Shown here: positions 1 to 64,000 of the stretch, in pieces
Numbering within the stretch: position 1 is the first letter of the stretch
How the letters are laid out: each line of letters starts with the position of its first letter
Assembly: GCF_041248615.1 (NCBI RefSeq)
Contig: NZ_CP158426.1
Reading direction: 5' to 3' (one strand)
Length of the DNA: 64,000 nt
Source of the DNA: Escherichia coli
GTDB lineage: Bacteria; Pseudomonadota; Gammaproteobacteria; Enterobacterales; Enterobacteriaceae
Notes under the pieces: generated by a model
Databases searched by the model: none
The model's input: only the letters and a program-made list of their open reading frames with translations
Told to the model about the DNA's origin: nothing
Translations under genes and position numbers: made by a program

Positions 1-134
1 TGCATGGCGTTGCCTCATAATCATGTAATGGGATAACAGTTTACGAACCCGTTATGGCTTTATATGTGATCTGAATCTCATTAATTATGCAACGCGTGAA
101 ACTTACATCAAAAATGCGCGACGCATCGCAAATT

Positions 135-1261
<1,127 letters not shown>

Positions 1262-1355
1262 TTAATTCGTAAAACGTGCTACCGATCACATTAAGAATTC
1301 TCAGCATAGTTGAATTTTAGGGACGTAACCTCGGGCGAGCGCCCAGTTCAGCACA

Positions 1356-2264
1356 CTAATTCTGCTGTAAAAAGTGCAGAAACTGACTTAAAGCATAAGA
1401 AGGCGTTTCGTTATTGCGCCAGAACACACCGACGCTGCCTTTCTGTTCTATCTTTGGCAGGTTGAGGATCACCAGTTGTCCCTGGCTGGCATAACGTTGC
1501 GCCAGGCGTAATGACAAAATAGAGATCATATCGCTGCTTTGTAACAGGTTGGTACTGACGTTCATCGACGCCGACTCAATCGTGTTTTCTGGCAGCATCA
1601 CGCCGTGGTCTACCAGCGCATTATCAATACTGATGCGAATGGGGGTACCTGTCGGCCAGACTATCCACCGCCAGTTAGCAAGATCATTCCAACTGAGGGT
1701 GGCGTATTTCGCCAGTGGATGCTCAGCACGGGCGACAAAACACACCGGCTCGGTGTAGAGCACCTTATAATTCAGTGGCAGCTGCAAGGCGCGACCGCCA
1801 ATTCGCCCAACGACCACGTCGACAGAACCTGCCAACAGATCTTGCAGCAATGGGGTCATAACCTTCTCTTCAATATTCAGGTGTAGAGTTGGCATCTCCT
1901 TGAGCAAATGCAAAATCGCCTGGGATACGCAGTCAGTGGCGACGGGAGAACAGCCAATTTTCAGACTGCCGACCAGCCCACCTTGTTTAAAACGGGCCAG
2001 TTCATGTTGCGAGCGCTCCATGTCATTGATTAACCGCTGGGCATGTTGCAATAACAATCTACCGCCTTCGGTAGGGCGTAACCCTTTGCTGTGCCGCTCA
2101 AAGAGTGTGAGGCCGATCTCATCTTCGAGTTGTGACAACCATTTCGACAGCGCAGGCTGGGTGATATTCATCATCCGCGCGACATGGGTCAGATTGCCCT
2201 GTTCACCCAGCGCCACCAGCATTTGCAGGTGATGAAGCTTTAGTTTCTGCGCCCAGTTTGCCAT
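1356..2264 (-). CDS. mhbR: LysR-family transcriptional regulator, divergent from the catabolic operon (MhbR-like)
   Basis: N-terminal HTH (LKLHHLQMLVALGEQGNLTHVARMMNITQPALSKWL) followed by a LysR substrate-binding domain; divergent to the transporter gene; start set at Met17 of the ORF. Confidence 0.75.
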   Translation of the reverse strand: MANWAQKLKLHHLQMLVALGEQGNLTHVARMMNITQPALSKWLSQLEDEIGLTLFERHSKGLRPTEGGRLLLQHAQRLINDMERSQHELARFKQGGLVGSLKIGCSPVATDCVSQAILHLLKEMPTLHLNIEEKVMTPLLQDLLAGSVDVVVGRIGGRALQLPLNYKVLYTEPVCFVARAEHPLAKYATLSWNDLANWRWIVWPTGTPIRISIDNALVDHGVMLPENTIESASMNVSTNLLQSSDMISILSLRLAQRYASQGQLVILNLPKIEQKGSVGVFWRNNETPSYALSQFLHFLQQN

Positions 2265-2390
2265 TTGCCATAACCTCCAGGTTATCTCTCTGCCCGAAAT
2301 GCCATTGTACATTTCATCTCTTTAATCACAATATCGCAACATACATAAAACAAAAGAAACATCTACCTTACCTGCACTGAGGCATTTACT

Positions 2391-3749
2391 ATGACTCAAC
2401 GACGTGATTTACAAGCACTGATCGATGCTGCTCCGGTCGGCAAGATGCAGTGGCGCGTTATCATCTGCTGTTTTCTGGTGGTAATGCTCGATGGTTTAGA
2501 CACCGCGGCTATCGGCTTTATCGCCCCTGATATTCGCACTCACTGGCAACTCACCGCAGGCGATCTCGCCCCGCTTTTTGGCGCGGGTCTGCTGGGGTTA
2601 ACCGCAGGCGCACTGCTTTGTGGTCCGTTGTCCGATCGCTTTGGCCGCAAACGGGTGATTGAGCTGTGCGTCTTTTTGTTTGGCGCGTTAAGCCTCGCCT
2701 CGGCTTTCTCACCGGATCTGCAAACGCTGGTATTCCTGCGTTTCCTCACCGGCCTTGGGCTGGGTGGCGCGATGCCAAACACAATTACCATGACCTCGGA
2801 ATATCTGCCTGCCCGCCGCCGCGGCGCGCTGGTGACGCTGATGTTTTGCGGCTTTACCCTGGGTTCGGCGTTTGGCGGGATTGTCAGCGCGCAGCTGGTG
2901 CCGGTGATTGGCTGGCACGGGATCCTGGTGTTGGGTGGCGTATTACCGCTGATGCTGTTTGTTGCACTGCTGGTGGTTCTGCCGGAATCGCCACGCTGGC
3001 AAGTGCGCCGCCAGCTACCCCGGGCGGTGATTGCGAAAACCGTCAGCGCCATCACCCGCGAGCGTTATGTCGATACCCACTTTTATCTCATTGAATCAGC
3101 CTCCGTTACAAAAGGCAGCATTCGTCAACTGTTTATGGGGCGTCAGTTACCCATCACGTTGATGCTGTGGGTGGTGTTCTTTATGAGCTTGCTGATTATT
3201 TACCTGCTCTCAAGCTGGATGCCAACGCTGCTCAACCATCGCGGCATCGACCTGCAACATGCCTCCTGGGTTACCGCCGCGTTCCAGATTGGCGGTACGT
3301 TGGGCGCGCTGGCGCTGGGCGTGCTGATGGATAAGTTCAATCCTTTCCGCGTACTGGCGCTGAGCTATGCCATAGGCGCTGTATGCATCGTGATGATTGG
3401 CTTAAGCCAGGACGGATTATGGCTAATGGCGCTGGCGATTTTCGGCACCGGCATTGGCATCAGCGGATCGCAGGTGGGGCTGAATGCGCTGACCGCAACA
3501 CTTTATCCAACACAAAGTCGCGCCACGGGCGTGAGCTGGTCAAACGCCGTGGGCCGCTGCGGCGCGATTGTTGGCTCGCTGTCTGGCGGCGTGATGATGG
3601 CGATGAATTTCTCTTTCGACACCCTGTTTTTCATTATCGCTGTGCCCGCGGCGATCAGTGCGGTGATGTTAACCCTGCTGATCACCGTGGTTCGCCAGTC
3701 GACCTCTGTCCCTGACTCACTGCCTCACGCAGGTGTTGTGAACGAATAA
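2391..3749 (+). CDS. mhbT: MFS aromatic-acid transporter (3-hydroxybenzoate/gentisate type)
   Basis: 452 aa, about 12 TM segments, MFS signature motifs (GRKR after TM2); first gene of the catabolic operon. Confidence 0.8.
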
Positions 3750-3760
3750 GGAGCATCCCA

Positions 3761-4789
3761 ATGACTGATAACAATCAAAATAGCCGCGAGCAATTTTATC
3801 AGCATATTTCCGGGCAAAACCTGACCCCGCTGTGGGAGTCACTGCACCATCTGGTGCCAAAAACGCCCAACGCTAACTGTGCGCCAGCGTACTGGAATTA
3901 TCAGGAGATCCGCCCGCTGCTGCTGGAGAGCGGCAGCCTGATTGGCGCGAAAGAAGCCGTGCGCCGCGTGCTGGTGCTGGAAAACCCGGCGCTGCGCGGG
4001 CAGTCTTCCATCACCGCGACTTTATATGCCGGTTTGCAACTGATCATGCCGGGCGAAGTGGCACCGAGTCATCGCCATAACCAGTCGGCGCTGCGTTTTA
4101 TTGTTGAAGGTAAAGGGGCATTCACCGCCGTTGATGGCGAACGCACGCCAATGAATGAGGGCGATTTTATCCTGACTCCGCAGTGGCGCTGGCACGATCA
4201 CGGTAACCCTGGCGACGAACCGGTTATCTGGCTCGATGGGCTGGATCTGCCATTAGTGAACACTCTGGGCTGCGGTTTTGCCGAAGATTACCCGGAGGAG
4301 CAACAACCAGTAACGCGTAAAGAGGGCGATTACCTGCCGCGTTACGCTGCCAATATGTTGCCGCTGCGCCATCAGACCGGGAACTCCTCGCCCATCTTTA
4401 ACTACCGTTATGACCGTAGCCGCGAAGTGCTACACGATTTAACCCGCCTGGGCGATGCCGATGAGTGGGATGGCTACAAAATGCGCTACGTCAACCCGGT
4501 CACCGGTGGCTATCCGATGCCGTCGATGGGCGCTTTCCTGCAACTGCTGCCGAAAGGGTTTGCCTCACGCGTGGCGCGTACCACTGACAGCACCATCTAC
4601 CATGTAGTGGAAGGTAGCGGGCAGGTCACTATCGGCAATGAAACCTTCAGCTTTAGTGCAAAAGATATCTTCGTGGTGCCGACCTGGCACGGCGTGTCGT
4701 TCCAGACCACGCAAGATACCGTTTTATTTAGTTTTTCGGACAGACCGGTACAAGAAGCCCTGGGGCTGTTCCGCGAAGCGCGTTATTAA
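3761..4789 (+). CDS. mhbD: gentisate 1,2-dioxygenase (bicupin)
   Basis: 342 aa; cupin metal-binding His motifs ([11 protein letters not shown]...WHDHGN); operon context with fumarylpyruvate hydrolase and maleylpyruvate isomerase. Confidence 0.85.
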
Positions 4790-4804
4790 TTTGGGAGAGA
4801 GAAA

Positions 4805-5506
4805 ATGACTCAATACGTATTCGAACCACAAGCGCCCGTTACCGTACCGGTTGTTGGCAGTGATGAACAATTCCCCGTACGCCGCGTTTACTGCGTCGGA
4901 CGTAACTATGCCGCCCACGCCCGCGAAATGGGCTTTGATCCGGATCGTGAACCGCCATTCTTCTTCTGCAAACCGGCGGATGCCGTTGTTCCGGTTGCCG
5001 CTGGCGAAACGCTGGCGCTGCCGTATCCGGCGCAGACCGATAACTACCATTATGAAATTGAACTGGTGGTGGCGATTGGTAAAAAAGGCAGTGATATCCC
5101 GCTGGAAAACGCCCATGAATATGTCTGGGGTTATGCCACGGGTCTTGATATGACTCGCCGTGACCGTCAAATGGAAATGCGCCAGATGGGCCGCCCGTGG
5201 GAAATCGGCAAAGCGTTCGATCTCTCGGCCCCCATCGCGCCGCTGCACAAAGCCAGCGAAACTGGCGGTATTGATAACGCACCTATCTGGTTACAGGTTA
5301 ACGGCGAAGATCATCAGCGCAGCGATATTCGTCATCTCATCTGGTCAGTGAATGAAACCATCAGCTACCTGTCAGGCTTCTTTGAACTGCAACCGGGCGA
5401 TCTAATCTTTACCGGTACGCCGGAAGGGGTTGGCCCAGTAGTCAAAGGTGATGTGATCACGGGCAACGTCGAGGGCTTAACGCCTATCGCGGTGAAGATT
5501 GTCTGA
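4805..5506 (+). CDS. mhbH: fumarylpyruvate hydrolase (FAH family)
   Basis: 233 aa FAH-fold protein ([16 protein letters not shown]...GTPEGVG); position in gentisate operon. Confidence 0.8.
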
Positions 5507-5513
5507 GGTGATG

Positions 5514-6158
5514 ATGAAGCTGTACAGTTTTTTTAATAGTTCAGCGTCTTACCGGGTGCGCATTGCGCTGGCGCTGAAGGGTATCGATTACCAGACCGAA
5601 GGGGTGAATATCCGCATTGGTCAGCAAAACGAACTGGCCTACCGGCGGATGAATCCGGTCGGGCTGGTGCCGACGCTGCTGACCGACGAGGGCGAATCAC
5701 TCGGACAATCGCTGGCGATTATTGACTGGCTGGAGAGTCACTACCCGCAAGTTCCGCTGATGCCGCAGGAAGAACCGGCCCGCAACAAGGTGCTGGAAAT
5801 TGTCTATGCCATCGCCTGCGATATTCATCCATTGAATAACCTACGCGTGCTGCGCTACCTGACCGAAGAGCTGAACGTCAGTGAAGAAGATAAAAAACGC
5901 TGGTATGCGCACTGGATCCAGCAAGGGTTAAGCGCGGTGGAACAGCTACTGCGCCAGAGCCAGTCGGGGCAATTTTGTGTGGGCGAGACGCCGACGCTGG
6001 CAGATTGCTGCCTTGTTCCACAGTGGGCGAACGCGCTACGTATGAACTGCGATCTGAGCGGGTATCCGCGCTGCAAAGCGGTGTACGACGCCTGCACGCA
6101 GCTGCCAGCGTTCATTGCCGCAGCGCCAGAAAATCAACAAGATAAAATTTCAGCCTGA
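5514..6158 (+). CDS. mhbI: maleylpyruvate isomerase (glutathione S-transferase zeta-like)
   Basis: GST N-terminal thioredoxin-like fold (MKLYSFFNSSASYRVRIALALKGIDY); ORF begins at 5499 and overlaps the preceding gene, so start set at MKLYSF. Confidence 0.8.
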   Translation: MKLYSFFNSSASYRVRIALALKGIDYQTEGVNIRIGQQNELAYRRMNPVGLVPTLLTDEGESLGQSLAIIDWLESHYPQVPLMPQEEPARNKVLEIVYAIACDIHPLNNLRVLRYLTEELNVSEEDKKRWYAHWIQQGLSAVEQLLRQSQSGQFCVGETPTLADCCLVPQWANALRMNCDLSGYPRCKAVYDACTQLPAFIAAAPENQQDKISA

Positions 6159-6172
6159 CCAGGAGAACCATA

Positions 6173-7366
6173 ATGACTAAAGTGACACGCGCAGTAATTG
6201 TGGGAGGCGGGATCGGCGGTGCGGCAACTGCGTTGTCACTGGCCCGCCAGGGGATCAAAGTGGTGCTGCTGGAAAAGGCGCATGAGATCGGTGAGATTGG
6301 CGCAGGTATCCAGTTGGGGCCAAATGCGTTTTCGGCGTTGGATAGCCTCGGCGTCGGCGAAATCGCCCGCCAGCGCGCGGTATTCACCGATCACATCACC
6401 ATGATGGATGCGGTAAACGCCGAAGAAGTGGTGCGCATTGAAACCGGTCAGGCCTTTCGCGATCATTTCGGCGGCCCTTACGCGGTGATCCACCGGGTTG
6501 ATATTCACGCCTCGGTGTGGGAAGCGGTACTGACGCATCCGGACGTGGAATATCACACCTCCACCAACGTCGTGGATATTCGCGAGACAGAAGACGATGT
6601 CACCGTTTTCGACGATCGCGGCAATAGTTGGATCGGCGATATTCTGATTGGCTGTGACGGCGTGAAGTCAGTGGTGCGCCAGAGCTTATTGGGCGATGCG
6701 CCGCGTGTCACCGGGCATGTGGTCTACCGTGCGGTTATCGATTGTGCCGATATGCCGGAAGATTTGCGCATTAACGCACCAGTATTGTGGGCGGGGCCGT
6801 GCTGTCACTTGGTGCATTACCCTTTACGCGGCGGCAAGCAGTATAACCTGGTGGTGACATTCCACAGCCGCCAGCAGGAAGAGTGGGGCGTGAAGGATGG
6901 CAGTAAAGAGGAAGTGCTCTCTTACTTTGAAGGGATTCACCCCCGTCCGCGCCAGATGCTGGATAAACCGACCTCCTGGCGACGCTGGTCAACCGCCGAC
7001 CGTGAACCGGTAGCGAAGTGGGGAACGAAGCGCATTACGCTGGTGGGCGATGCGGCCCATCCGGTGGCGCAGTATATGGCGCAGGGTGCCTGTATGGCGC
7101 TGGAAGACGCGGTAACACTGGGTAAGGCGCTGGCGCAGTGTGAGGGTGATGCGGCACAAGCCTTTGCGCTGTATGAGTCGGTACGTATTCCGCGCACCGC
7201 GCGCATCGTCTGGTCGACCCGTGAAATGGGGCGGGTTTATCATGCCGCAGGAGTAGAGCGCCAGGTACGTAACCTGCTGTGGAAAGGGAAATCGCAGGCA
7301 GAGTTTTACCGCGGCATGGAGTGGCTGTACGGCTGGAAAGAAGATAACTGTTTGCAACCACGCTGA
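6173..7366 (+). CDS. mhbM: 3-hydroxybenzoate 6-hydroxylase (FAD-dependent monooxygenase)
   Basis: 397 aa; FAD-binding GxGxxG ([14 protein letters not shown]) and DG / GD flavoprotein monooxygenase motifs (GCDGVKS, GDAAH). Confidence 0.85.
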
Positions 7367-7387
7367 GTACTTTAATCCGTTGACCAT

Positions 7388-7415
7388 AGGCGCTAACATA
7401 GCGCCTCATTTTTTT
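7388..7415 (+). terminator. rho-independent terminator after mhbM
   Basis: hairpin AGGCGCT-aacat-AGCGCCT followed by a T7 tract, between the mhbM stop and the dusC start. Confidence 0.6.
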
Positions 7416-7427
7416 GCGGGTGATGAT

Positions 7428-8375
7428 ATGCGTGTGTTACTGGCACCGATGGAGGGAGTGCTTGACTCTCTGGTGCGTGAATTGCTGACCGAAGTTAACG
7501 ACTACGATCTGTGCATCACCGAGTTTGTCCGCGTGGTGGATCAACTGCTGCCGTTAAAAGTCTTTCATCGCATTTGCCCTGAGCTACAAAACGCCAGCCG
7601 GACACCATCTGGTACGCTGGTGCGCGTGCAGTTGTTAGGTCAGTTCCCACAATGGCTGGCAGAGAACGCCGCCCGTGCGGTGGAGTTAGGTTCCTGGGGC
7701 GTGGATCTCAATTGCGGCTGCCCGTCGAAAACGGTCAACGGTAGCGGTGGTGGGGCGACGTTACTCAAAGATCCTGAACTCATCTACCAGGGTGCAAAAG
7801 CGATGCGTGAAGCTGTACCGGCGCATTTGCCCGTCAGCGTGAAAGTGCGTCTGGGCTGGGACAGCGGTGAGAAGAAATTTGAAATCGCCGATGCGGTTCA
7901 ACAGGCTGGTGCTACGGAGCTGGTGGTGCATGGACGGACAAAAGAGCAGGGTTACCGCGCGGAGCATATTGACTGGCAGGCGATTGGCGAGATTCGCCAG
8001 CGGCTGAATATTCCGGTGATTGCCAACGGTGAAATCTGGGACTGGCAGAGTGCGCAACAATGTATGGCGATCAGCGGCTGCGACGCAGTGATGATTGGTC
8101 GCGGGGCGCTCAATATTCCCAACCTGAGCCGGGTGGTAAAATATAACGAACCGCGAATGCCGTGGCCGGAGGTGGTTGCTTTGCTGCAAAAATATACCCG
8201 TCTGGAAAAGCAGGGCGATACCGGGTTATATCACGTTGCGCGGATTAAACAGTGGTTGAGTTATTTGCGTAAAGAATACGATGAAGCAACGGAATTATTT
8301 CAGCATGTTCGGGTGTTGAATAATTCCCCTGATATTGCAAGGGCTATTCAGGCAATTGATATCGAGAAACTCTAA
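7428..8375 (+). CDS. dusC: tRNA-dihydrouridine(16) synthase C
   Basis: ORF 7380-8375; start set at [13 protein letters not shown] giving 315 aa; Dus TIM-barrel motifs; matches recalled DusC. Confidence 0.9.
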
Positions 8376-8416
8376 AAAACCATAGTGATGTTTTTTGACA
8401 ATGTGTTAGCTCTTTA

Positions 8417-8677
8417 TCAATAGGCCGCACGGTTGTTTGGTGGCGTCAAAATTGCCGAGGCGTTCCCTGAAGGCCGGGGCAGCCCACATGGATGTGGGCT
8501 GAGGGCGCGTTTTACAGGGATGTTACCTCGCGCCCGACCCGGTAGCCGTAAGGGATAAGCCGAGGGCACCGCGCAGCGGCGATTTTGTTCGCCAGAGCCC
8601 GGGGGTGCAGGGGGCGGCGGCGATTGGCCGCCCCCTGCGCGCTCCTTGCGCCAGTGATTATATGAAGCAATACACAT
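8417..8677. repeat. GC-rich palindromic intergenic element (not classic REP consensus)
   Basis: about 260 bp of very high GC with several perfect hairpins (CAGCCCACAT/ATGTGGGCTG; GCAGGGGGCGGC/GCCGCCCCCTGC); the 86-aa ORF on the minus strand is low-complexity Pro/Gly/Arg-rich and is probably not coding. Confidence 0.45.
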
Positions 8678-8747
8678 GACAGGAGCGCAACAGGATGAGA
8701 GACTGAAATATTCTCGTTATTTTCGGACCTGATGACATTAATTAATT

Positions 8748-8831
8748 TTAAAATATCATCTTAAATACGCCAGTCACCACCAGTAGCCCAATCAGGAAAA
8801 TAATCAATACAGCCCAGAGTATAATTTTCAT
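8748..8831 (-). CDS. yohP: 27-aa small membrane protein
   Basis: manual translation of the minus strand gives MKIILWAVLIIFLIGLLVVTGVFKMIF, identical to recalled YohP; below the ORF-track size cutoff. Confidence 0.85.
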   Translation of the reverse strand: MKIILWAVLIIFLIGLLVVTGVFKMIF

Positions 8832-9054
8832 TGGCGTTCCTTTATTTGTGAGTGCTGAATAAGTATAGGAAAAAACGAAGCCCTTTGCCGTTATCCATAA
8901 ACGATTAAGATAAATCGGAAGATATCATTCACTTAGTGTATATTTTTCTGGATATGTCGTTTTATTGCTACTGATGTATTGCCACGCGAAACTAAAAAAT
9001 ATATCGCAACACACGGTAATCTCCGCGCACCTTTTCTTACCTGATTATTCCCCC

Positions 9055-10491
9055 ATGAATCGTGATTCCTTTTATCCCGCCATCGCCTGTTTTCCGCTGT
9101 TACTGATGCTGGCCGGGTGTGCGCCTATGCATGAAACCCGCCAGGCGTTAAGCCAGCAAACGCCCGCTGCACAAGTTGACACCGCATTACCCACGGCGCT
9201 GAAAAATGGTTGGCCAGACAGCCAATGGTGGCTGGAGTATCACGATAATCAACTCACTTCCTTAATTAACAATGCACTACAGAACGCACCGGATATGCAG
9301 GTGGCTGAACAGCGCATTCAGCTAGCTGAAGCCCAGGCGAAGGCAATTGCTACTCAGGATGGTCCGCAGATCGACTTTTCTGCGGATATGGAGCGGCAAA
9401 AAATGTCGGCAGAAGGCTTAATGGGGCCGTTTGCTCTGAACGATCCGGCCGCAGGTACGACCGGTCCGTGGTACACCAACGGTACTTTTGGCTTAACGGT
9501 GGGCTGGCATCTCGATATCTGGGGAAAGAATCGGGCGGAGGTAACTGCTCGCCTGGGTACGGTTAAAGCACGAGCGGCGGAACGCGAGCAAACCCGCCAA
9601 TTGCTGGCTGGCAGCGTAGCCCGCCTGTACTGGGAGTGGCAGACCCAGGCGGCGTTAAACACGGTCTTGCAGCAAATCGAAAAAGAGCAGAACACTATTA
9701 TCGCGACCGATCGCCAGCTATATCAGAACGGGATTACTTCTTCAGTTGAAGGTGTGGAAACCGATATTAATGCCAGCAAAACCCGGCAGCAGCTCGACGA
9801 TGTCGCGGGGAAAATGAAAATTATTGAGGCACGGTTAAGCGCACTTACAAATCACCAGACAAAGGCATTGAAGCTTAATCCGGTCGCGTTGCCGAAAGTG
9901 GCAAGCCAGCTTCCTGATGAACTGGGGTACTCCTTACTGGCGCGGCGGGCAGATTTGCAGGCGGCGCACTGGTACGTTGAGTCATCGTTAAGCACTATTG
10001 ATGCGGCAAAAGCGGCATTTTATCCTGACATCAACCTGATGGCCTTCCTGCAACAGGATGCGTTGCACTTAAGCGATCTGTTCCGTCATTCCGCGCAGCA
10101 AATGGGCGTTACGGCAGGCCTGACGCTACCCATTTTCGATAGTGGTCGTCTTAACGCCAACCTCGATATCGCAAAAGCCGAAAGCAACTTGTCTATCGCC
10201 AGCTACAACAAAGCGGTGGTTGAAGCGGTGAATGACGTGGCGCGGGCAGCCAGTCAGGTTCAGACACTGGCGGAGAAAAACCAGCATCAGGCGCAAATTG
10301 AGCGCGATGCCTTGCGTGTAGTAGGTCTTGCGCAGGCGCGCTTTAACGCGGGCATCATTGCGGGTTCCCGCGTCAGCGAAGCCAGAATCCCCGCGCTGCG
10401 TGAGCGGGCCAATGGCCTGTTATTGCAAGGGCAGTGGCTGGATGCCTCCATTCAACTCACTGGTGCGTTGGGCGGGGGTTACAAACGTTGA
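9055..10491 (+). CDS. mdtQ: outer-membrane efflux lipoprotein (OMF/NodT family)
   Basis: ORF 8965-10491; start set at MNRDSF..., giving a lipobox LLMLAGC and 478 aa; OMF coiled-coil / beta-barrel architecture; intact single ORF. Confidence 0.8.
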   Translation: MNRDSFYPAIACFPLLLMLAGCAPMHETRQALSQQTPAAQVDTALPTALKNGWPDSQWWLEYHDNQLTSLINNALQNAPDMQVAEQRIQLAEAQAKAIATQDGPQIDFSADMERQKMSAEGLMGPFALNDPAAGTTGPWYTNGTFGLTVGWHLDIWGKNRAEVTARLGTVKARAAEREQTRQLLAGSVARLYWEWQTQAALNTVLQQIEKEQNTIIATDRQLYQNGITSSVEGVETDINASKTRQQLDDVAGKMKIIEARLSALTNHQTKALKLNPVALPKVASQLPDELGYSLLARRADLQAAHWYVESSLSTIDAAKAAFYPDINLMAFLQQDALHLSDLFRHSAQQMGVTAGLTLPIFDSGRLNANLDIAKAESNLSIASYNKAVVEAVNDVARAASQVQTLAEKNQHQAQIERDALRVVGLAQARFNAGIIAGSRVSEARIPALRERANGLLLQGQWLDASIQLTGALGGGYKR

Positions 10492-10543
10492 TGATATGCG
10501 CCTTCTATACTTAACGTTTATTCAGCGTTATGTGGAGAACTCG

Positions 10544-11305
10544 ATGGCACAGGTCGCGATTATTACCGCCTCCGATTCGGGGATCGGCAAAGAGTGCGCG
10601 TTATTACTGGCGCAGCAGGGGTTTGATATTGGTATTACCTGGCACTCTGATGAAGAAGGGGCAAAAGATACCGCGCGTGAGGTGGTTAGCCACGGCGTAC
10701 GTGCGGAGATCGTGCAGCTGGATCTCGGCAATCTACCAGAAGGGGCACTGGCGCTGGAGAAACTCATTCAACGGCTGGGGCGTATTGATGTGCTGGTGAA
10801 TAATGCGGGCGCAATGACCAAAGCGCCGTTTCTTGATATGGCTTTCGATGAGTGGCGCAAGATTTTTACCGTTGATGTCGATGGTGCATTTTTATGCTCG
10901 CAAATTGCTGCCCGCCAGATGGTGAAACAAGGGCAGGGTGGTCGCATCATCAACATTACGTCGGTGCATGAACATACGCCGTTGCCGGATGCCAGCGCTT
11001 ACACAGCCGCTAAACATGCGCTCGGTGGGTTAACTAAAGCGATGGCGCTGGAGCTGGTCAGGCATAAGATTTTGGTGAACGCAGTCGCACCTGGGGCGAT
11101 CGCCACGCCAATGAATGGCATGGATGACGGGGATGTGAAGCCCGATGCGGAGCCTTCGATTCCCTTGCGGCGTTTTGGCGCAACGCATGAGATTGCCAGC
11201 CTGGTGGTGTGGCTTTGTTCGGAGGGCGCAAATTACACCACTGGGCAGTCGTTGATAGTGGATGGCGGCTTTATGCTGGCGAATCCGCAGTTCAACCCAG
11301 AATAG
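10544..11305 (+). CDS. yohF: short-chain dehydrogenase/reductase
   Basis: start set at MAQVAIITASDSGIGKE (Rossmann TGxxxGxG), 253 aa; catalytic YxxxK (YTAAK). Confidence 0.85.
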   Translation: MAQVAIITASDSGIGKECALLLAQQGFDIGITWHSDEEGAKDTAREVVSHGVRAEIVQLDLGNLPEGALALEKLIQRLGRIDVLVNNAGAMTKAPFLDMAFDEWRKIFTVDVDGAFLCSQIAARQMVKQGQGGRIINITSVHEHTPLPDASAYTAAKHALGGLTKAMALELVRHKILVNAVAPGAIATPMNGMDDGDVKPDAEPSIPLRRFGATHEIASLVVWLCSEGANYTTGQSLIVDGGFMLANPQFNPE

Positions 11306-11334
11306 CGCAGTGAGGTGCGTGGATATTTCAATGG

Positions 11335-11420
11335 GTTAGGCCAGATAAGACACCAGCGTCGCATCAGGCATGGAACACCCGGTGCCGGATGTGGCGTGAA
11401 TGCTTATCTGTGGCAACTGC
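11335..11420. repeat. pair of REP elements (BIME-like) between convergent yohF and yohD
   Basis: one copy is the reverse complement of TGCCTGATGCGACGCTGGTGTCTTATCTGGCC; a second REP-like copy GCCGGATGTGGCGTGAATGCTTATCTGTGGC in opposite orientation. Confidence 0.7.
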
Positions 11421-11421
11421 T

Positions 11422-12000
11422 TTACGCCTGATTATCCGGCTTTTTCTTCCCGCGTCGTTTCAGCCACCAGCGCACGCCTACCACCAGAACCACGACCAGA
11501 ATCAACCAGACCCAGTGTTTCAAATGCTGGTCGAGATTGTGCAACCACGGCGCAATCACCTGACCACCAGCGTAACCGATAGTTGTAAAAATCAACGCCC
11601 AGGCAAATGCGCCAAGGATATTCAGTGGCAGAAAGATTTTCGGCGGCAGCTGGCTGGCACCAATCAGCGTCGGGCCAATCACCCGAAAGCCATACATAAA
11701 ACGCGTACCAATGACAAACAGATACGGATGGCGTTGGATCAGTTTCTGCGCCCGCTCAATTTTATCCTGATGCTTAGAGAAACGGCGTAATAGCTTGCCG
11801 CCAAACCGCCGCCCGCACAGATAAAGCACCTGGTCGCCAATCATGCCGCCAAGCGCCACAGAAAGTACCACCAGCGGGAACTTTAATAGCCCCTGATGTG
11901 CTGCAACGCCTCCCAGCAAAGTCACGGTTTCACCTTCCGCCAGGCTACCGATCACCAGCGCGGCATAACCATATTGTGAGATGAGTGTATTGAGATCCAT
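11422..12000 (-). CDS. yohD: DedA-family inner membrane protein
   Basis: 192 aa, DedA/SNARE-associated hydrophobic profile; matches recalled YohD. Confidence 0.85.
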   Translation of the reverse strand: MDLNTLISQYGYAALVIGSLAEGETVTLLGGVAAHQGLLKFPLVVLSVALGGMIGDQVLYLCGRRFGGKLLRRFSKHQDKIERAQKLIQRHPYLFVIGTRFMYGFRVIGPTLIGASQLPPKIFLPLNILGAFAWALIFTTIGYAGGQVIAPWLHNLDQHLKHWVWLILVVVLVVGVRWWLKRRGKKKPDNQA

Positions 12001-12169
12001 AGGCCAGTCTGTCTCCCTTTAGTTGCCTGTAAGCATACACCCTGTGAATAGTTCACGCTGAAAAAGGACGTACATCAGACGGTGCAAATTACATGAGCGA
12101 ACAAAAAATAATCACAAGCTGACTTATACTTGAACTGTCAGGTTCATGAACTCACAACAAGGGGGCGGT

Positions 12170-12757
12170 ATGAGCCATGTCTGGGGACTGTTTTCCCATC
12201 CCGATCGTGAAATGCAGGTGATTAATCGCGAAAACGAAACGATTTCTCACCATTACACCCACCACGTTTTGCTGATGGCGGCGATTCCGGTGATTTGCGC
12301 CTTCATTGGCACCACACAAATTGGCTGGAATTTTGGCGATGGCACTATTCTGAAGTTATCCTGGTTTACCGGACTGGCGCTGGCTGTCCTGTTTTATGGC
12401 GTTATGCTGGCTGGGGTCGCGGTGATGGGGCGGGTCATCTGGTGGATGGCGCGCAATTATCCGCAGCGTCCGTCACTTGCGCACTGCATGGTCTTTGCGG
12501 GCTACGTTGCAACTCCGCTGTTTTTAAGCGGTCTGGTGGCGCTTTATCCGCTGGTCTGGTTGTGTGCGCTGGTCGGCACGGTGGCGCTGTTTTACGCCGG
12601 CTACCTGCTTTATCTCGGTATTCCGAGCTTCCTGAATATCAACAAAGAGGAAGGCCTTAGCTTCTCCAGTTCGACGCTGGCGATTGGCGTGCTGGTGCTG
12701 GAAGTGCTGCTCGCCCTTACCGTTATACTATGGGGTTACGGTTATCGTTTGTTCTAG
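12170..12757 (+). CDS. yohC: Yip1-family inner membrane protein
   Basis: ORF 12146-12757; start set at MSHVWGLFSHP giving 195 aa; multi-TM. Confidence 0.8.
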   Translation: MSHVWGLFSHPDREMQVINRENETISHHYTHHVLLMAAIPVICAFIGTTQIGWNFGDGTILKLSWFTGLALAVLFYGVMLAGVAVMGRVIWWMARNYPQRPSLAHCMVFAGYVATPLFLSGLVALYPLVWLCALVGTVALFYAGYLLYLGIPSFLNINKEEGLSFSSSTLAIGVLVLEVLLALTVILWGYGYRLF

Positions 12758-12930
12758 AAAGTTCTTTTGTGTTGCATTGCTGGCGTAAATGTCAGCAATG
12801 CAGCATTTCCTCACGATTCTCCTTTGACGATCGCACTTTTTGCTCGTTATGATGGCGTCGCTAGCCTCAGTAAATCCTTACTCCGGCGGTGCGCAACCCG
12901 TGCGCGTGAACCACTATCTGAATGCTCATC

Positions 12931-13863
12931 ATGCCGAAATTTCGAGTTTCTTTATTTAGCCTGGCCCTGATGCTGGCTGTGCCTTTGGCACCGCAGGCCG
13001 TTGCGAAAACGGCAGCCGCTACCACCGCTTCACAGCCGGAAATTGCCTCCGGTAGCGCGATGATTGTTGATCTGAATACCAACAAAGTGATCTATTCGAA
13101 CCACCCGGATCTGGTGCGTCCGATTGCGTCTATCAGCAAATTAATGACCGCGATGGTCGTGCTGGATGCGCGACTGCCGCTGGATGAAAAACTAAAAGTG
13201 GATATCAGCCAGACGCCGGAGATGAAAGGGGTCTATTCGCGCGTACGACTGAACAGCGAAATCAGCCGTAAAGATATGCTGTTGCTGGCGCTGATGTCTT
13301 CAGAAAACCGCGCGGCGGCAAGCCTTGCGCACCATTATCCCGGTGGTTACAAAGCCTTTATTAAGGCGATGAATGCGAAAGCGAAATCGCTCGGAATGAA
13401 CAACACGCGCTTTGTTGAACCGACCGGATTGTCGGTGCATAACGTTTCAACCGCCCGTGACTTAACCAAACTGCTCATTGCCAGCAAACAATATCCGTTG
13501 ATCGGGCAGTTAAGTACTACCCGGGAAGATATGGCAACCTTCTCTAACCCGACGTATACGCTGCCGTTCCGCAATACTAACCATCTGGTGTATCGCGATA
13601 ACTGGAATATTCAGTTAACCAAAACGGGCTTTACCAATGCGGCGGGCCATTGTCTGGTGATGCGTACGGTTATCAATAATAAACCGGTGGCGCTGGTAGT
13701 GATGGACGCGTTTGGCAAATATACCCATTTTGCCGATGCCAGCCGTCTGCGTACCTGGATTGAGACCGGTAAAGTAATGCCTGTTCCGGCAGCAGCGTTG
13801 AGCTATAAAAAACAAAAAGCCGCCCAGATGGCGGCGGCGGGGCAGACGGCACAGAACGATTAA
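12931..13863 (+). CDS. pbpG: D-alanyl-D-alanine endopeptidase (PBP7)
   Basis: signal peptide [25 protein letters not shown]; SxxK active site (SISK), SxN (SEN) and KTG motifs; 310 aa. Confidence 0.9.
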
Positions 13864-13870
13864 ATGAATG

Positions 13871-13903
13871 ACGGATGGCGATACTCTGCCATCCGTAATT
13901 TTT
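13871..13903. terminator. bidirectional rho-independent terminator between pbpG and dld
   Basis: hairpin GACGGATGGC-gatactct-GCCATCCGT followed by AATTTTT. Confidence 0.6.
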
Positions 13904-15617
13904 ACTCCACTTCCTGCCAGTTTTTCCGCTTACTGGTTTTACCGATCCCCGGATTCATGCTGTTGGTCGGATCGTTCTCGCGATAAAACTTCTGCAACGT
14001 CTCCGGTGCTTTATACAAATGACCGACGTTATGCTCGGCAGGGTACTGCGCGCCGCGCTGCTGTAGCAGTTCCAGCATCTGTTCTTTCAACGCATGCACA
14101 TCCACGCCTTTTTTAACGATGTAATCCTGATGGAAGACATAGCACATAAAATGGCCGTAATAGAGCTTGTGCACCAGCTGGCTGTCGATGTCCGGCGGTA
14201 AATGCTCATACCACTCGGTGTCGTTACGCCGCAGAGCGATATCCAGTGCCAGAATGTCTTCGACTTCATCGGAATGCACCGCCTGATAACGAATTGCTGC
14301 GCCCGCAGCGGCGAAACGGTGTAAAAACGCTTTGCTACCTTCCTCCGGCGTACAGACAAAGAAATCGCCTTCGGCCTGTTTGAAATAATCCACCAGCCAC
14401 GATTTGGCTTCACCGACGCCATCGCCCGCCATTTTTAACAGCAGATGATGTTCATATTTATCGCGCCAGTTTTTCATGCGCGGCGGTAAATGGCTGGGGA
14501 ACAGGTGACCGAATTTTTGCATCGCACGGTCGGTAAAATGCGGACGGAAGAATTTCACTTTCTCCAGCATCGCATCGGTGCGCCCCTTGAGATTAAAGAA
14601 GAACGGCATCTTGTCGGTGCCTAACTTATCAATCATCAGGAAGGTGTCTTTGCCGTATTTTTCCGCAATATCGTAGATATCCCGGTGCATATATTCCCCG
14701 GCAACCGGCAGATTTTCGAAATTAGCCAGAATATGACGGCGGATTTCTGTCAGTACTTCCGGCTGGTTGGTGCCGATATAAAACACCTGCTGATTTTTTT
14801 CCGCTTCGAAGGTATCAAGACGTACCGCAAAGACGGCCAGCTTCCCGGCGCAACCAGAAGATTCAAATAACCGATCCGGATCGGCGTTATAACGTGCGGG
14901 CGTGTCGGCTTCAATATCACGAACGCGGTGGACATAGTCATAATCGTGGGCGTGACGGCCATCGTGACGCACATCGTCATCTTTGATGCGATCGTCATCC
15001 AGCTTGCTAAGGATCTGCTCCGGCGTTTCGCCCAGATCAATCCCGAGATGGTTAACCAGCGTCAGCTTGCCATCTTCATTTATACGCGCGAATAACGACA
15101 TTTCGGTATACGCCGGGCCACGTTGCACCAGCGAGCCGCCGGAGTTGTTACAAATACCGCCGATGACCGATGCGCCTATACACGATGATCCAATCACCGA
15201 GTGCGGTTCGCGTCCCAGCGGTTTGAGGGCTTTTTCCAGCGAATAAAGCGTTGTGCCCGGATAGGCCAGCACCTGTTCGCCCTTGCCAAGAACGTGCAGC
15301 TTGTCGAGACGCAGGGTGCTGATGATCACGATATCGCGATCATAGTCGTTACCGTTTGGCGTCGATCCTTCGGTCAGGCCTGTATTGGCAGCCTGCATGA
15401 GAATAATTTTGTCGGCGGTGACGCAGGCTTTCAGCACCCGCCACAATTCCAGTAGTGAGCCAGGGAAAACGACAGCCAGCGCGTCGCCCTGACCAGAACG
15501 GAAGCCCTTGCGATAGCGGGCCGTTTTTGCGGGATCGGTGAGCAGGTGTGAATGACCGACCAGACGGGCAAGTTCATTCAAAAAGGCTTTATTATCAGTT
15601 GTTGTCATGGAAGACAT
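13902..15617 (-). CDS. dld: FAD-dependent D-lactate dehydrogenase (membrane-associated)
   Basis: start set at MSSMTTTDNKAFLNELARLV, giving 571 aa; matches recalled Dld. Confidence 0.9.
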   Translation of the reverse strand: MSSMTTTDNKAFLNELARLVGHSHLLTDPAKTARYRKGFRSGQGDALAVVFPGSLLELWRVLKACVTADKIILMQAANTGLTEGSTPNGNDYDRDIVIISTLRLDKLHVLGKGEQVLAYPGTTLYSLEKALKPLGREPHSVIGSSCIGASVIGGICNNSGGSLVQRGPAYTEMSLFARINEDGKLTLVNHLGIDLGETPEQILSKLDDDRIKDDDVRHDGRHAHDYDYVHRVRDIEADTPARYNADPDRLFESSGCAGKLAVFAVRLDTFEAEKNQQVFYIGTNQPEVLTEIRRHILANFENLPVAGEYMHRDIYDIAEKYGKDTFLMIDKLGTDKMPFFFNLKGRTDAMLEKVKFFRPHFTDRAMQKFGHLFPSHLPPRMKNWRDKYEHHLLLKMAGDGVGEAKSWLVDYFKQAEGDFFVCTPEEGSKAFLHRFAAAGAAIRYQAVHSDEVEDILALDIALRRNDTEWYEHLPPDIDSQLVHKLYYGHFMCYVFHQDYIVKKGVDVHALKEQMLELLQQRGAQYPAEHNVGHLYKAPETLQKFYRENDPTNSMNPGIGKTSKRKNWQEVE

Positions 15618-15812
15618 TTTCCACTCCTTGTGGTGGCGAAAAAATATCACAAACTAGAATAGCGCCTTGTATGACAATTCAGCGAGTGAATATTTTGAAA
15701 ATTCAGACAATAAACTGAGCATTCTTTTTCTCTCTCCATCATGCTTATGGCAAACTACGGTTTTTGCACCATTTTCGCTGCCACGTCGGGCAACAAAGGA
15801 AGAAAAATCCAT

Positions 15813-18110
15813 ATGAAATGGCTATGTTCAGTAGGAATCGCGGTGAGTCTGGCCCTGCAGCCAGCACTGGCGGATGATTTATTCGGTAACCATCCATTAA
15901 CGCCTGAAGCGCGGGATGCGTTCGTCACCGAACTGCTTAAGAAAATGACGGTTGATGAGAAAATTGGTCAGCTGCGCTTAATCAGCGTCGGCCCGGATAA
16001 CCCGAAAGAGGCGATCCGCGAGATGATCAAAGACGGGCAGGTTGGGGCGATTTTCAACACCGTAACCCGTCAGGATATCCGCGCCATGCAGGATCAGGTG
16101 ATGGAATTAAGCCGCCTGAAAATTCCTCTTTTCTTTGCTTACGACGTGCTGCACGGTCAGCGCACGGTGTTCCCGATTAGCCTCGGTCTGGCCTCGTCTT
16201 TTAACCTCGATGCGGTGAAAACGGTCGGACGTGTCTCTGCTTATGAAGCGGCAGATGATGGCCTGAATATGACCTGGGCACCAATGGTAGATGTTTCGCG
16301 CGATCCGCGCTGGGGACGTGCTTCCGAAGGTTTTGGCGAAGATACGTATCTCACCTCAACAATGGGTAAAACCATGGTGGAAGCGATGCAGGGTAAAAGC
16401 CCGGCAGATCGCTACTCGGTGATGACCAGCGTCAAACACTTTGCCGCATACGGCGCGGTAGAAGGCGGTAAAGAGTACAACACCGTCGATATGAGTCCGC
16501 AGCGCCTGTTTAATGATTATATGCCGCCGTACAAAGCGGGGCTGGACGCAGGTAGCGGTGCGGTGATGGTGGCGCTGAACTCGCTGAACGGCACGCCAGC
16601 CACCTCCGATTCATGGCTGCTGAAAGATGTTCTGCGCGACCAGTGGGGCTTTAAAGGCATCACCGTTTCCGATCACGGCGCAATCAAAGAGCTGATTAAA
16701 CATGGCACGGCGGCAGACCCGGAAGATGCGGTGCGCGTGGCGCTGAAATCCGGCATCAACATGAGTATGAGCGACGAGTATTACTCGAAGTATCTGCCTG
16801 GGTTGATCAAATCCGGCAAAGTGACGATGGAAGAGCTGGATGACGCTGCCCGTCATGTACTGAACGTTAAATATGATATGGGGTTGTTTAACGACCCGTA
16901 CAGCCATCTCGGTCCGAAAGAGTCTGACCCGGTGGATACCAATGCCGAAAGCCGCCTGCACCGCAAAGAAGCGCGTGAAGTGGCACGCGAAAGCCTGGTG
17001 TTGCTGAAAAACCGTCTCGAAACGTTACCGCTGAAAAAATCAGCCACCATTGCGGTGGTTGGCCCGCTGGCAGACAGCAAGCGTGACGTGATGGGCAGCT
17101 GGTCCGCAGCCGGTGTTGCCGATCAATCCGTGACCGTACTGACCGGGATTAAAAATGCCGTCGGTGAAAACGGTAAAGTGCTGTACGCCAAAGGGGCGAA
17201 CGTCACCAGTGACAAAGGCATTATCGATTTACTGAATCAGTATGAAGAGGCGGTCAAAGTCGATCCGCGTTCGCCGCAAGAGATGATTGATGAAGCGGTG
17301 CAAACCGCGAAACAATCTGATGTGGTGGTGGCTGTGGTCGGTGAAGCTCAGGGGATGGCGCACGAGGCTTCCAGCCGTACCGATATTACTATTCCGCAAA
17401 GCCAACGTGACTTGATTGCGGCGTTGAAAGCCACTGGTAAACCGCTGGTGCTGGTGCTGATGAATGGGCGTCCGCTGGCGCTGGTGAAAGAAGATCAGCA
17501 GGCTGATGCGATTCTGGAAACCTGGTTTGCGGGGACTGAAGGCGGTAATGCAATTGCCGATGTATTGTTTGGCGATTACAACCCGTCCGGCAAGCTGCCA
17601 ATGTCCTTCCCGCGTTCTGTCGGGCAGATCCCGGTGTACTACAGCCATCTGAACACCGGGCGTCCGTATAATGCCGACAAGCCGAACAAATACACTTCGC
17701 GTTATTTTGATGAAGCTAACGGGGCGCTGTATCCGTTCGGCTATGGTCTGAGCTACACCACTTTCACCGTCTCTGATGTGAAACTTTCCGCGCCGACCAT
17801 GAAGCGTGACGGCAAAGTGACCGCCAGTGTGCAGGTGACGAACACCGGTAAGCGCGAAGGGGCGACGGTAGTGCAGATGTACTTGCAGGATGTGACGGCT
17901 TCCATGAGTCGTCCGGTGAAGCAGCTGAAAGGCTTTGAGAAAATCACCCTGAAACCGGGCGAAACTCAGACCGTCAGCTTCCCGATTGATATCGAGGCGC
18001 TGAAGTTCTGGAATCAACAGATGAAATATGACGCCGAGCCTGGCAAGTTCAATGTCTTTATCGGCACTGATTCCGCACGCGTTAAGAAAGGCGAGTTTGA
18101 GTTGCTGTAA
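15813..18110 (+). CDS. bglX: periplasmic beta-glucosidase (GH3)
   Basis: start set at MKWLCSVGIAVSLALQPALA (signal peptide), 765 aa; GH3 catalytic region. Confidence 0.9.
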   Translation: MKWLCSVGIAVSLALQPALADDLFGNHPLTPEARDAFVTELLKKMTVDEKIGQLRLISVGPDNPKEAIREMIKDGQVGAIFNTVTRQDIRAMQDQVMELSRLKIPLFFAYDVLHGQRTVFPISLGLASSFNLDAVKTVGRVSAYEAADDGLNMTWAPMVDVSRDPRWGRASEGFGEDTYLTSTMGKTMVEAMQGKSPADRYSVMTSVKHFAAYGAVEGGKEYNTVDMSPQRLFNDYMPPYKAGLDAGSGAVMVALNSLNGTPATSDSWLLKDVLRDQWGFKGITVSDHGAIKELIKHGTAADPEDAVRVALKSGINMSMSDEYYSKYLPGLIKSGKVTMEELDDAARHVLNVKYDMGLFNDPYSHLGPKESDPVDTNAESRLHRKEAREVARESLVLLKNRLETLPLKKSATIAVVGPLADSKRDVMGSWSAAGVADQSVTVLTGIKNAVGENGKVLYAKGANVTSDKGIIDLLNQYEEAVKVDPRSPQEMIDEAVQTAKQSDVVVAVVGEAQGMAHEASSRTDITIPQSQRDLIAALKATGKPLVLVLMNGRPLALVKEDQQADAILETWFAGTEGGNAIADVLFGDYNPSGKLPMSFPRSVGQIPVYYSHLNTGRPYNADKPNKYTSRYFDEANGALYPFGYGLSYTTFTVSDVKLSAPTMKRDGKVTASVQVTNTGKREGATVVQMYLQDVTASMSRPVKQLKGFEKITLKPGETQTVSFPIDIEALKFWNQQMKYDAEPGKFNVFIGTDSARVKKGEFELL

Positions 18111-18120
18111 TGCTTTAGTA

Positions 18121-18150
18121 AGGGCGCGACGTCTGCGCCCTTTAAGTATT
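18121..18150 (+). terminator. rho-independent terminator after bglX
   Basis: hairpin GGGCGC-gacgtct-GCGCCC followed by TTTAAGTATTT. Confidence 0.6.
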
Positions 18151-18258
18151 TATCTGATTCTGCAACTGAATCCGCCCAGACAGGCTAACCCTGTCATTAT
18201 CAACTATGCTTTTCTCTTAATTCGCTGAAAACAACAGTAAAAGAATGAGGAAAGCATC

Positions 18259-19176
18259 ATGCCACTCTCAAAGCTCTGGGCAGGTTCATTGGTTTTGTTG
18301 GCAGCCGTGAGCCTGCCGCTACAGGCGGCTTCCCCCGTTAAGGTTGGTTCAAAAATCGATACCGAAGGCGCGCTGCTCGGCAATATTATTTTGCAAGTGC
18401 TGGAAAGCCACGGCGTACCAACGGTCAATAAAGTGCAACTTGGAACGACTCCTGTGGTGCGCGGGGCGATCACTTCCGGTGAACTGGATATCTATCCGGA
18501 ATATACCGGCAATGGGGCGTTCTTCTTTAAAGATGAAAACGATGCTGCGTGGAAAAATGCCGGGCAAGGCTACGAGAAAGTCAAAAAGCTCGATGCAGAG
18601 CAAAACAAGTTAATCTGGCTGACGCCTGCGCCTGCAAATAACACCTGGACCATCGCCGTGCGTCAGGATGTGGCAGAGAAAAACAAACTCACTTCGCTTG
18701 CTGACCTGAGTCGTTATCTGAAAGACGGTGGCACCTTTAAACTGGCGGCCTCAGCAGAGTTTATCGAACGCGCCGATGCCTTACCCGCTTTTGAAAAAGC
18801 CTATGGCTTTAAGCTCGGTCAGGATCAGTTGCTTTCACTGGCTGGTGGCGACACGGCGGTGACGATCAAAGCCGCTGCCCAACAAACATCCGGCGTTAAT
18901 GCGGCGATGGCTTACGGCACTGACGGCCCGGTCGCGGCGCTGGGGCTGCAAACCTTAAGCGATCCGCAAGGCGTGCAACCTATCTACGCGCCTGCACCAG
19001 TGGTGCGTGAATCGGTGTTGAAGGAGTATCCGCAAATGGCACAGTGGCTACAGCCAGTCTTCGCCAGCCTCGATGAAAAAACATTGCAGCAACTGAATGC
19101 CAGCATTGCTGTGGAAGGACTGGATGCCAAAAAAGTGGCTGCCGACTACCTGAAACAAAAAGGGTGGACGAAGTAA
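18259..19176 (+). CDS. osmF: glycine betaine ABC transporter periplasmic binding protein
   Basis: 305 aa with signal peptide; first gene of a 4-gene ABC operon; matches recalled OsmF (YehZ). Confidence 0.9.
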   Translation: MPLSKLWAGSLVLLAAVSLPLQAASPVKVGSKIDTEGALLGNIILQVLESHGVPTVNKVQLGTTPVVRGAITSGELDIYPEYTGNGAFFFKDENDAAWKNAGQGYEKVKKLDAEQNKLIWLTPAPANNTWTIAVRQDVAEKNKLTSLADLSRYLKDGGTFKLAASAEFIERADALPAFEKAYGFKLGQDQLLSLAGGDTAVTIKAAAQQTSGVNAAMAYGTDGPVAALGLQTLSDPQGVQPIYAPAPVVRESVLKEYPQMAQWLQPVFASLDEKTLQQLNASIAVEGLDAKKVAADYLKQKGWTK

Positions 19177-19182
19177 TTTCCC

Positions 19183-20340
19183 GTGACTTATTTCCGTATT
19201 AATCCTGTTCTGGCGCTGCTGCTGTTGCTGACGGCAATCGCAGCGGCGCTGCCGTTTATCAGTTACGCGCCTAATCGTTTAGTTTCGGGTGAGGGGCGTC
19301 ATCTCTGGCAGCTGTGGCCGCAAACGATCTGGATGCTGGTGGGCGTTGGTTGCGCCTGGATGACAGCCTGTTTTATTCCCGCTAAAAAAGGCAGCATTTT
19401 TGCACTCATTCTGGCGCAATTCGTCTTCGTATTGCTGGTGTGGGGAGCAGGAAAGGCGGCGACACAACTGGCACAAAATGGCAGTGCGCTGGCGCGTACC
19501 AGCCTCGGCAGTGGTTTCTGGCTGGCTGCGGCGCTGGCATTGCTGGCCTGTAGTGATGCCATCCGCCGAATCTCCACGCATCCGCTGTGGCGCTGGTTGT
19601 TGCATATGCAGATTGCCATCATTCCGCTGTGGTTGCTGTACTCCGGCACGCTTAACGATCTCTCGCTAATGAAAGAATACGCCAACCGTCAGGATGTGTT
19701 TGACGACGCGCTGGCACAACATCTGACGTTGCTGTTTGGTGCGGTGCTGCCTGCGTTAGTGATTGGTGTGCCGCTGGGCGTCTGGTGCTACTTTTCCACT
19801 GCGCGGCAGGGGGCGATTTTTTCTCTGCTGAATGTCATTCAGACCGTGCCTTCGGTGGCGCTCTTTGGCCTGTTGATTGCGCCGCTTGCCGCACTGGTTA
19901 CGGCCTTTCCGTGGCTGGGTAAGCTCGGCATAGCAGGAACCGGAATGACACCCGCACTGATTGCGCTGGTGCTCTATGCCTTGCTGCCGCTGGTGCGCGG
20001 CGTGGTAGTCGGCTTGAACCAGATCCCGCGCGATGTGCTGGAGAGCGCCAGAGCGATGGGCATGAGCGGGGCGCAGCGATTCCTGCATGTTCAGTTACCG
20101 CTGGCGTTACCGGTATTTCTGCGTAGCCTGCGGGTGGTGATGGTGCAAACCGTCGGCATGGCGGTGATTGCGGCGTTAATCGGTGCAGGCGGTTTTGGGG
20201 CGCTGGTTTTCCAGGGGCTGCTAAGCAGCGCCATTGATTTAGTATTGCTGGGGGTGATCCCGGTAATTGTTCTGGCGGTGCTGATCGATGCGCTGTTCGA
20301 TTTGCTTATCGCACTGCTGAAGGTGAAACGTAATGATTGA
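19183..20340 (+). CDS. yehY: glycine betaine ABC transporter permease
   Basis: 385 aa multi-TM permease; 8-nt overlap with yehX. Confidence 0.85.
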
Positions 20341-21259
20341 ATTTAGCCATGTCAGCAAACTGTTCGGCGCACAAAAAGCCGTTAACGATCTCAATCTCAA
20401 TTTTCAGGAGGGGAGTTTTTCGGTGCTGATTGGTACATCAGGCTCCGGTAAATCCACCACTCTGAAAATGATTAACCGCCTGGTGGAGCATGACAGCGGC
20501 GTGATCCGCTTTGCCGGAGAAGAAATTCGCTCGCTGCCAGTGCTGGAGTTGCGCCGCCGGATGGGCTATGCCATTCAATCTATTGGCCTGTTTCCCCACT
20601 GGAGCGTGGCGCAAAACATCGCTACCGTGCCGCAATTACAAAAATGGTCACGGGCGCGGATCGACGATCGTATCGACGAATTAATGGCGCTACTGGGGCT
20701 GGAGCCAAATTTGCGTGAGCGTTATCCACATCAGCTTTCTGGCGGTCAGCAGCAACGTGTGGGAGTGGCGCGCGCACTGGCTGCCGATCCGCAAGTCTTA
20801 CTGATGGATGAACCTTTTGGCGCACTGGACCCGGTAACGCGCGGCGCGTTGCAACAAGAGATGACGCGCATTCACCGTTTGCTGGGGCGCACTATTGTGC
20901 TGGTCACTCATGATATTGATGAGGCGCTACGGCTGGCAGAACATCTGGTATTGATGGATCACGGTGAAGTGGTGCAGCAGGGCAATCCGCTGACGATGCT
21001 GACTCGTCCGGCAAACGATTTTGTCCGCCAGTTTTTTGGGCGCAGCGAACTGGGTGTCCGCCTGCTTTCGTTACGTAGTGTGGCGGATTACGTGCGTCGC
21101 GAAGAACGGGCAGAAGGTGAGGCACTGGCAGAAGAGATGACGCTACGCGATGCGCTCTCCCTGTTTGTCGCGCGGGGATGCGAGGTGCTGCCGGTGGTGA
21201 ACACGCAGGGCCAGCCTTGCGGCACGCTGCATTTTCAGGATCTGCTGGTGGAGGCGTAA
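20333..21259 (+). CDS. yehX: glycine betaine ABC transporter ATP-binding protein
   Basis: Walker [13 protein letters not shown] signature LSGGQQQRV, Walker B LLMDEP; 308 aa. Confidence 0.9.
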
Positions 21260-21263
21260 ACGT

Positions 21264-21995
21264 ATGAAGATGTTGCGCGATCCGCTGTTCTGGCTCATTG
21301 CTCTGTTTGTGGCGCTGATTTTCTGGCTGCCTTACAGCCAGCCGCTGTTTGCTGCCTTGTTCCCACAACTGCCACGACCCGTTTATCAGCAAGACAGTTT
21401 TGCTGCTCTGGCACTGGCTCATTTCTGGCTGGTGGGAATTTCGAGTTTGTTTGCGGTGCTCATTGGTACTGGTGCCGGAATTATTGTTACTCGCCCGTGG
21501 GGCGCGGAATTTCGCCCACTGGTGGAAACTATTGCCGCCGTTGGGCAGACTTTTCCGCCCGTTGCGGTGCTGGCGATTGCCGTTCCGGTGATTGGGTTTG
21601 GTCTGCAACCCGCGATTATCGCCTTGATCCTTTACGGTGTGCTGCCCATCCTGCAGGCGACACTTGCCGGGCTGGGAGCGATTGATGCCAGCGTGACAGA
21701 AGTTGCGAAAGGTATGGGAATGAGTCGAGGTCAGCGACTGCGTAAGGTCGAGCTACCGCTGGCGGCTCCGGTGATTCTGGCGGGCGTGCGAACTTCGGTG
21801 ATTATCAACATTGGTACGGCGACGATCGCCTCAACGGTAGGGGCCAGCACGCTGGGTACGCCCATCATCATCGGGCTTAGCGGATTTAATACCGCGTATG
21901 TGATCCAGGGGGCGTTACTGGTGGCACTGGCGGCGATCATTGCAGACCGCCTGTTTGAAAGGCTGGTGCAGGCGCTTAGCCAGCACGCAAAATAA
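21264..21995 (+). CDS. yehW: glycine betaine ABC transporter permease
   Basis: 243 aa multi-TM permease, last gene of the operon. Confidence 0.85.
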
Positions 21996-22083
21996 AGGTA
22001 TAACCTGCGAGCATGACGCCACCAATTCCGCCTAACGCCATAAACAGGAACAGGGCGATGACCCCAATTTTAGCTATGCGCAT
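21976..22083 (-). CDS. yohO: 35-aa small membrane protein
   Basis: manual translation gives [35 protein letters not shown] (recalled YohO); its 3' end overlaps the yehW 3' end convergently. Confidence 0.8.
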
Positions 22084-22142
22084 AATGCACTCCTTATGTT
22101 AACGAAAGGATTGTACAGTAAAGCGCATTTGTTAACGAATCA

Positions 22143-22874
22143 TTAAATGCCGAGTGGGAAAATATCATGGCCTTGTTCCTGCCAACTGGTGAGTTGCTGC
22201 TGTTGGGCGGAGGTTCGATTTTCACCGCACCACACCAGCAATGTACGGCCTTCGAACAGTTCAGGGCGTAGTTGATTGAGCGAGTGGGCGAGGACATCAA
22301 TGCGCCATCCTTGTTGACTGGCAATCCAGCCCTCTAGCCACAGACGGGTGGTATCATGAATATTCCAGCCAACTACCAGCGCATCTTTACCCTGTTTTTT
22401 ACGCGCCGAAGCCAGACAAATGGCGATGTAGTTGATCAGTACGCCGTCGAGGATCGCCAGCAGCGCCTGGAGAGTCGGTTGTTGGCACTGAAGTCGTCGG
22501 CGCAGAGGAATAAACAGATGCGTGGTGAGTGTCTGGGCGGGGTAATCCTGACCGCGCTCTTTGATCCACGTTCGCAGGCTATGCAGATTGCCGCTTTGCA
22601 GGTAAGTCAGTAATGTTTCTTGCTGATCGCGCCAGCCGTTCTGCACATCAACATTTTCATTACTGAGCAGCATTTTAACTTTGCTGACCTGCACGCCGTT
22701 GTCGATCCAGCGTTTGATCTCGCGGATCCGGTCAATATCGGCATCATTGAACAGCCGATGACCGCCGTCTGTCCGTTGCGGTTTCAGCAATCCGTAACGC
22801 CTCTGCCACGCGCGTAACGTGACAGGGTTAATATCACAAAGCAACGCCACTTCACCAATTGTGTAAAGCGCCAT
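22143..22874 (-). CDS. mlrA: MerR-family transcriptional regulator (activator of csgD)
   Basis: N-terminal MerR HTH (YTIGEVALLCDINPVTLRAWQRRYGLL); 243 aa. Confidence 0.9.
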   Translation of the reverse strand: MALYTIGEVALLCDINPVTLRAWQRRYGLLKPQRTDGGHRLFNDADIDRIREIKRWIDNGVQVSKVKMLLSNENVDVQNGWRDQQETLLTYLQSGNLHSLRTWIKERGQDYPAQTLTTHLFIPLRRRLQCQQPTLQALLAILDGVLINYIAICLASARKKQGKDALVVGWNIHDTTRLWLEGWIASQQGWRIDVLAHSLNQLRPELFEGRTLLVWCGENRTSAQQQQLTSWQEQGHDIFPLGI

Positions 22875-23095
22875 CGTCTCACCCTTGCTCGCGAGGTCCC
22901 GGTTTAACTTTAGACGCAGTTTTGCGAACCAGGTAGTTTTGCCCGTTTTTTGTGCATCTATAGGGTGATTTTATTTTTGCCAGGCGATTTTGAGTGATCG
23001 TACTCACGAATTCTCATTTTTCTGCAAGAGTTCAAAGAAAGTTAAACGCAGGCAATGTATGTTACGCGTTTTAAAGGGAAGTGTGGTTTGCGGGT

Positions 23096-24781
23096 ATGTA
23101 CGATTTTAATCTGGTGTTGCTGCTGCTTCAGCAGATGTGCGTTTTTTTAGTCATTGCGTGGTTAATGAGTAAAACGCCATTATTCATACCGTTAATGCAG
23201 GTCACGGTTCGTCTGCCGCATAAATTTCTCTGCTACATCGTCTTTTCCATCTTCTGCATCATGGGCACCTGGTTTGGGCTGCATATTGACGATTCTATTG
23301 CCAATACCCGTGCGATAGGCGCGGTAATGGGCGGCTTACTCGGCGGTCCGGTCGTCGGTGGGCTGGTTGGTCTGACCGGCGGGTTACATCGATATTCGAT
23401 GGGGGGCATGACCGCGCTAAGTTGCATGATCTCGACCATCGTTGAAGGATTGCTCGGCGGCCTGGTACACAGCATCCTGATCCGTCGCGGGCGCACTGAT
23501 AAAGTCTTTAACCCCATTACCGCCGGTGCCGTCACGTTCGTCGCTGAAATGGTGCAAATGTTGATCATCCTGGCGATCGCCCGACCTTATGAAGATGCGG
23601 TGCGTCTGGTGAGTAATATTGCTGCGCCAATGATGGTTACCAATACCGTCGGCGCGGCGCTGTTTATGCGTATATTGCTCGATAAACGCGCGATGTTTGA
23701 AAAATACACTTCGGCTTTTTCTGCCACTGCGCTAAAAGTGGCTGCCTCGACGGAAGGCATTTTGCGCCAGGGGTTTAACGAAGTGAACAGCATGAAAGTG
23801 GCACAGGTGCTGTATCAGGAGCTGGATATTGGTGCAGTCGCGATTACCGATCGAGAGAAATTGCTGGCCTTTACCGGAATTGGTGACGATCACCATTTAC
23901 CCGGCAAACCGATTTCTTCGACTTACACCTTAAAAGCGATTGAAACCGGTGAAGTGGTCTACGCTGATGGCAACGAAGTACCTTATCGTTGCTCTTTGCA
24001 TCCGCAATGCAAACTGGGGTCGACGCTGGTAATTCCGTTGCGTGGTGAAAATCAGCGGGTGATGGGCACCATCAAATTGTATGAAGCCAAAAACCGTTTA
24101 TTCAGTTCAATCAACCGCACGCTGGGCGAGGGGATTGCGCAACTGCTTTCGGCGCAGATCCTCGCCGGGCAATATGAGCGGCAAAAAGCGATGCTCACCC
24201 AGTCAGAGATCAAACTGCTTCACGCCCAGGTGAACCCCCATTTTTTGTTTAATGCGCTTAACACCATTAAAGCGGTGATCCGCCGCGACAGCGAACAGGC
24301 CAGCCAGCTGGTCCAGTATCTTTCCACTTTTTTCCGCAAAAACTTAAAGCGGCCTTCGGAGTTTGTTACTCTCGCAGACGAAATTGAACATGTGAACGCT
24401 TATCTGCAAATTGAAAAGGCGCGCTTCCAGTCGCGGTTGCAGGTCAACATTGCTATTCCGCAAGAATTATCCCAGCAGCAATTGCCCGCGTTTACCCTGC
24501 AACCGATAGTGGAAAACGCCATTAAACATGGGACATCACAACTGCTCGATACAGGGCGAGTGGCAATCAGCGCCCGACGTGAGGGGCAACATTTGATGCT
24601 GGAGATCGAAGACAATGCCGGTTTGTATCAACCGGTAACCAATGCCAGTGGGCTGGGGATGAATCTGGTGGATAAGCGTTTACGTGAACGGTTTGGCGAT
24701 GACTATGGGATAAGCGTCGCCTGTGAGCCTGATAGTTACACCCGAATAACGTTACGACTACCATGGAGGGACGAGGCATGA
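23096..24781 (+). CDS. btsS: LytS-type sensor histidine kinase (pyruvate sensing)
   Basis: start set at [13 protein letters not shown]; 5TM-LytS N-terminus, GAF domain, HisKA_3/HATPase ([12 protein letters not shown]...); 561 aa; overlaps btsR start. Confidence 0.9.
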
Positions 24782-25497
24782 TTAAAGTCTTAATTGTCGA
24801 TGATGAACCGTTAGCACGGGAGAACCTGCGCGTATTTTTGCAGGAGCAGAGCGATATTGAAATTGTTGGAGAGTGTTCAAACGCCGTGGAAGGGATCGGC
24901 GCGGTGCATAAACTGCGCCCGGATGTGCTGTTTCTTGATATCCAGATGCCGCGCATCAGTGGTCTGGAAATGGTGGGAATGCTCGACCCGGAACATCGTC
25001 CGTATATCGTTTTTCTCACCGCGTTTGACGAATACGCTATTAAAGCCTTTGAAGAACATGCCTTTGATTATCTGCTGAAGCCAATTGACGAAGCGCGACT
25101 GGAGAAAACGCTGGCGCGATTGCGTCTGGAGCGCAGCAAGCAGGATGTTTCGCTGTTACCGGAAAATCAACAGGCGCTGAAATTTATCCCTTGTACGGGG
25201 CATAGTCGGATTTATTTGCTGCAAATGAAAGATGTGGCATTTGTCAGCAGTCGGATGAGCGGTGTCTACGTTACCAGTCACGAAGGGAAAGAGGGCTTTA
25301 CCGAACTGACATTACGTACCCTGGAGAGTCGTACACCACTACTACGCTGCCATCGTCAGTATCTGGTTAACCTCGCGCATTTACAGGAGATTCGTCTGGA
25401 AGATAACGGCCAGGCCGAGTTGATTTTGCGTAATGGCTTAACCGTGCCGGTCAGCCGTCGTTATCTGAAAAGCTTAAAAGAGGCGATTGGCCTGTAA
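24778..25497 (+). CDS. btsR: LytTR-family response regulator
   Basis: receiver domain ([16 protein letters not shown]...) plus C-terminal LytTR DNA-binding domain; 239 aa. Confidence 0.9.
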
Positions 25498-25543
25498 AAG
25501 ACTGCTAAAATGGCTTTTTGCCTCATCAACACCTGAAGGCCTC

Positions 25544-26014
25544 ATGCTAAGTAACGATATTCTGCGCAGCGTGCGCTACATTTTGAAAGCCAATAATAAT
25601 GACCTGGTGCGTATTCTGGCGCTGGGTAATGTCGAAGCCACCGCGGAACAGATCGCCGTCTGGCTACGTAAAGAAGACGAAGAGGGTTTTCAGCGTTGTC
25701 CGGACATTGTTTTGTCTTCCTTCCTCAATGGCCTGATTTATGAAAAACGCGGCAAGGATGAGTCTGCTCCGGCACTGGAGCCGGAACGTCGCATTAATAA
25801 CAACATCGTGCTGAAAAAATTACGCATCGCGTTTTCGCTGAAGACCGATGACATTCTGGCGATCCTCACCGAACAGCAGTTCCGCGTTTCGATGCCGGAA
25901 ATTACGGCGATGATGCGTGCACCGGATCATAAAAACTTCCGCGAATGCGGCGATCAATTTTTACGTTATTTTCTGCGTGGACTGGCAGCGCGCCAGCATG
26001 TGAAGAAAAGCTAA
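25544..26014 (+). CDS. yehS: DUF1456-family protein
   Basis: start set at MLSNDILRSVRYILK giving 156 aa; internal duplication visible (LRSVRYIL... / LRIAFSL...). Confidence 0.8.
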   Translation: MLSNDILRSVRYILKANNNDLVRILALGNVEATAEQIAVWLRKEDEEGFQRCPDIVLSSFLNGLIYEKRGKDESAPALEPERRINNNIVLKKLRIAFSLKTDDILAILTEQQFRVSMPEITAMMRAPDHKNFRECGDQFLRYFLRGLAARQHVKKS

Positions 26015-26020
26015 GACGGG

Positions 26021-26050
26021 TATGGCGGCCATGCAAAAACATGGCCGCCG
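26021..26050. terminator. bidirectional terminator between yehS and yehR
   Basis: hairpin GGCGGCCATG-caaaaa-CATGGCCGCC. Confidence 0.55.
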
Positions 26051-26055
26051 ACAGA

Positions 26056-26517
26056 TTATTTCACTTCTTTAAAACCAGCGGCTTTCATCACCAGTTCCAT
26101 TTGCGCCATAGTGATACCTTTTTTGGCATCTTCAGCAGAAACGTTGATTCCTGAAATACCCTGCAGGGCTTTAAAATCCACTTTTTCCATATCGATAGTC
26201 ACGTTTTCCTGCGCGTAAGTATCGGTATAGGTTAATTTTTCTTCAACACCCGCGATGTTTTTGTATTTGGCGCTTAACGGCTCAAGTGTCTTGGCAGCAT
26301 CTTCTTTGGTGGTTGCACCAATGGAGGCAAATTGAATTTTGGTTTCAGAAGATTGCTTAAGCACCTTGTCACCTTTGTAGACATAGGTAATGGCAATTTC
26401 AGTGCCGTTCAGATTGGCGCTGAATTTCTTCGATTCTTCTTTGTCACCGCAGCCAGCAAGAGAGAAAACCAGAACAGATGCAACCACAAGGGAAAACAGC
26501 TTATTGAAAGCCTTCAT
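26056..26517 (-). CDS. yehR: DUF1307 lipoprotein
   Basis: start set at MKAFNKLFSLVVASVLVFSLAGC (lipobox); 153 aa. Confidence 0.85.
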   Translation of the reverse strand: MKAFNKLFSLVVASVLVFSLAGCGDKEESKKFSANLNGTEIAITYVYKGDKVLKQSSETKIQFASIGATTKEDAAKTLEPLSAKYKNIAGVEEKLTYTDTYAQENVTIDMEKVDFKALQGISGINVSAEDAKKGITMAQMELVMKAAGFKEVK

Positions 26518-26641
26518 GTAAAACTCCATTTTATTTAATCAAGGAACTGGTGACTCTCACCAGGGGCTATATAGGATATGCCTAATACTGTGGCGTGAGC
26601 AGTCCGGAACTGGAGTAGAACTCTTAGTAAAAAGCACTATT

Positions 26642-28642
26642 TCATCCTTGTTGCTGAAGCATGGGGAATAATTGTTCGCAAAGCAAAACACCGTTATTCA
26701 TTGCTTCTACCCGTGCCTCGCTTTCTGTATTACGAAATTGTGCCAACACATGTGCCAGCCGATAAAAACCGACCGCGGTGAGGTCATTCGCCAGCAACTC
26801 TGCCTGACCAATAGCACTCTGTTCCTGATAGCGCCAGCCGTTATGGAGCAGTTGAATAAGTAATGCCTGGCAGCGCATCAGCAACTGATGAGCGGTAGAC
26901 GGCACAGGCAAAACGCTGGCAGAAGGTAGCGGAGCCACAGGCGCAGTTTCTGCGTCCAGCGCCCAGGCGCGGGTTTTTGTCATCATCACCCGTGGTTCCA
27001 GTGTCAATTGCCCCTCTACAAAGCTGACAAAGCCAGAAACCAGACTCACGGGGTCGTCTGTTTGTTGCAACAGAGCTGCCATGCGTTCAACGGCAAAAGG
27101 AGAACAGGCAGATGCTGGAAGGGATAATGTCAGCACATTATCTTCCCCTTCGCCGCTAATGACCTGCGCATCCAGTGTCTGGCGGCTGCTATCCCAACCG
27201 AGCGAAATACACTCCGCTACCGGCAGAATAAATAAGTTATCGACCTGGTTGAGTGGTCGTATGCAGGCGGGGGGACGCTGGCGTAAATATTCCCGCAAAG
27301 CCACAATGCCCGGCTGGCGCAATGGCGCGCTCAACATTTGCCAGGCGTCTGGCGACAGCGGCACAACACTACTCAAGCGGTTGCGGGTAGCTAACAACAG
27401 CTCGCCATCGGCACTGCGTTTTGCTGCTTGTGAAACAATTTGCCCACCTGCCAGTGCGCCAGCCTGAAAACTAAATAGCCGACGTTTTGCCGCGGGAGCG
27501 TTTTCTTGTTCGCTTCTCGGCCAACTACGCGAAAGGTGCAAAATACTGCCGGTGTCGGGATCGGTGAACCAGATGCGTAAACCATACTGCTCAATATCCT
27601 GCCAGCAACGCATACCTAAAGACACCAGCCGCAGATGATCAAGCTTTGCTTCTCCGGCAATGCCAGCGCCAACGACCGTGCGCCACGGCACATGAGGAAC
27701 TTCACCAACACTGTCGCGCCGGGCCATCTCTTGTGCGCAATTTAATCGACTGTTTAATGCCGCAAGCTGACGTAAGCATTCCCCGGCATGATAGTGACTG
27801 GCGCGGGCGTGGAAGGCATCAACGCTGGCGCGCAGTTGCCGTAGCGATTCACTTACCCAGCGCCAGTTGCAGCGTTCCGCCGCTTGCTGCGCGCGGCTGA
27901 AAGCGGCCTCGTAGTGAATAAGCGGCTGGCTGATGCCGCCCAGCCATAATGCCTGGCTTAGTTGCTGAACATATTGACGACACGCGTTGCCCTTTTCGCT
28001 GGCAAACGGATCGTCAGATGATGTGACGTGTTCGCTGCGCATCTGCCAGATTAAATGAGTAAATTCCGCTTGCTGAGTTTTGGCCTCGAGGAAGGCCTGC
28101 ACAGCCAGTACGACATGTTCGCAAAGTGTGCCGTCAATACAATCACAACGGGCGAAACGAATACTGCTGCGGGAATAAAAACGCACATCGCTCATCGGTA
28201 AGCGGGCAGAGGGAATTTCGCCCGGCGTACAGAACAACTCAATGGTGATGCCTTTAGCGACCAGAGCCTGTGCGCGTTTGCGGGTGGCATCGGGAAGGGT
28301 AGCCAGTTCTTCCAGCCAGATTGCCGGATCCCATTCCTCTTCTTTTCCCGTAGGCTGGGCGGTAGCACAAAGTCGTTGATAACTTAACACCAGCATCACG
28401 CGATGACGGCACATGCCGCTGGCCCCGCAGGTGCACTGAGCCTCTTTCAGTGCCTGACCGTTCGCCAGCTGGGTACGGACACCGTCACTGAAGGTGGCGA
28501 TTAAAGCGCCGTTCTCATGGCTGATTTCCGGGACGTTGCCATTTTCCAGTTCCTTAAGGCTGCGCTTAACAAAACCGGCATTGCTTAACGCCGTCAGTGC
28601 CTGTGGTGTCAGTTCTAATAATTCCGGACGTAGTGAATTCAT
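26642..28642 (-). CDS. yehQ: SWIM zinc-finger protein, last gene of the MoxR/vWA operon
   Basis: two CxCx5CxH SWIM motifs (CTCGASGMCRH; CDCIDGTLCEH); start set at MNSLRPELLELT so that the ATG overlaps the yehP stop (ATGA coupling). Confidence 0.75.
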   Translation of the reverse strand: MNSLRPELLELTPQALTALSNAGFVKRSLKELENGNVPEISHENGALIATFSDGVRTQLANGQALKEAQCTCGASGMCRHRVMLVLSYQRLCATAQPTGKEEEWDPAIWLEELATLPDATRKRAQALVAKGITIELFCTPGEIPSARLPMSDVRFYSRSSIRFARCDCIDGTLCEHVVLAVQAFLEAKTQQAEFTHLIWQMRSEHVTSSDDPFASEKGNACRQYVQQLSQALWLGGISQPLIHYEAAFSRAQQAAERCNWRWVSESLRQLRASVDAFHARASHYHAGECLRQLAALNSRLNCAQEMARRDSVGEVPHVPWRTVVGAGIAGEAKLDHLRLVSLGMRCWQDIEQYGLRIWFTDPDTGSILHLSRSWPRSEQENAPAAKRRLFSFQAGALAGGQIVSQAAKRSADGELLLATRNRLSSVVPLSPDAWQMLSAPLRQPGIVALREYLRQRPPACIRPLNQVDNLFILPVAECISLGWDSSRQTLDAQVISGEGEDNVLTLSLPASACSPFAVERMAALLQQTDDPVSLVSGFVSFVEGQLTLEPRVMMTKTRAWALDAETAPVAPLPSASVLPVPSTAHQLLMRCQALLIQLLHNGWRYQEQSAIGQAELLANDLTAVGFYRLAHVLAQFRNTESEARVEAMNNGVLLCEQLFPMLQQQG

Positions 28643-29775
28643 GACTGAAGATTCTCCGCAAGCCATGATGCCAGCTCGCCCGGCGTCATGGCGGCTATTT
28701 GTGCGCCGACATTAACCAGCGCCTGGGCCGTATCGCGGTCATAGCAAGGCGTTGCTGTGCTATCGAGCGCTGCCAGTCCCAGCACTTTGATGCCGCTCTG
28801 GACACACTTTTTCACCTGATGCGTCAGCAATGATGATGAACCCCCTTCGTAAAAATCGCTCACGAGGATAATGACGCTTTTTGCAGGTTGTTCAATAAGT
28901 TGCCGACCATACTCCATGGCACTGGCGATATTGGTTCCGCCGCCTAATTGCACTTTCATTAATAACTCTACCGGATCGGCAACGTCGGCGGTGAGATCGA
29001 CGACGCTGGTGTCAAACGCCACCAGATGGGTACGAATGCCGGGTAACTGCCATAAACAGGCCGCCATCACCGCAGAGTGGATCACCGAGTCAACCATCGA
29101 TCCGCTTTGATCAACCAGTAAGACCAGTTGCCATTGATCGCTATGGCGCTTAATGCGGCTGTTAAAGCGGGGGGATTCGATATACAACTTGCCGTGTTGC
29201 GGATGCCAGTGTTGCAGGTTGGCACGCAGGGTACTTTTGAAATCGAAATTACGCGCCAGTGGAATAAATGAGCGGCGACGGCGATCGCGGACACCAGAAA
29301 AAGCCTGGCGAACGTCCTTTGCCAGTCGAGCCATAATTTCTTCAACAACCTGGCGTACTATCCGGCGGGCGGCAGCCAGTACTTCGGGATTCATCAGATG
29401 TTTGGTGTGCAAAACGGCGCGTAGCAGGCTTTCAGAAGGCTGCATACGTTCCAGCACGTCGAGATTCGTCACCACATCTTCAATGCCGTAGCGCAGTACG
29501 GCATCGCTTTCCAGCCGCTCAATCACCTGTTGCGGAAACAGCGTGTGAATACTGTTGATCCACTCAGGGGTGGTGAGATTTGAGCAACCTAATCCACCGG
29601 AGCGTTCACCACGCTGGAGCCGTTCAGGATCGCGCCCATACAGCCACTCCAGCGCGTGGTCTATCTGCCGGGCATTGTCATCCAGCCCACAAAGGGTCGT
29701 TTCTGCCGCTTCGCCAAGAATTAATCGCCAGCGTTGTAGCTCACGGGTGGTCAGAAGATCGTTCAGTTCAGACAT
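28639..29775 (-). CDS. yehP: von Willebrand factor A (vWA) domain protein with MIDAS motif
   Basis: start set at MSELNDLLTTRELQRW giving 378 aa; MIDAS DxSxS (LVDQSGSM); start overlaps the yehM stop by 8 nt. Confidence 0.85.
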   Translation of the reverse strand: MSELNDLLTTRELQRWRLILGEAAETTLCGLDDNARQIDHALEWLYGRDPERLQRGERSGGLGCSNLTTPEWINSIHTLFPQQVIERLESDAVLRYGIEDVVTNLDVLERMQPSESLLRAVLHTKHLMNPEVLAAARRIVRQVVEEIMARLAKDVRQAFSGVRDRRRRSFIPLARNFDFKSTLRANLQHWHPQHGKLYIESPRFNSRIKRHSDQWQLVLLVDQSGSMVDSVIHSAVMAACLWQLPGIRTHLVAFDTSVVDLTADVADPVELLMKVQLGGGTNIASAMEYGRQLIEQPAKSVIILVSDFYEGGSSSLLTHQVKKCVQSGIKVLGLAALDSTATPCYDRDTAQALVNVGAQIAAMTPGELASWLAENLQS

Positions 29776-32047
29776 GGAAAACTCCCCAGTGTTGCAGCGA
29801 TGCCAGTGCCTGCTGTTCGAGTTGTTGATGATGTGCAATGGCTTGCGGTGGACAATGCAACGGCATTTGCAGCGCTGAAACGGGAAGCTGTGCGAGCTGG
29901 TAATGCTCAAGCACCTGATGCGCCAGCGTCCCGCGTTCTCGTGGTGGTAGCCAGGCCATCGCCGCGCTTAAATCGGGCAGGGCGTTAATAAAATCGTCGT
30001 CACTCAGTTGATTTAAATGACTACTGAAACCGGCGATAAATGCCGGCTGACAGGCTAGTTGATGGCGGGCCAGCGCCAGCAAACCGTGCAGCGCTTCGCC
30101 GGATTGTGCCGGGGATAATTGCGCCAGCATTGTCAGCGCCGCTTCGGCACTGGCGTTGGGATGTTCCAGACGCATTAGTGCGCCAAGAGCCGCGCCGCGA
30201 TCCAGCGCCGGGGCATGAATCGCCTGACTGCGGCGCTCCAGTAAGGCTACCGCCGCAGAAAGCGAAACGCCGGATAAATTAACGCCGCTATGTAGATCGC
30301 GCAGGATATGGCAAAGCGCTTGCCAGCTATGCAGGTGAGCGTGAAACTCCTTTTCATCCGGTCTGCCGTTGGATTCACACAGCCACAGCGTGCGATCGAT
30401 AGCCGCGCATAACGTCGTCTGTAATATCTGCGCACCTTGCATACCGCTAATTTCATCCAGCCGCCATAAGGCATATAGCACTTCCAGCGCCGGGCCCATT
30501 TCGGCAAATTGATTTTCCTGGGCGATTAATAATGTGAGTTGCTCCAGTAATTGTTGACTGAAGGACGCCAGACCCGCTAACGCCGCCTGGCTAAGACATG
30601 TGGTGATGCAGCCGATTCCACCCGCGTCCAGCATATCGGCTTCTAATTTATGGCGTGCGGCTTCCTGGAGTGTTGCACCAAAGCAGGCGGCCTCAATCAA
30701 TGCCGCATGTTGGCTAAGCGGGCGGGTTAATTTCCAGCGTTCTTCACCGTTGCCTGCAAGTGTCAGTGTACTTCCCTGCTGGCGCACAACCCCTGGGATC
30801 TCCAGTATTACCAGCCGATGTAACACCTGACTTTGCGCCAGTCCATTGGAGTTAAAGCGATTTAAGGTAAGCTCCGCCGGAAGAGAGATTGCGGTACGTT
30901 CCAGTTCGCAGGTGACATCTTTTGGCAGAGGCGGTTGTGGCGTAGAAGGGGCAAGTTTACCGAATACGTCACCCGCTAATGTGTCTATCAACGTTAGCAG
31001 AATCGGATCGGTATCGGGATGAATAACGCCGCGATAGCTCCACGGCAACGGCGCATTCAGGGCTTCTTTAATCAGCGATCCTGCTATGGCATCCAGCCAG
31101 TCAGTGCGTAACGGTAGTGTATGACCGCGCAACTGTGCCAGTGCCATCGCATGCAGATGAGCGGCAGCCATATCCGCGGTCGAAGCAGGCAACTTGTGCT
31201 GGCGCAAACGGGTGAGAACCGTTTTTAGCAGTTGTTCTCCCGCCTGCTGTAAGCCCCACTGCCAGCACCAGTTTTGCCAGACCGGGGCAGGCATTCCTGA
31301 AAGGTATCCTGCCAGCACATCAAGGCGCTTTTCACTGTAGGGGGTGAGATAACAACCTGTAACGGCATCATCCAGTAAGAGCAATTCTGGCGTGTTAATT
31401 ACCTGCAGACATTCGCGCCACATTTTTGCCAGTGCCGGAGCGTGCCAGCCACCGCAGACAACTAACACGTCGCCATTATTTTGCTGCATCGCCCATCCAA
31501 TCCAGCGGGCCATAAAGGCTTCGCGCTGACGATTGAGAGCATCTCCGGGGGAGTCGCCCCGCAGTTGGGCAAAATAGTGCGCAAGTGCAGAGGGTAATGC
31601 AGTTTGCTGGCTTTCATCTTCGAACAAGTGATCCCACAGGGTGTCGCTGTTATCCATGCGGGTGGCACGCAGCAGCAAGGTCTGGCTTTCCTCTTGCGTA
31701 TCAGGCGAATCGTCCTCTTCTTCACTCTGCGCCCAGCAAGGCAAATCGATGAAGTAAGTTTGTGCCTGAATACGACGAGCGGCTTGTAGCGCCTGCCACT
31801 CCGGCGAAAATTCAGCAAATGGCGTCCAGGCACCACGCCCGGGGGCCGCACCGTCCTGATACTGGCAATAACTGTAAATAGCTACCGGAAGCTGGTGAGC
31901 TAACAACAGTTCGTCTACCCGGTCATTAAAATCAGCCGGGCCTTCAATCAACACGTATCGTGGCCGCTGGCTTTCGATTAACGATTTCACCAGCCGGGCG
32001 CAGGCCGGACTATGATGCCGGATGCCGACAATTAACGGCTCGCTCAT
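29768..32047 (-). CDS. yehM: uncharacterized 759-aa protein of the MoxR/vWA operon
   Basis: start set at MSEPLIVGIRHHSPACARL; no motif I can assign; 10-nt gap to yehL. Confidence 0.8.
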   Translation of the reverse strand: MSEPLIVGIRHHSPACARLVKSLIESQRPRYVLIEGPADFNDRVDELLLAHQLPVAIYSYCQYQDGAAPGRGAWTPFAEFSPEWQALQAARRIQAQTYFIDLPCWAQSEEEDDSPDTQEESQTLLLRATRMDNSDTLWDHLFEDESQQTALPSALAHYFAQLRGDSPGDALNRQREAFMARWIGWAMQQNNGDVLVVCGGWHAPALAKMWRECLQVINTPELLLLDDAVTGCYLTPYSEKRLDVLAGYLSGMPAPVWQNWCWQWGLQQAGEQLLKTVLTRLRQHKLPASTADMAAAHLHAMALAQLRGHTLPLRTDWLDAIAGSLIKEALNAPLPWSYRGVIHPDTDPILLTLIDTLAGDVFGKLAPSTPQPPLPKDVTCELERTAISLPAELTLNRFNSNGLAQSQVLHRLVILEIPGVVRQQGSTLTLAGNGEERWKLTRPLSQHAALIEAACFGATLQEAARHKLEADMLDAGGIGCITTCLSQAALAGLASFSQQLLEQLTLLIAQENQFAEMGPALEVLYALWRLDEISGMQGAQILQTTLCAAIDRTLWLCESNGRPDEKEFHAHLHSWQALCHILRDLHSGVNLSGVSLSAAVALLERRSQAIHAPALDRGAALGALMRLEHPNASAEAALTMLAQLSPAQSGEALHGLLALARHQLACQPAFIAGFSSHLNQLSDDDFINALPDLSAAMAWLPPRERGTLAHQVLEHYQLAQLPVSALQMPLHCPPQAIAHHQQLEQQALASLQHWGVFHV

Positions 32048-32057
32048 GCATCTTTCC

Positions 32058-33146
32058 TCACGGCAGGCGGTGGCGAGCTTGATAATAAGCCTGCCAGTGA
32101 GCTTCTTTATGTGTGGCGACGCGCTGTTCGAAGTAACGGCGCAGACGCGCGCGATCTTCTTCGTTATCTTTAACGATGGTTCCGGCAATACAGTCCACCA
32201 GGTCGGCAGGCTCCCCCGCGCGATTCGCTAAAAACCAGGCGCGGACGCCCACTGCGTGGGCCACGTTCACGGCTTCAGCGGTGGACATAATTGCCGTCAG
32301 GGTATCCATTGACGTTTTCTTTTCGCCGTTGGCACGCAGATCGCGGAAGGTGCGGACCAGTAACTCCAGTACCGCGTCAGGCACTTTATGCGGAATACCG
32401 CTATGGGCCAGCAAACGCGCCGAAGCACTGGCGACCAGTTCCAGCTCCTGGGCGAAATCCATAATCGGAAAGACGGTTTCAAAATCGAAGCGACGCTTTA
32501 GCGCGGCACTCATCTCATTGACGCCGCGATCGCGGGTATTGGCAGTGGCAATAATATTAAAGCCTTCCCGCGCATAGAGCTGACTGGCTTCACCGGTGAG
32601 TTCCGGCACCGTCATCACCCTGTCAGAAAGCATACCTAACAGACAGTCTTGTACTTCCAGCGGTGTACGTGTTATCTCTTCAAAACGGACGATTTTGCCG
32701 TCGCGCATTCCCTGGTAAAGCGGGGCAGGGACCAGTGCTTCCGTTGACGGACCATGGTTGATAAGCAGGGCGTAGTTCCAGCCGTACTTGATTTGATCTT
32801 CAGTAGTAGATGCGCCGCCCTGGATGGTTAACCCGGCATCGCCGCTAATAGCGGTTGCCAGTAATTCAGACAGGAGAGATTTTGCGGTGCCAGGTTCCCC
32901 CACCAACATCAAACCGCGCCCGGTGGCAAGAGTGACTAACATACGTTCGACAGCGGAGGGACTAATCACCACTTTACGGCTAATATTTTGCGCTCTATCG
33001 CCAAGGATAAAAGCACGGGCCGCAGGCAAACTTAACTGCCAACCGGGCGGGCAAGGTGCGTTATCATTTTGTTTTAATTTTGCCAGTTCATCGGCGTATA
33101 ACACAGCAGCAGGCGGACGCTGCAGATGATTATTCTGCGGTGACAT
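32058..33146 (-). CDS. yehL: MoxR-type AAA+ ATPase
   Basis: start set at MSPQNNHLQRPP giving 362 aa; Walker A LVGEPGTAKS; AAA+ sensor regions. Confidence 0.85.
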   Translation of the reverse strand: MSPQNNHLQRPPAAVLYADELAKLKQNDNAPCPPGWQLSLPAARAFILGDRAQNISRKVVISPSAVERMLVTLATGRGLMLVGEPGTAKSLLSELLATAISGDAGLTIQGGASTTEDQIKYGWNYALLINHGPSTEALVPAPLYQGMRDGKIVRFEEITRTPLEVQDCLLGMLSDRVMTVPELTGEASQLYAREGFNIIATANTRDRGVNEMSAALKRRFDFETVFPIMDFAQELELVASASARLLAHSGIPHKVPDAVLELLVRTFRDLRANGEKKTSMDTLTAIMSTAEAVNVAHAVGVRAWFLANRAGEPADLVDCIAGTIVKDNEEDRARLRRYFEQRVATHKEAHWQAYYQARHRLP

Positions 33147-33576
33147 ATATTCATCCCTGAAATGTATTAATGAAATAAACGATATTTTACGCGCAATAAA
33201 TGTTTGGCGCATTAGTTGTTTGAGCGAAAAATATCTGGAAAGCAGATCACAGTAAATAAAAAAACCTGCTGGTGAGGCAGGTTCTTTTATTTACTACAGT
33301 GACGCTAACTTGCTGATTGTGCAACATTTCGTACCAACGAATAAATTATAACCATATCCACACTCCATTGCAATTCAGTGAATGAGATTTATAATCCTGC
33401 CCGTTGGGAGGTTGTGCCGGATCGGACCAATTTTAAGTCCTGGCTGCTGGACGGGTGGTGCCGCAGGCGGTGCCCTGATCCGGAGAGCAACGTTTCGTAC
33501 CAACATACGTAAACCAGTATCGACAGGCAGTGTAAGGGTAAGGTGCTGGTGTTGCGCTCCTTAATAAGGAGAGCGG

Positions 33577-33666
33577 ATGGACACGCTGACACAAAAGTTA
33601 ACCGTGCTCATTGCTGTACTGGAGCTATTAGTGGCTCTGTTACGGTTGATTGATTTGTTGAAGTAA
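33577..33666 (+). CDS. candidate 29-aa hydrophobic peptide (type I toxin-like, DinQ-like composition); unannotated
   Basis: ATG with AAGGAG Shine-Dalgarno 5 nt upstream; translation MDTLTQKLTVLIAVLELLVALLRLIDLLK; SD lies in a CTCCT/AGGAG hairpin; terminator-like hairpin follows; below the ORF-track cutoff. Confidence 0.4.
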   Translation: MDTLTQKLTVLIAVLELLVALLRLIDLLK

Positions 33667-33687
33667 CGGGCAAATTGAAACGCATCT

Positions 33688-33719
33688 AAGGGGGAATACC
33701 GTTTCCCCCTTTAATAAAG
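33688..33719. terminator. hairpin terminator shared by the small ORF (+) and yehK (-)
   Basis: AAGGGGGAA-taccgtt-TCCCCCTT followed by TAATAAA. Confidence 0.5.
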
Positions 33720-34025
33720 CTATTTTTCTATTTGTTGGTTGAATATATTTTGTAGTTCGCGATTAAAAATTGCTATTACAGTTTCAGGTGATTCACCTCG
33801 TAATTTTCGCTCATCAATAAACTCATCTCTTATATAAATCAACGCATCATTTATTAGCGGGTCAGCATCATTAAATGTTGGACGTAGCCGGAATCGTTCC
33901 AGTCGATAGACGGAACCTGTAAATAATTCAGAGCGTTTATGGATCTCAAGCCTGAAGGAAAACGGCTCTTCAGGTACAGGGGCCTCATAATCGTAAATAG
34001 TGATCAGCTCTTTTTGCACGATCAT
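33720..34025 (-). CDS. yehK: uncharacterized small protein
   Basis: 101-aa ORF directly downstream of yehI on the same strand; matches recalled YehK. Confidence 0.7.
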   Translation of the reverse strand: MIVQKELITIYDYEAPVPEEPFSFRLEIHKRSELFTGSVYRLERFRLRPTFNDADPLINDALIYIRDEFIDERKLRGESPETVIAIFNRELQNIFNQQIEK

Positions 34026-34085
34026 CGCTTTTCCCGGTGGCAGGTCGTGTTAATAACGAGCAGTCGCATCACTGCCCGCTGTGTT

Positions 34086-37000
34086 TTAATGGAAAATGAC
34101 GTCGGGTGCGCTTAACGCCTCACTCAAATCAAACACATCAAGTTCGGCAAAAGTGACGGATTTATTCTCACGGTATACATGAAGAGAACGGAAGCTCATT
34201 AGCGCTTTGCTATCAACATTGTAGTGGTTAAAACCGGATGAAAACTTAAGGACCAGCCGGTACTCGCCCAAGTCATAGACAAATGCGTTCTCATAGCCTG
34301 ACTCCCAGCCTTTGTATCGCAATCCCATAAGTTGCCCAACGGTAGCAGATTTACCTTCCCAGCGATTCAAACTATTACTGGCTGACTCGTCAGGCGTGAG
34401 CAGCACCGTGCGGCGCGACAATTGGCGAAAAGGCGACATAATTTCGTAATCGGCAAAAAGCTGTGCAAATTCACTGCGCATTTCTGCTGTCATTTCTAAC
34501 GGGTGGGCAATGCCAATCAGAGCATCGGCAGGCAGGTCAATTGGCTCATCTTGCTCATTGCAGAACTCCCCCTCAGCGGCCACACGAAAGGCGTTGAGTA
34601 AACAACGCGGTTCATTTGCCGGATAAACACCCCATATCAATCGCTGAGTAACCAGGCGGGTAAAGGGATGATTAATAAACAGAGAATGAAAATCTGCCAG
34701 CGACCAGCGTCGGGTGGTGCGCAGGGCAGTTTCAAGACGCGGGAGCAGGTTTTTGCTCACCTGAGTAGCATCTTTTTTTAGCCCTTTTAGTCGGGCCAGT
34801 GCCTCGGGTGCTTTCAGTTGATCGTCATCGGCGCGCAACCGGGGAACGCTTTTCTGGCGAACGTTTTGCTGATCAAAGATAACCGGGTTGAGGTTTTCAT
34901 CGAAGCGAACGGTAAATTGCCGTGGACCAAAATCAAAAATCAACGCCTGCGGATCATCAAGACCCAGTGTTGGGACTAATCTGTCCGCTAACTGTTCCTG
35001 GCTTAGCCCGCGATTTTCTGCGACCACCTGAAGAAATTCCGCCGCGTTATCACGTAAGGGGCGGGATTTCGCCCGTTGCGATATATGATGCAGCTGCATC
35101 AGCGCCATATCATTATTCATCAGGGTAAGGATGTTCAGGCCACTGACAGCACGGGCAGATTTGCCTTCTTGTGGCCAGGCGAGGATCTGTGTCGTTAGAT
35201 CCCGTGTCGTGCTTTCGTCACCAAAGAGACTTAACGCCAGAAATGCCCAGTTGTCTTTTGCGGGGGCACCAGCTTGTTGCCACGCAGTGAAGAGATCCCA
35301 GGCAAAAGCTGCCAGCGTTTGTGGCTGGCAGAACGTTTTCAGTTGTTCCAGCCCGCTATAAAAACGTCCGCCTTGGGTAAAGCGCAGCATTTCGCCGATA
35401 ATTTCCAGAGCGTCATCGGTAACAGGCTGATTATTTGTGATAAGGCGCGGCCTGGACCGCATTTGCGGCTGCCAGAAATCAGGGGCTTTTGGAATGCGTG
35501 TCGGGTAAATCTCTATTGGACTCTGTTTAAGTAATTGCTCCAGGGCAGGCCATACATCTGTACGCTGCCAGCGGTTTGCCACGGTTTGCAGTAACTCGCC
35601 ATGTCCCTGTTCGTAAAGTAAACGCAGGGCAAGTAATGCAGCTTCGCTATTATCGCTGGATTTGGTGAAGACAAGAGGGATAAGTGCAGTAGCTGTATGT
35701 TCCGGCCAATGTAAAATCCACTGGCGAGCCAGATCACGCTGCGCCGCGAAACGTCGCCAGACGCGGGCAACGGGCAGGGCCAGTTCTGTTGCGCCAAAAT
35801 TTAAAATTAACGGAAATGTTTCTTTTGGACGATGTGAAAAAGCCAACAGCAGACCTGGTAGAGCATCCAATCCGAAGATACTGAGAAAATAGTCCTCACC
35901 CGCAGACAGATGCTTTTTCTCATTGATACGTAGCCAGAAAGTCAAAGCCATCTCACGCGGCAACTGCGCCAATAAATACAGGTTCCAGATACTCTTTTCC
36001 CGACGATAGCGTGAGTAGCTGTCATTTTCCCATATGTTAATGAACACTTCTACGTGACCGTTGCGAAGCGCCTGTTCTGCTAATTGAGCTTCCGGGGAGC
36101 TCCAGCCATTCATGATCTCTTCAACCCGCCCTGGGTAGTAATGCCACTGAACAATGAGTGAATTGCGTGCAGCATCCAGTTTTCCGGGGAGTATATAATT
36201 CAAAAACAGCCATACATCATCTCCAAAACCCAGCTCCTGTAATACAACTCGTCCACTTTTTTGTTCCATGCGTTCCGCAAGAGATTCCGTGCTGAAATAA
36301 CGGGCAGACTCAGTGGCGGCAAGCCTCTCTTGTTCGCCTGGTTGCCAGTAAACTTGCGGGGTTAATTCGAGCGGTGCCAAATCAAGACGTGGAGCTGTCA
36401 TTTTTTTCTTACTACGCCACGGTGGTGAAACGAGGATTTCAGGCAGATTGCTGTTATCGGTGCCATCAATAACCGGTTTGGGCGGTGCCGATAAATAACT
36501 ATTCAGCACTGCCCGGGCTTGAGTACTTAACCACGGCATCACTTCTGCTGCCAGTTGTGGCTGCGATGCCATCAGCGTTTGTAACAGCGTACGCCAGTAT
36601 TCATCACGTGCTTTTTGCTGTGCAGGCAGCTTTTTGTCTTCGATGATTGGATAACCAGGGCGCGTAGGTGGTTCTTTTAGCGCCAGCAGTTCTGCCAGTG
36701 CGGCAAGCGTCGCATGGGGGAAATTTTTACTGTATTTAGCTACACGTTGCAGGCTGGGTTTGTTTTTATCAGCAACTAACAGCAGGGTGCGGATGACCTG
36801 CGGATGGTTAATTTGTACCAGCAGACTGCCGCAATCTTCTTTATGGGCATACATTGCCAGGCGTGGAACGGCTGCCAGTCCTTGTTCGCGCAAAAGGGCA
36901 GCGCAGGCCGCGTAGCCGAAGTGGTTTTCATGCGACATGTAGCTGGCTTCCCGATCGCTAAATATATCCTGGCTCCAGTAGCGTTCGAGTTTTCTCACCG

Positions 37001-37718
37001 CTCTGGGGTCAATAGCAACAACTTTTAACCACTCCTTAGAATGAAAATGAGTCCACGGGCATTCAAGGCTTACCAACTCATTGGCGATTTCTGGTTTTTC
37101 CGGGAGGATCAGAGCAATAAAAGGGCGGCGAACTTTGGTTATTCCTGGCAGTGCGGCAATGAGTTTGTCGGCGCAACGCTGCCAGCTGCTTTCCTCTGCC
37201 AGAGAGAGATGCTTACGCAGTCGGAGATCGAATTCGTTATAGGTTTCTGATCGATAACCATAGCCATAATCCTCGTTCTGATACTGCAATGTCACTAGCA
37301 GAGGATCACTTTCATAACATCGTGTAATAAACTGGCGTGCAATCACCACCTCAGTCGCATATTCCAGTCCCTCTTGTTGGACGATTTCGTCGAGCAACTG
37401 TTGGCTATCATTTTGCGCGATACAGGCTAGCGCCGCCATTGTCCGGGCCGGAACTGAGGGTTTGTGTTCGCCAATCAAGTTGATGGCCTGCGTAATGGCC
37501 GACTGCCACTCCAGTGAAAAATTATCATAACGCCAGACAATGTTTTTTTTCTTCTCAGCTTTTTGTAGCAATTCATCACCCAGTGTCTGGATGAGGCTTT
37601 CAGTGATAACAGGCACCGGTTCGCCCGGCCAACTGCGATGGCTGAGCGGCGTTTTGCCTTTTTTATATTTCAGTTCCACTTGGGCGTTATCCGCCAGCCA
37701 CGGTAATTCCTTGTCCAT
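34086..37718 (-). CDS. yehI: 1210-aa DUF4132-family protein, paralog of MolR
   Basis: long ORF; C-terminal region clearly paralogous to the next gene (FAWDLFTAWQ.AGAP.K..WAF; LFADYE...PFRQL). Confidence 0.85.
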   Translation of the reverse strand: MDKELPWLADNAQVELKYKKGKTPLSHRSWPGEPVPVITESLIQTLGDELLQKAEKKKNIVWRYDNFSLEWQSAITQAINLIGEHKPSVPARTMAALACIAQNDSQQLLDEIVQQEGLEYATEVVIARQFITRCYESDPLLVTLQYQNEDYGYGYRSETYNEFDLRLRKHLSLAEESSWQRCADKLIAALPGITKVRRPFIALILPEKPEIANELVSLECPWTHFHSKEWLKVVAIDPRAVRKLERYWSQDIFSDREASYMSHENHFGYAACAALLREQGLAAVPRLAMYAHKEDCGSLLVQINHPQVIRTLLLVADKNKPSLQRVAKYSKNFPHATLAALAELLALKEPPTRPGYPIIEDKKLPAQQKARDEYWRTLLQTLMASQPQLAAEVMPWLSTQARAVLNSYLSAPPKPVIDGTDNSNLPEILVSPPWRSKKKMTAPRLDLAPLELTPQVYWQPGEQERLAATESARYFSTESLAERMEQKSGRVVLQELGFGDDVWLFLNYILPGKLDAARNSLIVQWHYYPGRVEEIMNGWSSPEAQLAEQALRNGHVEVFINIWENDSYSRYRREKSIWNLYLLAQLPREMALTFWLRINEKKHLSAGEDYFLSIFGLDALPGLLLAFSHRPKETFPLILNFGATELALPVARVWRRFAAQRDLARQWILHWPEHTATALIPLVFTKSSDNSEAALLALRLLYEQGHGELLQTVANRWQRTDVWPALEQLLKQSPIEIYPTRIPKAPDFWQPQMRSRPRLITNNQPVTDDALEIIGEMLRFTQGGRFYSGLEQLKTFCQPQTLAAFAWDLFTAWQQAGAPAKDNWAFLALSLFGDESTTRDLTTQILAWPQEGKSARAVSGLNILTLMNNDMALMQLHHISQRAKSRPLRDNAAEFLQVVAENRGLSQEQLADRLVPTLGLDDPQALIFDFGPRQFTVRFDENLNPVIFDQQNVRQKSVPRLRADDDQLKAPEALARLKGLKKDATQVSKNLLPRLETALRTTRRWSLADFHSLFINHPFTRLVTQRLIWGVYPANEPRCLLNAFRVAAEGEFCNEQDEPIDLPADALIGIAHPLEMTAEMRSEFAQLFADYEIMSPFRQLSRRTVLLTPDESASNSLNRWEGKSATVGQLMGLRYKGWESGYENAFVYDLGEYRLVLKFSSGFNHYNVDSKALMSFRSLHVYRENKSVTFAELDVFDLSEALSAPDVIFH

Positions 37719-37727
37719 GCTCTTTCC

Positions 37728-40700
37728 TTATTCAAACAGGGCTTCAATATCGTTAATGAGTTCGCTGGCGGTGATGTCGTCGAGCACGGAGAACTGCGCT
37801 TCCTGAGTTGAATTACTCCCCCAGCCATAGCTTTCCGCTTTGCCTTCCCATAGCCACAGCTTGCTTAAGACCTGCTCAGCGCTAAGATCGGCTGGTGACA
37901 TACCCACCGCAAAACCTTCGTCGATTTCCATGATTAACGACCAGCGACCGAGAGGTTTGATCATCCATCCGATCCAGCCTCCATCCTGTGGTTCGCCCTT
38001 TATCCAGCCTTTATTTGCCAGCCCCATGACCCGGCCGCTCGGGCATTTTCTGCCTGCCCAGCGGGTCAGTTCGCTGGCGTTGCGCTCGGCTTCTGTCAGG
38101 GCGTAACTGTTACGTTCAAGCTGACGGAACGGTGGTAGCAGTTCGTAGTCGGCAAAAAGCTGACCAAAGGCGACAGCATCCGTCGGTGATATTTCCAGAA
38201 CGTGAGGAATGCCGATAGAGATATCGCCTTCCTGCAAGGTGAAAAGATCATCGTCAGCGGTGCTGTAGCTGTTATCTTCCGCCACCCTAAAGCACGCCTG
38301 TAGCTGGTTTTCGGCGCTATAAACGCCCCAAATCAGACGGCGGGTTAAGTGACGAACCAGCGGATGCTCAACCAGGAAGAGCTGAAAGTTTTCCGGCGAC
38401 CAGCGGCGGCGCAGGCACATGGCGGATTCCAGCCTTGCTACCTGCTGGGCGGCGACGGTACGCGCATCTTTTTTCAGCAATTTGTAGCGGTTAACAGCAT
38501 CGTTTGCCTGTGATTCATCATCGCTTTTATTGGGTTTAGGTAAGTCTTTCAGGCGGCTGCCGGAAACATCGCGCACAAACGGTTTTAAGGTTTCATCAAA
38601 GCTGACGGTGAACTGCCGTGGGCCAAAATCCAGCAGCAGCGAACCGTTATCATCCAGACCGAGATCCGGTGCTAACCGGTCTTCAAGCTCCGGCACCGTG
38701 AGTTCGCGGCTCTCGGCAATGTCGGCAATTTTCTCTTTCGCCCGCTCCTGTAAGGCTTTGAATTTCAGTTTCTGGGCGATGCCGTTAAGCTGCATCAGGG
38801 CGATATCGCTGCCGATAGCGGCGAGAATATCCAACCCAACGGTGGCACGTTTATGCTGAGATTCGCCAGGCCAGGCGCGGATTAATGGCGTCAGTTTGCG
38901 GGCGGTGTCATCGTTACCGAGAACGCCTAACGCAGTGAACGCCCAACTTTCTTTCGACGGCGCGCCAGCGGTCTGCCAGGCGGTAAACAGATCCCAGGCA
39001 AATTCAGCCAGTGAGTCGGCGGTACAGGCATCTTTCACCTGCAATAATCCCGGATACAGCGCCTCCTCCTGATGGAAGCGGAGCATTTCACCGAGGTGGA
39101 GGAGGGCGCTATCTGGCAGTGATTGGGCATTTGCTTTTAATACCGGGCGGGTCCAGATCGATGGCTGATAAAAGGCCGGAAGAGTGGGGATTTTTGTCGG
39201 GTGATTATCTAAGGGATCGAGCGCAAGCATAGCGTTCACCGCATCTGTTACTTCCGGCTGGTTATAACGCCGGGCGATTTCTTGCAGTAATGGCTGATGA
39301 TCGTTTTCGATAAGCATACGCAAGGCAGCGCGGGCGTTATCCTGGGCTTCACCGGCTTTGCCGAGCGCCGCAGGCAGTAGGCCGGTAATGGCGTGTTCCG
39401 GGTATTTCAGCAGCCAGGTGCGGGCGTCTTGTCGTAGGGTTTTGAGTTTGTTGAAGGCGCGGGCGATCAGTGGCGCTAATTCGATAGCCGCAAAATATTG
39501 TGCTACAGGCAGAGCTTCTTGTGGATAGCGTGAAAAGGAGTGAATAAAACCCTGTAACCCAGCGAGTTGCAGGTGCGTCATGACAAACTCGACACCGACG
39601 TGTGGCTCTTTACTGAGGACATTCCACGCCTGCGCTGTTTTTTCGATAGGCAGGGCGGCTAACATGTAAAGCTGCCATTCCCGTTGATAGGAGTGCCAGA
39701 AGGTTTTAAATTCGCTGATTAGCGCAGAATAATCTCCCCTCTGCCAGAGTTCTACAACAGCATCAGACGCTTTCATATACTGGCCATTATTCCAGCGATT
39801 GAAACCCAGACGTGTCAGGTAGTTCTGAATATCCTCTTTTTGGCCGATGTCTATTTGATGTGCGTGCCAGCGATGCCTTGCATGAATCTCTTTTTCTGCC
39901 GTCTCGGTCAATGTGCAGCATGACTCCAGCGGTAATGGCGTTAAATCCAATACCGGCATTACAGATTTTTTCTTTTTCGAAAGCCAGGGCGGTGAGACTA
40001 ATACGGCAGGCAGCATATCGGCGCTGGCATGGTTTGAGGGCTGTGTCAGTTGTTGCTGGCATGATTTCAGCACTGCAACTGCGGGTGTTGAGAGCCAGGG
40101 AGTGACCTGTTCTGCTAGTGCCGGTTGCGAGATAAGCATCGTCATCAGCATAATGCGCCAACTATTCTCTTCTTTTTGCGCAAGAAGTTCCGCCAGTGCA
40201 GCCAGTGCTGCGTGTGGGAACGCAGCGCAAGCCTTAGTCATTCGTTCATGGCAGCGTTTAGTTTTGCCAGACACACGTATAAGTAGCATTAATGCTTGTG
40301 GGTGATTGATCTCTTCGAGAATACTTCCACAAAGATCAGCATAAGCATAGGGGGCGAAGCGAGCGATTCCGGCAATCCCTTGCTCCTGCAAAACGGTGAC
40401 ATTCCAGATGCAACCATGGTAATAGTCATTAAAAAGGTCGTACGCGCAATAAGATTCCAGCGCTTTGAGTAAGAAAGATTCTTGAACAACAAGTTTCAGC
40501 CATTCAACAGTTTGGACATTTTTCTGCTTCAGTAACCGTCGTGCGACTTCTTCTGCAATCTCCGGGCGTTCCGGTAGCATTAGCGCTACCATCGGTTGTT
40601 GAACGGGAGGAATATCAGGTAAAGCTGTAATGAATTTATCTACACAGCGTTGCCACAAAGTTTCTTCTGCAAGAGCCAAATGCTTACGCAGTCGAACGTC

Positions 40701-41477
40701 AAAGGGGGTAACACAATGTGCATGGTTTAATAATGGCTGAAAAGTAATGTGTATGCTTGTTCTGTGATAAGTGCAATCGAACGAGATATATTGCATGGCA
40801 ATAAACATATCCACGGCAAATTCTAGTCCGTAGACATAGACAATTTCATCCATGAGTTCAGGGCATTCGCCCCAGAATTTACGTGAAACCAGAACAACCT
40901 GTACAGCCAACGCAGCAGGAGAAAGTGGACCATTAGCGAGAGCTTCATTGATATTCTGCTGCCAGTTAGCAGAACATGCACTGAAATCGTATGTTGTTAT
41001 TTTTCCTGATAGATTATGAATATCCTGACCTAAATTCATAAGGAGGCTGTCTTGTGGTTCGCTTACAGCATCCCCAGGAAAACGTCGGGAAGGTAAGGCC
41101 TCCTGAGACTTTTTCTCCGATAGATGGATAGGGGAATCATCTGTCAGCCACGGGCATGGTGTCTCAGCAGGTTCAACAACCATACTTTGGTCAAATACGA
41201 CTGTGGTTTCTGCCACGCCAGTTGTATCTACTTCGATCGTTTCTATTTTGATTGCGGGTTGGGATGGCGAAGATAATTCTTCCACATACCCCTTCTTCAC
41301 CTTCTCCGCAATCAGCTTCAGTTCCGCTTTTTCCGCCGCCGCAGCATCTGCAAAGCTTTTTACCTGACTTTGCCCGTTAGTGCCGACTTTACCCCAGTTA
41401 ATATGCAGCTCGTTTCCCTGCTGCTCCACCGCCCAGAATTTATGTGATTTTTCGTCCTGATAGATAAAGTGTTTCAT
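37728..41477 (-). CDS. molR: 1249-aa WGR-domain plus DUF4132 protein (intact MolR/YehH)
   Basis: N-terminal WGR motif (KFWAVEQQGNELHINWGKVGTNGQ); C-terminal DUF4132 region paralogous to yehI; single uninterrupted ORF. Confidence 0.85.
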   Translation of the reverse strand: MKHFIYQDEKSHKFWAVEQQGNELHINWGKVGTNGQSQVKSFADAAAAEKAELKLIAEKVKKGYVEELSSPSQPAIKIETIEVDTTGVAETTVVFDQSMVVEPAETPCPWLTDDSPIHLSEKKSQEALPSRRFPGDAVSEPQDSLLMNLGQDIHNLSGKITTYDFSACSANWQQNINEALANGPLSPAALAVQVVLVSRKFWGECPELMDEIVYVYGLEFAVDMFIAMQYISFDCTYHRTSIHITFQPLLNHAHCVTPFDVRLRKHLALAEETLWQRCVDKFITALPDIPPVQQPMVALMLPERPEIAEEVARRLLKQKNVQTVEWLKLVVQESFLLKALESYCAYDLFNDYYHGCIWNVTVLQEQGIAGIARFAPYAYADLCGSILEEINHPQALMLLIRVSGKTKRCHERMTKACAAFPHAALAALAELLAQKEENSWRIMLMTMLISQPALAEQVTPWLSTPAVAVLKSCQQQLTQPSNHASADMLPAVLVSPPWLSKKKKSVMPVLDLTPLPLESCCTLTETAEKEIHARHRWHAHQIDIGQKEDIQNYLTRLGFNRWNNGQYMKASDAVVELWQRGDYSALISEFKTFWHSYQREWQLYMLAALPIEKTAQAWNVLSKEPHVGVEFVMTHLQLAGLQGFIHSFSRYPQEALPVAQYFAAIELAPLIARAFNKLKTLRQDARTWLLKYPEHAITGLLPAALGKAGEAQDNARAALRMLIENDHQPLLQEIARRYNQPEVTDAVNAMLALDPLDNHPTKIPTLPAFYQPSIWTRPVLKANAQSLPDSALLHLGEMLRFHQEEALYPGLLQVKDACTADSLAEFAWDLFTAWQTAGAPSKESWAFTALGVLGNDDTARKLTPLIRAWPGESQHKRATVGLDILAAIGSDIALMQLNGIAQKLKFKALQERAKEKIADIAESRELTVPELEDRLAPDLGLDDNGSLLLDFGPRQFTVSFDETLKPFVRDVSGSRLKDLPKPNKSDDESQANDAVNRYKLLKKDARTVAAQQVARLESAMCLRRRWSPENFQLFLVEHPLVRHLTRRLIWGVYSAENQLQACFRVAEDNSYSTADDDLFTLQEGDISIGIPHVLEISPTDAVAFGQLFADYELLPPFRQLERNSYALTEAERNASELTRWAGRKCPSGRVMGLANKGWIKGEPQDGGWIGWMIKPLGRWSLIMEIDEGFAVGMSPADLSAEQVLSKLWLWEGKAESYGWGSNSTQEAQFSVLDDITASELINDIEALFE

Positions 41478-41577
41478 TCTGCATCCCTGTAATTTTATCC
41501 AGTTGAATGCTGATGCTACCAGTATTTATGCGGGTTAGAGAGAGACAAAATCGCAAGAAAACAAATTTAGGAATTTA

Positions 41578-41607
41578 TAAAGAAAAGGCGCTGTCGATGC
41601 AGCGCCT
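41578..41607 (-). terminator. rho-independent terminator of metG
   Basis: minus-strand hairpin AAGGCGCTG-catcga-CAGCGCCTT followed by TTCTTT. Confidence 0.6.
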
Positions 41608-41617
41608 TGAAGGGGGA

Positions 41618-43651
41618 TTATTTCACCTGATGACCCGGTTTAGCACCGGCATCCGGGCTTAGCAGGAAAATATCTTTCCCGCCAGGACCGGCAGCCATCA
41701 CCATGCCTTCAGAGATACCGAAGCGCATTTTACGTGGTGCCAGGTTAGCCACCATAATGGTGTGACGACCAATCAGTGCCTGCGGATCCGGGTAGGCAGA
41801 ACGAATGCCGGAGAAGACATTGCGTTTTTCACCGCCGAGATCCAGCGTCAGGCGCAGCAGTTTGTCAGAACCTTCAACAAACTCTGCGTTTTCGATCAAC
41901 GCCACGCGCAGGTCAACTTTGGCGAAGTCGTCAAAGGTGATGGTTTCCTGAATCGGATCATCTGCCAGTGGGCCAGTTACTGGCGCGGCAGTGGCTTTCA
42001 CTTCTTCTTTAGAGGCTTCCACCAGTGCTTCAACCTGCTTCATGTCGATGCGGTTATACAGCGCTTTGAACGGATTCACTTTATGGCCCAACAGCGGTTG
42101 TTGGATACCATCCCAGGTCAGTTCCGTATTAAGGAATGCTTCTGCACGCTCGGTCAGTTTCGGCAGTACCGGCTTCAGGTAAGTCATCAGCACGCGGAAC
42201 AGGTTTATGCCCATCGAGCAAATTGCCTGCAGGTCGGCATCGCGGCCTTCCTGTTTTGCGACTACCCACGGAGCCTGTTCATCGACATAACGGTTAGCAA
42301 GATCAGCCAGCGCCATGATTTCGCGGATCGCTTTACCAAATTCGCGGCTTTCCCACGCTTCACCAATCACTTCAGCGGCATCAGTGAAGGTTTTGTACAG
42401 TTGCGGGTCAGCCAGTTCGCTTGCCAGCACACCGTCAAAACGCTTGTTGATAAAGCCCGCGTTACGGGAGGCCAGGTTAACCACTTTATTCACGATATCG
42501 GCATTCACACGCTGAACGAAATCTTCCAGGTTGAGATCGATATCATCAATGCGCGAAGAGAGTTTCGCAGTGTAGTAGTAACGCAGGCTGTCGGCGTCAA
42601 AATGATTCAGCCAGGTGCTGGCCTTAATAAAGGTACCGCGAGACTTAGACATCTTCGCGCCGTTCACCGTCACATAGCCATGAACAAACAGGTTAGTCGG
42701 CTTGCGGAAGTTGCTGCCTTCCAGCATTGCTGGCCAGAACAGGCTGTGGAAGTAAACAATATCTTTGCCGATGAAGTGATACAGCTCGGCGGTGGAATCT
42801 TTCTTCCAGTATTCATCGAAGCTGGTGGTGTCGCCGCGTTTGTCGCACAGATTCTTGAAGGAACCCATGTAGCCAATCGGCGCATCCAGCCAGACGTAGA
42901 AATATTTGCCCGGTGCGTTCGGAATTTCAAAACCGAAGTATGGCGCATCGCGGGAGATATCCCACTGTTGCAGGCCAGATTCAAACCACTCCTGCATTTT
43001 GTTTGCCACTTGCTCCTGCAACGCGCCGCTGCGGGTCCATGCCTGCAACATTTCGCTGAAAGAGGGCAGATCAAAGAAGAAGTGTTCAGAATCACGCATT
43101 ACCGGCGTAGCACCAGAAACCACCGATTTAGGCTCGATCAGCTCAGTCGGGCTGTAGGTCGCGCCACAAACTTCACAGTTATCGCCGTATTGATCCGGGG
43201 ATTTACATTTCGGGCAGGTGCCTTTTACAAAACGGTCCGGCAGGAACATGCCTTTTTCCGGATCGTACAGCTGAGAGATAGTGCGGTTTTTAATAAAACC
43301 GTTCTCTTTCAGGCGAGAATAAATAAGTTCTGAGAACTGGCGGTTCTCTTCGCTGTGCGTCGAGTGATAGTTGTCATAGCTGATGTTAAAGCCTGCGAAA
43401 TCAGTCTGATGCTCCTGACTCATTTCGCCAATCATCTGCTCCGGGGTGATACCAAGCTGCTGAGCTTTCAGCATGATCGGTGTGCCGTGGGCATCGTCGG
43501 CGCAAATGAAGTTGACCTCGTGGCCGCGCATTCGCTGGTAACGGACCCAGACATCAGCCTGGATGTGCTCCAGCATATGGCCGAGGTGGATTGAGCCGTT
43601 AGCGTACGGCAGTGCGCACGTCACCAGAATTTTCTTCGCGACTTGAGTCAT
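41618..43651 (-). CDS. metG: methionyl-tRNA synthetase
   Basis: start set at [25 protein letters not shown] (HIGH motif), KMSKS present, 677 aa; matches recalled MetG. The 523-aa plus-strand ORF 41762-43333 is its antisense shadow. Confidence 0.95.
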
Positions 43652-43782
43652 AGTAGGCATTACTTCTTAATAGTGAAAAGGGGTTAGATAGTACCAAATG
43701 GGAAAATGTTAAGTAAGTACTTCTCTATATTCTTCAGGTAAACTATCAGCTGATGGTTTATCTATACAAAAAAGGAGTCGGG

Positions 43783-44892
43783 ATGAACGAACAATCCCAG
43801 GCCAAATCACCAGAAGCCTTGCGCGCAATGGTCGCCGGGACACTGGCCAATTTTCAGCACCCAACCCTGAAGCATAACCTCACCACGCTGAAAGCGTTGC
43901 ACCATGTCGCCTGGATGGACGACACGTTGCATGTGGAACTGGTTATGCCATTCGTCTGGCATAGCGCGTTCGAAGAGTTAAAAGAGCAATGTAGCGCCGA
44001 ACTGCTGCGCATCACCGGGGCGAAAGCTATCGACTGGAAACTGTCGCACAATATCGCCACCTTAAAACGCGTGAAGAATCAGCCGGGAATTAACGGCGTG
44101 AAGAACATCATTGCGGTCAGCTCCGGTAAAGGCGGCGTGGGTAAATCTTCCACGGCGGTAAACCTGGCGTTGGCACTCGCGGCGGAAGGGGCGAAAGTCG
44201 GCATTCTGGACGCCGATATCTACGGCCCATCAATCCCCACCATGCTGGGCGCAGAAAATCAGCGTCCAACTTCGCCGGACGGTACCCATATGGCACCGAT
44301 TATGTCTCATGGACTGGCAACCAATTCAATTGGTTATCTGGTCACTGACGACAATGCGATGGTGTGGCGTGGTCCGATGGCGAGCAAGGCGTTAATGCAG
44401 ATGTTGCAGGAAACCTTGTGGCCGGATCTCGACTATCTGGTGCTTGATATGCCGCCAGGCACCGGTGACATTCAATTGACACTGGCACAAAACATTCCAG
44501 TAACTGGCGCGGTAGTGGTCACCACCCCGCAGGACATTGCGTTGATCGATGCGAAAAAAGGCATTGTGATGTTCGAGAAAGTCGAGGTTCCGGTGCTCGG
44601 TATTGTCGAGAACATGAGTGTGCATATTTGCAGTAACTGTGGTCACCATGAACCGATTTTCGGTACCGGTGGTGCTGAGAAACTGGCTGAAAAATACCAC
44701 ACACAGCTGCTGGGGCAGATGCCGTTACACATCTCCTTACGTGAGGATCTCGATAAAGGCACGCCAACGGTTATCAGCCGTCCGGAGAGCGAATTTACCG
44801 CTATCTACCGCCAGCTGGCTGACCGCGTTGCAGCTCAGCTCTACTGGCAGGGTGAAGTCATTCCAGGCGAGATTTCCTTCCGCGCGGTCTAA
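43783..44892 (+). CDS. apbC: Fe-S cluster carrier P-loop ATPase (Mrp/ApbC)
   Basis: start set at MNEQSQAKSP giving 369 aa; deviant Walker A SGKGGVGKSS; CxxC (CSNCGHH). Confidence 0.9.
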   Translation: MNEQSQAKSPEALRAMVAGTLANFQHPTLKHNLTTLKALHHVAWMDDTLHVELVMPFVWHSAFEELKEQCSAELLRITGAKAIDWKLSHNIATLKRVKNQPGINGVKNIIAVSSGKGGVGKSSTAVNLALALAAEGAKVGILDADIYGPSIPTMLGAENQRPTSPDGTHMAPIMSHGLATNSIGYLVTDDNAMVWRGPMASKALMQMLQETLWPDLDYLVLDMPPGTGDIQLTLAQNIPVTGAVVVTTPQDIALIDAKKGIVMFEKVEVPVLGIVENMSVHICSNCGHHEPIFGTGGAEKLAEKYHTQLLGQMPLHISLREDLDKGTPTVISRPESEFTAIYRQLADRVAAQLYWQGEVIPGEISFRAV

Positions 44893-44921
44893 CGCCTATT
44901 AACCATTCTGGTTATTCTTCA

Positions 44922-44963
44922 TACACCGCAGAGATGTTACATTGATGCGGTGTATTTGTTTTT
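44922..44963 (+). terminator. rho-independent terminator after apbC
   Basis: ATACACCGCA-(loop)-GCGGTGTAT followed by TTGTTTTT. Confidence 0.6.
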
Positions 44964-45154
44964 GCCGCATTAATGAACACTTATTTAATACTGCGAATAT
45001 TCTGCGGACCTTCGTCCGAAACTCTACAAAGTCGATTGATCGTACAGGCAATGCTTCATTATCATCCTTCGTGGCTGTGTAGTGGATGTACAGCTATAGT
45101 TTGTTATGCACTCATTCTATCCAGGCATAACCTTTACTACAGGGATAACGTTCA

Positions 45155-45436
45155 ATGAATAAGTATTGGCTGTCAGGAATTATTTTTCTTGCCTATGGAT
45201 TGGCTTCTCCCGCATTCTCTTCAGAGACTGCCACATTAGCGATTAATGGCAGGATCAGTCCCCCAACATGCAGTATGGCTATGGTTAATGGTCAACCTCA
45301 ACAGCATTGTGGTCAGTTAACGTATGATGTTGATACCCGTCATCAGGTTTCTTCGCCAGTCAAAGGTGTAACGACAGAAGTGGTTGTTGCAGGTAGCGAT
45401 AGCAAACGTCGAATCGTGTTAAATCGCTACGATTAA
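45155..45436 (+). CDS. yehE: small secreted protein
   Basis: 93 aa with signal peptide; matches recalled YehE. Confidence 0.8.
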   Translation: MNKYWLSGIIFLAYGLASPAFSSETATLAINGRISPPTCSMAMVNGQPQQHCGQLTYDVDTRHQVSSPVKGVTTEVVVAGSDSKRRIVLNRYD

Positions 45437-45469
45437 TTTGCCACCCTGGTTTTTTAATCGAATTTAGAA

Positions 45470-45507
45470 AGCTGAAATCATCCGTGTGAATGATTTCAGC
45501 TTTTTTA
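45470..45507 (+). terminator. rho-independent terminator after yehE
   Basis: AGCTGAAATCA-(loop)-TGATTTCAGCT followed by TTTTTT. Confidence 0.65.
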
Positions 45508-45730
45508 TTGATATCAATAATACCATTTACAAAAATCTGCATTAATTAATAGATGTGATAAATATTTAATATGCTTAAGTATTTGTTGTATTTATATTGC
45601 AATAGTTAATTTGTTTTAAATCAATAAAACAATATGTTTACATTGCTGCAACTTTTTTGATGTGAGAAATTTGTTTCCAAGAGATACAGACTCTTAACAA
45701 CCAAAAATAAATTTTATTAAGGAACATATT

Positions 45731-46273
45731 ATGAAACGTTCAATTATTGCTGCCGCTGTCTTTTCTTCTTTTTTTATGAGCGCTGGGGTATTTGCCGCAG
45801 ACGTTGATACCGGAACATTAACCATTAAAGGGAATATTGCAGAATCTCCGTGTAAATTCGAAGCGGGTGGCGATTCAGTAAGTATTAATATGCCAACTGT
45901 ACCAACCACTGTCTTTGAAGGTAAAGCTAAATACTCGACCTATGATGATGCAGTCGGTGTAACCAGCAGCATGTTAAAAATTAGCTGTCCGAAAGAAGTT
46001 GCTGGTGTAAAACTCTCGTTGATTACCAACGATAAAATAACCGGAAACGATAAGGCGATAGCCAGTAGCAACGATACCGTGGGGTACTATCTCTATTTAG
46101 GTGATAACAGCGATGTCCTGGATGTTTCTGCACCTTTTAACATTGAGAGTTATAAGACAGCGGAAGGTCAATATGCTATTCCGTTTAAAGCAAAATACCT
46201 GAAGCTGACAGATAATTCAGTGCAATCAGGTGATGTGTTATCTTCTCTGGTTATGCGTGTGGCGCAGGATTAA
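45731..46273 (+). CDS. yehD: fimbrial major subunit (chaperone-usher pilus)
   Basis: 180 aa, signal peptide, fimbrial subunit fold with a Cys pair; first gene of the yehDCBA operon. Confidence 0.85.
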   Translation: MKRSIIAAAVFSSFFMSAGVFAADVDTGTLTIKGNIAESPCKFEAGGDSVSINMPTVPTTVFEGKAKYSTYDDAVGVTSSMLKISCPKEVAGVKLSLITNDKITGNDKAIASSNDTVGYYLYLGDNSDVLDVSAPFNIESYKTAEGQYAIPFKAKYLKLTDNSVQSGDVLSSLVMRVAQD

Positions 46274-46309
46274 TAAATAAAATTTCAAGTTTCTCCAGGT
46301 AATAAACAT

Positions 46310-46336
46310 GGCCGCTATCCCCATGGCGGCCTTTTA
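46310..46336 (+). terminator. intra-operon attenuator hairpin between pilin and chaperone genes
   Basis: GGCCGC-(10 nt)-GCGGCC followed by TTTT; typical of fimbrial operons after the major subunit gene. Confidence 0.5.
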
Positions 46337-46353
46337 ATTTAAGAGGCATTAAG

Positions 46354-47028
46354 ATGAAAGGATTATTTGCTTTACTCATTTCTTCTATGGTCCTTCCTGC
46401 ACATGCCGGTATTGTTATCTACGGGACGCGCATTATTTACCCGGCAGAAAATAAAGAAGTGATGGTGCAGTTGATGAATCAGGGAAACCGTTCTTCGCTG
46501 CTGCAGGCGTGGATTGATGATGGCGATACGTCGTTACCACCAGAAAAAATTCAGGTTCCTTTCATGTTAACGCCACCAGTGGCAAAAATAGGGGCAAATT
46601 CCGGGCAGCAAGTAAAAATCAAAATTATGCCGAATAAACTGCCCACTAATAAAGAGAGCATTTTTTATCTGAATGTTCTGGATATTCCACCAAATAGTCC
46701 AGAGCAAGAGGGCAAGAATGCACTGAAATTTGCAATGCAAAACAGAATCAAATTGTTTTACCGGCCTGCGGGTATTGCACCGGTAAATAAAGCGACATTT
46801 AAAAAGTTACTGGTAAATCGCAGTGGCAATGGATTGGTGATAAAAAATGACTCAGCAAATTGGGTGACGATTTCGGATGTCAAAGCTAATAATGTCAAAG
46901 TCAATTATGAAACTATTATGATTGCCCCCTTAGAAAGTCAGAGTATTAATGTCAAAAGTAATAATGCGAATAACTGGCATCTGACCATTATCGATGACCA
47001 TGGCAACTATATTAGTGACAAAATTTAA
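46354..47028 (+). CDS. yehC: periplasmic pilus chaperone (PapD-like)
   Basis: 224 aa, signal peptide MKGLFALLISSMVLPAHA, chaperone motifs (RIIYP...). Confidence 0.85.
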   Translation: MKGLFALLISSMVLPAHAGIVIYGTRIIYPAENKEVMVQLMNQGNRSSLLQAWIDDGDTSLPPEKIQVPFMLTPPVAKIGANSGQQVKIKIMPNKLPTNKESIFYLNVLDIPPNSPEQEGKNALKFAMQNRIKLFYRPAGIAPVNKATFKKLLVNRSGNGLVIKNDSANWVTISDVKANNVKVNYETIMIAPLESQSINVKSNNANNWHLTIIDDHGNYISDKI

Positions 47029-47043
47029 TTGCAGGAGCTGCCT

Positions 47044-49524
47044 ATGTTGAGAATGACCCCACTTGCATCAGCAATCGTAGCGTTATTGCTCGGCATTGAA
47101 GCTTATGCAGCTGAAGAAACCTTTGATACCCATTTTATGATAGGTGGAATGAAAGACCAGCAGGTTGCAAATATTCGTCTTGATGATAATCAACCCTTGC
47201 CGGGGCAGTATGACATCGATATTTATGTCAATAAGCAATGGCGCGGGAAATATGAGATTATTGTTAAAGAAAACCCGCAAGAAACATGTTTATCAAGGGA
47301 AATTATCAAGCGGTTAGGCATTAATACCGATAACTTTTCCAGCGGTAAGCAATGTTTAACATTTAAGCAACTTATTCAGGGCGGGAGCTATACCTGGGAT
47401 ATCGGAGTTTTTCGTCTCGATTTCAGTGTCCCGCAAGCCTGGGTGGAAGAACTGGAAAGTGGCTATGTACCACCTGAAAACTGGGAGCGGGGTATTAATG
47501 CGTTTTATACCTCTTATTATATGAGTCAGTATTACAGCGATTATAAAGCGTCCGGTAATAGCAAGAGTACATATGTACGTTTTAACAGCGGGTTAAACTT
47601 ACTGGGGTGGCAACTGCATTCTGATGCCAGTTTCAGTAAAACAAATAACAATCCAGGGGTGTGGAAAAGCAATACCCTGTATCTGGAACGTGGATTTGCC
47701 CAACTTCTCGGCACGCTTCGCGTGGGTGATATGTACACATCAAGCGATATTTTTGATTCTGTTCGCTTCAGCGGTGTGCGGTTGTTTCGTGATATGCAGA
47801 TGTTGCCTAACTCGAAACAGAATTTTACTCCACGGGTGCAGGGGATTGCTCAGAGTAACGCGCTGGTAACTATTGAACAGAACGGCTTTGTGGTTTATCA
47901 GAAAGAGGTTCCTCCTGGCCCGTTTGCGATTACAGATTTGCAGTTGGCCGGTGGTGGAGCAGATCTTGATGTCAGCGTGAAAGAGGCGGACGGTTCGGTA
48001 ACCACCTATCTGGTGCCTTATGCAGCGGTGCCGAATATGCTGCAACCTGGCGTGTCGAAATATGATTTTGCGGCGGGTCGTAGCCATATTGAAGGGGCGA
48101 GCAAACAAAGTGATTTTGTCCAGGCGGGTTATCAGTATGGTTTTAATAACTTATTGACGCTGTATGGCGGATCGATGGTCGCGAATAATTATTACGCGTT
48201 CACTTTGGGGACTAGCTGGAATACACGCATTGGTGCCATTTCCGTCGATGCCACGAAGTCGCATAGTAAACAAGACAACGGCGATGTGTTTGACGGGCAA
48301 AGTTATCAAATTGCCTACAACAAATTTGTGAGCCAAACGTCGACGCGTTTTGGTCTGGCGGCCTGGCGTTATTCGTCGCGTGATTACCGGACATTTAACG
48401 ATCACGTTTGGGCAAACAATAAAGATAATTATCGCCGTGATGAAAACGATATCTATGACATTGCCGATTATTACCAGAACGATTTTGGCCGTAAAAATAG
48501 CTTTTCTGCCAATATGAGCCAGTCATTGCCAGAAGGCTGGGGTTCTGTGTCCTTAAGTACGTTATGGCGAGATTACTGGGGGCGTAGCGGCAGCAGTAAG
48601 GATTATCAGTTGAGTTATTCCAACAACCTGCGACGGATAAGCTATACCCTCGCGGCAAGCCAGGCTTATGACGAGAATCATCATGAAGAGAAACGTTTTA
48701 ATATTTTTATATCGATTCCCTTTGATTGGGGTGATGACGTTACGACGCCTCGTCGGCAAATATATATGTCTAACTCAACGACGTTTGATGATCAGGGTTT
48801 TGCCTCAAATAATACGGGATTATCGGGAACCGTTGGAAACCGGGATCAATTTAACTATGGGGTCAACCTGAGTCATCAGCATCAGGGAAATGAAACAACA
48901 GCTGGAGCGAATTTAACCTGGAACGCGCCGGTGGCAACGGTGAATGGCAGTTATAGTCAGTCGAGTACTTATCGACAGGCTGGAGCCAGTGTTTCAGGGG
49001 GCATTGTCGCCTGGTCGGGTGGCGTTAATCTGGCGAACCGTCTTTCCGAAACGTTTGCAGTGATGAATGCGCCAGGAATTAAAGATGCTTATGTCAATGG
49101 GCAAAAATATCGCACAACAAACCGTAATGGAGTGGTGGTATACGACGGAATGACACCTTATCGGGAAAATCACCTGATGCTGGATGTGTCGCAAAGCGAT
49201 AGCGAAGCAGAATTGCGCGGTAACCGGAAAATTGCCGCACCTTATCGCGGCGCGGTTGTACTGGTTAATTTTGATACCGATCAGCGCAAGCCCTGGTTTA
49301 TAAAAGCGTTAAGAACGGATGGGCAACCATTAACGTTTGGTTATGAAGTCAATGATATCCATGGTCATAATATTGGCGTTGTCGGCCAGGGAAGCCAGTT
49401 ATTTATTCGCACCAATGAAGTTCCGCCATCGGTTAATGTAGCAATTGATAAGCAACAAGGACTTTCATGCACAATCACCTTCGGTAAAGAGATTGATGAA
49501 AGTAGAAATTATATTTGCCAGTAA
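47044..49524 (+). CDS. yehB: outer-membrane fimbrial usher
   Basis: start set at MLRMTPLASAIVALLLGIEAYA; 826 aa usher. Confidence 0.9.
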   Translation: MLRMTPLASAIVALLLGIEAYAAEETFDTHFMIGGMKDQQVANIRLDDNQPLPGQYDIDIYVNKQWRGKYEIIVKENPQETCLSREIIKRLGINTDNFSSGKQCLTFKQLIQGGSYTWDIGVFRLDFSVPQAWVEELESGYVPPENWERGINAFYTSYYMSQYYSDYKASGNSKSTYVRFNSGLNLLGWQLHSDASFSKTNNNPGVWKSNTLYLERGFAQLLGTLRVGDMYTSSDIFDSVRFSGVRLFRDMQMLPNSKQNFTPRVQGIAQSNALVTIEQNGFVVYQKEVPPGPFAITDLQLAGGGADLDVSVKEADGSVTTYLVPYAAVPNMLQPGVSKYDFAAGRSHIEGASKQSDFVQAGYQYGFNNLLTLYGGSMVANNYYAFTLGTSWNTRIGAISVDATKSHSKQDNGDVFDGQSYQIAYNKFVSQTSTRFGLAAWRYSSRDYRTFNDHVWANNKDNYRRDENDIYDIADYYQNDFGRKNSFSANMSQSLPEGWGSVSLSTLWRDYWGRSGSSKDYQLSYSNNLRRISYTLAASQAYDENHHEEKRFNIFISIPFDWGDDVTTPRRQIYMSNSTTFDDQGFASNNTGLSGTVGNRDQFNYGVNLSHQHQGNETTAGANLTWNAPVATVNGSYSQSSTYRQAGASVSGGIVAWSGGVNLANRLSETFAVMNAPGIKDAYVNGQKYRTTNRNGVVVYDGMTPYRENHLMLDVSQSDSEAELRGNRKIAAPYRGAVVLVNFDTDQRKPWFIKALRTDGQPLTFGYEVNDIHGHNIGVVGQGSQLFIRTNEVPPSVNVAIDKQQGLSCTITFGKEIDESRNYICQ

Positions 49525-49539
49525 TAGTCAGGTGGTTCT

Positions 49540-50574
49540 ATGAAAATTCGCATAATGCTATTTATATTAATGATGATGGTTATGCCAGTGAGCTATGCAG
49601 CATGTTATAGTGAGTTATCTGTTCAGCACAATTTGGTTGTTCAGGGGGATTTTGCACTTATTCAAACACAAATAGCGACATATGAGCATAATTTTAATGA
49701 TTCGTCATGCGTGAGTACAAATACTATCACCCCTATGAGCCCGTCGGATATTATTGTTGGACTTTATAACGATACCATTAAATTAAATTTACATTTTGAA
49801 TGGACCAATAAAAACAACATCACGTTGTCAAATAATCAGACCAGTTTCACCAGTGGTTATTCGGTAACGGTGACACCTGCGGCCAGTAATGCAAAAGTGA
49901 ATGTTTCTGCGGGGGGCGGCGGTTCAGTAATGATTAATGGTGTTGCAACATTATCCAGTGCTTCATCATCGACACGCGGGAGTGCTGCAGTACAATTTTT
50001 ACTGTGTTTATTCGGTGGCAAGTCATGGGATGCATGTGTAAATAGCTACAGAAATGCATTGGCACAAAATGCAGGTGTCTATTCCTTTAATCTGACATTG
50101 TCATACAACCCGATAACCACAACCTGCAAACCGGACGATTTATTAATTACTTTAGAGAGTATTCCCGTTTCACAATTACCAGCCAAAGGTAACAAAGCAA
50201 CAATAAATAGTAACAAAGGGGATATTGTTCTGCGTTGTAAAAACTTATTAGGTCAACAAAATCAAACATCACGGAAAATGCAGGTGTATTTATCAAGTTC
50301 TGACTTGTGGGGCAGTAGTAACACGATCCTGAAAGGTGCGGAAGATAATGGCGTAGGATTTATTCTTGAAAGTAATGGTTCGCCAGTCACACTTTTAAAT
50401 ATCACTAACAGCAGTAAAGGATATACAAATTTAAAGGAAGTTGCTGCGAAGTCAAAACTTACAGATACAACGGTTTCAATTCCGATAACTGCCAGTTACT
50501 ACGTCTACGATACAAACAAAGTTAAATCTGGCGCACTGGAGGCAACCGCATTAATCAACGTGAAATACGACTAA
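49540..50574 (+). CDS. yehA: fimbrial adhesin-like tip protein
   Basis: 344 aa with signal peptide; last gene of the chaperone-usher operon. Confidence 0.8.
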   Translation: MKIRIMLFILMMMVMPVSYAACYSELSVQHNLVVQGDFALIQTQIATYEHNFNDSSCVSTNTITPMSPSDIIVGLYNDTIKLNLHFEWTNKNNITLSNNQTSFTSGYSVTVTPAASNAKVNVSAGGGGSVMINGVATLSSASSSTRGSAAVQFLLCLFGGKSWDACVNSYRNALAQNAGVYSFNLTLSYNPITTTCKPDDLLITLESIPVSQLPAKGNKATINSNKGDIVLRCKNLLGQQNQTSRKMQVYLSSSDLWGSSNTILKGAEDNGVGFILESNGSPVTLLNITNSSKGYTNLKEVAAKSKLTDTTVSIPITASYYVYDTNKVKSGALEATALINVKYD

Positions 50575-50629
50575 TAACAAGCAAGACGAGCAAGTGGCTA
50601 ATAATAAAAATAATAAGGTGTCTGCATTT

Positions 50630-50657
50630 CCCCCTCTCTTCGAGGGGGCTTTTTTTC
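50630..50657 (+). terminator. rho-independent terminator after yehA (convergent with rcnB)
   Basis: CCCCCTC-tcttc-GAGGGGG followed by CTTTTTTT. Confidence 0.65.
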
Positions 50658-50994
50658 AGCGATGATAAAAAATCTCACCGTCGTAGGCTTTAATGATTTT
50701 ACCGTCGGTGTCGTTGATCAACACGTACGCGCCACCCATATAGGTCCAGTGTGTCCCGGCATCAGGCGCGGGCAGGTTACGTAACTGCCACTGCTTAATG
50801 TTGTACTCATCGGTGCGGTACATCTCTGGGACGGTATCGCCTGGTTTGAAATGCTTAAAGTCAGCAATGAAACTGCTTAACTCATACTTAGAAATTCCCG
50901 AGGTATTGGTCGAACCCGCGGTGGCTGGTGCGGCCCAGGCGGCACTGGTAACCAGCAAAAGCACACCCAGCAACATCTTATTTTTAATGGTCAT
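50656..50994 (-). CDS. rcnB: periplasmic nickel/cobalt homeostasis protein
   Basis: ORF 50656-51174; start set at MTIKNKMLLGVLLLVTSAAWA giving 112 aa as recalled for RcnB (YohN). Confidence 0.85.
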   Translation of the reverse strand: MTIKNKMLLGVLLLVTSAAWAAPATAGSTNTSGISKYELSSFIADFKHFKPGDTVPEMYRTDEYNIKQWQLRNLPAPDAGTHWTYMGGAYVLINDTDGKIIKAYDGEIFYHR

Positions 50995-51212
50995 AAACTC
51001 TCCACTTTGGGGATCTGTAATATCAGTCGCATATCTTTCCTGCCATACAATATAACTGACAAGCGATATTTTGTTAGTGATCCCATGATTTCGTAAAAAG
51101 TGTAAATGAAAGGATGCCCTAAAAGCATCCTTAGCGAGCAGAGAGTCAGCGGAAATAGCTGATTTAAGAATCATCCTGGGCTGAAGATAACATGCAAGCC
51201 TAAAGGATTGAG

Positions 51213-52037
51213 TTATCGCATTATGCCCATGAAGCCATGTACGCCCATATACACACCAACTAAGCCAATCAACAGACTGGAAAAATAGGGGGCGCGTTTA
51301 GCGAGAGTGTTAAATCCGCTCCAGCGTTTTGCGACCTGCTGAACGCTGATTGCTGCGCCAACGCCTACGGTGACCAGCGTTAACGCCAGGCCAATGCTGA
51401 AACTGACGACCAGTGTTGCGCCCAGTGTCAGGGCTTTCAACTGAATGCAAATCAACAGCACGGTAATTGCTGCCGGGCAGGGGATAAGGCCACCGGTTAA
51501 GCCAAATAACAAAATTTGCCAGTTGGTGACCTCTCTACCATCAAAGCGTCGTTTAATGTCATTGGCATGGGCTCGTGCATGGGCATCCTGATACTCGCCA
51601 TGTTCGTGATGGTGATGATGTCCATGGTCGTGGTGATCTTCGTGATCGTGGTGATGATGCTCATGATCATGCTCGTGCATATTCTCCAGCCAGTTTCGTT
51701 CGCCGCGCCAGGTACGCCAGAACATCCAGAACGCGGTGCCAATAATGATCACTGCGGAAATCAACTGGAGCCACGGTTCTGCTGATTGAGCAGTAAAGCG
51801 CTTGCTGATCACCATCCCGCCAAAGGCAATCAACCAGACCACTGCGGTATGCGAAATGGTTGCTGCCAGTCCGAGCATCACCGCCTGTTTAATGGTGCCT
51901 TTGATGGCGATGATAAACGCCGCCATCATCGTTTTTGAGTGCCCTGGTTCCAGGCCATGAAGCGCACCAAGTAAGATGGCGCTGGGGATGAAGAACCAGG
52001 CGTTTCCTTGCTGAAGAAGAGTTGTAAATTCGGTCAT
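51213..52037 (-). CDS. rcnA: nickel/cobalt efflux permease with histidine-rich loop
   Basis: 274 aa; His-rich loop HEHDHEHHHHDHEDHHDHGHHHHHEHGE between TM segments. Confidence 0.9.
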   Translation of the reverse strand: MTEFTTLLQQGNAWFFIPSAILLGALHGLEPGHSKTMMAAFIIAIKGTIKQAVMLGLAATISHTAVVWLIAFGGMVISKRFTAQSAEPWLQLISAVIIIGTAFWMFWRTWRGERNWLENMHEHDHEHHHHDHEDHHDHGHHHHHEHGEYQDAHARAHANDIKRRFDGREVTNWQILLFGLTGGLIPCPAAITVLLICIQLKALTLGATLVVSFSIGLALTLVTVGVGAAISVQQVAKRWSGFNTLAKRAPYFSSLLIGLVGVYMGVHGFMGIMR

Positions 52038-52074
52038 GATAATAATTCTTAGTATTAATTCGGCAATCTGATTC

Positions 52075-52109
52075 TACTCCCCCCCAGTACCTGATACTAC
52101 CCCCCAGTA
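52075..52109. promoter_or_regulatory. two RcnR operator sites (TACT-G6-N-AGTA) in the rcnA-rcnR divergent promoter region
   Basis: plus strand reads TACTCCCCCCCAGTA and TACTACCCCCCAGTA 5 bp apart; matches the published RcnR recognition motif. Confidence 0.8.
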
Positions 52110-52157
52110 GATTAATAGTGCTATGATTTTTCATATTCTTATTAACCAGGTGTTGCC

Positions 52158-52430
52158 ATGTCTCATACCATCCGTGATAAACAGAAACTGAAAGCGCGTG
52201 CCAGTAAGATTCAGGGCCAGGTCGTGGCGCTCAAGAAAATGCTCGACGAGCCGCACGAATGCGCTGCAGTTTTACAACAGATTGCTGCTATCCGTGGCGC
52301 GGTAAACGGTCTGATGCGGGAAGTGATTAAAGGTCATCTGACGGAACACATCGTTCACCAGGGGGATGAGCTAAAACGTGAAGAAGATCTGGATGTCGTT
52401 CTGAAGGTGCTGGATTCTTATATCAAATAA
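52158..52430 (+). CDS. rcnR: Ni/Co-responsive transcriptional repressor (CsoR/RcnR family)
   Basis: 90 aa; matches recalled RcnR; divergent from rcnA. Confidence 0.9.
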
Positions 52431-52519
52431 TTTATTAACGCTATTGTAAAACTGCCGTTTTTCCTCGTTTACAACGCGTGCGCTGGACATTACCATCCTC
52501 CTCTGCGATTTATCATCGC

Positions 52520-52600
52520 AACCAAACGACTCGGGGTGCCCTTCTGCGTGAAGGCTGAGAAATACCCGTATCACCTGATCTGGATAATGCCAGCGTAGGT
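52520..52600 (+). ncRNA. TPP riboswitch aptamer (thi-box) of the thiM leader
   Basis: AACCAAACGACTCGGGGTGCCCTTCTGCGTGAAGGCTGAGAAATACCCGTATCACCTGATCTGGATAATGCCAGCGTAGG matches the recalled E. coli thiM TPP aptamer; similarity ends at about 52600. Confidence 0.85.
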
Positions 52601-52654
52601 TGCCAACATTCTGATTAGTATTCATGTGGTTACATTTCTTTTTGTCCGTGTGTA

Positions 52655-53986
52655 ATGCACCTAATGTACAAAAAGAGCGTAAACATGAGGTACAAAACTC
52701 TTCCATACACGTTTCAAAGAAACGGTAATTACTATCTACAGATTCGGCTTTCGAATGGTCGGATGTATAAAAAATCACTTCTCACTGACAGCTATCGTGA
52801 AGTCTCTGCTTTGATGATTGGTGTTGCTCCGTACATTCCTTTTGTTAAATCATTAGCCATCACAATCCCGATGTTTGATGCCTTTGTTTCAAACCTGATT
52901 ATGTCAAAACTTAGGGCTGTAAAAGTTCCGCTGCTATCACATCAGTCGGTAATTACCCCTGCTACATTCGAGGAACCAGCGACACAAGCCGAACCGCAAA
53001 ACATGCTAACTCTTTCTGATGCGTGGGCTATGTATAAAGCGGAAAAGGGTAAAACATGGACAAAGTCGATCTCAAGGGCGAATGAGCGTTACATGGAAGT
53101 CTTGATGGTTGTCTTGGGAGAGACAACTGACGTAGTTGCGATTTCTAAGCAGGACATCAAGCAGGTGATGGAAGTTGTTGAGAATTTGCCTAAGCGTGTT
53201 GTCCAACCGTATCGCTCAATGAACATCCAGCAACTGATTGAATGTGATGATGTATCACCGAATGAGTTAGTAGGAGTGGAAGCCATTCATAAGCATCTCA
53301 AAATCTACAAATCGCTTTTCAAGACTTTTCTAACAGAAAACAAAGATATTTTGATTAAATCCCCAACTGATGGGGTAGTAGCAGCACCATCTAAAGCAAG
53401 GTTTGGAGCATACAGTTCGGCGGAGATGAAGAAGTTTGTAGAGTGGGCACTTAAGCAGCCAGATGGCTGGCAGAAGTGGATAACATTGTTGTTGGCATAC
53501 ACAGGAGCCAGAAGGGGAGAAATTGCCAAACTGGAAAAATCACAAATAAAATATGATGAGGATAGCCATCGGTATTATTTCCTGATTGCAGAAGGAGGGC
53601 AGGGGAAAACCGAAAATGCTACCCGACAAGTAGTGATACACCCTAAGTTGATCGAATGGGGTTTCATGGAATACGTTGATCGCCAGTGGAAAGAACGGAT
53701 TTTTTCAGAAGTGGCTGGTACAAACATGACGAAGATCGGTAAAGAATTTGCTGATGTGCGTGACCAGCTTGACATTCCGTACTTAGACGATTTTGGACAG
53801 CGGAGGCTTTTGCATAGCATTCGTCATTCTGTTTGCTCTACTGCGATGGCTGGATGGGTAAAGAACATCTTGCATCTGCAACAAACAGTAGGCCATGAGA
53901 AAAGTGGAGGGATCACTAAACGCTACTTACATACGTTCCCACTATCATCAATTTGTTATGTTATTGATGGGATTAGTTGGGTCTGA
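52655..53986 (+). CDS. tyrosine-type site-specific integrase (island integrase)
   Basis: C-terminal catalytic box LHSIRHS...GH...Y (R-H-R-Y tyrosine recombinase motif); true start may be the Met at 52685. Confidence 0.75.
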   Translation: MHLMYKKSVNMRYKTLPYTFQRNGNYYLQIRLSNGRMYKKSLLTDSYREVSALMIGVAPYIPFVKSLAITIPMFDAFVSNLIMSKLRAVKVPLLSHQSVITPATFEEPATQAEPQNMLTLSDAWAMYKAEKGKTWTKSISRANERYMEVLMVVLGETTDVVAISKQDIKQVMEVVENLPKRVVQPYRSMNIQQLIECDDVSPNELVGVEAIHKHLKIYKSLFKTFLTENKDILIKSPTDGVVAAPSKARFGAYSSAEMKKFVEWALKQPDGWQKWITLLLAYTGARRGEIAKLEKSQIKYDEDSHRYYFLIAEGGQGKTENATRQVVIHPKLIEWGFMEYVDRQWKERIFSEVAGTNMTKIGKEFADVRDQLDIPYLDDFGQRRLLHSIRHSVCSTAMAGWVKNILHLQQTVGHEKSGGITKRYLHTFPLSSICYVIDGISWV

Positions 53987-54203
53987 AACTGCTAAGAATG
54001 ATAGGAAAAGCTACTTAATGATCCTTAGTTTTGGATGAAATTGAAGATTACAAAGATCTTGAGCGAATAAGAGCGTTTTTTAATCAAAAAAGCCATAAAA
54101 ACTTTTCTTGACTGTATATTAACACAGTGCTTCTACTATGTAGAAGAAATCGACATGAAAAATTTGATATGGTAAATTTTATCCATGATAACAAAAAGGT
54201 ATT

Positions 54204-55106
54204 GTGGATATGTTACTACCAATACGAGTTCATAAACGATTTCTAACTTTATTTAAGACTTTGCAAATTGACGATTGCCCACCGCAATCAACTTTAAATA
54301 TTCATGTACTTAATATCGAAAGCAATGAATTTATATACTGTAAATTAGTTGAAGAATTACGTGACATAATAATTACTTATGTACATTCGAATAGAAGGCT
54401 TGAGGAGTTTAAGGAAAGTTATCCTTCGTATAGCCCTAAACCTTTTTTCGAAGCAATACAAAAATTTCGCAATTATACGTCAAACGAAGGTGAGTTAGGT
54501 GAACTGCTTTTATACGCTTTTCTTGAAACAGGACTAAATGCTCCGAAATTACTTTCCAAAATGCAATTGAAAACAGATTCTAATGATTACATTAAGGGTT
54601 CTGATGGTGTACATCTGTTAGAATTAGATGATGGTTATCAATTAATATTTGGAGAATCAAAGCTCTATGCCGATCTTTTAGAAGGTGCTCGAGAAGCGTT
54701 TGATTCTATTTTAGATTTTAAAAGTAATGGAATGGCATTTGAAAGAGGGCTGATAGATACACACGTTATAAATGAAATGGTTTCAGAAGAAGGTTATGAG
54801 AAAATAAAATCAATTCTTCTTCCTTCTTCTGGCGATGATGGGCCAGATCTTGATTTATCCTTTGGTATATTTCTTGGTTTTGAATTGAAAATAGATAGCT
54901 CACAGTTATCATTGAAAAACAAAGAGTTTAGAGATTGGGTTAATGAGTCCGTGAAACAACATGCTACTCGCGTGGTCAGTACGATACGAAGGAAAATTAT
55001 TAATCATAAATTATATGGTCACGAATTCCACATATATATAGTTCCTTTTACCGATATTGATGTTACACGAAAAAAATTAATTCATGAAATGCTAACAATT
55101 AAGTGA
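54204..55106 (+). CDS. PD-(D/E)xK-like putative nuclease, HamA-like (Hachiman-type effector candidate)
   Basis: 300 aa; motif ELDDGYQLIFGESK (D...ExK); stop overlaps the start of the downstream helicase gene by 4 nt; low GC, island context. Confidence 0.5.
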   Translation: MDMLLPIRVHKRFLTLFKTLQIDDCPPQSTLNIHVLNIESNEFIYCKLVEELRDIIITYVHSNRRLEEFKESYPSYSPKPFFEAIQKFRNYTSNEGELGELLLYAFLETGLNAPKLLSKMQLKTDSNDYIKGSDGVHLLELDDGYQLIFGESKLYADLLEGAREAFDSILDFKSNGMAFERGLIDTHVINEMVSEEGYEKIKSILLPSSGDDGPDLDLSFGIFLGFELKIDSSQLSLKNKEFRDWVNESVKQHATRVVSTIRRKIINHKLYGHEFHIYIVPFTDIDVTRKKLIHEMLTIK

Positions 55107-57691
55107 ACACTATGAATGAATTAAATTCAAGTAAAAACATTCATTTGGCAGCTCGTCTTGCAGATGATGCTTTTGAAAGTGCTTATTTTAAAGAAATCAA
55201 TAAGTTTATAAGTGGTTTATACAATTACAGTTTATTTAACTGCGATTCAGATGTTAGTCTCTCCGAGAGTGATAACAATAAAATAGCACACGCTTTGCGT
55301 TTTGCAGATATATTTTCACATTCTTCAAAAGAAAATCATAGATCATGTGCATTTGAAATTATAAGTAGAATAGCCTTATTAAAAAAACATGATCCTTATT
55401 TTAAATTTATAGGTACTGCTGTTATTAATCGGCTTGGGGTTTATGCAGCAGAAAAACTCATATCAAAAGGGGTAAAATTACCCTTAGATAGAGAAGTTGA
55501 TTCTATTATTAAAAAATCAGTTCAGAAAACAGATGAAGATGGAGTATATTTCACTGATAAACAACATGAGTTATACAAACTTTTAAAAAGTAGCAAAACA
55601 ATTAGTTTTGCTGGTCCCACTTCGATGGGAAAGTCATTTGTTATTAATGCATACATTAAGGAAATAACTCTTAAAAAAGAGCTTAAAAATATAGCTTTAA
55701 TTGTTCCTACACGGGCTTTAATAAGCCAAAATGCACTTAAGTTAAAAATTGATATTGCATTGTATAAGAATGAAAGCCCTTATAAAGTTGTTACGACATC
55801 CTACATTATTAATGGTGATGAAAGTAAAAATAAAGGCTATATTTTTATTCTCACCCCAGAAAGGCTGGTTAGTCTCATAAGCACTATTCCTGGACTAATG
55901 ATTGATTATGTTTTTGTAGATGAAGCTCAAAAGTTAACAACAAAAAATGATTCGAGGAGTCTTGTTACTTATTCAGCTATAGAGCAAACAATTAGTAAAA
56001 ATCCTGAGGCAAGATTATTCTTCTCTTCACCTAATTTATCTAATCCTGAAATATTTAATATTTTGTTTGATAGAAAAGACGCTTCGGTATATAGAAATAC
56101 AGAAGGTGCAACTACTCAGAATATGTATTTTATTGATCTTTTAAATAGCAGCTTTAGCTATGTTAATACCGAGAAAAGGACGCTTGAAAAAATAGATGAG
56201 ATCTCTAATACTTACACGAATACAAATGATGTTATCTATAAATTAAATAATGGTAAAAGTAAAATAATTTATTGTGGGGGGATAGAAAGCACGCTTGAGA
56301 GAACACGTAGCTTTATCAATTATCTCAAAATTAATAAGAAAAAAAGAAAGCATTTAAATTTAGAAATATCTTCTGAGATAAGAAACTTTGTTCATGATAA
56401 CTATGAACTTGCAGAAGCCATCAACTATGGTGTTGCTTTCCACTTTGGAAACTTGCCTCAATCGATTCGAGATTTAATTGAGCATCATTTCAAAATAGGA
56501 AATATTGACTATCTATTCTGTACATCAACCCTACTTGAGGGAGTCAATTTACCTGCAAGATCCGTATTTATTCTTACGCATAAAAAAGGCCCCAGTCCAT
56601 TAGAGTCGGTTGATTTTTGGAATCTGGCTGGGAGAGCTGGGCGATTATCTATGGAATTGTCAGGGGATATTTTTTGTATTAGGGATGATAATAAGCTTTG
56701 GAATAAAAAAGCTGTTGATAATATCCTTCTGTCTGACAAAAATAACATTTCATTAAAGCCAAGCTTCTATATTGAAGACGAAAAAAGATTGAACGATTTA
56801 CACCATATAATTACGACTGGTAAAACAGGGAATATTAAAAATGCTGAGTTCCTTAGAACTTTAGGAGATATGATAAGAATAGACACTCTGAGGGATTCTA
56901 AAGAACTTCCTCTTATTAGTTATTTCCAAAGCAGTGGAAAATCAGAAATTTTGTTAAGTGCAGAAAAAAGCACTGAAAATATTACCATGCCAATGAATAT
57001 CCTTTTGGCAAATAGTCATATTGCGATTGATTCGCAGTATCATGCTTTTAAAAAAATAAAAAGCCTTACAGTTAAGGAACTGAAATTATCATGGCAGCCT
57101 ACATACGAAGAAATTAAAGAAAAATTGAATTTGATATTCGATATTTACCAAGTTGAAAAGTTTGCAACAGGTAGAGAACGTCTTTATTTAAATTCAATTC
57201 CATATTATGCAGTATTACTGTTTCAATGGATTCGTGGAAATAGTCTACAGGAAATTATCTCGGGGGCAATTGCTTATAGAAAGAACAAAAGTATATATAT
57301 TAAAAATACACCTGTTCTTTTTGACAGCGAAAACCCAGCTCATTTAACTGCATTAGTTAATGAAACTATAAAAGACATTGAGTTGCGTGTAGGTTACCAG
57401 TTACAAAATTATTTTTCACATTACTGTCAGCTTCTGAATTATGTGTTACAAGGAAATCCAGGGGCAAACTGGTCTCAGTTCATTGAGTTTGGCTCTAATG
57501 AGCCAATAGTATGGCACCTACAAATGATGGGCTTTTCAAGGGATAGTGCAGTTTTTCTCAAGAAGAATTTTTCAAAACATCTTAAACTTGATAATGAAAT
57601 GAATAAACTCATCATAATGGATAAGGAACTGATCAAGCGTTCTTTCAAAAAAGATGGACTACATTACTTAGAAATCCAATCGTTATTATAA
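55103..57691 (+). CDS. SF2 helicase, HamB-like (Hachiman-type helicase candidate)
   Basis: 862 aa; Walker A AGPTSMGKS, Walker B FVDEAQK, SSP motif, motif V TSTLLEGVNLP and motif VI AGRAGR. Confidence 0.55.
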   Translation: MNTMNELNSSKNIHLAARLADDAFESAYFKEINKFISGLYNYSLFNCDSDVSLSESDNNKIAHALRFADIFSHSSKENHRSCAFEIISRIALLKKHDPYFKFIGTAVINRLGVYAAEKLISKGVKLPLDREVDSIIKKSVQKTDEDGVYFTDKQHELYKLLKSSKTISFAGPTSMGKSFVINAYIKEITLKKELKNIALIVPTRALISQNALKLKIDIALYKNESPYKVVTTSYIINGDESKNKGYIFILTPERLVSLISTIPGLMIDYVFVDEAQKLTTKNDSRSLVTYSAIEQTISKNPEARLFFSSPNLSNPEIFNILFDRKDASVYRNTEGATTQNMYFIDLLNSSFSYVNTEKRTLEKIDEISNTYTNTNDVIYKLNNGKSKIIYCGGIESTLERTRSFINYLKINKKKRKHLNLEISSEIRNFVHDNYELAEAINYGVAFHFGNLPQSIRDLIEHHFKIGNIDYLFCTSTLLEGVNLPARSVFILTHKKGPSPLESVDFWNLAGRAGRLSMELSGDIFCIRDDNKLWNKKAVDNILLSDKNNISLKPSFYIEDEKRLNDLHHIITTGKTGNIKNAEFLRTLGDMIRIDTLRDSKELPLISYFQSSGKSEILLSAEKSTENITMPMNILLANSHIAIDSQYHAFKKIKSLTVKELKLSWQPTYEEIKEKLNLIFDIYQVEKFATGRERLYLNSIPYYAVLLFQWIRGNSLQEIISGAIAYRKNKSIYIKNTPVLFDSENPAHLTALVNETIKDIELRVGYQLQNYFSHYCQLLNYVLQGNPGANWSQFIEFGSNEPIVWHLQMMGFSRDSAVFLKKNFSKHLKLDNEMNKLIIMDKELIKRSFKKDGLHYLEIQSLL

Positions 57692-57697
57692 AACTGC

Positions 57698-57727
57698 CGA
57701 ATCAGAGTCTTTTATTGATTCTGATTC
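57698..57727 (+). terminator. hairpin downstream of the helicase gene (no clear U-tract)
   Basis: CGAATCAGA-(loop)-TCTGATTCG. Confidence 0.35.
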
Positions 57728-57999
57728 GCACTTATATAGTTAAATCAAAAGGAGCATTAAAATTTTTCAGTAGCGATTTAGTATGCTAAATCGCTGCATA
57801 ACGAATCTGCTTCTAAATCTTGATTAAGTGTTTCGAACTGCCTTGATTGTTTATTGCTACACTTTATAATTAATCGCAACACACAAAACAATACAATGTA
57901 GGCAGTTGCACAGAATTAATTACAGGCACATTATGGATATCGAGAGGATTCGAACAGTTTTAAACTGCAAGCCCTTTGACTTTATCCCCTCCTACTATA

Positions 58000-58575
58000 T
58001 CAGCGTTTGATGCCGCTAATACTGGCAAGCATTTCTTTCTTCACACGAAAAACTGTAGCCCTGCCGCAATCACATAACTTTGCTATCTCGTCTGGTGTAT
58101 TCTTCCCGGCCTGTAACATATCGATAATCTTGTTATGTAGCTCTTTGTTCTTTTGCTTGCCCTTGTACTTCTTAGCCTCTTTAGCAAGAGCAATCCCCTC
58201 ATTGCGACGAGATGCGATCATACCCCGCTCAAATTCTGCAGCGGCTCCCATCATGGTTAGGATAAGGCGTGATTGTGGGGAATTATCAAAACTCATAGAG
58301 TTTGCAAGGAATTGAACAGTGATTCCACGAGCCACGAGGTTATCAATCATTTCCAGCAAATCGCGGGTATTACGTGCAAGGCGATCAATCGAGTGAGTAA
58401 CGAGCGTGTCACCTTCGCGGAGGTGTGAAAGCAGGTTCAACAATTCAGGTCTTTCGCTGGTGGACTTACCTGATTCTTTCTCTGCCACAATTTTGTCACA
58501 AACAGGTTCCAGCACTGCCAACTGACGCTCAAGATTTTGATCCTTTGTTGAGACTCTCGCGTAACCAAAAATCAT
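58000..58575 (-). CDS. serine recombinase (resolvase/invertase family)
   Basis: N-terminal catalytic domain MIFGYARVSTKDQ with catalytic Ser, C-terminal HTH; 191 aa. Confidence 0.85.
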   Translation of the reverse strand: MIFGYARVSTKDQNLERQLAVLEPVCDKIVAEKESGKSTSERPELLNLLSHLREGDTLVTHSIDRLARNTRDLLEMIDNLVARGITVQFLANSMSFDNSPQSRLILTMMGAAAEFERGMIASRRNEGIALAKEAKKYKGKQKNKELHNKIIDMLQAGKNTPDEIAKLCDCGRATVFRVKKEMLASISGIKR

Positions 58576-58589
58576 TTTCCTGCCCTCAC

Positions 58590-58665
58590 TTACGTGAAAA
58601 GTATCATTTGAATTTACTTAATGATACAGTATCATTTAAATGCATTCAACATCTAAATGATACTA
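58590..58665. promoter_or_regulatory. res-like recombinase binding site (imperfect inverted repeats) upstream of the serine recombinase gene
   Basis: repeated TATCATTT(A/G)AAT half-sites in inverted orientation (GTATCATTTGAAT...ATGATACA; TATCATTTAAATG...ATCTAAATGATAC). Confidence 0.5.
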
Positions 58666-59125
58666 AACGAGACGAGAAAAGCGAGTATCGTTAGGGAGTA
58701 CCCAAAAGAGATTTTTGATCGTGCGTTTTTTAGTCAATGTAGGGTTAGTGAAAAGTTCAGTACCGAGATCTGAGTTCACGGCATTTTGTCGACGGGGTTG
58801 AACCTGATTAGGCGAACGAGATTTTAAATCAGGCGGAATAAAACAAGTTGTACTTTTATCTGAGTAAAAGATCCCTTTAACTTTTTAGTCAGAAATCGTG
58901 ATACTAGGGGTTTGGTTATTTTGTGTCCTTAAGGCCAGTACTTTTAGCGAGGACGAAAAAACGGCCTACATGAGAACGCTTACAGTAACTTAAGTATATT
59001 ATCCAAAAAGTCACTTAACTTAAATCAATTTGGATGCAAAATCGCCACACTTTGCAAGTGAACACATACCGGGCAACAAGCAAATAAAAAAGGCCACTTT
59101 CGCGACCTTGTACCAGTACAAACAC

Positions 59126-59485
59126 TCATTCAGAACGATCAAGTACCATATATGCTGGCTGACACATGCTGCCCCGCTCCTGTAGCCAGTAGTAATCAAG
59201 ATCGGCAACACGCACGTCCAATCCAGAATCTACACGGTTGATCTGTAACCGTAGCCCTACAGTATCCTTGTACGATAAACCAGATTTAACATTGTATTTG
59301 TACTTAACACCGTTTTCCTGTTCAAACTGTTTAAGGAAAGGCGTCATTTGTTTCTGAATTTCTTTCAAACAAATAACCTCATTATCAATAGCAAAGGGGG
59401 GTTCTGTTTTTCCATCAGGTACAGCAGCCTGTAAATGAAAGGAAGTACTCAACAATAACAGCATTGCAACAGAAGTCTTTTTCAT
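59126..59485 (-). CDS. small secreted protein of unknown function
   Basis: 119 aa; cleavable signal peptide MKKTSVAMLLLLSTSFHLQA; 43 nt downstream of the membrane protein gene. Confidence 0.6.
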   Translation of the reverse strand: MKKTSVAMLLLLSTSFHLQAAVPDGKTEPPFAIDNEVICLKEIQKQMTPFLKQFEQENGVKYKYNVKSGLSYKDTVGLRLQINRVDSGLDVRVADLDYYWLQERGSMCQPAYMVLDRSE

Positions 59486-59528
59486 TTTAATTCCTTATTA
59501 AAGAACAGTACATTATATTTCAATGGAC

Positions 59529-60569
59529 TTAATAACAATATTTTATATTTCCTTCGGGTTTTCTCATGCATTTAATTCCTTCAGGAATATAATCAGTTAC
59601 GGGAGCAGGTCTGGCATCAGGTCTTGAAAGACGATTGGATATAGAAGACAACAGACTGAAAACACACTCATTAAATGATTTTTGATATTTATTTTTTTCA
59701 TAAAAGTACTGCATGGTGATTTTATCTCTTTCGTATTGCAATTCTTTGCCAAGCTGAATCCTATCCATATCAATTCCATTTCTCATAGCATTAAATCTTT
59801 CGTTCAATAAATTAAATTGAGATTTATTCCATTCATTTAAAGGAAATAAAGAATTGTTAAGCCTTTGCCTACAATTAGATTGCTCGATAGCTGACATGTA
59901 TTCTTTCATACTAACGCCAATATCTAAGTATGTGAGTTGTCCAGCAGTTCTATCAACTGAGTTATTAGGGTAAGATTTAATTTCAGTAAGTATTGACTCT
60001 GTTAATACTGCATTTTCTTCTAAATCTTTGCTAATAGTTATTTGAGCTTGTTCTCTTTTATCCTTATCAAATATTGAAATGTATTTCTTTACTATATCCT
60101 GATTAGCTTTCTCGGCTGCTACTAACGCATCTTGAACCTTCTTTTCCGCCGCTTTAACTCGTTGTTCTTCTACAAATTTCGCGTAGTCATCAGTATTTGT
60201 AATGTGATTTTCACGAGCGATAGAAAACTCTTTACTATCTTTAAAACCAAGTTTTTGTGCTCTGGCTCCATCGCTTGAAGATCGGGCAGAACTTGCCACG
60301 AAAGCGAGCACAATGATCAGTACAGGAACCGTATAATTATTAACGAGTTTATAGGGTAAGAACTTCGCTTTAAGCGTACCATAACCCAAAACAGCCCAGC
60401 CTATCGCGGCAGTACTTGCCAGTAGCTGGCACAATCCAGCGACGGAAAGCATGATTACCGACCAGAAGCCTGTACCGACTGCGAAAAGATCACCAAATTT
60501 CTCCATTGACGCAAGGAATAAAAACACTCCCCAAATGCCATAAAATCCTATTTTCAAATATTTACTCAC
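59529..60569 (-). CDS. 3-TM membrane protein with large charged coiled-coil-like C-terminal domain, unknown function
   Basis: 346 aa; three N-terminal hydrophobic helices followed by a K/E/Q-rich soluble domain. Confidence 0.6.
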   Translation of the reverse strand: MSKYLKIGFYGIWGVFLFLASMEKFGDLFAVGTGFWSVIMLSVAGLCQLLASTAAIGWAVLGYGTLKAKFLPYKLVNNYTVPVLIIVLAFVASSARSSSDGARAQKLGFKDSKEFSIARENHITNTDDYAKFVEEQRVKAAEKKVQDALVAAEKANQDIVKKYISIFDKDKREQAQITISKDLEENAVLTESILTEIKSYPNNSVDRTAGQLTYLDIGVSMKEYMSAIEQSNCRQRLNNSLFPLNEWNKSQFNLLNERFNAMRNGIDMDRIQLGKELQYERDKITMQYFYEKNKYQKSFNECVFSLLSSISNRLSRPDARPAPVTDYIPEGIKCMRKPEGNIKYCY

Positions 60570-60779
60570 CGCAATTATCCTTTAATAATTTTCCAAATCG
60601 ATGGTTCGTTCTATTTGTATTATCGACAATAATTCGTTTGCCTTTAGGTAGATCCCTTAAAAAGGAATCCCCCCAAAATTTATAGATTAGCAGTTGTACC
60701 ACTCTCACTGTTTTGTCACTCCCATTATCTTCTCTCAGGTCAAAAGTACGGACTTAAAGCCGTCCGTGTTCAGGTGCTC

Positions 60780-60900
60780 AAGAGTAGCACGCATATCAAT
60801 AAATGATCGATAAAAACGATCAATTAATGGCTTATTGATCGCTATAACCTATCAATGACTATTAATTCAATACAAATCAATAGGTAAAATCGATCAAGAG
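60780..60900. repeat. AT-rich cluster of ATCAAT/ATTGAT repeats with GATC sites (iteron/origin-like or protein-binding array)
   Basis: five ATCAAT/ATTGAT copies and four GATC sites within about 120 bp, in an ORF-free region. Confidence 0.45.
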
Positions 60901-61552
60901 GATTCGTCATCCATGAAAGGGGTTATGTATCTGATTTCAATACAGGGAGTATTAGCGATACCATCACGCAAACGCTCTTAAAGCGTAGCTACGGCGTTTT
61001 GTAGGGTTTTTGGTCATTCATGTGTGTCAGTAATGAACATCGCATTCAGGGGCTTCCTGTGCGTTTTGTCCGAAACACCATCATGAAGGGGGACAGATCG
61101 GATCGGGGTCGCTTCGCTCTGGTCAGTACTGGATAGTTCTTTTCCAGTAACTGAAACCGCAGATACCCCACTAAGTACACAAAGGAATTATTTGTAGAAT
61201 AAGTAATGAAATAACAGTCAGTTATGTACTTACTGACAGAACTAAAAACGCGATTAGGTTCGCTCTGTCAGTGACCGAAGGGAACGCAACAGTAGAATCT
61301 AATCCAGCGAACAGTACACGCAAGCGGGTGCTGTTTAATTGTTTTATCTATGTAAACAATGGGATAGCTATCAAGTACTCACTGCGTGAGCACTCTCACT
61401 AACTACCCGAAACAGTTCGCTTGCTTCGCCGCTCCTACTTTCAGGTAGTTAATTCGCTTTCGCTCGTTGTGATGTCCGAAATTTATTACCTATAGTATTA
61501 TAAGGTATTATTTTCCGGACATTTATGTATTTTTATGATGGTGTTCTGGACA

Positions 61553-63028
61553 TCATTTTTTGCTTTTTTGTACTTCCTTTTCGTATTTGTTCCACATAGC
61601 CTTTTGCTCTTCGGGACTGAGTGCTGTATTACCACTGGCAAGAAACACCTTGAACGCTTCTAACTCAAGCCCTGGGTTGCGGCTTTTCCAGCGGCGAAAA
61701 CGCTTAGCGTGATTATCATCAAGAGTGAAACGCTTTTGCTTATTCTTTGAACCTTGCGGCCTGCCTCTCGACCTCTGCTCATCATCAATACCGATATCTA
61801 TATACTCAATATTATCTGTAAGAGATCTGGCTTGCCATTCATCAAAAACATAAACAGTCTGTGTTTCAGTACTGTCAAAATCCCTTGAAATTCCTCGTAG
61901 TACGAACTGGTGTAAACTTTCGTACTCCCTCGCAACATGTATCGCCTCGCCGTCAATCTCAAAGAACAATTCGCACTGTTTAGCCTCTGTTTCAGAGGGA
62001 CGCATACAAGCGAGCCAGACGCACGTGAGCAAGTGTTGGTACTGGTTAAACCCTCTGGCATCCGGGCTTATCTCTGTGCCGTTTTTGAGGCTCTGAGAAT
62101 CGCTTTTGTTCTTCGTCCAGTAGAAATCCTGTCCCTCAAGTTTTTTATCAATAAATGAGTATATTTTTTGTACTTTATCAGGGTTATTAGTCTTCCATGT
62201 CTTCGATAGTTTTTGATTTTTTGAGAAGTAATAAACCTTTAATCTGTCTTTGAGAGCTGTTTTTCGTGTCAGTAATCCTCCAAGTTCAGTACTTTCAAAG
62301 AGTTCTTTATTGCCTTTATAGATCAATGAATTTTCGAAATTAGCTCCGAGAAAGGTGATTGATACGTCTTTGTACTTACTGAGATCTTTCCATGCGGTAA
62401 TATTAAGCTGTTCCTTTTTCGCATCGGTAAAGTACTCATTATTCATGATGAACATATCATTTTCGTTAATTGCTGGTAGCTGGTTCAAAATATTCTTCAG
62501 TACTTCCCCTTGTATTTCTGGTTTTCTTTCTGCCGCAATATACATATTTTTATCATCTAATGTCAGTACATTGTGTATTAATGAATTAAGAATTGTATTT
62601 TTTATATTAGTATCACCCTCATTAATATTCTGAAAAGAGTGAAAATTAGTAACGTCGTCAATATAAATATTACAGTCAGATAACAATTCAGGAGGAATTT
62701 TGAAAAACGTTTTATCTGTTATGAGTAATGTTTTATTACTTCCAGATGAAAGAAAGTTAATAACTGAATTAATAACACTTTCATCTTTTGGTACTGTATC
62801 TGTAATTATATACTCGCAATTATTGATTTGCTTTGCTGTCTGCTTAATAAGTTCTTGAGTGTTCTGTACTAAAATATATTTTTCAGTACTGTTATTGATT
62901 ATATTGCATATAGCAGTAGTTTTACCTGAACCACAAGGGGCGGAGACATACTTAAATTTATTATAAATAGGTGTGGGATTAATCATTTGTACACGCTCCA
63001 TATTGATTAATGTAGAAAGGTCAGCCAT
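61553..63028 (-). CDS. P-loop NTPase with C-terminal AT-hook (RGRP-GSKNK) DNA-binding tail, unknown family
   Basis: 491 aa; Walker A APCGSGKTT near the N-terminus, candidate Walker B NIYIDDV; C-terminal RSRGRPQGSKNKQKR matches the AT-hook consensus. Confidence 0.6.
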   Translation of the reverse strand: MADLSTLINMERVQMINPTPIYNKFKYVSAPCGSGKTTAICNIINNSTEKYILVQNTQELIKQTAKQINNCEYIITDTVPKDESVINSVINFLSSGSNKTLLITDKTFFKIPPELLSDCNIYIDDVTNFHSFQNINEGDTNIKNTILNSLIHNVLTLDDKNMYIAAERKPEIQGEVLKNILNQLPAINENDMFIMNNEYFTDAKKEQLNITAWKDLSKYKDVSITFLGANFENSLIYKGNKELFESTELGGLLTRKTALKDRLKVYYFSKNQKLSKTWKTNNPDKVQKIYSFIDKKLEGQDFYWTKNKSDSQSLKNGTEISPDARGFNQYQHLLTCVWLACMRPSETEAKQCELFFEIDGEAIHVAREYESLHQFVLRGISRDFDSTETQTVYVFDEWQARSLTDNIEYIDIGIDDEQRSRGRPQGSKNKQKRFTLDDNHAKRFRRWKSRNPGLELEAFKVFLASGNTALSPEEQKAMWNKYEKEVQKSKK

Positions 63029-63359
63029 TCCAGTGTCTGGCCTTTCGTTGTTTTAGTTATTAGTCTTTTTGAGTTGCGACAACTGCAAGAGAATGTTTAT
63101 AAACAAGTGAAATAAGCAGTTTTACCGCCTCAAAAGCTACAGTCAGTTTCGTAATTATTTTCGAAAGCATCGTAAATTTCACTTCGCTATCTTCTATGCA
63201 AAAATTAGCAGCCTGAGGTATTTAATGATTGAGATGTGGCCTGTTGATAAGAGGGTTTGTATTGCTTGTTCTGCTCTTTGTTAATTTGTGACTTATTCCT
63301 TTCACAATGATCGGCTATGTTTGATAACTCTGTTAGGAAATCACCTATGGCTACCATAT

Positions 63360-64000
63360 TGGATTTGCCCCTATATTTCCAGACACCTGTTATCACTTAA
63401 CCCATTACTGGCCTGCTGCCGCAGATATTCCCGTGGCGAGCGATAACCCAGTGCACTATGCGGATGCCATTCGTTATAATGCTCGAACGCCTCTGCAAGG
63501 TTCTTTGCTGCCGTTAACCCGTCTGGTTTAGGCATGATACTGATGTAGTCACGCTTTATCGTTTTCACGAAGCTCTCTGCTATGCCGTTACTCTCCGGAC
63601 TCCGCACCGCCGTGTTCTTCGGTTCAAGCCCCAATATCCGGGCAAACTGCCGTGTTTCATTAGCCCGGTAGCATGAACCATTATCCGTCAGCCACTCTAC
63701 TGGAGACGCCGGAAGCTCGTTGCCGAAGCGGCGTTCCACCGCTCCCAGCATGACGTCCTGTACTGTTTCACTGTCGAAGCCGCCCGTAGTGACTGCCCAG
63801 TGCAGTGCCTCACGGTCACAGCAGTCCAGCGCGAACGTGACTCGCAGTTTTTCTCCGTTATCACAGCGGAACTCGAACCCGTCAGAGCACCATCGTTGAT
63901 TGCTTTCTTTCACGGCCACTTTGCCAGTATGTGCCCGTTTCGATGGCGGTACAGCGGTTTTTCGCTCAAGCAACAGCGCATTCTGGCGCATGATCCGGTA
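63360..64000 (-). mobile_element. IS2 (IS3 family), partial; right terminal inverted repeat at about 63360, element runs past the window end
   Basis: terminus TGGATTTGCCCCTATATTTCCAGACA matches the recalled IS2 end; encoded protein matches the recalled IS2 InsD (OrfB) C-terminus. Confidence 0.85.
63371..64000 (-). CDS. insD: IS2 transposase OrfB (InsD), 3' portion; 5' end beyond the window
   Basis: translation ...[39 protein letters not shown]...[19 protein letters not shown] matches recalled InsD (DDE integrase core). Confidence 0.85.

Follow-up and report, generated by a model that had tools for sequence, protein, structure and literature searches.

A putative zorO–orzO toxin–antitoxin module in single copy between yehL and yehK of Escherichia coli

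A small toxin gene and its leader

The interval between yehL and yehK in the E. coli contig NZ_CP158426.1 was analysed within a window of 64,000 nucleotides, the whole stretch of DNA considered here. Taking the RefSeq start of yehL (window position 33146), the gap measures 573 bp, in keeping with the roughly 570 bp given by a first-pass annotation made from the sequence alone. On its plus strand lies a reading frame of 29 codons plus stop (33577–33666; stop codon 33664–33666), whose product, MDTLTQKLTVLIAVLELLVALLRLIDLLK, has a core rich in leucine, isoleucine and valine. The first-pass annotation had picked out this hydrophobic frame behind an AAGGAG motif and suggested a translationally silenced type I membrane toxin. 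That suggestion is borne out: the peptide is identical at 29 of 29 residues to the published inner-membrane toxin ZorO of O157:H7 (PMC6669753, section 4.3), and an OrzO-P RNA gene is predicted on the opposite strand.

The Shine–Dalgarno motif (AAGGAG, 33566–33571) is separated from the ATG by 5 nt and is covered by a predicted plus-strand hairpin at 33552–33576, built on an inverted repeat (GCGCTCCTTA/TAAGGAGAGC) at 33554–33574. Folded alone, this sequence forms a CUCCUU-AAU-AAGGAG stem-loop of −10.6 kcal/mol (z = −2.2), and the ribosome binding site (RBS) has an unpaired probability of 0.07–0.08 in folds of the full-length mRNA and of its processed form, delta-28, alike. The early claim that the Shine–Dalgarno sequence is paired in a hairpin is thus upheld, and structure probing has placed the zorO RBS within a stem (PMC5397157). 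The hairpin sequence is the same in nine of ten zor copies, the tenth carrying a single changed base outside the Shine–Dalgarno motif.

Upstream of the frame, a promoter scan identified TTGCAA, a 16-nt spacer and TATAAT (the latter at 33390–33395, plus strand) with 10 of 12 consensus matches. When the published 174-nt length of the zorO 5′ UTR is counted back from the ATG, the leader occupies 33403–33576 and its +1 falls 7 nt downstream of the TATAAT, as promoter geometry requires. The published RBS position, +164 to +169 (PMC5397157), coincides exactly with the AAGGAG of the window, and the same holds for every other published landmark: the promoters, the 174-nt UTR and the region termed EAP (exposed after processing). 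This region, +73 to +102, corresponds to 33475–33504 on the plus strand and has been proposed as a ribosome standby site (PMC5397157); it contains an RBS-like GGAGAG at 33482–33487, a motif described as conserved in PMC11264685. For the genes of EDL933, translation is inhibited by the full-length leader but proceeds from the delta-28 form, which lacks the first 28 nt (it would start at 33431 in the window) and exposes the EAP. In our folds the mean unpaired probability of the EAP rises from 0.31 in the full-length RNA to 0.42 in delta-28, a modest predicted opening that fits the published probing with lead and RNase T1 without amounting to independent confirmation.

Downstream of zorO, between the convergent zorO and yehK, is a plus-strand hairpin with G5/C5 arms (33688–33711; AAGGGGGAA/TTCCCCCTT; −16 kcal/mol, z = −3.3), which is conserved among the O and P copies and is probably the 3′ end of the zorO transcript. 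The first-pass annotation had called it a terminator. The hairpin itself is real, but the T-tract behind it (TTTAATAAAG) is weak and short, and for this reason the hairpin was passed over by a consensus terminator scan.

The reading frames flanking the gap are yehL and an allele of yehK, and the chromosomal site agrees with that published for the zor–orz genes (PMC2887945). The yehK homologue (33720–34025, minus strand) encodes 101 amino acids; compared with the 105-aa YehK found in an O157-like strain, it shows 87% identity and a 5-residue deletion. In ST2747 RefSeq calls the 101-aa allele a ‘hypothetical protein’, and other strains have a yehK that carries a frameshift or is longer (354 nt); these deletions, frameshifts and length changes make the gene adjoining the toxin locus unusually variable. 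Pseudogenes were also seen within the yeh cluster, namely yehM with an internal stop in strain 131 and yehI in ZF31 (positions 1–710 of locus L001, from NZ_CP028644.1, and 3989–5498 of locus L003, from NZ_CP047455.1).

An antisense RNA and its pairing site

The minus strand upstream of zorO matches the OrzO-P family of Rfam (RF02083) at 33258–33331 over the full model (1–76), with 88.8 bits against a gathering score of 60 and E = 1.6e-14. In a 2-kb scan in E-value mode (32500–34500) this was the sole match above threshold, and models for IstR and AgrB were absent among the six matches listed. Weak plus-strand matches to OrzO-P, STnc370 and Trp_leader (33175–33342), considered as separate RNAs, stayed under the gathering score; the palindrome of the orzO terminator, described below, accounts for them. 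An Rfam scan of the whole 64-kb window revealed neither a second zor/orz unit nor any other OrzO-like RNA. Elsewhere in the window, the Peptidase-S11 RNA motif (RF03039) matches at 12846–12926 on the plus strand (72.8 bits, gathering score 34.8), where it is presumably the cis-regulatory leader of a D-alanyl-D-alanine carboxypeptidase gene, and a TPP riboswitch (RF00059) at 52522–52617, also on the plus strand, barely passes its threshold (58 bits, gathering score 54.3).

The putative orzO gene, placed at 33256–33338 (minus strand) by promoter geometry at its 5′ end and by the U-tract of a terminator at its 3′ end, would give an RNA of about 83 nt. It is divergent from zorO and 65 bp upstream of it. 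Published Orz sRNAs are about 85 nt long, are likewise divergent and are complementary to a site 72–92 nt upstream of the toxin start codon (PMC2887945). The predicted promoter consists of TTGCAA, a 17-nt spacer and TATAAT (33345–33350, minus strand; 10 of 12 matches), hexamers identical to those listed for orz in Table 3 of PMC11264685. The sRNA folds at −23 kcal/mol (z = −3.3), and its predicted intrinsic terminator hairpin (33263–33283, minus strand, an inverted repeat) forms the core of a palindrome at 33251–33295 with 19-nt arms that are 95% complementary and flanked by A-runs and T-runs on both sides. The palindrome resembles an intrinsic terminator on either strand, and the scan had called it on the plus strand; the consensus structure of RF02083 has a U-run after its 3′ stem-loop.

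Both promoter calls use the same six base pairs. The palindromic TTGCAA at 33368–33373 is the predicted −35 element of zorO on the plus strand and of orzO on the minus strand, and each zor/orz copy has a single TTGCAA. The arrangement ATTATA-N17-TTGCAA-N16-TATAAT was found in 11 zor/orz units at seven loci, one of them orz-only, these units having been captured by a regular expression built on that very pattern, which recovered two of the three copies of L003.

The first-pass annotation had reported a 12-bp direct repeat at 33317 and 33493 and wondered whether it marked a duplicated regulatory or antisense element. The repeat exists and is longer than reported: 18 nt, identical at 17 of 18 positions, with copies at 33321–33338 (GCAACATTTCGTACCAAC) and 33487–33504 (GCAACGTTTCGTACCAAC). 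The second position given for the 12-mer (TTTCGTACCAAC) was correct, whereas its first copy begins at 33327, 10 nt from the position reported. In 64 kb the 18-mer has these two sites only, against an expectation of 0.00 from 100 shuffles. Since the minus-strand TTGCAA-17-nt-TATAAT puts the OrzO 5′ end near 33338, the first 18 nt of the sRNA, its putative seed (GUUGGUACGAAAUGUUGC; 33321–33338, minus strand), are the reverse complement of the first repeat copy. The second copy lies on the plus strand within the zorO 5′ UTR, 73–90 nt upstream of the ATG, where it closes the EAP. Because the two copies are transcribed in opposite directions, the RNAs should form an 18-bp duplex, which comprises 17 Watson–Crick pairs and one G·U, without mismatch. 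According to PMC11264685, pairing requires an unbroken run of 15 pairs, or 17 with a single mismatch, and the duplex in the window lies within this rule; mutational and lead-probing evidence for Orz–zor pairing has also been published. The antisense half of the earlier suggestion therefore stands and the duplicated regulatory element does not: as predicted from these features, the repeat is the seed of a trans-pairing sRNA and its mRNA target, read from opposite strands.

Variation among E. coli genomes and alternative readings

A 507-bp intergenic query was compared by BLAST with 5426 complete E. coli genomes. Matches were found in 5206, of which 3393 cover at least 80% of the query, and in the remaining matching genomes the coverage is mainly of the orz half. 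These figures agree with a published census in which 25% of genomes have one copy, 42% have two and about 30% are orz-only; one pair alone, as here, is the arrangement in about one E. coli genome in four. ST2747 has the same intergenic sequence (100% identity), and that of an O157-like strain is 98.4% identical over 97% of the query. At the O157-like locus L001, two units lie in a gap of 1.24 kb: the one nearer yehL encodes ZorP (T3S) and the one nearer yehK encodes ZorO. Across 480 aligned columns (33240–33719), the window differs from the yehK-proximal zorO–orzO of L001 by a few single-base substitutions and no indels, two of the differences from the O157-like strain being synonymous changes in the zorO frame. 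Related strains carry two to four tandem zor–orz copies, and in a K-12-like locus (L002) an orzP-type sRNA is retained alone.

By seed and target, the 11 units (seven loci) sort into three types: O, P and a third. Between a cognate Orz seed and zor target, 17–18 of 18 positions pair; non-cognate arms have 3–4 mismatches and no run longer than 8. The third type was found in L003 and L005 (NZ_CM163382.1), in the yehK-proximal unit, with the orz arm GCAACATGGCATCTCAAC and the zor arm GCAACATGGCGACTCAAC. It is probably the published zorQ–orzQ, for which PMC11264685 states an A20S variant of the toxin; in L003 and L005 the toxin peptide is identical to ZorO and does not have A20S.

How far could so small a frame, with its hairpins and its repeat, have arisen by coincidence in a non-coding spacer? 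Many frames of 20–60 codons fill the yehL–yehK gap on both strands, and RefSeq annotates nothing there. Against this, the encoded peptide is that of ZorO, which has been shown by experiment to be translated, toxic and localised to the membrane; the chance expectation of the repeat and the E value of the Rfam match are those given above. The frame is also conserved as a coding sequence, as the first-pass annotation had expected of a genuine gene: ten copies form four alleles that differ by three synonymous changes and one conservative change (T3S), and Table 3 of PMC11264685 records the 29-aa frame as kept in 99.5% of 2,439 loci. A chance origin, to which we attach virtually no probability, is refuted by the match to ZorO at every residue and by published evidence of translation and toxicity. 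Equally negligible, in our view, is the prospect that the repeat is a scar, left by tandem duplication of zorP/zorO or by recombination from two units to one, with no function in RNA–RNA pairing. The presence of two to four tandem copies in relatives and one in the window does indicate that copy number has changed here by recombination. However, in every unit examined, tandem loci included, both repeat copies lie inside the single unit, one in orz and one in the zor UTR, and the two arms change together across the three types while remaining complementary, which is the signature of a selected RNA–RNA interaction and, with the published pairing experiments, leads us to reject a scar.

A third alternative accepts a genuine zorO–orzO copy but regards it as silent, or decaying in this strain towards the orz-only state of K-12-like genomes. 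About 30% of E. coli have no zor and only orz left, and the window strain has lost, or never had, a zorP–orzP unit. We nevertheless consider silence or decay very improbable, given that the promoters, RBS, 29-codon frame, seed and target, and terminal hairpins are all intact and of consensus form, and that the sequence has the full identity to ST2747, and the near identity to a functional O157-type copy, reported above. [quoted passage not shown] Every feature of the zor–orz family that can be sought in a sequence is found at this locus, and in general terms it combines a small, predicted hydrophobic toxin with a putative base-pairing antisense RNA from the same locus, as type I systems do.

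Proposed mechanism, related modules and implications

On this zorO–orzO reading, a zorO mRNA with a 174-nt leader would start at 33403 and run rightward, and we propose that a local hairpin, by trapping the Shine–Dalgarno sequence, keeps translation of this primary transcript poor. Once the first 28 nt had been removed, the EAP would open as a standby or loading site for the ribosome, allowing the 29-aa ZorO to be made, inserted into the inner membrane and to cause depolarisation and a growth stop. OrzO, made leftward from about 33338 as an sRNA of some 83 nt, would block the standby site and set off RNase III-dependent decay of the zorO mRNA. Our own computations show the identity of the sequences, the match to Rfam, where the landmarks fall, that the two RNAs can pair, that their arms covary and that the RBS is sequestered in folds. 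For toxicity, location in the membrane, processing and the dependence on RNase III but not on Hfq we rely on published work with the EDL933 locus, which is identical or nearly so. There, overproduction of ZorO arrests growth and OrzO rescues it; RNase III is required for repression, Hfq is dispensable, and the first 18 nt of the sRNA suffice (PMC3919570); ZorO was found in, and depolarises, the inner membrane (PMC6669753). The peptide, seed and target of the EDL933 genes tested are identical to those of the window. We infer that both genes are expressed in the window strain, and the same mechanism would apply in it because every element is intact and of consensus form.

In EDL933, z3289 and z3290 sit between yehI and yehL, and z3289/sRNA-1 is zorO–orzO (PMC2887945). 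That locus and the window share the toxin, the OrzO-P sRNA, the promoter hexamers, the 174-nt UTR, the RBS hairpin, the EAP, the seed and target and the yehL–yehK/yehI site, and differ in that zorP–orzP adjoins the pair in EDL933, whereas the pair in the window stands alone. The zorP–orzP and third-type units have the same architecture, Rfam family, UTR length and RBS hairpin, with a toxin identical or one residue off, but differ at 5–7 positions in the central part of seed and target (the V1 region). These V1 differences leave window OrzO with four mismatches against those targets, which would account for the published target discrimination.

A wider likeness is to tisB–istR1 (PMC5397157). 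There too a divergent sRNA is complementary over about 20 nt to a site far upstream of a sequestered RBS, the primary transcript is inactive until its 5′ end is processed, the sRNA blocks a standby site, and the toxin is a small inner-membrane peptide that causes depolarisation. The two differ in locus and probably in gene family. Expression of tisB is under LexA/SOS control. Both shoB–ohsC and dinQ–agrB resemble the window locus in that the toxin is small and hydrophobic, the 5′ UTR is long, structured and in need of processing, and the sRNA acts in trans through a short seed; the peptides and loci are different, and the overlap of agrB with dinQ is of another kind. About 113 nt of the zor 5′ UTR have nevertheless been described as 71–74% identical to a plasmid dinQ-like leader (PMC11264685). 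By analogy, zorO–orzO resembles tisB–istR1 and shoB–ohsC in its presumed mechanism and is probably a member of neither family, and its likeness to tisB–istR1 and dinQ–agrB is similarly mechanistic and does not indicate membership.

The locus is already known. The first-pass annotation described it as unannotated, which is true of automatic RefSeq annotation (zorO and orzO are annotated in none of the seven RefSeq records examined) and not of the literature, where the discovery was published in 2010 (PMC2887945); its correct reading rediscovers that locus, and novelty is accordingly absent. Little new biology is added, as the action of the toxin, the seed rules of the sRNA and the processing of the 5′ UTR with its standby site have previously been dissected. 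As to a physiological role, effects of multi-copy zor–orz on aminoglycoside tolerance have been reported. For the present strain, the analysis shows a single-copy configuration, with one zorO–orzO pair between yehL and yehK and no adjacent zorP–orzP unit. The shared −35 hexamer, on which the searched parts of the zor–orz literature (PMC11264685, PMC3919570) contain no discussion, prompts one further, tentative suggestion. If sigma-70 region 4 can bind TTGCAA in only one orientation at any moment, the toxin and antitoxin promoters of a given locus would be unable to initiate together. We think this rather unlikely; if true, the shared element would add a transcriptional toggle above the known post-transcriptional control of the zor–orz toxins.

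Follow-up and report, generated by a model that had tools for sequence, protein, structure and literature searches.

The 80-nt spacer between the major pilin gene yehD and the chaperone gene yehC of Escherichia coli (46274..46353, exactly the interval flagged by the original prediction) contains a stable RNA hairpin which, judged from the way it has changed across species, is under selection as an RNA structure and is the selected feature of the spacer. The reading that is considered probable is that this hairpin serves as a pilin-distal ‘leaky’ terminator or stabiliser that favours the pilin mRNA, that YehC is translated from the ATG at 46354, that a short open reading frame embedded in the hairpin (the ‘mini-ORF’) is a by-product, and that a single base pair deletion found in the hairpin loop of K-12 is neutral. 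All coordinates refer to the window, a stretch of 64,000 nucleotides of one strand of an E. coli genome (RefSeq assembly GCF_041248615.1, contig NZ_CP158426.1).

The features of the locus are collected in Table 1. The first gene of the yehDCBA chaperone-usher operon, yehD, ends in a double stop (TAA TAA, 46271..46276), the second, in-frame TAA of which (46274..46276) falls within the spacer, and the product of yehA is a 344-aa two-domain adhesin-like subunit. The K-12 gene names are used here; the naming in PMC12778044 is reversed, such that yehA denotes the major subunit. Outside the operon, yehE (45155..45436) encodes a 93-aa DUF2574 protein; this family also gives a weak hit to residues 1-44 of YehD (45731..45862; E 7.9e-4, short of the Pfam cut-off), which raises the possibility that YehE is akin to the N-terminal portion of a fimbrial subunit.

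Table 1. Features of the yeh locus in the window (coordinates are those of the 64,000-nt stretch)
Feature	Position	Strand	Basis
Gene order mrp, yehE, yehD-yehC-yehB-yehA, rcnB, rcnA		+ (yeh genes)	ORF list, K-12 comparison
yehD, major fimbrial subunit, 180 aa	45731..46273	+	ORF list; Pfam Fimbrial PF00419; RefSeq annotation of identical or near-identical loci
A/U-rich single-stranded spacer segment, 36 nt	46274..46309	+	Sequence; unpaired in centroid fold
Mini-ORF, ATG..TAA, MAAIPMAAF, 9 codons	46308..46337	+	Sequence, cross-species comparison
RNA hairpin GGCCGCTAT-CCCC-ATGGCGGCC	46310..46331	+	Terminator scan, folding, covariation, related loci
Polymorphic loop: CCCC in window, CCC K-12 type (1-bp deletion), CTCC B2 type	46319..46322	+	Alignments, allele counts
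U-rich tail TTTTAATTT	46332..46340	+	Terminator scan
Shine-Dalgarno AAGAGG of yehC, 7 nt 5' of ATG	46341..46346	+	Sequence, alignments
yehC, PapD-like periplasmic chaperone, 224 aa, 675 nt	46354..47028	+	Pfam PapD_N/PapD_C, PGAP start
Operon-end terminator CCCCCTC-TCTTC-GAGGGGG then CTTTTTTT, 3' of yehA	50630..50656	+	Terminator scan, stem folding

The original prediction had described a terminator-like GGCCGC/GCGGCC hairpin with a T tract between the two genes, and such a structure is indeed present. Its 5' arm (46310..46318) and 3' arm (46323..46331) form nine pairs, six of them G-C and one U.G, around a 4-nt loop (46319..46322). Folded alone, the hairpin has a predicted stability of -15.7 kcal/mol (z -4.0), which is equalled by none of 200 dinucleotide shuffles, and the best stem in the entire spacer is matched by none of 300 shuffles. 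The overall stability of a 111-nt segment around the hairpin is unremarkable (z -0.19), and a pattern scan for terminators across a 6.5-kb region, although it flags this hairpin as terminator-like, found three candidates where 5.5 were expected from shuffled sequence and hence no enrichment; the significance of the hairpin consequently rests on its local stem and on its conservation. A single hairpin dominates both the minimum free energy and the centroid folds, and no competing anti-terminator helix appears in the predicted folds of the spacer region. A scan of 44900..47200 against Rfam at E <= 1 returned only a sub-threshold, spurious match to a eukaryotic scaRNA (E 0.51), and the locus is single-copy, with a median of one place per genome among 4912 genomes.

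The 9-bp stem and 4-nt loop fall within the range expected of intrinsic terminators (a GC-rich stem of roughly 5-14 bp with a short loop). Six of the first eight bases of the tail are T, which is sufficient to pass the scan, and the run is interrupted by AA (UUUUAAUUU), so that if the element terminates transcription it is probably a leaky terminator. The placement of the hairpin is that of a pilin-distal element: it lies on the sense strand, adjoins the 3' side of the major subunit gene and precedes the assembly genes, approximately 10 nt upstream of the ribosome-binding site of the chaperone.

Comparison across species indicates that the RNA structure itself has been maintained. Among ten Escherichia sequences aligned over an 11-pair helix, 95.9% of cells are standard pairs, as compared to 15-63% in controls in which the 3' partners were slid by one to three columns, and three pairs have changed on both sides (G-C to A-U twice, plus C-G/U-A). 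A second clade of 11 related loci, drawn from Citrobacter, Salmonella and Superficieibacter together with second loci in Escherichia, is 98% paired and likewise displays three compensatory pairs. Both alignments contain G.U or U.G pairs, a pattern that fits only a sense-strand RNA and not a DNA palindrome. A broader survey of pilin-chaperone junctions began with a search for YehC in one genome per species, which yielded 80 loci, and left 71 analysable junctions (the window and 70 loci); in each, the spacer was taken to run from the closest preceding ORF of 120 aa or more to the chaperone start, with that ORF regarded as the pilin from its size and position only. At 56 of the 71 junctions the best perfect-stem hairpin outperforms at least 95% of shuffled sequences, the stems being unrelated in sequence, and this figure is a lower bound because the perfect-stem finder misses bulged stems (such as those of the Serratia loci L047-L049). 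The structure has therefore been kept while the sequence has varied, both in the compensatory changes of two clades and at the majority of junctions surveyed, and the same layout is found in the K-12 chaperone-usher operons at elfA-elfD, yadN-yadV and fimA-fimI. A hairpin at the pilin-chaperone junction is, in short, nearly universal among YehC-related operons.

The U tract is far less widespread than the stem. A T-rich tail (at least five T in the eight bases past the stem) is present in only 19 of the 56 hairpin-bearing junctions. Such a tract is found in E. coli in the broad sense (the window, L008 and L009) and is missing in E. albertii, E. whittamii and two further Escherichia species, in which the corresponding tail reads GCATAAATAT or ATATGAATAC; the terminator-like tail therefore seems, from these alignments, to be specific to E. 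coli in the broad sense. The same four genomes (L010, L011, L012 and L034, at approximately 2439-2506, orthologous to 46296..46359) retain the hairpin, with compensatory changes and stems of 10-11 bp. In the enterobacterial loci (the window and L008-L041), the distance from the end of the hairpin to the chaperone ATG is nearly constant (19-29 nt), whereas that from the pilin stop to the hairpin varies from 2 to 44 nt; the segment between stop and stem is some 30 nt longer in Escherichia than in the other genera of the survey. The constant distance may reflect compact packing of tail, Shine-Dalgarno sequence and spacer, or a constraint on the downstream message. One of the surveyed contigs (L020; QFQM01000522.1, 1-1980), 1980 nt in length and binned in a ‘Flavobacterium psychrophilum’ MAG, has a pilin-chaperone junction of the yeh type that barely differs from the one in Citrobacter werkmanii (L018) and is, from that resemblance, probably a mis-binned enterobacterial contig.

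Alignment of the K-12 junction with that of the window showed that the two are not identical: K-12 lacks one C of the run at 46319..46322, and differs further by substitutions at 46285 (T>G), 46286 (C>T) and 46353 (G>A). The 1-bp indel in the loop (CCCC versus CCC) that separates the two strains had been correctly anticipated; its polarity had not, since the window strain had been presented as the one that differs. The locus is carried by 4912 of 5426 complete E. coli genomes, and its loop alleles were counted with short queries, each built to prevent any other allele from seeding a match. The window-type CCCC loop was matched in 2352 genomes (758 exactly, with a further form within the same 2352, in which the stem ends in C>T and the closing pair becomes G.U, matched exactly in 1020), the K-12-type CCC loop in 2017 (1996 exactly) and the B2-type CTCC loop in 512 (510 exactly). 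The deletion is thus present in about 41% of genomes that carry the locus and 4-nt loops in about 58%, in a collection that is a non-random sample and includes many K-12 derivatives. The three CCC genomes that were examined, namely K-12, one O145 strain and one isolate from the environment, have a single flanking haplotype in common, several haplotypes carry CCCC, and the outgroups (E. albertii, E. whittamii and the two further Escherichia species) have loops of 4-6 nt of the ATTC type. On this comparative evidence (the 4-nt majority, the outgroup loops and the single CCC haplotype) the deletion is the derived state, and K-12 rather than the window strain is the variant. Recurrent slippage in the C run was considered as another source of the CCC allele, and was judged less likely than a single origin in view of the one haplotype in the three CCC genomes.

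The consequences of the deletion for the hairpin are slight, with a predicted stability of -15.7 kcal/mol for a CCCC or CTCC loop and -15.3 kcal/mol for CCC. Stability being essentially unchanged, no alteration of the pilin to chaperone ratio is predicted from the hairpin, contrary to what had been suggested originally. A separate variant, C>T at the last base of the stem (46331; seen in L003), converts the closing G-C pair to G.U and lengthens the T run to five; this is the form matched exactly in 1020 complete E. coli genomes, O26:H11 among them, and its predicted stability is lower, at -13.3 kcal/mol.

The deletion does, however, bear on the annotation of yehC. In the K-12 reference (NC_000913.3), yehC (b2110) is given as 720 nt and 239 aa, with a translation that begins MAAIPWRPFNLRGIKMKG, so that K-12 is indeed annotated with the longer N-terminus (MAAIPW...) named in the original prediction. 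The upstream ATG of K-12 is in frame with yehC because its loop reads CCC instead of CCCC, so that the extension exists only through a 1-bp deletion that most E. coli genomes do not have; the long form looks like a longest-ORF annotation enabled by that deletion, and the reference gene most likely starts 15 codons too early. Whichever allele is present, PGAP calls the short form in each of the intact PGAP records examined, namely in a K-12 MG1655 assembly and two other genomes with the K-12-type allele, and in six genomes with 4-nt loops. The sequence AAGAGG-N7-ATG is the same on both alleles and is invariant in the aligned Escherichia except for the E. coli-like L009, which has TAGAGG in place of AAGAGG; the wider context AAGAGGCATTAA(G/A)ATGAAA is conserved across the aligned E. 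coli and Escherichia sequences, with two substitutions in L009. The predicted duplex with the 3' end of 16S rRNA is stronger at the yehC start (-5.8 kcal/mol) than at the upstream ATG (-3.8 kcal/mol). At the protein level, the Pfam domain PapD_N starts at residue 19 of the short YehC, which is also the position aligned with the first residue of mature FimC and SfaE in their PDB chains, leaving a conventional predicted signal peptide of 18 aa (MKGLFALLISSMVLPAHA). An altered choice of chaperone start site, as had been proposed, is accordingly not seen in these comparisons, and the K-12-type deletion is probably without functional consequence. A literature search on the yehC start codon, or on ribosome profiling, found nothing relevant.

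Two other genes are similarly overlong in the mechanical ORF list for the window: mrp (43753..44892), with 379 aa versus 369 aa in the K-12 annotation, and rcnB (50656..51174), with 172 aa versus 112 aa, both being instances of the same longest-ORF effect as the long yehC. One further record, that of strain 99-3165 (L004, NZ_CP029981.1), has the K-12-type loop and a yehC (804-1477) annotated as a frameshifted pseudogene, in which a T run in the region of the signal peptide is one T short.

Two alternative explanations assign a function to the upstream ATG. The less unlikely of the two, itself improbable, holds that strains with the K-12-type allele make YehC from that codon, with a 33-aa signal peptide and an altered level or export. 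The in-frame fusion is real in K-12 and is annotated as such in NC_000913.3, the basic extension MAAIPWRPFNLRGIK would probably be compatible with Sec export, the 33-aa signal peptide would probably still work, and the upstream codon is also in frame with yehC, at a distance of 48 nt, in the four non-coli Escherichia. However, the central part of the extension comes from different reading frames (PWRPF in K-12 versus FMAAS in the sister species), so that there is no conserved peptide; where E. coli and two further Escherichia species have ATG as this codon, E. whittamii has CTG and E. albertii has TTG; the conserved Shine-Dalgarno sequence and ATG of the short form are retained on the K-12 allele, where PGAP chose them in all three genomes; the predicted mature N-terminus (from FimC, SfaE and PapD_N) is identical in both forms; and the upstream ATG abuts the hairpin, which should occlude it, the third base of the codon being the first base of the stem. 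The burial of that base in a stem of -15.7 kcal/mol should equally hinder initiation under the other explanation, which is more improbable still: that ribosomes translating the mini-ORF melt the hairpin and thereby permit read-through, or stop and re-initiate at yehC, making the mini-ORF an upstream-ORF attenuator. Its ATG does have an SD-like match (AGGU) 6-7 nt upstream, at -3.8 kcal/mol, the frame covers the hairpin in full and has its stop at 46337, with 16 nt left to the yehC ATG, and MAAI(P/S)MAAF is retained in the E. coli alleles with 4-nt loops. Yet the properties that such an attenuator would keep (start, frame and stop) are not kept. In addition to the change of start codon in two species, E. 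coli in the broad sense has the mini-ORF in all three frames, its ATG being 45, 46 or 47 nt away from that of yehC, and about 41% of locus-bearing genomes have the mini-ORF joined to yehC, with no visible constraint on where it ends. The palindrome determines which residues are encoded, and the changes seen among them (P/S, I/T) are non-synonymous; moreover, the predictions contain no alternative anti-terminator fold, and yehC possesses a stronger, invariant Shine-Dalgarno sequence of its own. The 9-codon ORF that had been pointed out originally is thus present as described, and its start codon, frame and peptide are not conserved. The repeated Met-Ala-Ala arises because the palindrome renders the arms ATGGCCGC and ATGGCGGCC nearly identical, and the mini-ORF is, on these comparisons, incidental to that stem.

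The preferred reading, of a pilin-distal leaky terminator or stabiliser, would operate as follows. In E. coli the sense-strand stem-loop and the interrupted U tract would together form a leaky intrinsic terminator, while the stem-loop would also block 3' exonucleases on the resulting pilin-only transcript, the outcome being a pilin mRNA far more abundant than that of the chaperone, usher and adhesin; it is this termination, stabilisation and stoichiometry that we infer from the structure and its conservation. A partial stop inside the operon, at the interrupted tail, would be followed by a full stop at the operon end, at the terminator at 50630, the seven uninterrupted T residues of which form a longer run than the internal tail. 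YehC would be translated from the ATG at 46354 by way of its own AAGAGG, and the loop deletion would do no more than fuse the upstream ATG in frame with yehC and so generate the 239-aa reference annotation. The absence of a U tract in the four non-coli Escherichia and in about two-thirds of related loci counts against a role as terminator, and since most of the related hairpins are without one, what has been conserved may instead be a function in stabilisation or processing, to which E. coli would have added termination. The nearly constant distance from hairpin to ATG in enterobacterial loci could indicate instead a function in the downstream message, at its 5' end.

That same nearly constant spacing (19-29 nt in enterobacterial loci), together with the U tract missing from about two-thirds of the hairpin-bearing loci, underlies a variant in which the element is a dual-purpose processing module that caps the 3' end of the pilin message and in E. 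coli might in addition release a FimR2-like small RNA that ties expression of the Yeh pilus to other targets, which seems unlikely. A comparably doubtful proposal dispenses with the module and regards the spacer simply as the source of a trans-acting small RNA, liberated from the pilin 3' UTR by an RNase E cut in the A/U-rich segment, which could coexist with a terminator or stabiliser. An A/U-rich stretch followed by a hairpin and a U tail is the usual anatomy of small RNAs derived from 3' UTRs, and the yeh spacer has that anatomy. Its position in the operon is also the same as that of FimR2 (NC_000913.3 4543674..4543708), which is processed by RNase E from the fimAICDFGH transcript (PMC9723502). 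Against this stand the absence of any GGA (CsrA-type) motif from the 80-nt spacer, the lack of an Rfam match, the divergence of the single-stranded part in the sister species, which also have no U tail, and the silence of the operon in K-12. Finally, the perfect inverted repeat GGCCGC/GCGGCC at the core of the stem might suggest a chance palindrome, a repeat element of the REP kind or a DNA operator bound by a dimeric regulator, an idea to which very little credence can be given. Chance is opposed by the shuffle statistics, and all three versions by the conservation of the structure with different sequences across genera; an operator was rejected on the ground that each G.U wobble corresponds to a C.A mismatch in DNA or in the opposite strand, and a REP or other dispersed repeat on the ground that there is one copy per genome (median 1, 4912 genomes).

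Searches of the literature found no transcript 3'-end, half-life or protein-ratio data for yeh and nothing relevant on yehD with a terminator, and the 3'-end mapping supplements of PMC5927463 and PMC7815308 hold no yehD entries; in laboratory culture, K-12 keeps the operon silenced (bioRxiv 10.1101/2024.06.20.599902). Yeh pili are of interest for gut colonisation and pectin binding (PMC12778044). The practical value of the hairpin and start-site findings is small. Those who express or engineer the Yeh pilus should allow for an inherent drop in transcription or mRNA stability past the pilin gene.

Set beside known systems, the yeh hairpin is an ordinary, previously uncharacterised case of a well-known type of element. 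It resembles an intrinsic terminator in its GC-rich 9-bp stem, its 4-nt loop, the U-rich tail that follows and the A-rich tract that precedes it, and differs in that its tail is interrupted, that the hairpins of the sister species are without any U tract, and that its activity is putative. Its likeness to FimR2 lies in the spacer past the major pilin gene of an E. coli chaperone-usher operon and in the stable hairpin found there. The corresponding fimA-fimI spacer (L088, 775-809) is annotated in K-12 as FimR2 (b4838), a 35-nt product of the fimA 3' UTR; FimR2 is cut out of that intergenic region by RNase E and binds CsrA (PMC9723502), whereas the yeh spacer has neither sequence similarity to it nor GGA motifs for CsrA.

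The closest counterparts are the pap and CFA/I operons. The differential stability of pap mRNA was reportedly established by Baga et al. (1988) and by Bricker and Belasco (1999), and the differential decay of CFA/I mRNA is said to have been described by Jordi et al. (1993). The CFA/I operon begins with its chaperone gene, an order unlike that of yeh; the resemblance is that a structured intercistronic element near the major subunit gene sets relative expression. Summaries in PMC5927463 and PMC4423207, the latter a review of selective RNA processing and stabilisation, report differential mRNA decay for CFA/I and, for pap, a papA mRNA of differential stability whose end is a terminator structure resistant to RNase. 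In pap, the gene past the hairpin is a minor subunit rather than a chaperone, the mechanism includes cleavage by RNase E upstream of papA (in yeh no such upstream processing is needed, because yehD is the first gene of its operon), and transcript ends and half-lives have been measured. What the two share is a stable stem-loop placed between the major pilin gene, which it directly follows, and the assembly genes; in pap this structure ends a pilin-only transcript and gives a high ratio of pilin to assembly proteins. With a hairpin at most YehC-related junctions, only about one-third of which resemble intrinsic terminators, the present survey modestly generalises the pap and CFA/I model.

Follow-up and report, generated by a model that had tools for sequence, protein, structure and literature searches.

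Tandem RcnR operator sites between the divergent rcnA and rcnR genes of an Escherichia coli genome

Efflux of nickel and cobalt in E. coli is controlled by the repressor RcnR, whose operator consensus, a tandem of TACT-G6-N-AGTA, goes back to Iwig & Chivers 2009 and Blaha et al. 2011, as quoted in three open-access papers. The operator consists of two such motifs, from which RcnR dissociates upon encountering Co or Ni (PMC7105576); one tetramer occupies each site, contacting the TACT/AGTA arms and recognizing the A-form shape of the G-tract (PMC3902906). Both sites lie between the transcription starts of rcnR and rcnAB, and RcnR represses both promoters (PMC4124493, citing Blaha 2011), with rcnA and rcnB being co-transcribed from the rcnA promoter (PMC4124493). 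The RcnR/rcnA operator-promoter of Salmonella Typhimurium shows the same de-repression and the same two tetramers per operator fragment (PMC5709419, PMC4528141): binding to the rcnA operator fragment occurs at a 2:1 tetramer:DNA ratio, and DNA affinity drops at least 90-fold once RcnR is metal-bound (PMC5709419).

Related regulators follow variations of this scheme. Metal likewise relieves repression by the type-2 CsoR proteins of Streptomyces lividans and Bacillus subtilis, yet their effector is Cu(I) and their sites, unlike those of RcnR, comprise two short G/C tracts, are bound by two tetramers each and have about 11 bp between repeats (PMC3902906). FrmR, which responds to formaldehyde, acts on operators upstream of frmRAB with a similar architecture of AT-arms and G-tract, but the motif itself differs from that of RcnR, as seen in a FrmR-like locus (L005). 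In a search of the PDB, FrmR was the nearest paralogue of known structure (5LCY, 5LBM), and no structure of RcnR or of an RcnR–DNA complex was found.

We inspected the corresponding region in a 64,000-nt stretch of an E. coli genome (hereafter, the window). Here, rcnA (51213–52037, minus strand), encoding a Ni/Co efflux permease of 274 aa with a His-rich loop (NF007454, E = 5.8e-169), and rcnR (52158–52430, plus strand), encoding a 90-aa Ni(II)/Co(II)-responsive repressor of the CsoR/RcnR family (NF011613 equivalog, E = 4e-59; 197.3 bits against a cutoff of 138), are divergently oriented and separated by a gap of 120 bp that corresponds exactly to positions 52038–52157. Downstream of rcnA, collinearity with K-12 and a Pfam match (PF11776 RcnB, E = 3.5e-19) place rcnB (50656–50994, minus strand), the gene for a periplasmic accessory protein. 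The window and MG1655 encode the same RcnR protein, with the metal-ligand residues His3, Cys35, His60 and His64 as well as the DNA-binding RASK motif (residues 14–17) in place. RcnA differs from its MG1655 counterpart by four amino acids (G100S, E122G, H125Y and D134H, window residue first), three of them located in or adjoining the His-rich loop.

[quoted passage not shown] Both were located, jointly filling positions 52075–52109. The rcnA-proximal site (site 1; 52075–52089, minus strand) reads TACT-C7-AGTA on the plus strand (TACTCCCCCCCAGTA) and TACTGGGGGGGAGTA on the rcnA-sense strand, while the rcnR-proximal site (site 2; 52095–52109, minus strand) reads TACT-A-C6-AGTA (TACTACCCCCCAGTA) and TACTGGGGGGTAGTA, respectively; the 5 bp between them (52090–52094) are CCTGA, so that the plus strand across both sites reads ...gattcTACTCCCCCCCAGTAcctgaTACTACCCCCCAGTAgattaa... 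and the site centers lie 20 bp, or about two helical turns, apart. The arms and the tract of the originally proposed pattern, TACT-(C/G)6-7-AGTA, were thus recovered, yet the interior measures 7 nt in both sites (C7 in one, A plus C6 in the other) rather than varying between 6 and 7. Similarly, the term 'palindrome' holds for the inverted 4-bp arms of each site and no further, as the C/G tracts of the two sites reside on the same strand. In agreement with this, a repeat search reported sites 1 and 2 as a 15-nt direct repeat (family D2) with 93% identity and 20-bp spacing. The pair is, consequently, a direct tandem of pseudo-palindromes in the same orientation.

Comparison with the published consensus revealed an exact match: TACTGGGGGGNAGTA, representing TACT-G6-N-AGTA as quoted in the later papers, aligns to the minus strand of either site with 0 mismatches. 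Inverted arms of merely 4 bp are common, and in an AT-rich intergenic region the two sites could in principle have arisen by chance and lack a function. Searching the full 64 kb for the loose pattern TACT-N7-AGTA returned these two matches only, against an expectation of 0.34 in shuffled sequences, of which 6 in 100 contained two or more matches, a point in favor of coincidence. Specifying the G-tract speaks against it. Even when up to two mismatches to TACTGGGGGGNAGTA were tolerated, shuffles yielded 0.15 matches, and an estimate assuming independent bases predicts 4.6e-4 exact single sites in a window, a figure that falls to 2.6e-7 once a second site no more than 30 bp away is required as well.

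The intergenic DNA is also nearly identical to that of K-12, in which RcnR binding had been demonstrated. Between positions 52020 and 52175, the window differs from K-12 ER3413 by one intergenic SNP (52141; A in the window, G in K-12), which lies 32 bp past site 2 and downstream of the rcnR start, and by one synonymous base within rcnR. Coordinates convert to those of MG1655 by subtraction of the window position from 2237954, placing the two sites (52075–52109) at 2185845–2185879. Relative to the K-12 rcnA–rcnR operator (Blaha et al. 2011, Biochimie 93:434), the sites, spacer, position, flanking genes and RcnR protein are the same, whereas the SNP at 52141 and an island inserted after rcnR set the window apart. 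Because of the exact consensus match and the near-identity to K-12 DNA, the window element is, judged by its sequence, the published RcnR operator itself and as such already known. The first-pass annotation was therefore right both in naming RcnR as the cognate regulator and in not claiming novelty.

Within the species, the region is close to invariant. A 401-bp probe matched 5363 of 5426 complete E. coli genomes, where the flanking genes are annotated as rcnA and rcnR, and of the 5360 complete genomes (again out of 5426) that possess the 120-bp intergenic region, just one fell short of 95% identity. The C7 and C6 runs might in principle be slippage-prone contingency tracts that turn rcnA or rcnR on and off by changing in length. 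In the assembly of E. coli JX4-T, site 2 indeed has C7 in place of C6. Its rcnA is frameshifted as well, though, as is typical of homopolymer sequencing errors, which is why the additional base is possibly such an error. Substitutions in the other strains sampled for the alignment (from which the rows for E. albertii and Escherichia sp. MOD1 were omitted on account of wrong-orientation coordinates) all fell outside of the sites, and this, together with the near-uniformity of the region across genomes, makes length-based switching highly improbable.

Two further strains deviate. In the wastewater sludge isolate E. coli WW2, a 23-bp duplication (CTGATTCTACTCCCCCCCAGTAC; positions 1470–1560 of its locus, L089) gives rise to three RcnR sites, and a different integrase follows the thiamine pyrophosphate (TPP) riboswitch. 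In E. coli ET979 (positions 3149–3846 of L084), IS1A sits directly upstream of rcnA and both the operator and rcnR are absent, with unrelated ORFs taking their place ahead of the TPP riboswitch and thiM; rcnA is presumably no longer controlled by RcnR in this strain.

To follow the element beyond E. coli, 100,044 species, each represented by one genome, were scanned for an exact tandem of the form TACTGGGGGGNAGTA-N(0-30)-TACTGGGGGGNAGTA. The scan returned 78 loci from many genera of the Enterobacterales as well as from four Vibrio, three Shewanella and one Chromobacterium which, having been selected by the exact motif, speak to the specificity of its location and not to how frequent the tandem is among rcnR loci. 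After uniform orientation, the loci were searched with the RcnR and RcnA proteins of the window (tblastn). An rcnR homologue of 58–100% identity was present in 75 of the 78, starting 44–98 bp (mostly 48–50 bp) to the right of site 2; the sequences of the other three end within about 100 bp. On the opposite side, 70 loci harbored an rcnA homologue starting 31–43 bp (mostly 36–37 bp) to the left of site 1. Lack of a full divergent rcnA match applied to four loci that are short on the left, one with a partial match and the three Shewanella.

All the while, the surrounding sequence has diverged. The sites are exact in the 78 loci as their spacers and flanks differ, with spacers of 5 bp (61 loci) outnumbering those of 6 bp (16 loci). 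In Salmonella enterica subsp. diarizonae, for instance, the same exact tandem is separated by TGTAA instead of the CCTGA of the window, the flanks differ, and RcnR is 94% identical. Recurrence of the exact tandem at the same place between rcnA and rcnR homologues in 78 species, amid diverged spacers and flanks, adds to the site statistics above, and a chance origin is effectively refuted.

Loci retrieved by protein similarity offer a partial control on the motif-based selection. The rcnA–rcnR locus of an IncHI2 plasmid (RcnR 92% identical) has both sites exact, with AAATA as the spacer and diverged flanks; a locus on a Ralstonia megaplasmid (RcnR 63% identical) contains a single site, TACTGCCCCCCAGTA.

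Several lineages depart from the simple pair. Ten Enterobacter/Lelliottia and three Klebsiella loci possess a third site, TACTC(A/C)GGGGGAGTA, in opposite orientation and 6 bp past site 2. Four Kosakonia loci and one Enterobacteriaceae metagenome-assembled genome have a degenerate third site (aACTCCCCCCCAGTt), and in Vibrio diabolicus the third site (TACTACCCCCAGTA) is situated in the middle. The three Shewanella loci combine the exact tandem with an rcnR homologue of 67–68% identity, and tblastn detected no rcnA homologue adjoining the operator in any of them. In the sole one inspected, L033, the divergent gene (8542–8913) encodes a membrane protein of 123 aa, for which no confident Pfam family match was obtained.

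Might these sites serve another regulator, such as the paralogous FrmR, NikR or Fur? E. coli does encode FrmR, a protein of the same fold (its model, NF008464, matches the window RcnR at E = 1.6e-21), and a G-tract flanked by AT-rich repeats is common to operators of the CsoR family. Nevertheless, published work attributes this very motif to RcnR, every exact-tandem locus with enough flanking DNA has an rcnR homologue beside it, and a FrmR-like locus of Acinetobacter, upstream of formaldehyde-detoxification genes, displays a different motif, ATACTATGGGGTACTATAGTAT. As for Fur, box-like matches occur only elsewhere, at 52032–52056, and are weak (14/19). Regulation of the tandem by a protein other than RcnR is hence very unlikely.

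We therefore consider the element to be an operator common to the divergent rcnA(B) and rcnR promoters, composed of two 15-bp sites of the type-1 CsoR/RcnR family in direct tandem, and assign this reading a probability of roughly 0.96. Its relation to the promoters was deduced from mapped transcription starts where available. SMRT-Cappable-seq of MG1655 lists a start at 2185819 on the reverse strand for the b2105|b2104|b2103 transcript, that is, rcnR-thiM-thiD (PMC6131387 Supplementary Data 2), which the coordinate map places at window position 52135 ±1. Upstream of it, on the plus strand, lies an extended –10 element, TGcTATGAT (TGCTATGAT; 52119–52127), with transcription starting 8 nt after TATGAT. 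Relative to this start, site 2 extends from –40 to –26, over the –35 region, and site 1 from –60 to –46. Across species, the best –10-like hexamer was found 12 nt after site 2, the offset seen in the window, in 35 of 77 loci, and TG directly preceded the best hexamer in 38 of the 77.

The mapped start also bears on the notion that the repeats fold, as RNA or DNA, into a structure such as a hairpin, attenuator or terminator instead of serving as protein-binding sites. Their arms are able to pair, and minimum-free-energy folds make use of the TACT/AGTA arms. The fold energies are ordinary, however (z = –1.61 for the plus and +0.33 for the minus strand), no terminator-like site and no Rfam match were found in the intergenic region, and the sites, being upstream of the rcnR start, are not part of the rcnR RNA. 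A structural role in place of protein binding is accordingly about as improbable as mere coincidence.

For rcnA, open data yielded no start site. The SMRT-Cappable-seq tables that list rcnR contain no start for rcnA or rcnB (PMC6131387), and the Cappable-seq supplements (PMC4782308) give no start-site coordinate in this interval. A candidate –10 hexamer for rcnA(B), TAGAAT (52076 to 52071, minus strand), overlaps site 1, its first two bases being the final two of the outer arm. At this offset, TAnnnT is found in 74 of 77 loci and TAGAAT itself in 40, suggesting that the hexamer is likely the rcnA –10. From the conserved TAGAAT and the statement in PMC4124493, we infer an rcnA start near 52064, which fits the described placement of both sites between the rcnR and rcnAB starts. 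Relative to a start at this position, site 1 would span about –11 to –25 and site 2 about –31 to –45.

Two other candidates for the rcnA promoter were discarded. The sole output of a generic promoter scan, TTGCCG/TATTAT on the minus strand, has a –10 abutting the rcnA start codon and was rejected because no room would be left for a leader or ribosome-binding site; the same scan reported neither the proposed rcnA nor the proposed rcnR promoter, both of which have poor –35 hexamers. An internal TAGTAT (52099 to 52094), in which the arm of site 2 is joined by the first base of the spacer, shows conservation in 76 of 77 loci but was set aside because transcription would then start inside site 1, at odds with both sites lying between the starts (PMC4124493).

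Alignment of the 78 loci further uncovered positions that are conserved beyond the published consensus. Read on the rcnA-sense strand, its 'N' is G in the rcnA-proximal site of 77 loci and T in the rcnR-proximal site of all 78 (on the rcnR-sense strand, C in 77 and A in 78, respectively). The spacer sequence is free to vary across species up to its final position, occupied by A in 77 of the 78. In addition, the outer flanks exhibit a conserved ATTC...GAAT symmetry around the pair, which in the window (52070–52113) corresponds to inverted repeat I1. One tentative explanation is that the consensus understates the constraint on the operator at its 'N', at the base before site 2 and in the outer flanks, be it that the operator is interwoven with both –10 hexamers or that the flanks provide extra RcnR contacts, in keeping with the reported DNA wrapping. 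Under either reading, the functional unit would be a module of about 45 bp and not two 15-bp sites.

RcnR binding, stoichiometry and metal response are known from K-12 and Salmonella and are carried over to the present strain by analogy. On these premises, RcnR tetramers would occupy both sites in the absence of metal and repress both promoters, with the bound protein lying over core elements of two back-to-back promoters. Site 2 would cover the –35 region of PrcnR and, on the other strand, that of PrcnA, whose likely –10 is abutted or overlapped by site 1; as this geometry suggests, RNA polymerase could thereby be kept off both promoters. Once RcnR takes up Ni(II) or Co(II), its affinity for DNA would weaken, leading to derepression of rcnAB, and thus of metal efflux, and of rcnR itself through autoregulation.

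Next to the operator, an AT-rich stretch at 52032–52056 overlaps the rcnA start codon and resembles a Fur box, matching 14 of 19 positions of GATAATGATAATCATTATC on both strands. Matches of this quality number eight in the 64 kb, this stretch being among the best in the window, and in other genera the corresponding sequence forms the palindrome AGAATnATTCT. None of the papers checked for a Fur site at rcnA describes one. The one hint at a link between RcnRA and iron homeostasis is the title of Koch et al. 2007.

Past rcnR, collinearity with K-12 stops at 52599 (junction 52599/52600), within the thiM TPP riboswitch at its 3′ end. The remainder of the window (52600–64000) is island DNA, and thiM is not reached before the window ends. 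This part encodes a tyrosine integrase (52655–53986), the Hachiman anti-phage proteins HamA (54204–55106; PADLOC E = 2e-120) and HamB (55103–57691; PADLOC E = 8e-296), a resolvase (58000–58575), a helicase-like ORF (61553–63028) and an IS-type rve integrase (63371–63991). The junction is rare: of 5426 complete E. coli genomes, just 26 have it. The island of isolate 362 measures about 11.3 kb and has a copy of the TPP riboswitch at each end. In the window, a full-length TPP aptamer (52522–52617; RF00059, 58 bits, with the gathering score at 54.3), whose last ~18 nt are island-derived, lies directly upstream of the island integrase gene in place of thiM, where it might bring the integrase under the control of thiamine. 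Given the K-12 read-through transcript rcnR-thiM-thiD detected by SMRT-Cappable-seq, the island would part rcnR from thiMD in this strain.

Taken together, the main value of the locus is that of a positive control, namely that a textbook metal-responsive operator is readable from raw sequence. The first-pass annotation had regarded the element as an internal check on annotation and orientation, and it proved a valid one: with rcnA on the minus and rcnR on the plus strand, the place and orientation of the operator validate the annotation of the yehA-rcnB-rcnA / rcnR part of the window. For nickel and cobalt homeostasis, no open question is changed by the finding. Comparison across species adds modest detail, in that the tandem is kept from Escherichia to Vibrio and Chromobacterium, as is its distance to either start codon.

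Follow-up and report, generated by a model that had tools for sequence, protein, structure and literature searches.

An island of low-GC DNA in front of thiM in this E. coli strain is, with high probability, a site-specific integrative element whose tyrosine integrase uses the TPP riboswitch aptamer of thiM as attB. Judged from alignment and predicted RNA structure, a complete thiM riboswitch survives at the far junction (attR). The window referred to below is the whole 64,000-nt stretch of DNA that was analysed, and all positions are counted from its first nucleotide.

Island Boundaries and Insertion Site

Alignment of the rcnR-thiM region of K-12 with the window showed identity up to 52599, ending in …GCCAGCGTAGG, and divergence from 52600, where K-12 continues with GAAGTCACGG and the window with TTGCCAACAT. 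The initial annotation had placed the end of similarity to the K-12 thiM leader at about 52600, after the aptamer, and this breakpoint stands, since the K-12 leader does not continue with the window sequence. Its description of the DNA from 52600 onwards as foreign and low in GC was also borne out: GC content was 0.363 (36%) for 52600-63359 compared to 0.512 (51%) for 1-52519, and flank windows of equal size all had at least 0.454. The features read at this left junction were as follows.

52468..52496, plus strand: candidate native thiM promoter TTTACA-N17-TACCAT, read from the sequence and the same in K-12
52520..52599, plus strand: attL identity block, an 80-bp aptamer copy without the 3′ strand of P1 (direct repeat, Rfam, K-12 empty-site alignment)
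52573..52619, no strand: candidate core, an imperfect dyad CTGATCTGGATAATGCCAGC / GTTGCCAACATTCTGATTAG centred on GTAG, at the 3′ end of the identity block

The far junction was located in the full record of E. coli NRZ14408 (accession no. NZ_LT599825.1; locus L001), which matched at 100%. A second junction was found there 1.2 kb beyond the window end, and thiM, which had been said to lie outside the window, was shown to start at the equivalent of window coordinate 65318. A perfect 80-nt direct repeat, containing GCGTAGG, was present at 52520-52599 in the window and at 28086-28165 in L001 (equal to window 65185-65264), with a spacing of 12665. It corresponds to the thiM TPP aptamer minus the 3′ strand of P1. 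The element between the repeats is 12.7 kb, made up of an 11.3-kb island and IS2. The island is bounded by these direct repeats (attL and attR), and the uninterrupted attB is present in K-12 and most E. coli. At attL the order is native promoter, aptamer and island DNA with int; at attR it is island DNA, aptamer and native expression platform with thiMD. The claim of an insertion after the aptamer was thus correct for the position of the breakpoint, but a simple insertion it is not, since the att identity block is the entire aptamer, now present in two copies.

The Two Riboswitch Copies

PGAP calls two TPP riboswitches, one ahead of int and one ahead of thiM. With the Rfam TPP model (RF00059; gathering score 54.3), the attR copy scored 71.2 bits, as did K-12, and the attL copy scored 58.0 bits (match at 52522-52617). 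The attR copy is the same as K-12 from the aptamer through thiM, so that complete aptamer, native platform and regulated gene are all present. In the attL copy, three of the five pairs in P1 are non-canonical, and island DNA stands in place of the native platform; although above the gathering score, this copy does not have the closing P1 and expression platform of a complete aptamer. In related loci, attR copies from six other genera scored 73-78 bits, and attL copies scored 55-63 bits or below threshold, several still passing the Rfam threshold. At attL, the native aptamer has been orphaned and is probably a by-product without function.

Read on its own, the window shows an aptamer followed by island DNA and no thiM, as if a simple insertion had severed the riboswitch from thiM and deprived thiMD of its promoter and TPP control. 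This reading, to which we assign practically no chance, was refuted by the 80-nt repeat, the alignment of K-12, attL and attR, and the attR Rfam score: a second, full-scoring aptamer is joined to the native platform, 34 nt ahead of thiM, and a second aptamer is likewise found in every related locus with the far end captured.

Position of the Crossover

The minimal identity common to attL/attR pairs was ACCTGATCTGG…GCGTAG. In eight further loci the 3′ edge of the identity block was always GCGTAG(GG), and the 5′ edge was variable, the block measuring 31-80 bp across attL/attR pairs. The core dyad CTGATCTGGATAATGCCAGC / GTTGCCAACATTCTGATTAG showed 13/20 reverse-complement matches when counted by eye and a visible hairpin in the fold, and clade-2 islands have a sharper dyad, GGATAATGCCAG-CGTAGTC-CTGGCGATTATCC. 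We infer that strand exchange, including the exact cleavage positions, lies in the 3′ THI-box near GCGTAG, within ACCTGATCTGG…GCGTAG.

With a crossover in the 3′ THI-box, nearly the whole attR aptamer and everything upstream of it would come from the island. In ETEC1732 the attL is K-12-like, and 5′ variants specific to the island, AATCTACATGACTC and a TTAAA P3 loop, are found at attR. The P3 helices may differ between copies yet compensate (CCCTTC…GAAGG vs CCCCATC…GATGGG), the attR alleles being island-specific but structurally compensated. The comparison suggests that the attR aptamer is partly or mostly of island origin. In L018 the copies differ in the P5 loop, which would shift the crossover further 5′ unless the difference is a later decay.

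The Integrase and Its Relatives

52685..53986, plus strand: tyrosine integrase of 433 aa (PGAP start; alternative ORF start 52655), assigned by Pfam, PHROG and motifs

The integrase matched Pfam PF00589 (8.7e-07) and PHROG 1 integrase (1.3e-25) and contains the catalytic R…HxxR…Y residues, with ARRGE, HSIRH and KRYLH invariant in the alignment of its relatives. These relatives (n = 22; 55-84% identity) come from ~17 genera of Enterobacterales. In 20 of the 22 loci a TPP aptamer on the strand of int ends 89-98 nt upstream of the gene, and thiM lies ~55-100 nt past the second aptamer in all seven loci that yielded both copies and a detected thiM; L013, outside this count, has both aptamers and a fetched sequence that stops ~30 nt past the second. 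Upstream of attR, triple arm-like motifs were found with a 12-nt period, and another copy overlaps the start of the int gene (here AGGTACA, codons 2-4). The motif switches from GGTACA to GACACA with the integrase subclade. These periodic repeats are putative arm-type integrase sites, with the GTAG dyad as the candidate core. From this comparison, the integrase clade is seen as dedicated to the thiM riboswitch across Enterobacterales. Several relatives have split integrase genes, which implies that many of the island copies are fossils.

The 80-bp repeat might instead stem from homologous recombination or another duplication, with the integrase as a bystander. It is long for the core of a tyrosine recombinase, and narrow, exact-match searches of viral and metagenome contigs recovered neither an excised circle nor an attP junction. 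However, long identity blocks are usual for elements that rebuild their target, such as tRNA-targeting islands, according to what PMC12884075 relates of Williams (2002). The conserved distance from aptamer to int across ~17 genera, the arm-type repeats that co-vary with the integrase subclade, and the fixed 3′ edge next to a variable 5′ edge of the identity block all argue against a bystander. In TB06052, moreover, a new island lies inside the aptamer that an older remnant had restored, that is, the site has been re-used in tandem. We therefore consider a bystander integrase extremely improbable, and favor integrase-mediated recombination at the aptamer.

Promoters and Possible Control of int

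The native thiM promoter (52468..52496) is a putative one, read from its hexamers. At the right ends of class-A islands, TTGnnn-N17-TAnnnT was found at equal offset in nine of nine cases, at most 2-3 nt from the position of the native TTTACA-N17-TACCAT. This proposed island promoter has three of six consensus positions per hexamer, and a consensus promoter scan of the 500 bp preceding attR gave no sigma-70 site on the plus strand. The island apparently brings a candidate promoter for thiMD at the native distance.

The native thiM promoter at attL is directed toward int, which both there and on the excised circle lies ~85 nt beyond a TPP aptamer. Together with the conserved aptamer-int distance (89-98 nt) and the attL copies that in several loci still exceed the Rfam threshold, this could mean that the aptamer regulates the element, with thiamine status controlling integrase synthesis and hence integration and excision. 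Against this, the 3′ strand of P1 is restored in no attL flank class, where scores are 55-63 bits or sub-threshold. The flank past GCGTAG differs by class (a palindrome, a dyad or neither of these), leaving no expression platform common to them, and the MFE fold pairs the flank with P4/P5, disrupting the aptamer. A conserved TTACAT-N17-TAATGC nearer int, identified by eye, could be the promoter of int itself. Such control of int was judged very unlikely, and the aptamer is taken to serve as attachment site.

Defence Cargo and Island Backbone

54210..55106, plus strand: HamA, DUF1837 effector nuclease of Hachiman type I (PADLOC HamA1; PDB 9wh1_A)
55112..57691, plus strand: HamB, sensor helicase of Hachiman type I (PADLOC HamB1; PDB 9wh1_B)
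58000..58575, minus strand: small serine recombinase of resolvase/invertase type, 191 aa (PHROG, NCBIfam, motif)
58600..58664, no strand: three copies of AGTATCATTTRAAT (two direct, one inverted), upstream of the recombinase gene
59126..59485, minus strand: backbone gene for a 119-aa protein without family match; synteny kept in L008, L009 and L010
59529..60569, minus strand: backbone gene, 346 aa, hydrophobic N-terminus (translation)
60570..61552, no strand: conserved 1-kb ORF-free region (no ORF of at least 60 aa), GATC cluster at 60805-60892
61553..63028, minus strand: SF2 helicase-like ATPase, 491-aa ORF (PGAP 61553-62986; Pfam, AlphaFold)
63202..63359, minus strand: 3′ part of a 74-aa ORF cut by IS2 (comparison of L001 with the IS-free island L002)
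63360..64000, minus strand: IS2 (IS3 family), a secondary insertion running beyond the window end

The gene content initially listed (integrase, nuclease/helicase pair, serine recombinase with repeats, three genes, ORF-free region and IS2) was upheld, and the att repeat, the Hachiman genes and the K-12 alignment agree with the view of a composite, integrase-borne island with anti-phage cargo at an unusual non-tRNA site. The nuclease/helicase pair is Hachiman type I, a predicted anti-phage system. HamA matched PADLOC HamA1 over its full length (E 2.4e-120) and HamA in PDB 9wh1_A (E 9e-10); HamB matched HamB1, also over its full length (E 8.3e-296), and 9wh1_B (E 3e-120). The two genes are adjacent, 5 bp apart. 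As in described Hachiman type I systems (PMC12278908, the source for the mechanism, and PMC11914072), a DUF1837 nuclease gene neighbors an SF2 helicase gene, and the pair shows no unusual feature.

These genes occupy a variable cargo slot between int and the small serine recombinase gene. In sister islands the same slot contains TIR-NACHT, TIR-domain, AAA-ATPase, PDC-S25 plus PD-Lambda-2, Old-like or AbiU genes. Islands with different cargo become homologous to this one from 58002-58024 onward, which by this comparison is the right edge of the slot, at the 3′ end of the recombinase gene. Cargo is thus exchanged between conserved flanks as in the defence hotspots of mobile elements (P2/P4; E. 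coli, PMC10121019), the flanks here being int to the left and the 3′ end of the recombinase gene to the right. In PMC10121019, rcnR-thiM is a location outside the numbered hotspots with MGE type 'None', and a backbone of SF2 helicase-like protein, 1-kb non-coding region and serine recombinase is not among the named MGE classes.

The serine recombinase, of ~190 aa with catalytic serine and HTH, matched PHROG 125 DNA invertase (5.3e-58, residues 1-181) and Mpi/XisF-type NCBIfam models and has the N-terminal motif YARVST. The AGTATCATTTRAAT copies in the cluster, with 0-2 mismatches, are the closest in the 64-kb window; other matches, at 44469 and 49685, have three mismatches and lie outside the island, and no second, distant recombinase site of this type was found in the window. 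The cluster looks like a res site or an operator. The 119-aa protein gave zero matches in PADLOC, NCBIfam and PHROGs, and the 346-aa protein gave no significant match in searches that included these three; the latter is probably a membrane protein, because its N-terminus is hydrophobic. The ORF-free region (60570-61552), which borders the helicase-like gene, is ~85% identical to L010, level with the flanking genes, and has no Rfam family; a gap of ~0.9-1.1 kb also follows the homologous gene in Providencia and Rouxiella. The region may be a replication origin or some other cis element. The helicase-like ATPase matched Pfam ResIII in the P-loop region only (8e-05) and had no PADLOC match; its AlphaFold model (pLDDT 74.6) was closest to the DinG/XPD helicase folds in PDB (E ~1e-5, TM ~0.4). 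The backbone, from this ATPase through the non-coding region and the two small/membrane proteins to the recombinase, also travels with other integrases and is plausibly a replication and maintenance module.

The IS2 copy is 1331 bp long with a 5-bp target duplication (CATAT) and, as expected for IS2, a PGAP-annotated IS3-family transposase with programmed frameshift. The 74-aa ORF that it cuts, next to attR, is intact in L002 (21103-21327), and IS2 is missing from seven islands that are otherwise 99.7-99.9% identical. This ORF has no family match, and a recognisable excisionase was not found, which counts against the reading as an integrative island. On this comparison, IS2 is a later insertion near the right end of the island in this strain.

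A helicase beside a conserved non-coding region could be the replication module of a phage satellite, the helicase-like protein matches a PHROG of unknown function, and true cf-PICI-like satellites are found in the same riboswitch in other strains. That the island itself is a PICI- or P4-like satellite mobilised by a helper phage is nevertheless very unlikely. Hallmark genes of phage satellites were not found: the island proteins include no homologues of capsid, portal, terminase, AlpA, Icd or primase (PADLOC, NCBIfam, PHROG, Pfam). The sole relative of the helicase-like protein in the phage database, from a jumbo Agrobacterium phage, has 23% identity. The cf-PICI satellites (L004, L005) share the thiM aptamer as attB with the island, but their integrase is unrelated and recombines at a different, 15-bp core in mid-aptamer, and they split the aptamer without regenerating it and, unlike the island, encode capsid and packaging genes.

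Occurrence in E. coli

In 4728 of 5424 E. coli genomes the thiM site was contiguous and empty. Of 5426 complete genomes of the species, 579 (~11%), O157:H7 and strain B among them, had island-type DNA immediately before the thiM aptamer. The proteins flanking L001 and L002 are identical, and the eight near-identical islands may therefore share ancestry rather than represent independent insertions.

Relation to Known Elements and Proposed Mechanism

A riboswitch as attachment site was not found reported in the literature. [quoted passage not shown] In these (Williams, 2002; Islander/TIGER; P4-type integrases), int lies beside att, as in this island. Further shared features are a conserved structured-RNA target with built-in dyad symmetry, an attP that holds a copy of the target so that a functional unit survives integration (here attR, scoring as K-12), tandem re-use of the site, its use by unrelated elements, and defence cargo. 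However, the target of the island is not a tRNA or tmRNA but the RF00059 TPP riboswitch of thiM, a cis-regulatory mRNA leader instead of an RNA gene. Whereas tRNA islands rebuild the 3′ end, this island replaces the 5′ part (promoter and aptamer), a mirror image, which places the intact unit at the int-distal junction and leaves the native promoter orphaned before int. Phage attB sites in rybB (hotspot #29; PMC10121019) and in ffs 4.5S RNA (PMC12540744) are likewise structured RNA loci other than tRNA; these are trans-acting RNA genes, whereas a ligand-sensing riboswitch must stay fused to its downstream operon.

In the proposed mechanism, the integrase would recombine attP with the thiM aptamer, the exchange taking place in the 3′ THI-box. 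Integration would swap the 5′ end of thiMD for an island-borne promoter and aptamer, the host expression platform staying in place, and Hachiman type I would be the selectable cargo of the island. After integration, the native promoter and aptamer would end up directed into the integrase gene, and thiM would retain a whole riboswitch because the island carries its own copy of the sensor.

Junctions and anatomy of the island

Positions 52100-64000 showed 100% identity to E. coli NRZ14408 (NZ_LT599825.1), and the same island was found at 99.7-99.9% identity, without the terminal IS, in seven other complete genomes. Similarity to K-12 had been noticed to stop at about 52600, after the TPP aptamer, and alignment with the K-12 rcnR-thiM intergenic region showed this breakpoint to be exact, the sequences being identical through 52599 (…GCCAGCGTAGG) and unrelated from 52600. 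Rfam placed the TPP aptamer at 52522-52617 with 58.0 bits (gathering score 54.3). The description of the following DNA as low-GC and foreign was borne out by a GC content of 36.3% in 52600-63359 compared to 51.2% in the preceding 52.5 kb, and the lowest value among flank windows of equal size was not under 45.4%.

A second junction with an att repeat, expected downstream, was found there. The source record contains two annotated TPP riboswitches, one before the integrase gene and the other 34 nt before thiM, the latter 1.2 kb past the window end. A repeat search across the locus detected a perfect 80-nt direct repeat (AACCAAACGACTCGGGG…GCCAGCGTAGG), the copies of which are spaced 12,665 bp apart; without IS2, the island measures about 11.3 kb.

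Main features of the island (window positions unless a locus is named)
52520-52599: left copy of the 80-nt repeat (attL)
52685-53986: tyrosine integrase gene (int)
54210-57691: nuclease/helicase pair (HamA/HamB)
58000-58575: small serine recombinase
60570-61552: ORF-free region of 1 kb
63360: insertion point of IS2 (1331 bp, 5-bp duplication CATAT), disrupting a 74-aa ORF that is intact in IS-free copies
NRZ14408 locus (L001) 28086-28165: right copy of the 80-nt repeat (attR)

In a three-way alignment K-12 represented attB: attL consists of the K-12 left flank, the 80-nt block and island DNA, and attR of island DNA, the 80-nt block and the right flank of K-12, which includes the expression platform and thiM. 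This 80-nt block corresponds to the whole aptamer minus the 3′ strand of helix P1, and for this reason the Rfam score of the attL copy falls to 58.0 bits, three of its five P1 pairs being non-canonical, whereas the attR copy keeps the K-12 score (71.2 bits). The initial interpretation as a whole, an integrase-borne island in the thiM leader, was supported. Exact-match searches detected no attP junction in viral or metagenome contigs, which therefore gave no evidence for an excised form.

Related integrases and their target

A profile built from four E. coli integrase alleles detected 22 loci with 55-84% identity in Enterobacter, Erwinia, Citrobacter, Silvania, Lelliottia, Winslowiella, Rahnella, Cedecea, Pantoea, Pluralibacter, Klebsiella, Franconibacter, Mangrovibacter, Pseudenterobacter and Trabulsiella. 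In 20 of these loci a TPP aptamer, on the strand of int, ended 89-98 nt upstream of this gene, and the two loci without it are truncated integrase matches. A second aptamer copy was present 3.3-11 kb downstream in eight loci, and thiM started about 55-100 nt past it in all seven loci with both copies and a detected thiM homologue; the related locus L013 has both copies, but its fetched sequence stops about 30 nt after the second, and it is not among these seven. Rfam scores for the related loci were 73-78 bits for attR copies, and 55-61 bits or below threshold for attL copies. Judged by sequence, this is an integrase clade dedicated to the thiM TPP riboswitch.

Three repeats with a 12-nt period were found upstream of attR, reading (A/G)GGTACA in the subclade of the window island, with more copies in the P arm, one of them overlapping the int start codon (52688-52694). 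In the subclade with 61-67% identity, the motif G(G/T)(G/C)ACACA occupies the same positions. Since the repeats co-vary with the integrase, this argues for putative arm-type binding sites. No common excisionase candidate was found, because the 74-aa ORF by attR shows no relationship to the "HTH-like" ORF that sister islands have at that place.

Mapping of the crossover

Both copies are identical in the window island, and relatives were therefore used for mapping the crossover. In ETEC1732, attL is K-12-like throughout and island-specific variants occur in the first 30 nt of attR (AATCTACATGACTC, P3 loop TTAAA). In all eight loci from other genera the 3′ edge of the identity block is fixed at GCGTAG(G/GG), and the 5′ edge varies, the block being 31 to 75 nt long. 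The P3 helices may differ between the two copies (CCCTTC…GAAGG compared to CCCCATC…GATGGG); as these are compensated changes, both versions are valid aptamers. The differences lie on the 5′ side, and the crossover is therefore located 3′ of them. The segment ACCTGATCTGG was identical in every attL/attR pair and usually reaches GCGTAG.

A dyad centred on GTAG was present at attL in two integrase subclades, as CTGATCTGGATAATGCCAGC / GTTGCCAACATTCTGATTAG in the NRZ type and as GGATAATGCCAG-CGTAGTC-CTGGCGATTATCC in clade 2, its left half being the P5 hairpin of the riboswitch itself. This dyad has the look of core-type sites flanking an overlap region, and we infer that strand exchange takes place at the extreme 3′ end of the identity block. 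With a crossover at that position, the attR aptamer and everything upstream of it would be island DNA, and the host share of the attR unit would be limited to the expression platform, thiMD and the 3′ strand of P1.

Other sequence features were observed around the junctions. A 15-bp palindrome, GGCCGAAATTCGGCC, directly follows the attL block in many family members (L011 19979-19995, loci L013, L016, L018 and L028, and ETEC1732, L012 19979-19995); TB06052 has a compensated variant, GGCCAAAATTTGGCC, and the palindrome is missing from the window island. In clade 2 (loci L022, L024, L030 and L032) the aptamer P4-P5 segment TCTGGATAATGCCAGC has an inverted copy in the right end, GCTGGCAT(G/T)ATCCAGA, some 60-75 nt before the attR aptamer; this copy could be an extra core-type site for the integrase or could pair as RNA with the aptamer. 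The ETEC1732 locus also showed a match to the OrzO-P type I antitoxin RNA near yehK/yehL (L012 851-926, 99.9 bits), unrelated to the island.

In STEC1587 and an O157 strain, the same thiM aptamer was found to be used by cf-PICI-like satellites, which have genes for capsid, portal and terminase.

cf-PICI-like satellites in the thiM aptamer
L004 20126-30315: E. coli STEC1587
L005 3884-20042: O157 Al Ain

Their integrase is unrelated to that of the window island, their core of about 15 bp, (A)AGAAATACCCGTAT, lies in the middle of the aptamer, and they split the aptamer without rebuilding it, PGAP annotating no riboswitch there. The satellite integrase together with the junction was found in 76 of 5426 genomes.

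Distribution in E. coli and the thiMD promoter region

The site was uninterrupted in 4728 of the 5424 complete genomes with the locus. An integrase gene detectably similar at DNA level to that of the window was found in only 19 genomes. In 579 of 5426 genomes the thiM aptamer was directly preceded by island-type sequence. O157:H7, O55:H7 and E. coli B REL606 are among these 579, and they contain a right-end remnant only and no integrase.

Right-end remnants
L006 6840-9081: O157:H7 (Z1769)
L007 12879-16196: REL606

Because the DNA directly upstream of their aptamer is of island type, the thiMD promoter region of O157:H7, O55:H7 and E. coli B is probably derived from a mobile element. The same seems to hold for their thiM leader, a point that matters for work on the thiM riboswitch or on thiamine metabolism in these strains. 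TB06052 contains a right-end remnant and, within the regenerated aptamer, a complete new island; this tandem insertion shows the island-borne aptamer copy to be a competent attB.

The native promoter candidate, TTTACA-N17-TACCAT at 52468-52496, is now 12.7 kb upstream of thiM and faces int. As the final genes of the island, next to attR, are encoded on the other strand, a promoter for thiMD must be located in the roughly 420 bp that make up the island right end. A sigma-70 consensus scan detected no plus-strand promoter in the 670 bp before thiM. All nine collected "class-A" right ends, otherwise diverged, contain TTGnnn-N17-TAnnnT at a constant offset from the aptamer, 2-3 nt or less from the position of the native promoter. 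This positional conservation is the basis for proposing a thiMD promoter supplied by the island. The attL aptamer was also considered as a working regulator of int and judged unlikely to be one, given the loss of P1 and the lack of conservation downstream.

Cargo and backbone

The nuclease/helicase pair, which had been noticed in a setting typical of anti-phage systems, was identified as Hachiman type I (PADLOC; HamA1 E 2.4e-120, HamB1 E 8.3e-296). Relatives of both proteins have solved structures, and HamB surveys DNA and frees the HamA nuclease on DNA damage (PMC12278908). The otherwise identical islands of the NRZ14408 locus and the IS-free locus L002 differ by a 3-bp indel (TCT) in hamA (L001 17729, L002 12729; window about 54828) within a TCT-repeat run, and PGAP gives HamA a length of 298 or 297 aa.

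Homology to sister islands restarts precisely where the small serine recombinase gene has its stop codon (58002-58024), and the 4 kb between int and this point therefore form a cargo slot.

Cargo of sister islands in the slot
TIR + NACHT
AAA ATPase + partner
TIR-domain protein
PDC-S25 with PD-Lambda-2; Old-like ATPase; or AbiU

In a survey of E. coli defence islands, rcnR-thiM occurs in a supplementary table only, outside the hotspots and with MGE type "None" (PMC10121019). Hotspot surveys have under-called rcnR-thiM, which is a site of defence islands whose cargo is interchangeable.

The small serine recombinase (PHROG 125, 5e-58) is preceded by three copies of AGTATCATTTRAAT; no second, distant copy of the recombinase site was detected that would bound a segment open to inversion or excision. 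Searches of PADLOC, NCBIfam, PHROGs, Pfam and PDB sequences gave no family match for the 119-aa protein, the 346-aa probable membrane protein and the 74-aa protein, and a P-loop match only for a 491-aa protein. The AlphaFold model of the latter (pLDDT 74.6) resembles DinG/XPD-type SF2 helicases, and the structure search gave no specific function. Conservation of the ORF-free kilobase in the related locus L010 is about 85%, on par with the flanking genes, and no Rfam family matched it even at relaxed threshold; it could serve as an origin or have some other cis-acting role. Four of its GATC sites are clustered in a 90-bp stretch (60805-60892), amid repeated ATCAAT/TGATCG motifs.

The same backbone was found in E. 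coli elements with large serine recombinases, the insertion sites of which are ppdD and the interval from yggR to yggS. It also occurs in Rouxiella and, together with a different tyrosine integrase, in Providencia, and in each case about 0.9-1.1 kb of gene-free DNA comes after the helicase-like gene.

Backbone loci
Window 58000-63028
L009 8989-15636
L010 8064-17693
L035 7385-14943
L036 7994-19196

Besides that of the window island, three integration modules are associated with the backbone, namely the large serine recombinases at ppdD and yggR/yggS and the Providencia tyrosine integrase, and each element bearing it carries different defence-like cargo. No PADLOC model matched the module. Its carriers look like an unnamed mobile-element family, and on a speculative reading the backbone would serve replication or maintenance and include a site acting in cis.

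Comparison with known integration sites and implications

The window island shares its mechanism with islands targeting tRNA and tmRNA genes, but its target is a riboswitch and it replaces a 5′ control region instead of the 3′ end of a gene. The targeting logic is shared: an ultra-conserved target with dyad symmetry from RNA helices, rebuilt by the element. The insertion site had been called unusual, being a riboswitch leader and not a tRNA, and this view held. No description of a riboswitch as att site, or of thiM as integration site, was found in full-text literature searches. Such islands may be held in databases like TIGER, classed as "intergenic". A metabolite-sensing riboswitch is hereby added to the known targets of site-specific integration (tRNA, tmRNA, small RNAs and coding genes), and the point of interest is the att site more than the Hachiman cargo. 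Besides, the integrase is a candidate tool for site-specific insertion, because its target is conserved across Enterobacterales and operon regulation would be left intact.

A broader reading is improbable when taken as a whole. On it, riboswitch aptamers would constitute one more class of attachment site, mobile elements would rewrite riboswitch-controlled operons, and the integrase clade would spread promoters and alleles of the thiM aptamer among Enterobacterales; in addition, the aptamer before int (in the circle and at attL) could couple int expression to thiamine status. If this joint reading were true, thiMD would be expressed from 5′ regions of island origin in about one tenth of E. coli genomes, O157:H7 and B strains among them.

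Follow-up and report, generated by a model that had tools for sequence, protein, structure and literature searches.

In the window analysed here (the whole stretch of 64,000 nucleotides of Escherichia coli DNA), the TPP aptamer of the thiM riboswitch is situated directly upstream of the integrase gene of a genomic island. This raises the question of what a metabolite-sensing aptamer is doing in front of an integrase gene: whether it makes the integrase responsive to thiamine, as an earlier note on this DNA had proposed, or whether it is there for another reason. The answer that we consider very probable is that the site represents the integrase-side junction (attL) of a small integrative defence island, the integrase of which uses the DNA of the thiM TPP aptamer as its attachment site, and that the aptamer on the integrase side is a leftover.

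The two junctions of the island

The host side of the integrase-side junction is formed by rcnR, which ends at 52430, and by the native thiM promoter with its start site (52468–52503, plus strand): the −35 hexamer TTTACA at 52468–52473, a 17-nt spacer, the −10 hexamer TACCAT at 52491–52496 and the transcription start at 52503. TTTACA-17-TACCAT is the only sigma-70-like match found by the promoter scan of 52100–53100. The start site was located with the help of the published AUG mutant of thiM, U152A, in which the U of the AUG is numbered 152 (PMC5499598); since the thiM ATG lies 133 nt after the equivalent of position 52520, transcription should start at 52503, 7 nt past the −10 hexamer. The promoter is followed by an 80-nt block (52520–52599, plus strand), which spans the 5′ leader and helices P2–P5 of the thiM TPP aptamer and ends with GCGTAGG. 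Alignment with the empty site of strain K-12 demonstrates that the window is native DNA through GCCAGCGTAGG (52599) and unrelated from 52600 on, so the earlier note was right that the native expression platform and thiM are replaced by island DNA at this point; the native promoter now points into the island. By the same alignment, the 80-nt block is a displaced host fragment.

The claim that the aptamer is intact up to this boundary is correct for the sequence, which is identical to the native one through 52599 (helices P2–P5 are 100% native), and needs qualification for the fold. The native 3′ strand of P1, GGAAGTC, is replaced by TTGCCAAC, and the junction GA (J4/1) is lost as well. The Rfam TPP model RF00059 still matches at 52522–52617 of the plus strand with 58.0 bits (gathering score 54.3), but the last 18 nt of this match are island DNA forced into the position of the P1 3′ strand, with three of the five P1 pairs being non-standard; two of the five pairs are standard here compared with four of five in the copy at the far junction, which scores 71.2 bits in the same alignment. 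The intact P2–P5 arms could keep some ligand affinity. In comparison with the native E. coli thiM riboswitch (RF00059; PMC5499598), the junction copy possesses the same 80 nt, promoter and start site, but is deprived of the P1 3′ strand, the junction GA, the anti-sequestering and sequestering stems and thiM itself, the downstream gene being that of the integrase.

The integrase gene (52685–53986, plus strand) encodes a tyrosine integrase of 433 amino acids. It is annotated as such by RefSeq and matches PF00589 (E = 8.7e-07, residues 248–417) and the PHROG integrase family phrog_1 (E = 2.2e-25); residues R277, H377, R380, H404 and Y414 are invariant in a family alignment of 15 sequences. The mechanical ORF begins at 52655, but the start annotated by RefSeq is 52685, and a conserved Shine-Dalgarno (SD) sequence as well as the conserved N-terminus MRYKT speak for it. 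The latter start lies 85 nt past the break on the same strand as the aptamer.

The island begins at 52600 and continues through the end of the window (64000) for about 1.2 kb more. Its far junction was read in E. coli NRZ14408 (NZ_LT599825.1), taken as the window's own genome, where the identical 80-nt repeat is also present at both island ends. The second copy corresponds to window-equivalent positions 65185–65264 (13857–13936 in the locus designated L002) and is followed by thiM and thiD. The island is 12.7 kb long and is bounded by a perfect direct repeat of 80 nt of the aptamer. In strain KE55, which is 98.9% identical to the window over 31 kb, the same direct repeat (AACCAAACGACTC...GCCAGCGTAGG, equal to window 52520–52599) is found with 80 of 80 positions matching and a spacing of 11,326 bp; in NRZ14408 the second copy falls about 1.2 kb beyond the end of the window because an IS3 element has inserted at 63360. 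The empty site of K-12 aligns as the left flank, a single repeat and the right flank.

At the far junction the island-borne copy of the aptamer is joined to the native P1 3′ strand. The 71.2-bit aptamer, complete with P1, continues into native GAAGTCACGG..., the expression platform, thiM and thiD. The far junction rebuilds a complete riboswitch, and thiMD therefore keeps its riboswitch and loses only the native promoter. The suggestion that thiMD might be uncoupled from its riboswitch is thus refuted, and inspection of the other junction, proposed in the same place, did reveal a rebuilt expression platform in front of thiM. Taken together, the integrase at one end, the repeats at both ends, the regenerated target along with the displaced fragment, and the empty site in relatives are the hallmarks of a target-restoring element. 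The target of the insertion is the thiM leader, with no tRNA or tmRNA involved, and the comparison of the sequences indicates a site-specific insertion that regenerates its own target.

The cargo of the island includes a defence system. The Hachiman gene hamA (DUF1837; ORF 54204–55106, RefSeq start 54210; PADLOC HamA1, E = 2.4e-120) and the helicase gene hamB (ORF 55103–57691, RefSeq start 55112; PADLOC HamB1, E = 8.3e-296) are adjacent on the plus strand (54204–57691) and make up a type I Hachiman system. On the minus strand the island encodes a homologue of serine recombinases and DNA invertases (58000–58575; phrog_125 DNA invertase, E = 3.6e-57) and a helicase-like protein of 491 amino acids (61553–63028; phrog_2467, a family of unknown function, E = 1e-38). 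The latter protein has a weak match, far below the curated cutoff, to the N-terminus of the plasmid replication protein CyRepA1. The IS3-family insertion (63360–64000, minus strand) carries a RefSeq-annotated IS3 transposase; the alignment of the window with KE55 ends at 63359, the element is missing from the otherwise 98.9% identical KE55 island, and its junction was found in only one of 5,426 genomes. Searches against PADLOC, PHROGs and NCBIfam revealed no excisionase among the small ORFs of the island and no match for a 74-aa ORF split by IS3.

Integrase family and probable attachment site

Relatives of the integrase are numerous: 455 cluster representatives were found in the protein collection at E ≤ 1e-10, and the named sources among the best 120 of these 455 are almost all Enterobacterales. 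A genome scan, in which loci were picked by integrase homology alone with one genome per species, yielded 28 integrase loci from about 20 genera of Enterobacterales with 54–84% identity. In all 28 of them the end of the aptamer (...GCCAGCGTAG) precedes the integrase start by 84–104 nt, both being on the same strand. At 11 of the 28 loci the fetched DNA contains, further downstream, another aptamer copy with thiM behind it, and so do both E. coli genomes examined; at one further locus (L005) the sequence stops just past the second aptamer copy. The inserted segments of the family loci range from 3.4 to 11.4 kb.

Within E. coli, the integrase is present at ≥90% DNA identity in 191 genomes. A census of 5,424 E. 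coli genomes gave 4,728 uninterrupted sites and 696 interrupted ones (12.8%), and among the examples listed homology breaks at the start of the repeat or within about 40 nt of it. No match to the integrase was found in the phage collection, and the plasmid collection contains no close homologue, only two distant matches of 38–42% identity; the circular-form junction, sought through integrase matches in these two collections, was not observed there, and an empty site restored within a single strain was not seen either. That the integrase acts on the flanking repeats is suggested indirectly by the exact empty site and by the repeat.

The position of the presumed strand exchange can be narrowed down by comparing the repeats. 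Their right edge is constant across the loci and their left edge is variable (26–103 nt). In the elements with an intact integrase, every position at which the two copies of the repeat differ is found left of GCCAGCGTAG, and the one furthest to the right belongs to the L5 loop of locus L010. In addition, an imperfect inverted repeat (52575–52618) is centred on GTAG (52595–52598), where the P4/P5 strand CTGATCTGGATAATGCCAGC is opposed by GTTGCCAACATTCTGATTAG of the island. At the same position the second integrase clade has GGATAATGCCAG-CGTAGTC-CTGGCGATTATCC, so that the inverted repeat is centred on GTAG in both clades. From the fixed right edge, the location of the mismatches and this dyad, the crossover is probably situated within the final ~10 nt of the repeat (GCCAGCGTAGG), beyond the L5 loop on its right side. 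The segment 52575–52618 is accordingly proposed as the recombination core, in which two inverted integrase half-sites would surround the crossover. The sequence of the P4/P5 hairpin would supply one of the half-sites, much as tRNA stem-loops do. The two arms of the dyad are also base-paired with each other in the structure of lowest energy predicted for the junction RNA.

Outside this putative core, direct repeats (A/G)(T/G)GTACAAA are found on the plus strand at 52664–52672 and 52688–52694, the second of them overlapping integrase codons 2–4, and the same motif is present three times near the right end of the island (L002 13745–13775). The motif differs between the integrase clades at both ends together, being GGTACA in one and GGACACA/GTCACACA in the other. 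Over the whole locus RGGTACA is no more frequent than expected by chance (4 sites, a count reached by 52 of 200 shuffles); it is the clustering at the ends and the covariation between the clades that point to these repeats as candidate arm-type sites for integrase binding.

In the proposed mechanism, the island brings along a copy of the riboswitch's first 80 nt with a promoter-like module ahead of it. On integration, thiMD would receive the island promoter and the island's 5′ part of the aptamer in front of the P1 3′ strand and expression platform that it has kept from the host, which together make up a complete riboswitch. The displaced host promoter and 5′ part of the aptamer would end up fused to the integrase leader. 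The integrase-side copy would then be a by-product of target restoration and, at the same time, a part of the recombination site.

Transcription of thiMD and expression of the integrase

Comparison of the repeat, the empty site and the Rfam matches establishes that the element supplies the 5′ part of the aptamer to thiM. It appears to replace the native thiM promoter too. The right ends of the islands are ordered as an intrinsic terminator (often present), the candidate arm-type repeats, a module CTTGCRTCAGCAAGC-ACTTCCCCTAAKCTGG or CTTGCRTCAGCAAGC-ACTTCCCCTAAKCTGGCAAAAAGTA, and the aptamer; in several islands the terminator is directly upstream of the module. The hexamers of the island, TTGCAT-17-TAAGCT, occupy, relative to the aptamer, the position of the native TTTACA-17-TACCAT, the native form in other genera being TTTACA-17-TATCCT. 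Upstream of the far junction no consensus promoter passes the scan on the plus strand, and the island hexamers are weak (3/6 and 3/6 matches), so it is the positional homology that suggests their promoter function. The assignment draws further on the upstream terminators and on a remnant in E. coli O157:H7. This lineage is devoid of the integrase, the junction copy and the native thiM promoter; its riboswitch is intact, and this riboswitch with thiMD is preceded by the island-type module only. In several genera the same module is also found on the host side of the integrase-side junction, which suggests remnants of earlier islands or tandem insertions. Some island right ends contain an inverted partial copy of the aptamer; it was considered as a minus-strand riboswitch and rejected, as it gave no Rfam match even at E ≤ 10.

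At the integrase side, it is plausible that transcription beginning at 52503 from the thiM promoter runs on into the integrase gene, and so is the transcript predicted by the earlier note, in which the aptamer is fused to the integrase leader. The native promoter and start site are kept upstream, and the scan of 52100–53100 detected neither a consensus promoter nor an intrinsic terminator in 52600–52685, i.e. none of the insulating elements that might separate the aptamer from the integrase. In the integrated form the integrase would probably be transcribed from the host thiM promoter through the aptamer, and in the excised circle from the thiM-like promoter of the island.

It is possible, although we consider it rather unlikely, that the integrase is instead insulated from the aptamer by a weak promoter of its own in 52600–52684 and controls itself through the arm-type repeats, the aptamer being of importance only as DNA. 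The arm-type-like repeats do overlap the SD sequence and the start region of the integrase gene, the leader of the sister clade contains TTGACT (5/6 match to the −35 hexamer) 17 nt before TAATGC, as read directly from the alignment, and the long structured untranslated leader could be Rho-sensitive. However, no promoter passed the consensus scan between 52600 and 52685, and the candidate −10 hexamers do not possess the critical last T. No intrinsic terminator speaks for insulation either, the GC hairpin GGCCGAAATTCGGCC of the sister clade having no U-tract.

The island-derived leader of the integrase gene (52600–52684, plus strand) is predicted to fold into a hairpin (52618–52693), the inner stem of which (52636–52645 with 52668–52677) covers the SD sequence AAGAG (52673–52677). 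The folding z-score of this hairpin is −1.9. Its stem is kept in 12 members of the clade with nearly no compensatory changes, only compatible single-sided ones, and because of this low covariation the structure should be regarded as predicted rather than proven. The predicted effect of this local hairpin, which covers the SD sequence, is to dampen translation of the integrase independently of TPP. ViennaRNA calculations, which describe equilibrium folding and ignore co-transcriptional effects and Rho, were used for comparison with the native riboswitch. When P1–P5 are enforced in the native thiM control, the unpaired probability of the SD sequence falls from 0.34 to 0.00, in agreement with the published behaviour of this leader. 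In the integrase leader it is 0.04 both before and after the aptamer is enforced, and the accessibility of the AUG is likewise unchanged. The fold check proposed in the earlier note therefore gives a sequestered SD sequence irrespective of the aptamer.

These calculations bear on the idea that the integrase-side aptamer has kept its binding of TPP and renders expression of the integrase, and hence excision, thiamine-responsive, which we regard as improbable. Several features are in keeping with it: the thiM promoter with its start site is directed into the integrase gene with no terminator or consensus promoter between, the P2–P5 helices are entirely native, and the inferred excised circle would once more place the integrase downstream of a thiM-like promoter and of these 80 nt of the aptamer, as though the arrangement were built into the element. 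The island half-site can moreover pair with the P4/P5 strand, and this makes a ligand-sensitive alternative fold conceivable. In its most specific form the idea holds that the P1-less aptamer is a working part, the integrase being transcribed in both the integrated and the circular forms from a thiM-type promoter through the two sensor arms, and TPP binding to these arms competing with the hairpin of P4/P5 and the half-site (52575–52618) and thereby changing the folding of the leader, the access of Rho or translation; there is little chance that this is so. If it were true, integration or excision would be tied to the thiamine status of the cell. Regulation by TPP riboswitches runs through the formation of P1 (PMC5499598), however, and in the related E. 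coli tbpA riboswitch sensing is lost if P1 cannot form (PMC8609307). In the junction copy the P1 3′ strand and the J4/1 GA are missing, and the alignments of the two integrase clades contain neither a substitute P1 3′ strand nor a conserved pairing between the aptamer and the leader. An expression platform is missing too, and predicted access to the SD sequence and AUG does not depend on the aptamer fold, in contrast to the native control, which switches. The restoration of thiM is by itself sufficient to account for the aptamer copy on the island. Finally, the junction copies are decayed in the degraded elements L027 and L031, and the L5 loop is mutated in L010 despite an intact integrase. 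The integrase-side copy is most probably not a working riboswitch, its unresponsiveness to TPP being suggested by the in silico folding. As the island rebuilds the complete thiM riboswitch at its far end, the piece on the integrase side is probably a leftover and not a thiamine sensor.

An assembly artefact, or an origin by homologous recombination or duplication in place of site-specific integration, is effectively refuted: an 80-nt repeat could support RecA-mediated events, but the same junction recurs in 191 complete E. coli genomes and, at the 28 family loci, in 28 species, with different cargo; in every case an integrase gene adjoins it and the repeat stops on the right at the same point. 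The direct repeat itself and the empty site are to be added to this.

Relation to known integration sites and implications

The reading of the locus as an attachment site in the thiM aptamer has its closest parallel in the islands and prophages of tRNA and tmRNA genes, which integrate into the target gene and restore it (Williams 2002; Islander, PMC4383910). As in those islands (PMC4383910), a tyrosine integrase is located at one end, the target is a conserved structured RNA in which a stem-loop gives dyad symmetry, and the element carries a copy of a target segment, so that the regenerated target and the displaced fragment mark the two ends. Unlike in them, integration is into part of an mRNA leader, a cis-regulatory riboswitch aptamer, rather than into an RNA gene, and the thiM island replaces the 5′ part of the target along with its promoter and not the 3′ part. 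As a result, what is displaced is a 5′ fragment that bears a promoter directed into the integrase gene.

Elements of the SXT/R391 family insert at the 5′ end of prfC and supply a replacement 5′ end and promoter. The dusA-specific integrases (PMC4482086) resemble the present one in that they use the 5′ end of a host transcription unit, are adjacent to the junction and provide a replacement 5′ end that leaves the host gene functional. The dusA and prfC targets are 5′ ends of protein-coding sequences, whereas the thiM island touches no coding sequence and replaces the promoter, the leader and the aptamer. Structured RNA loci other than tRNA genes are also known as specific integration sites: rybB is integration hotspot 29 (PMC10121019), and ffs, the gene of 4.5S RNA, is an attachment site in Enterococcus (PMC12540744). 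The thiM site is like them in this respect and differs in being a metabolite-sensing mRNA leader rather than a free-standing RNA gene.

The chromosomal location itself has been noted before. Islands between rcnR and thiM are listed in a supplementary table of Hochhauser 2023, where the mobile-element type is given as 'None', and the McrX island of E. coli B is described as 'adjacent to thiM' (PMC5487053); their islands share the location and the small defence cargo with the one described here. The searchable text of both gives the location only and mentions no integrase, riboswitch or attachment site. In the literature searched, the coverage of which is incomplete, the use of a riboswitch aptamer as an attachment site seems to be undescribed.

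The attachment logic of tRNA and tmRNA genes, i.e. the use of a conserved, symmetric and restored structured-RNA sequence, would in this way extend to a riboswitch aptamer. A practical consequence is that a riboswitch match adjoining an integrase gene should be read first as an attachment-site scar. The integrase with its site of about 80 nt could also serve as a tool for site-specific integration with a naturally conserved landing pad. For E. coli and its relatives, the finding would explain why the rcnR–thiM locus is recurrently variable and carries defence cargo, as it does in roughly 13% of the complete genomes of E. coli and in numerous Enterobacterales. It also presents a mobile element that would swap the promoter and sensor domain of a host operon for copies of its own. 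The promoter-like module derived from the island is now the only one before thiMD in O157:H7 and, as it appears, in several further genera, so that expression of a thiamine-biosynthesis operon may rest there on the DNA of a mobile element.

Interior of the island and other matches

The island is interrupted by an IS3-family element (window 63360-64000, running past the window end), which splits a 74-aa ORF without assigned function (minus strand, 31053-31277 in L001, the strain KE55 locus). This insertion is found in 1 of 5,426 genomes, only the window's own. A helicase-like protein of 491 aa (window 61553-63028, minus strand; phrog_2467, unknown function) shows weak similarity to the N-terminal part of CyRepA1, a plasmid replication protein. 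It may serve in replication of the element once excised.

A distant relative of the integrase (H83, 42% identity) lies elsewhere in an E. coli record, NZ_OL790696.1 (594666-595619), which is listed in the plasmid collection, yet is chromosome-sized (4.8 Mb). Two other RNA families are matched in the window by Rfam: the Peptidase-S11 motif (12846-12926, plus strand, 72.8 bits) and the OrzO-P antitoxin RNA (33258-33331, minus strand, 88.8 bits), the latter suggesting a type I toxin-antitoxin locus of the zor-orz family.

Motifs of the island right ends

In some island right ends (the ends away from the integrase) the aptamer 3' half is partly repeated in inverted orientation (e.g. GACTTCCCGCTGGCATTATCCAGATCAGGG). 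A small hairpin (ATTAACGGGACGTTAAT) comes next, and the direct aptamer copy lies 60-100 nt downstream of the inverted one. The arrangement is seen in loci of other Enterobacterales with integrase homologues: L008 (18200-18330) and L014 (13400-13495), as well as L016, L025, L028 and L031. Rfam gave no TPP aptamer call on the minus strand for the inverted copy. This copy might offer the integrase a second binding site, or its RNA might pair with the aptamer. The island types also share a conserved palindrome, GCTTGC-NNNN-GCAAGC, perfect or nearly so, that overlaps the -35 hexamer proposed for the island thiM-like promoter (e.g. ~13795-13812 in L002, from the window's own genome, and ~20955-20972 in L022, another integrase-homologue locus). 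It could be a protein-binding site.

Island-type sequence at the host junction and in O157:H7

In six of the integrase-homologue loci (L005, L006, L008, L021, L022 and L025) the island-type module (GCTTGCGTCAGCAAGC-ACTTCCCCTAAKCTGGCAAAAAGTA) is also located on the host side of the junction, where it precedes the integrase-side aptamer by ~110 nt. This position is occupied by a TTTACA-17-TATCCT promoter in other genera and by the island-type module in several genera. This distribution suggests that the host-side modules are left from older islands or stem from tandem insertion at this site.

E. coli O157:H7 ECP19-2498 (L032, 11730-14135) retains a remnant of ~2.2 kb between rcnR and thiM, devoid of the integrase, the junction aptamer copy and the native thiM promoter. 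The intact TPP riboswitch and thiMD follow directly after an island-type right end (TGGGGTACA...GCTTGCATCTGCAAGC...CCCCTAAGCTGG). Expression of thiMD in the O157:H7 lineage hence appears to depend on island-derived DNA.
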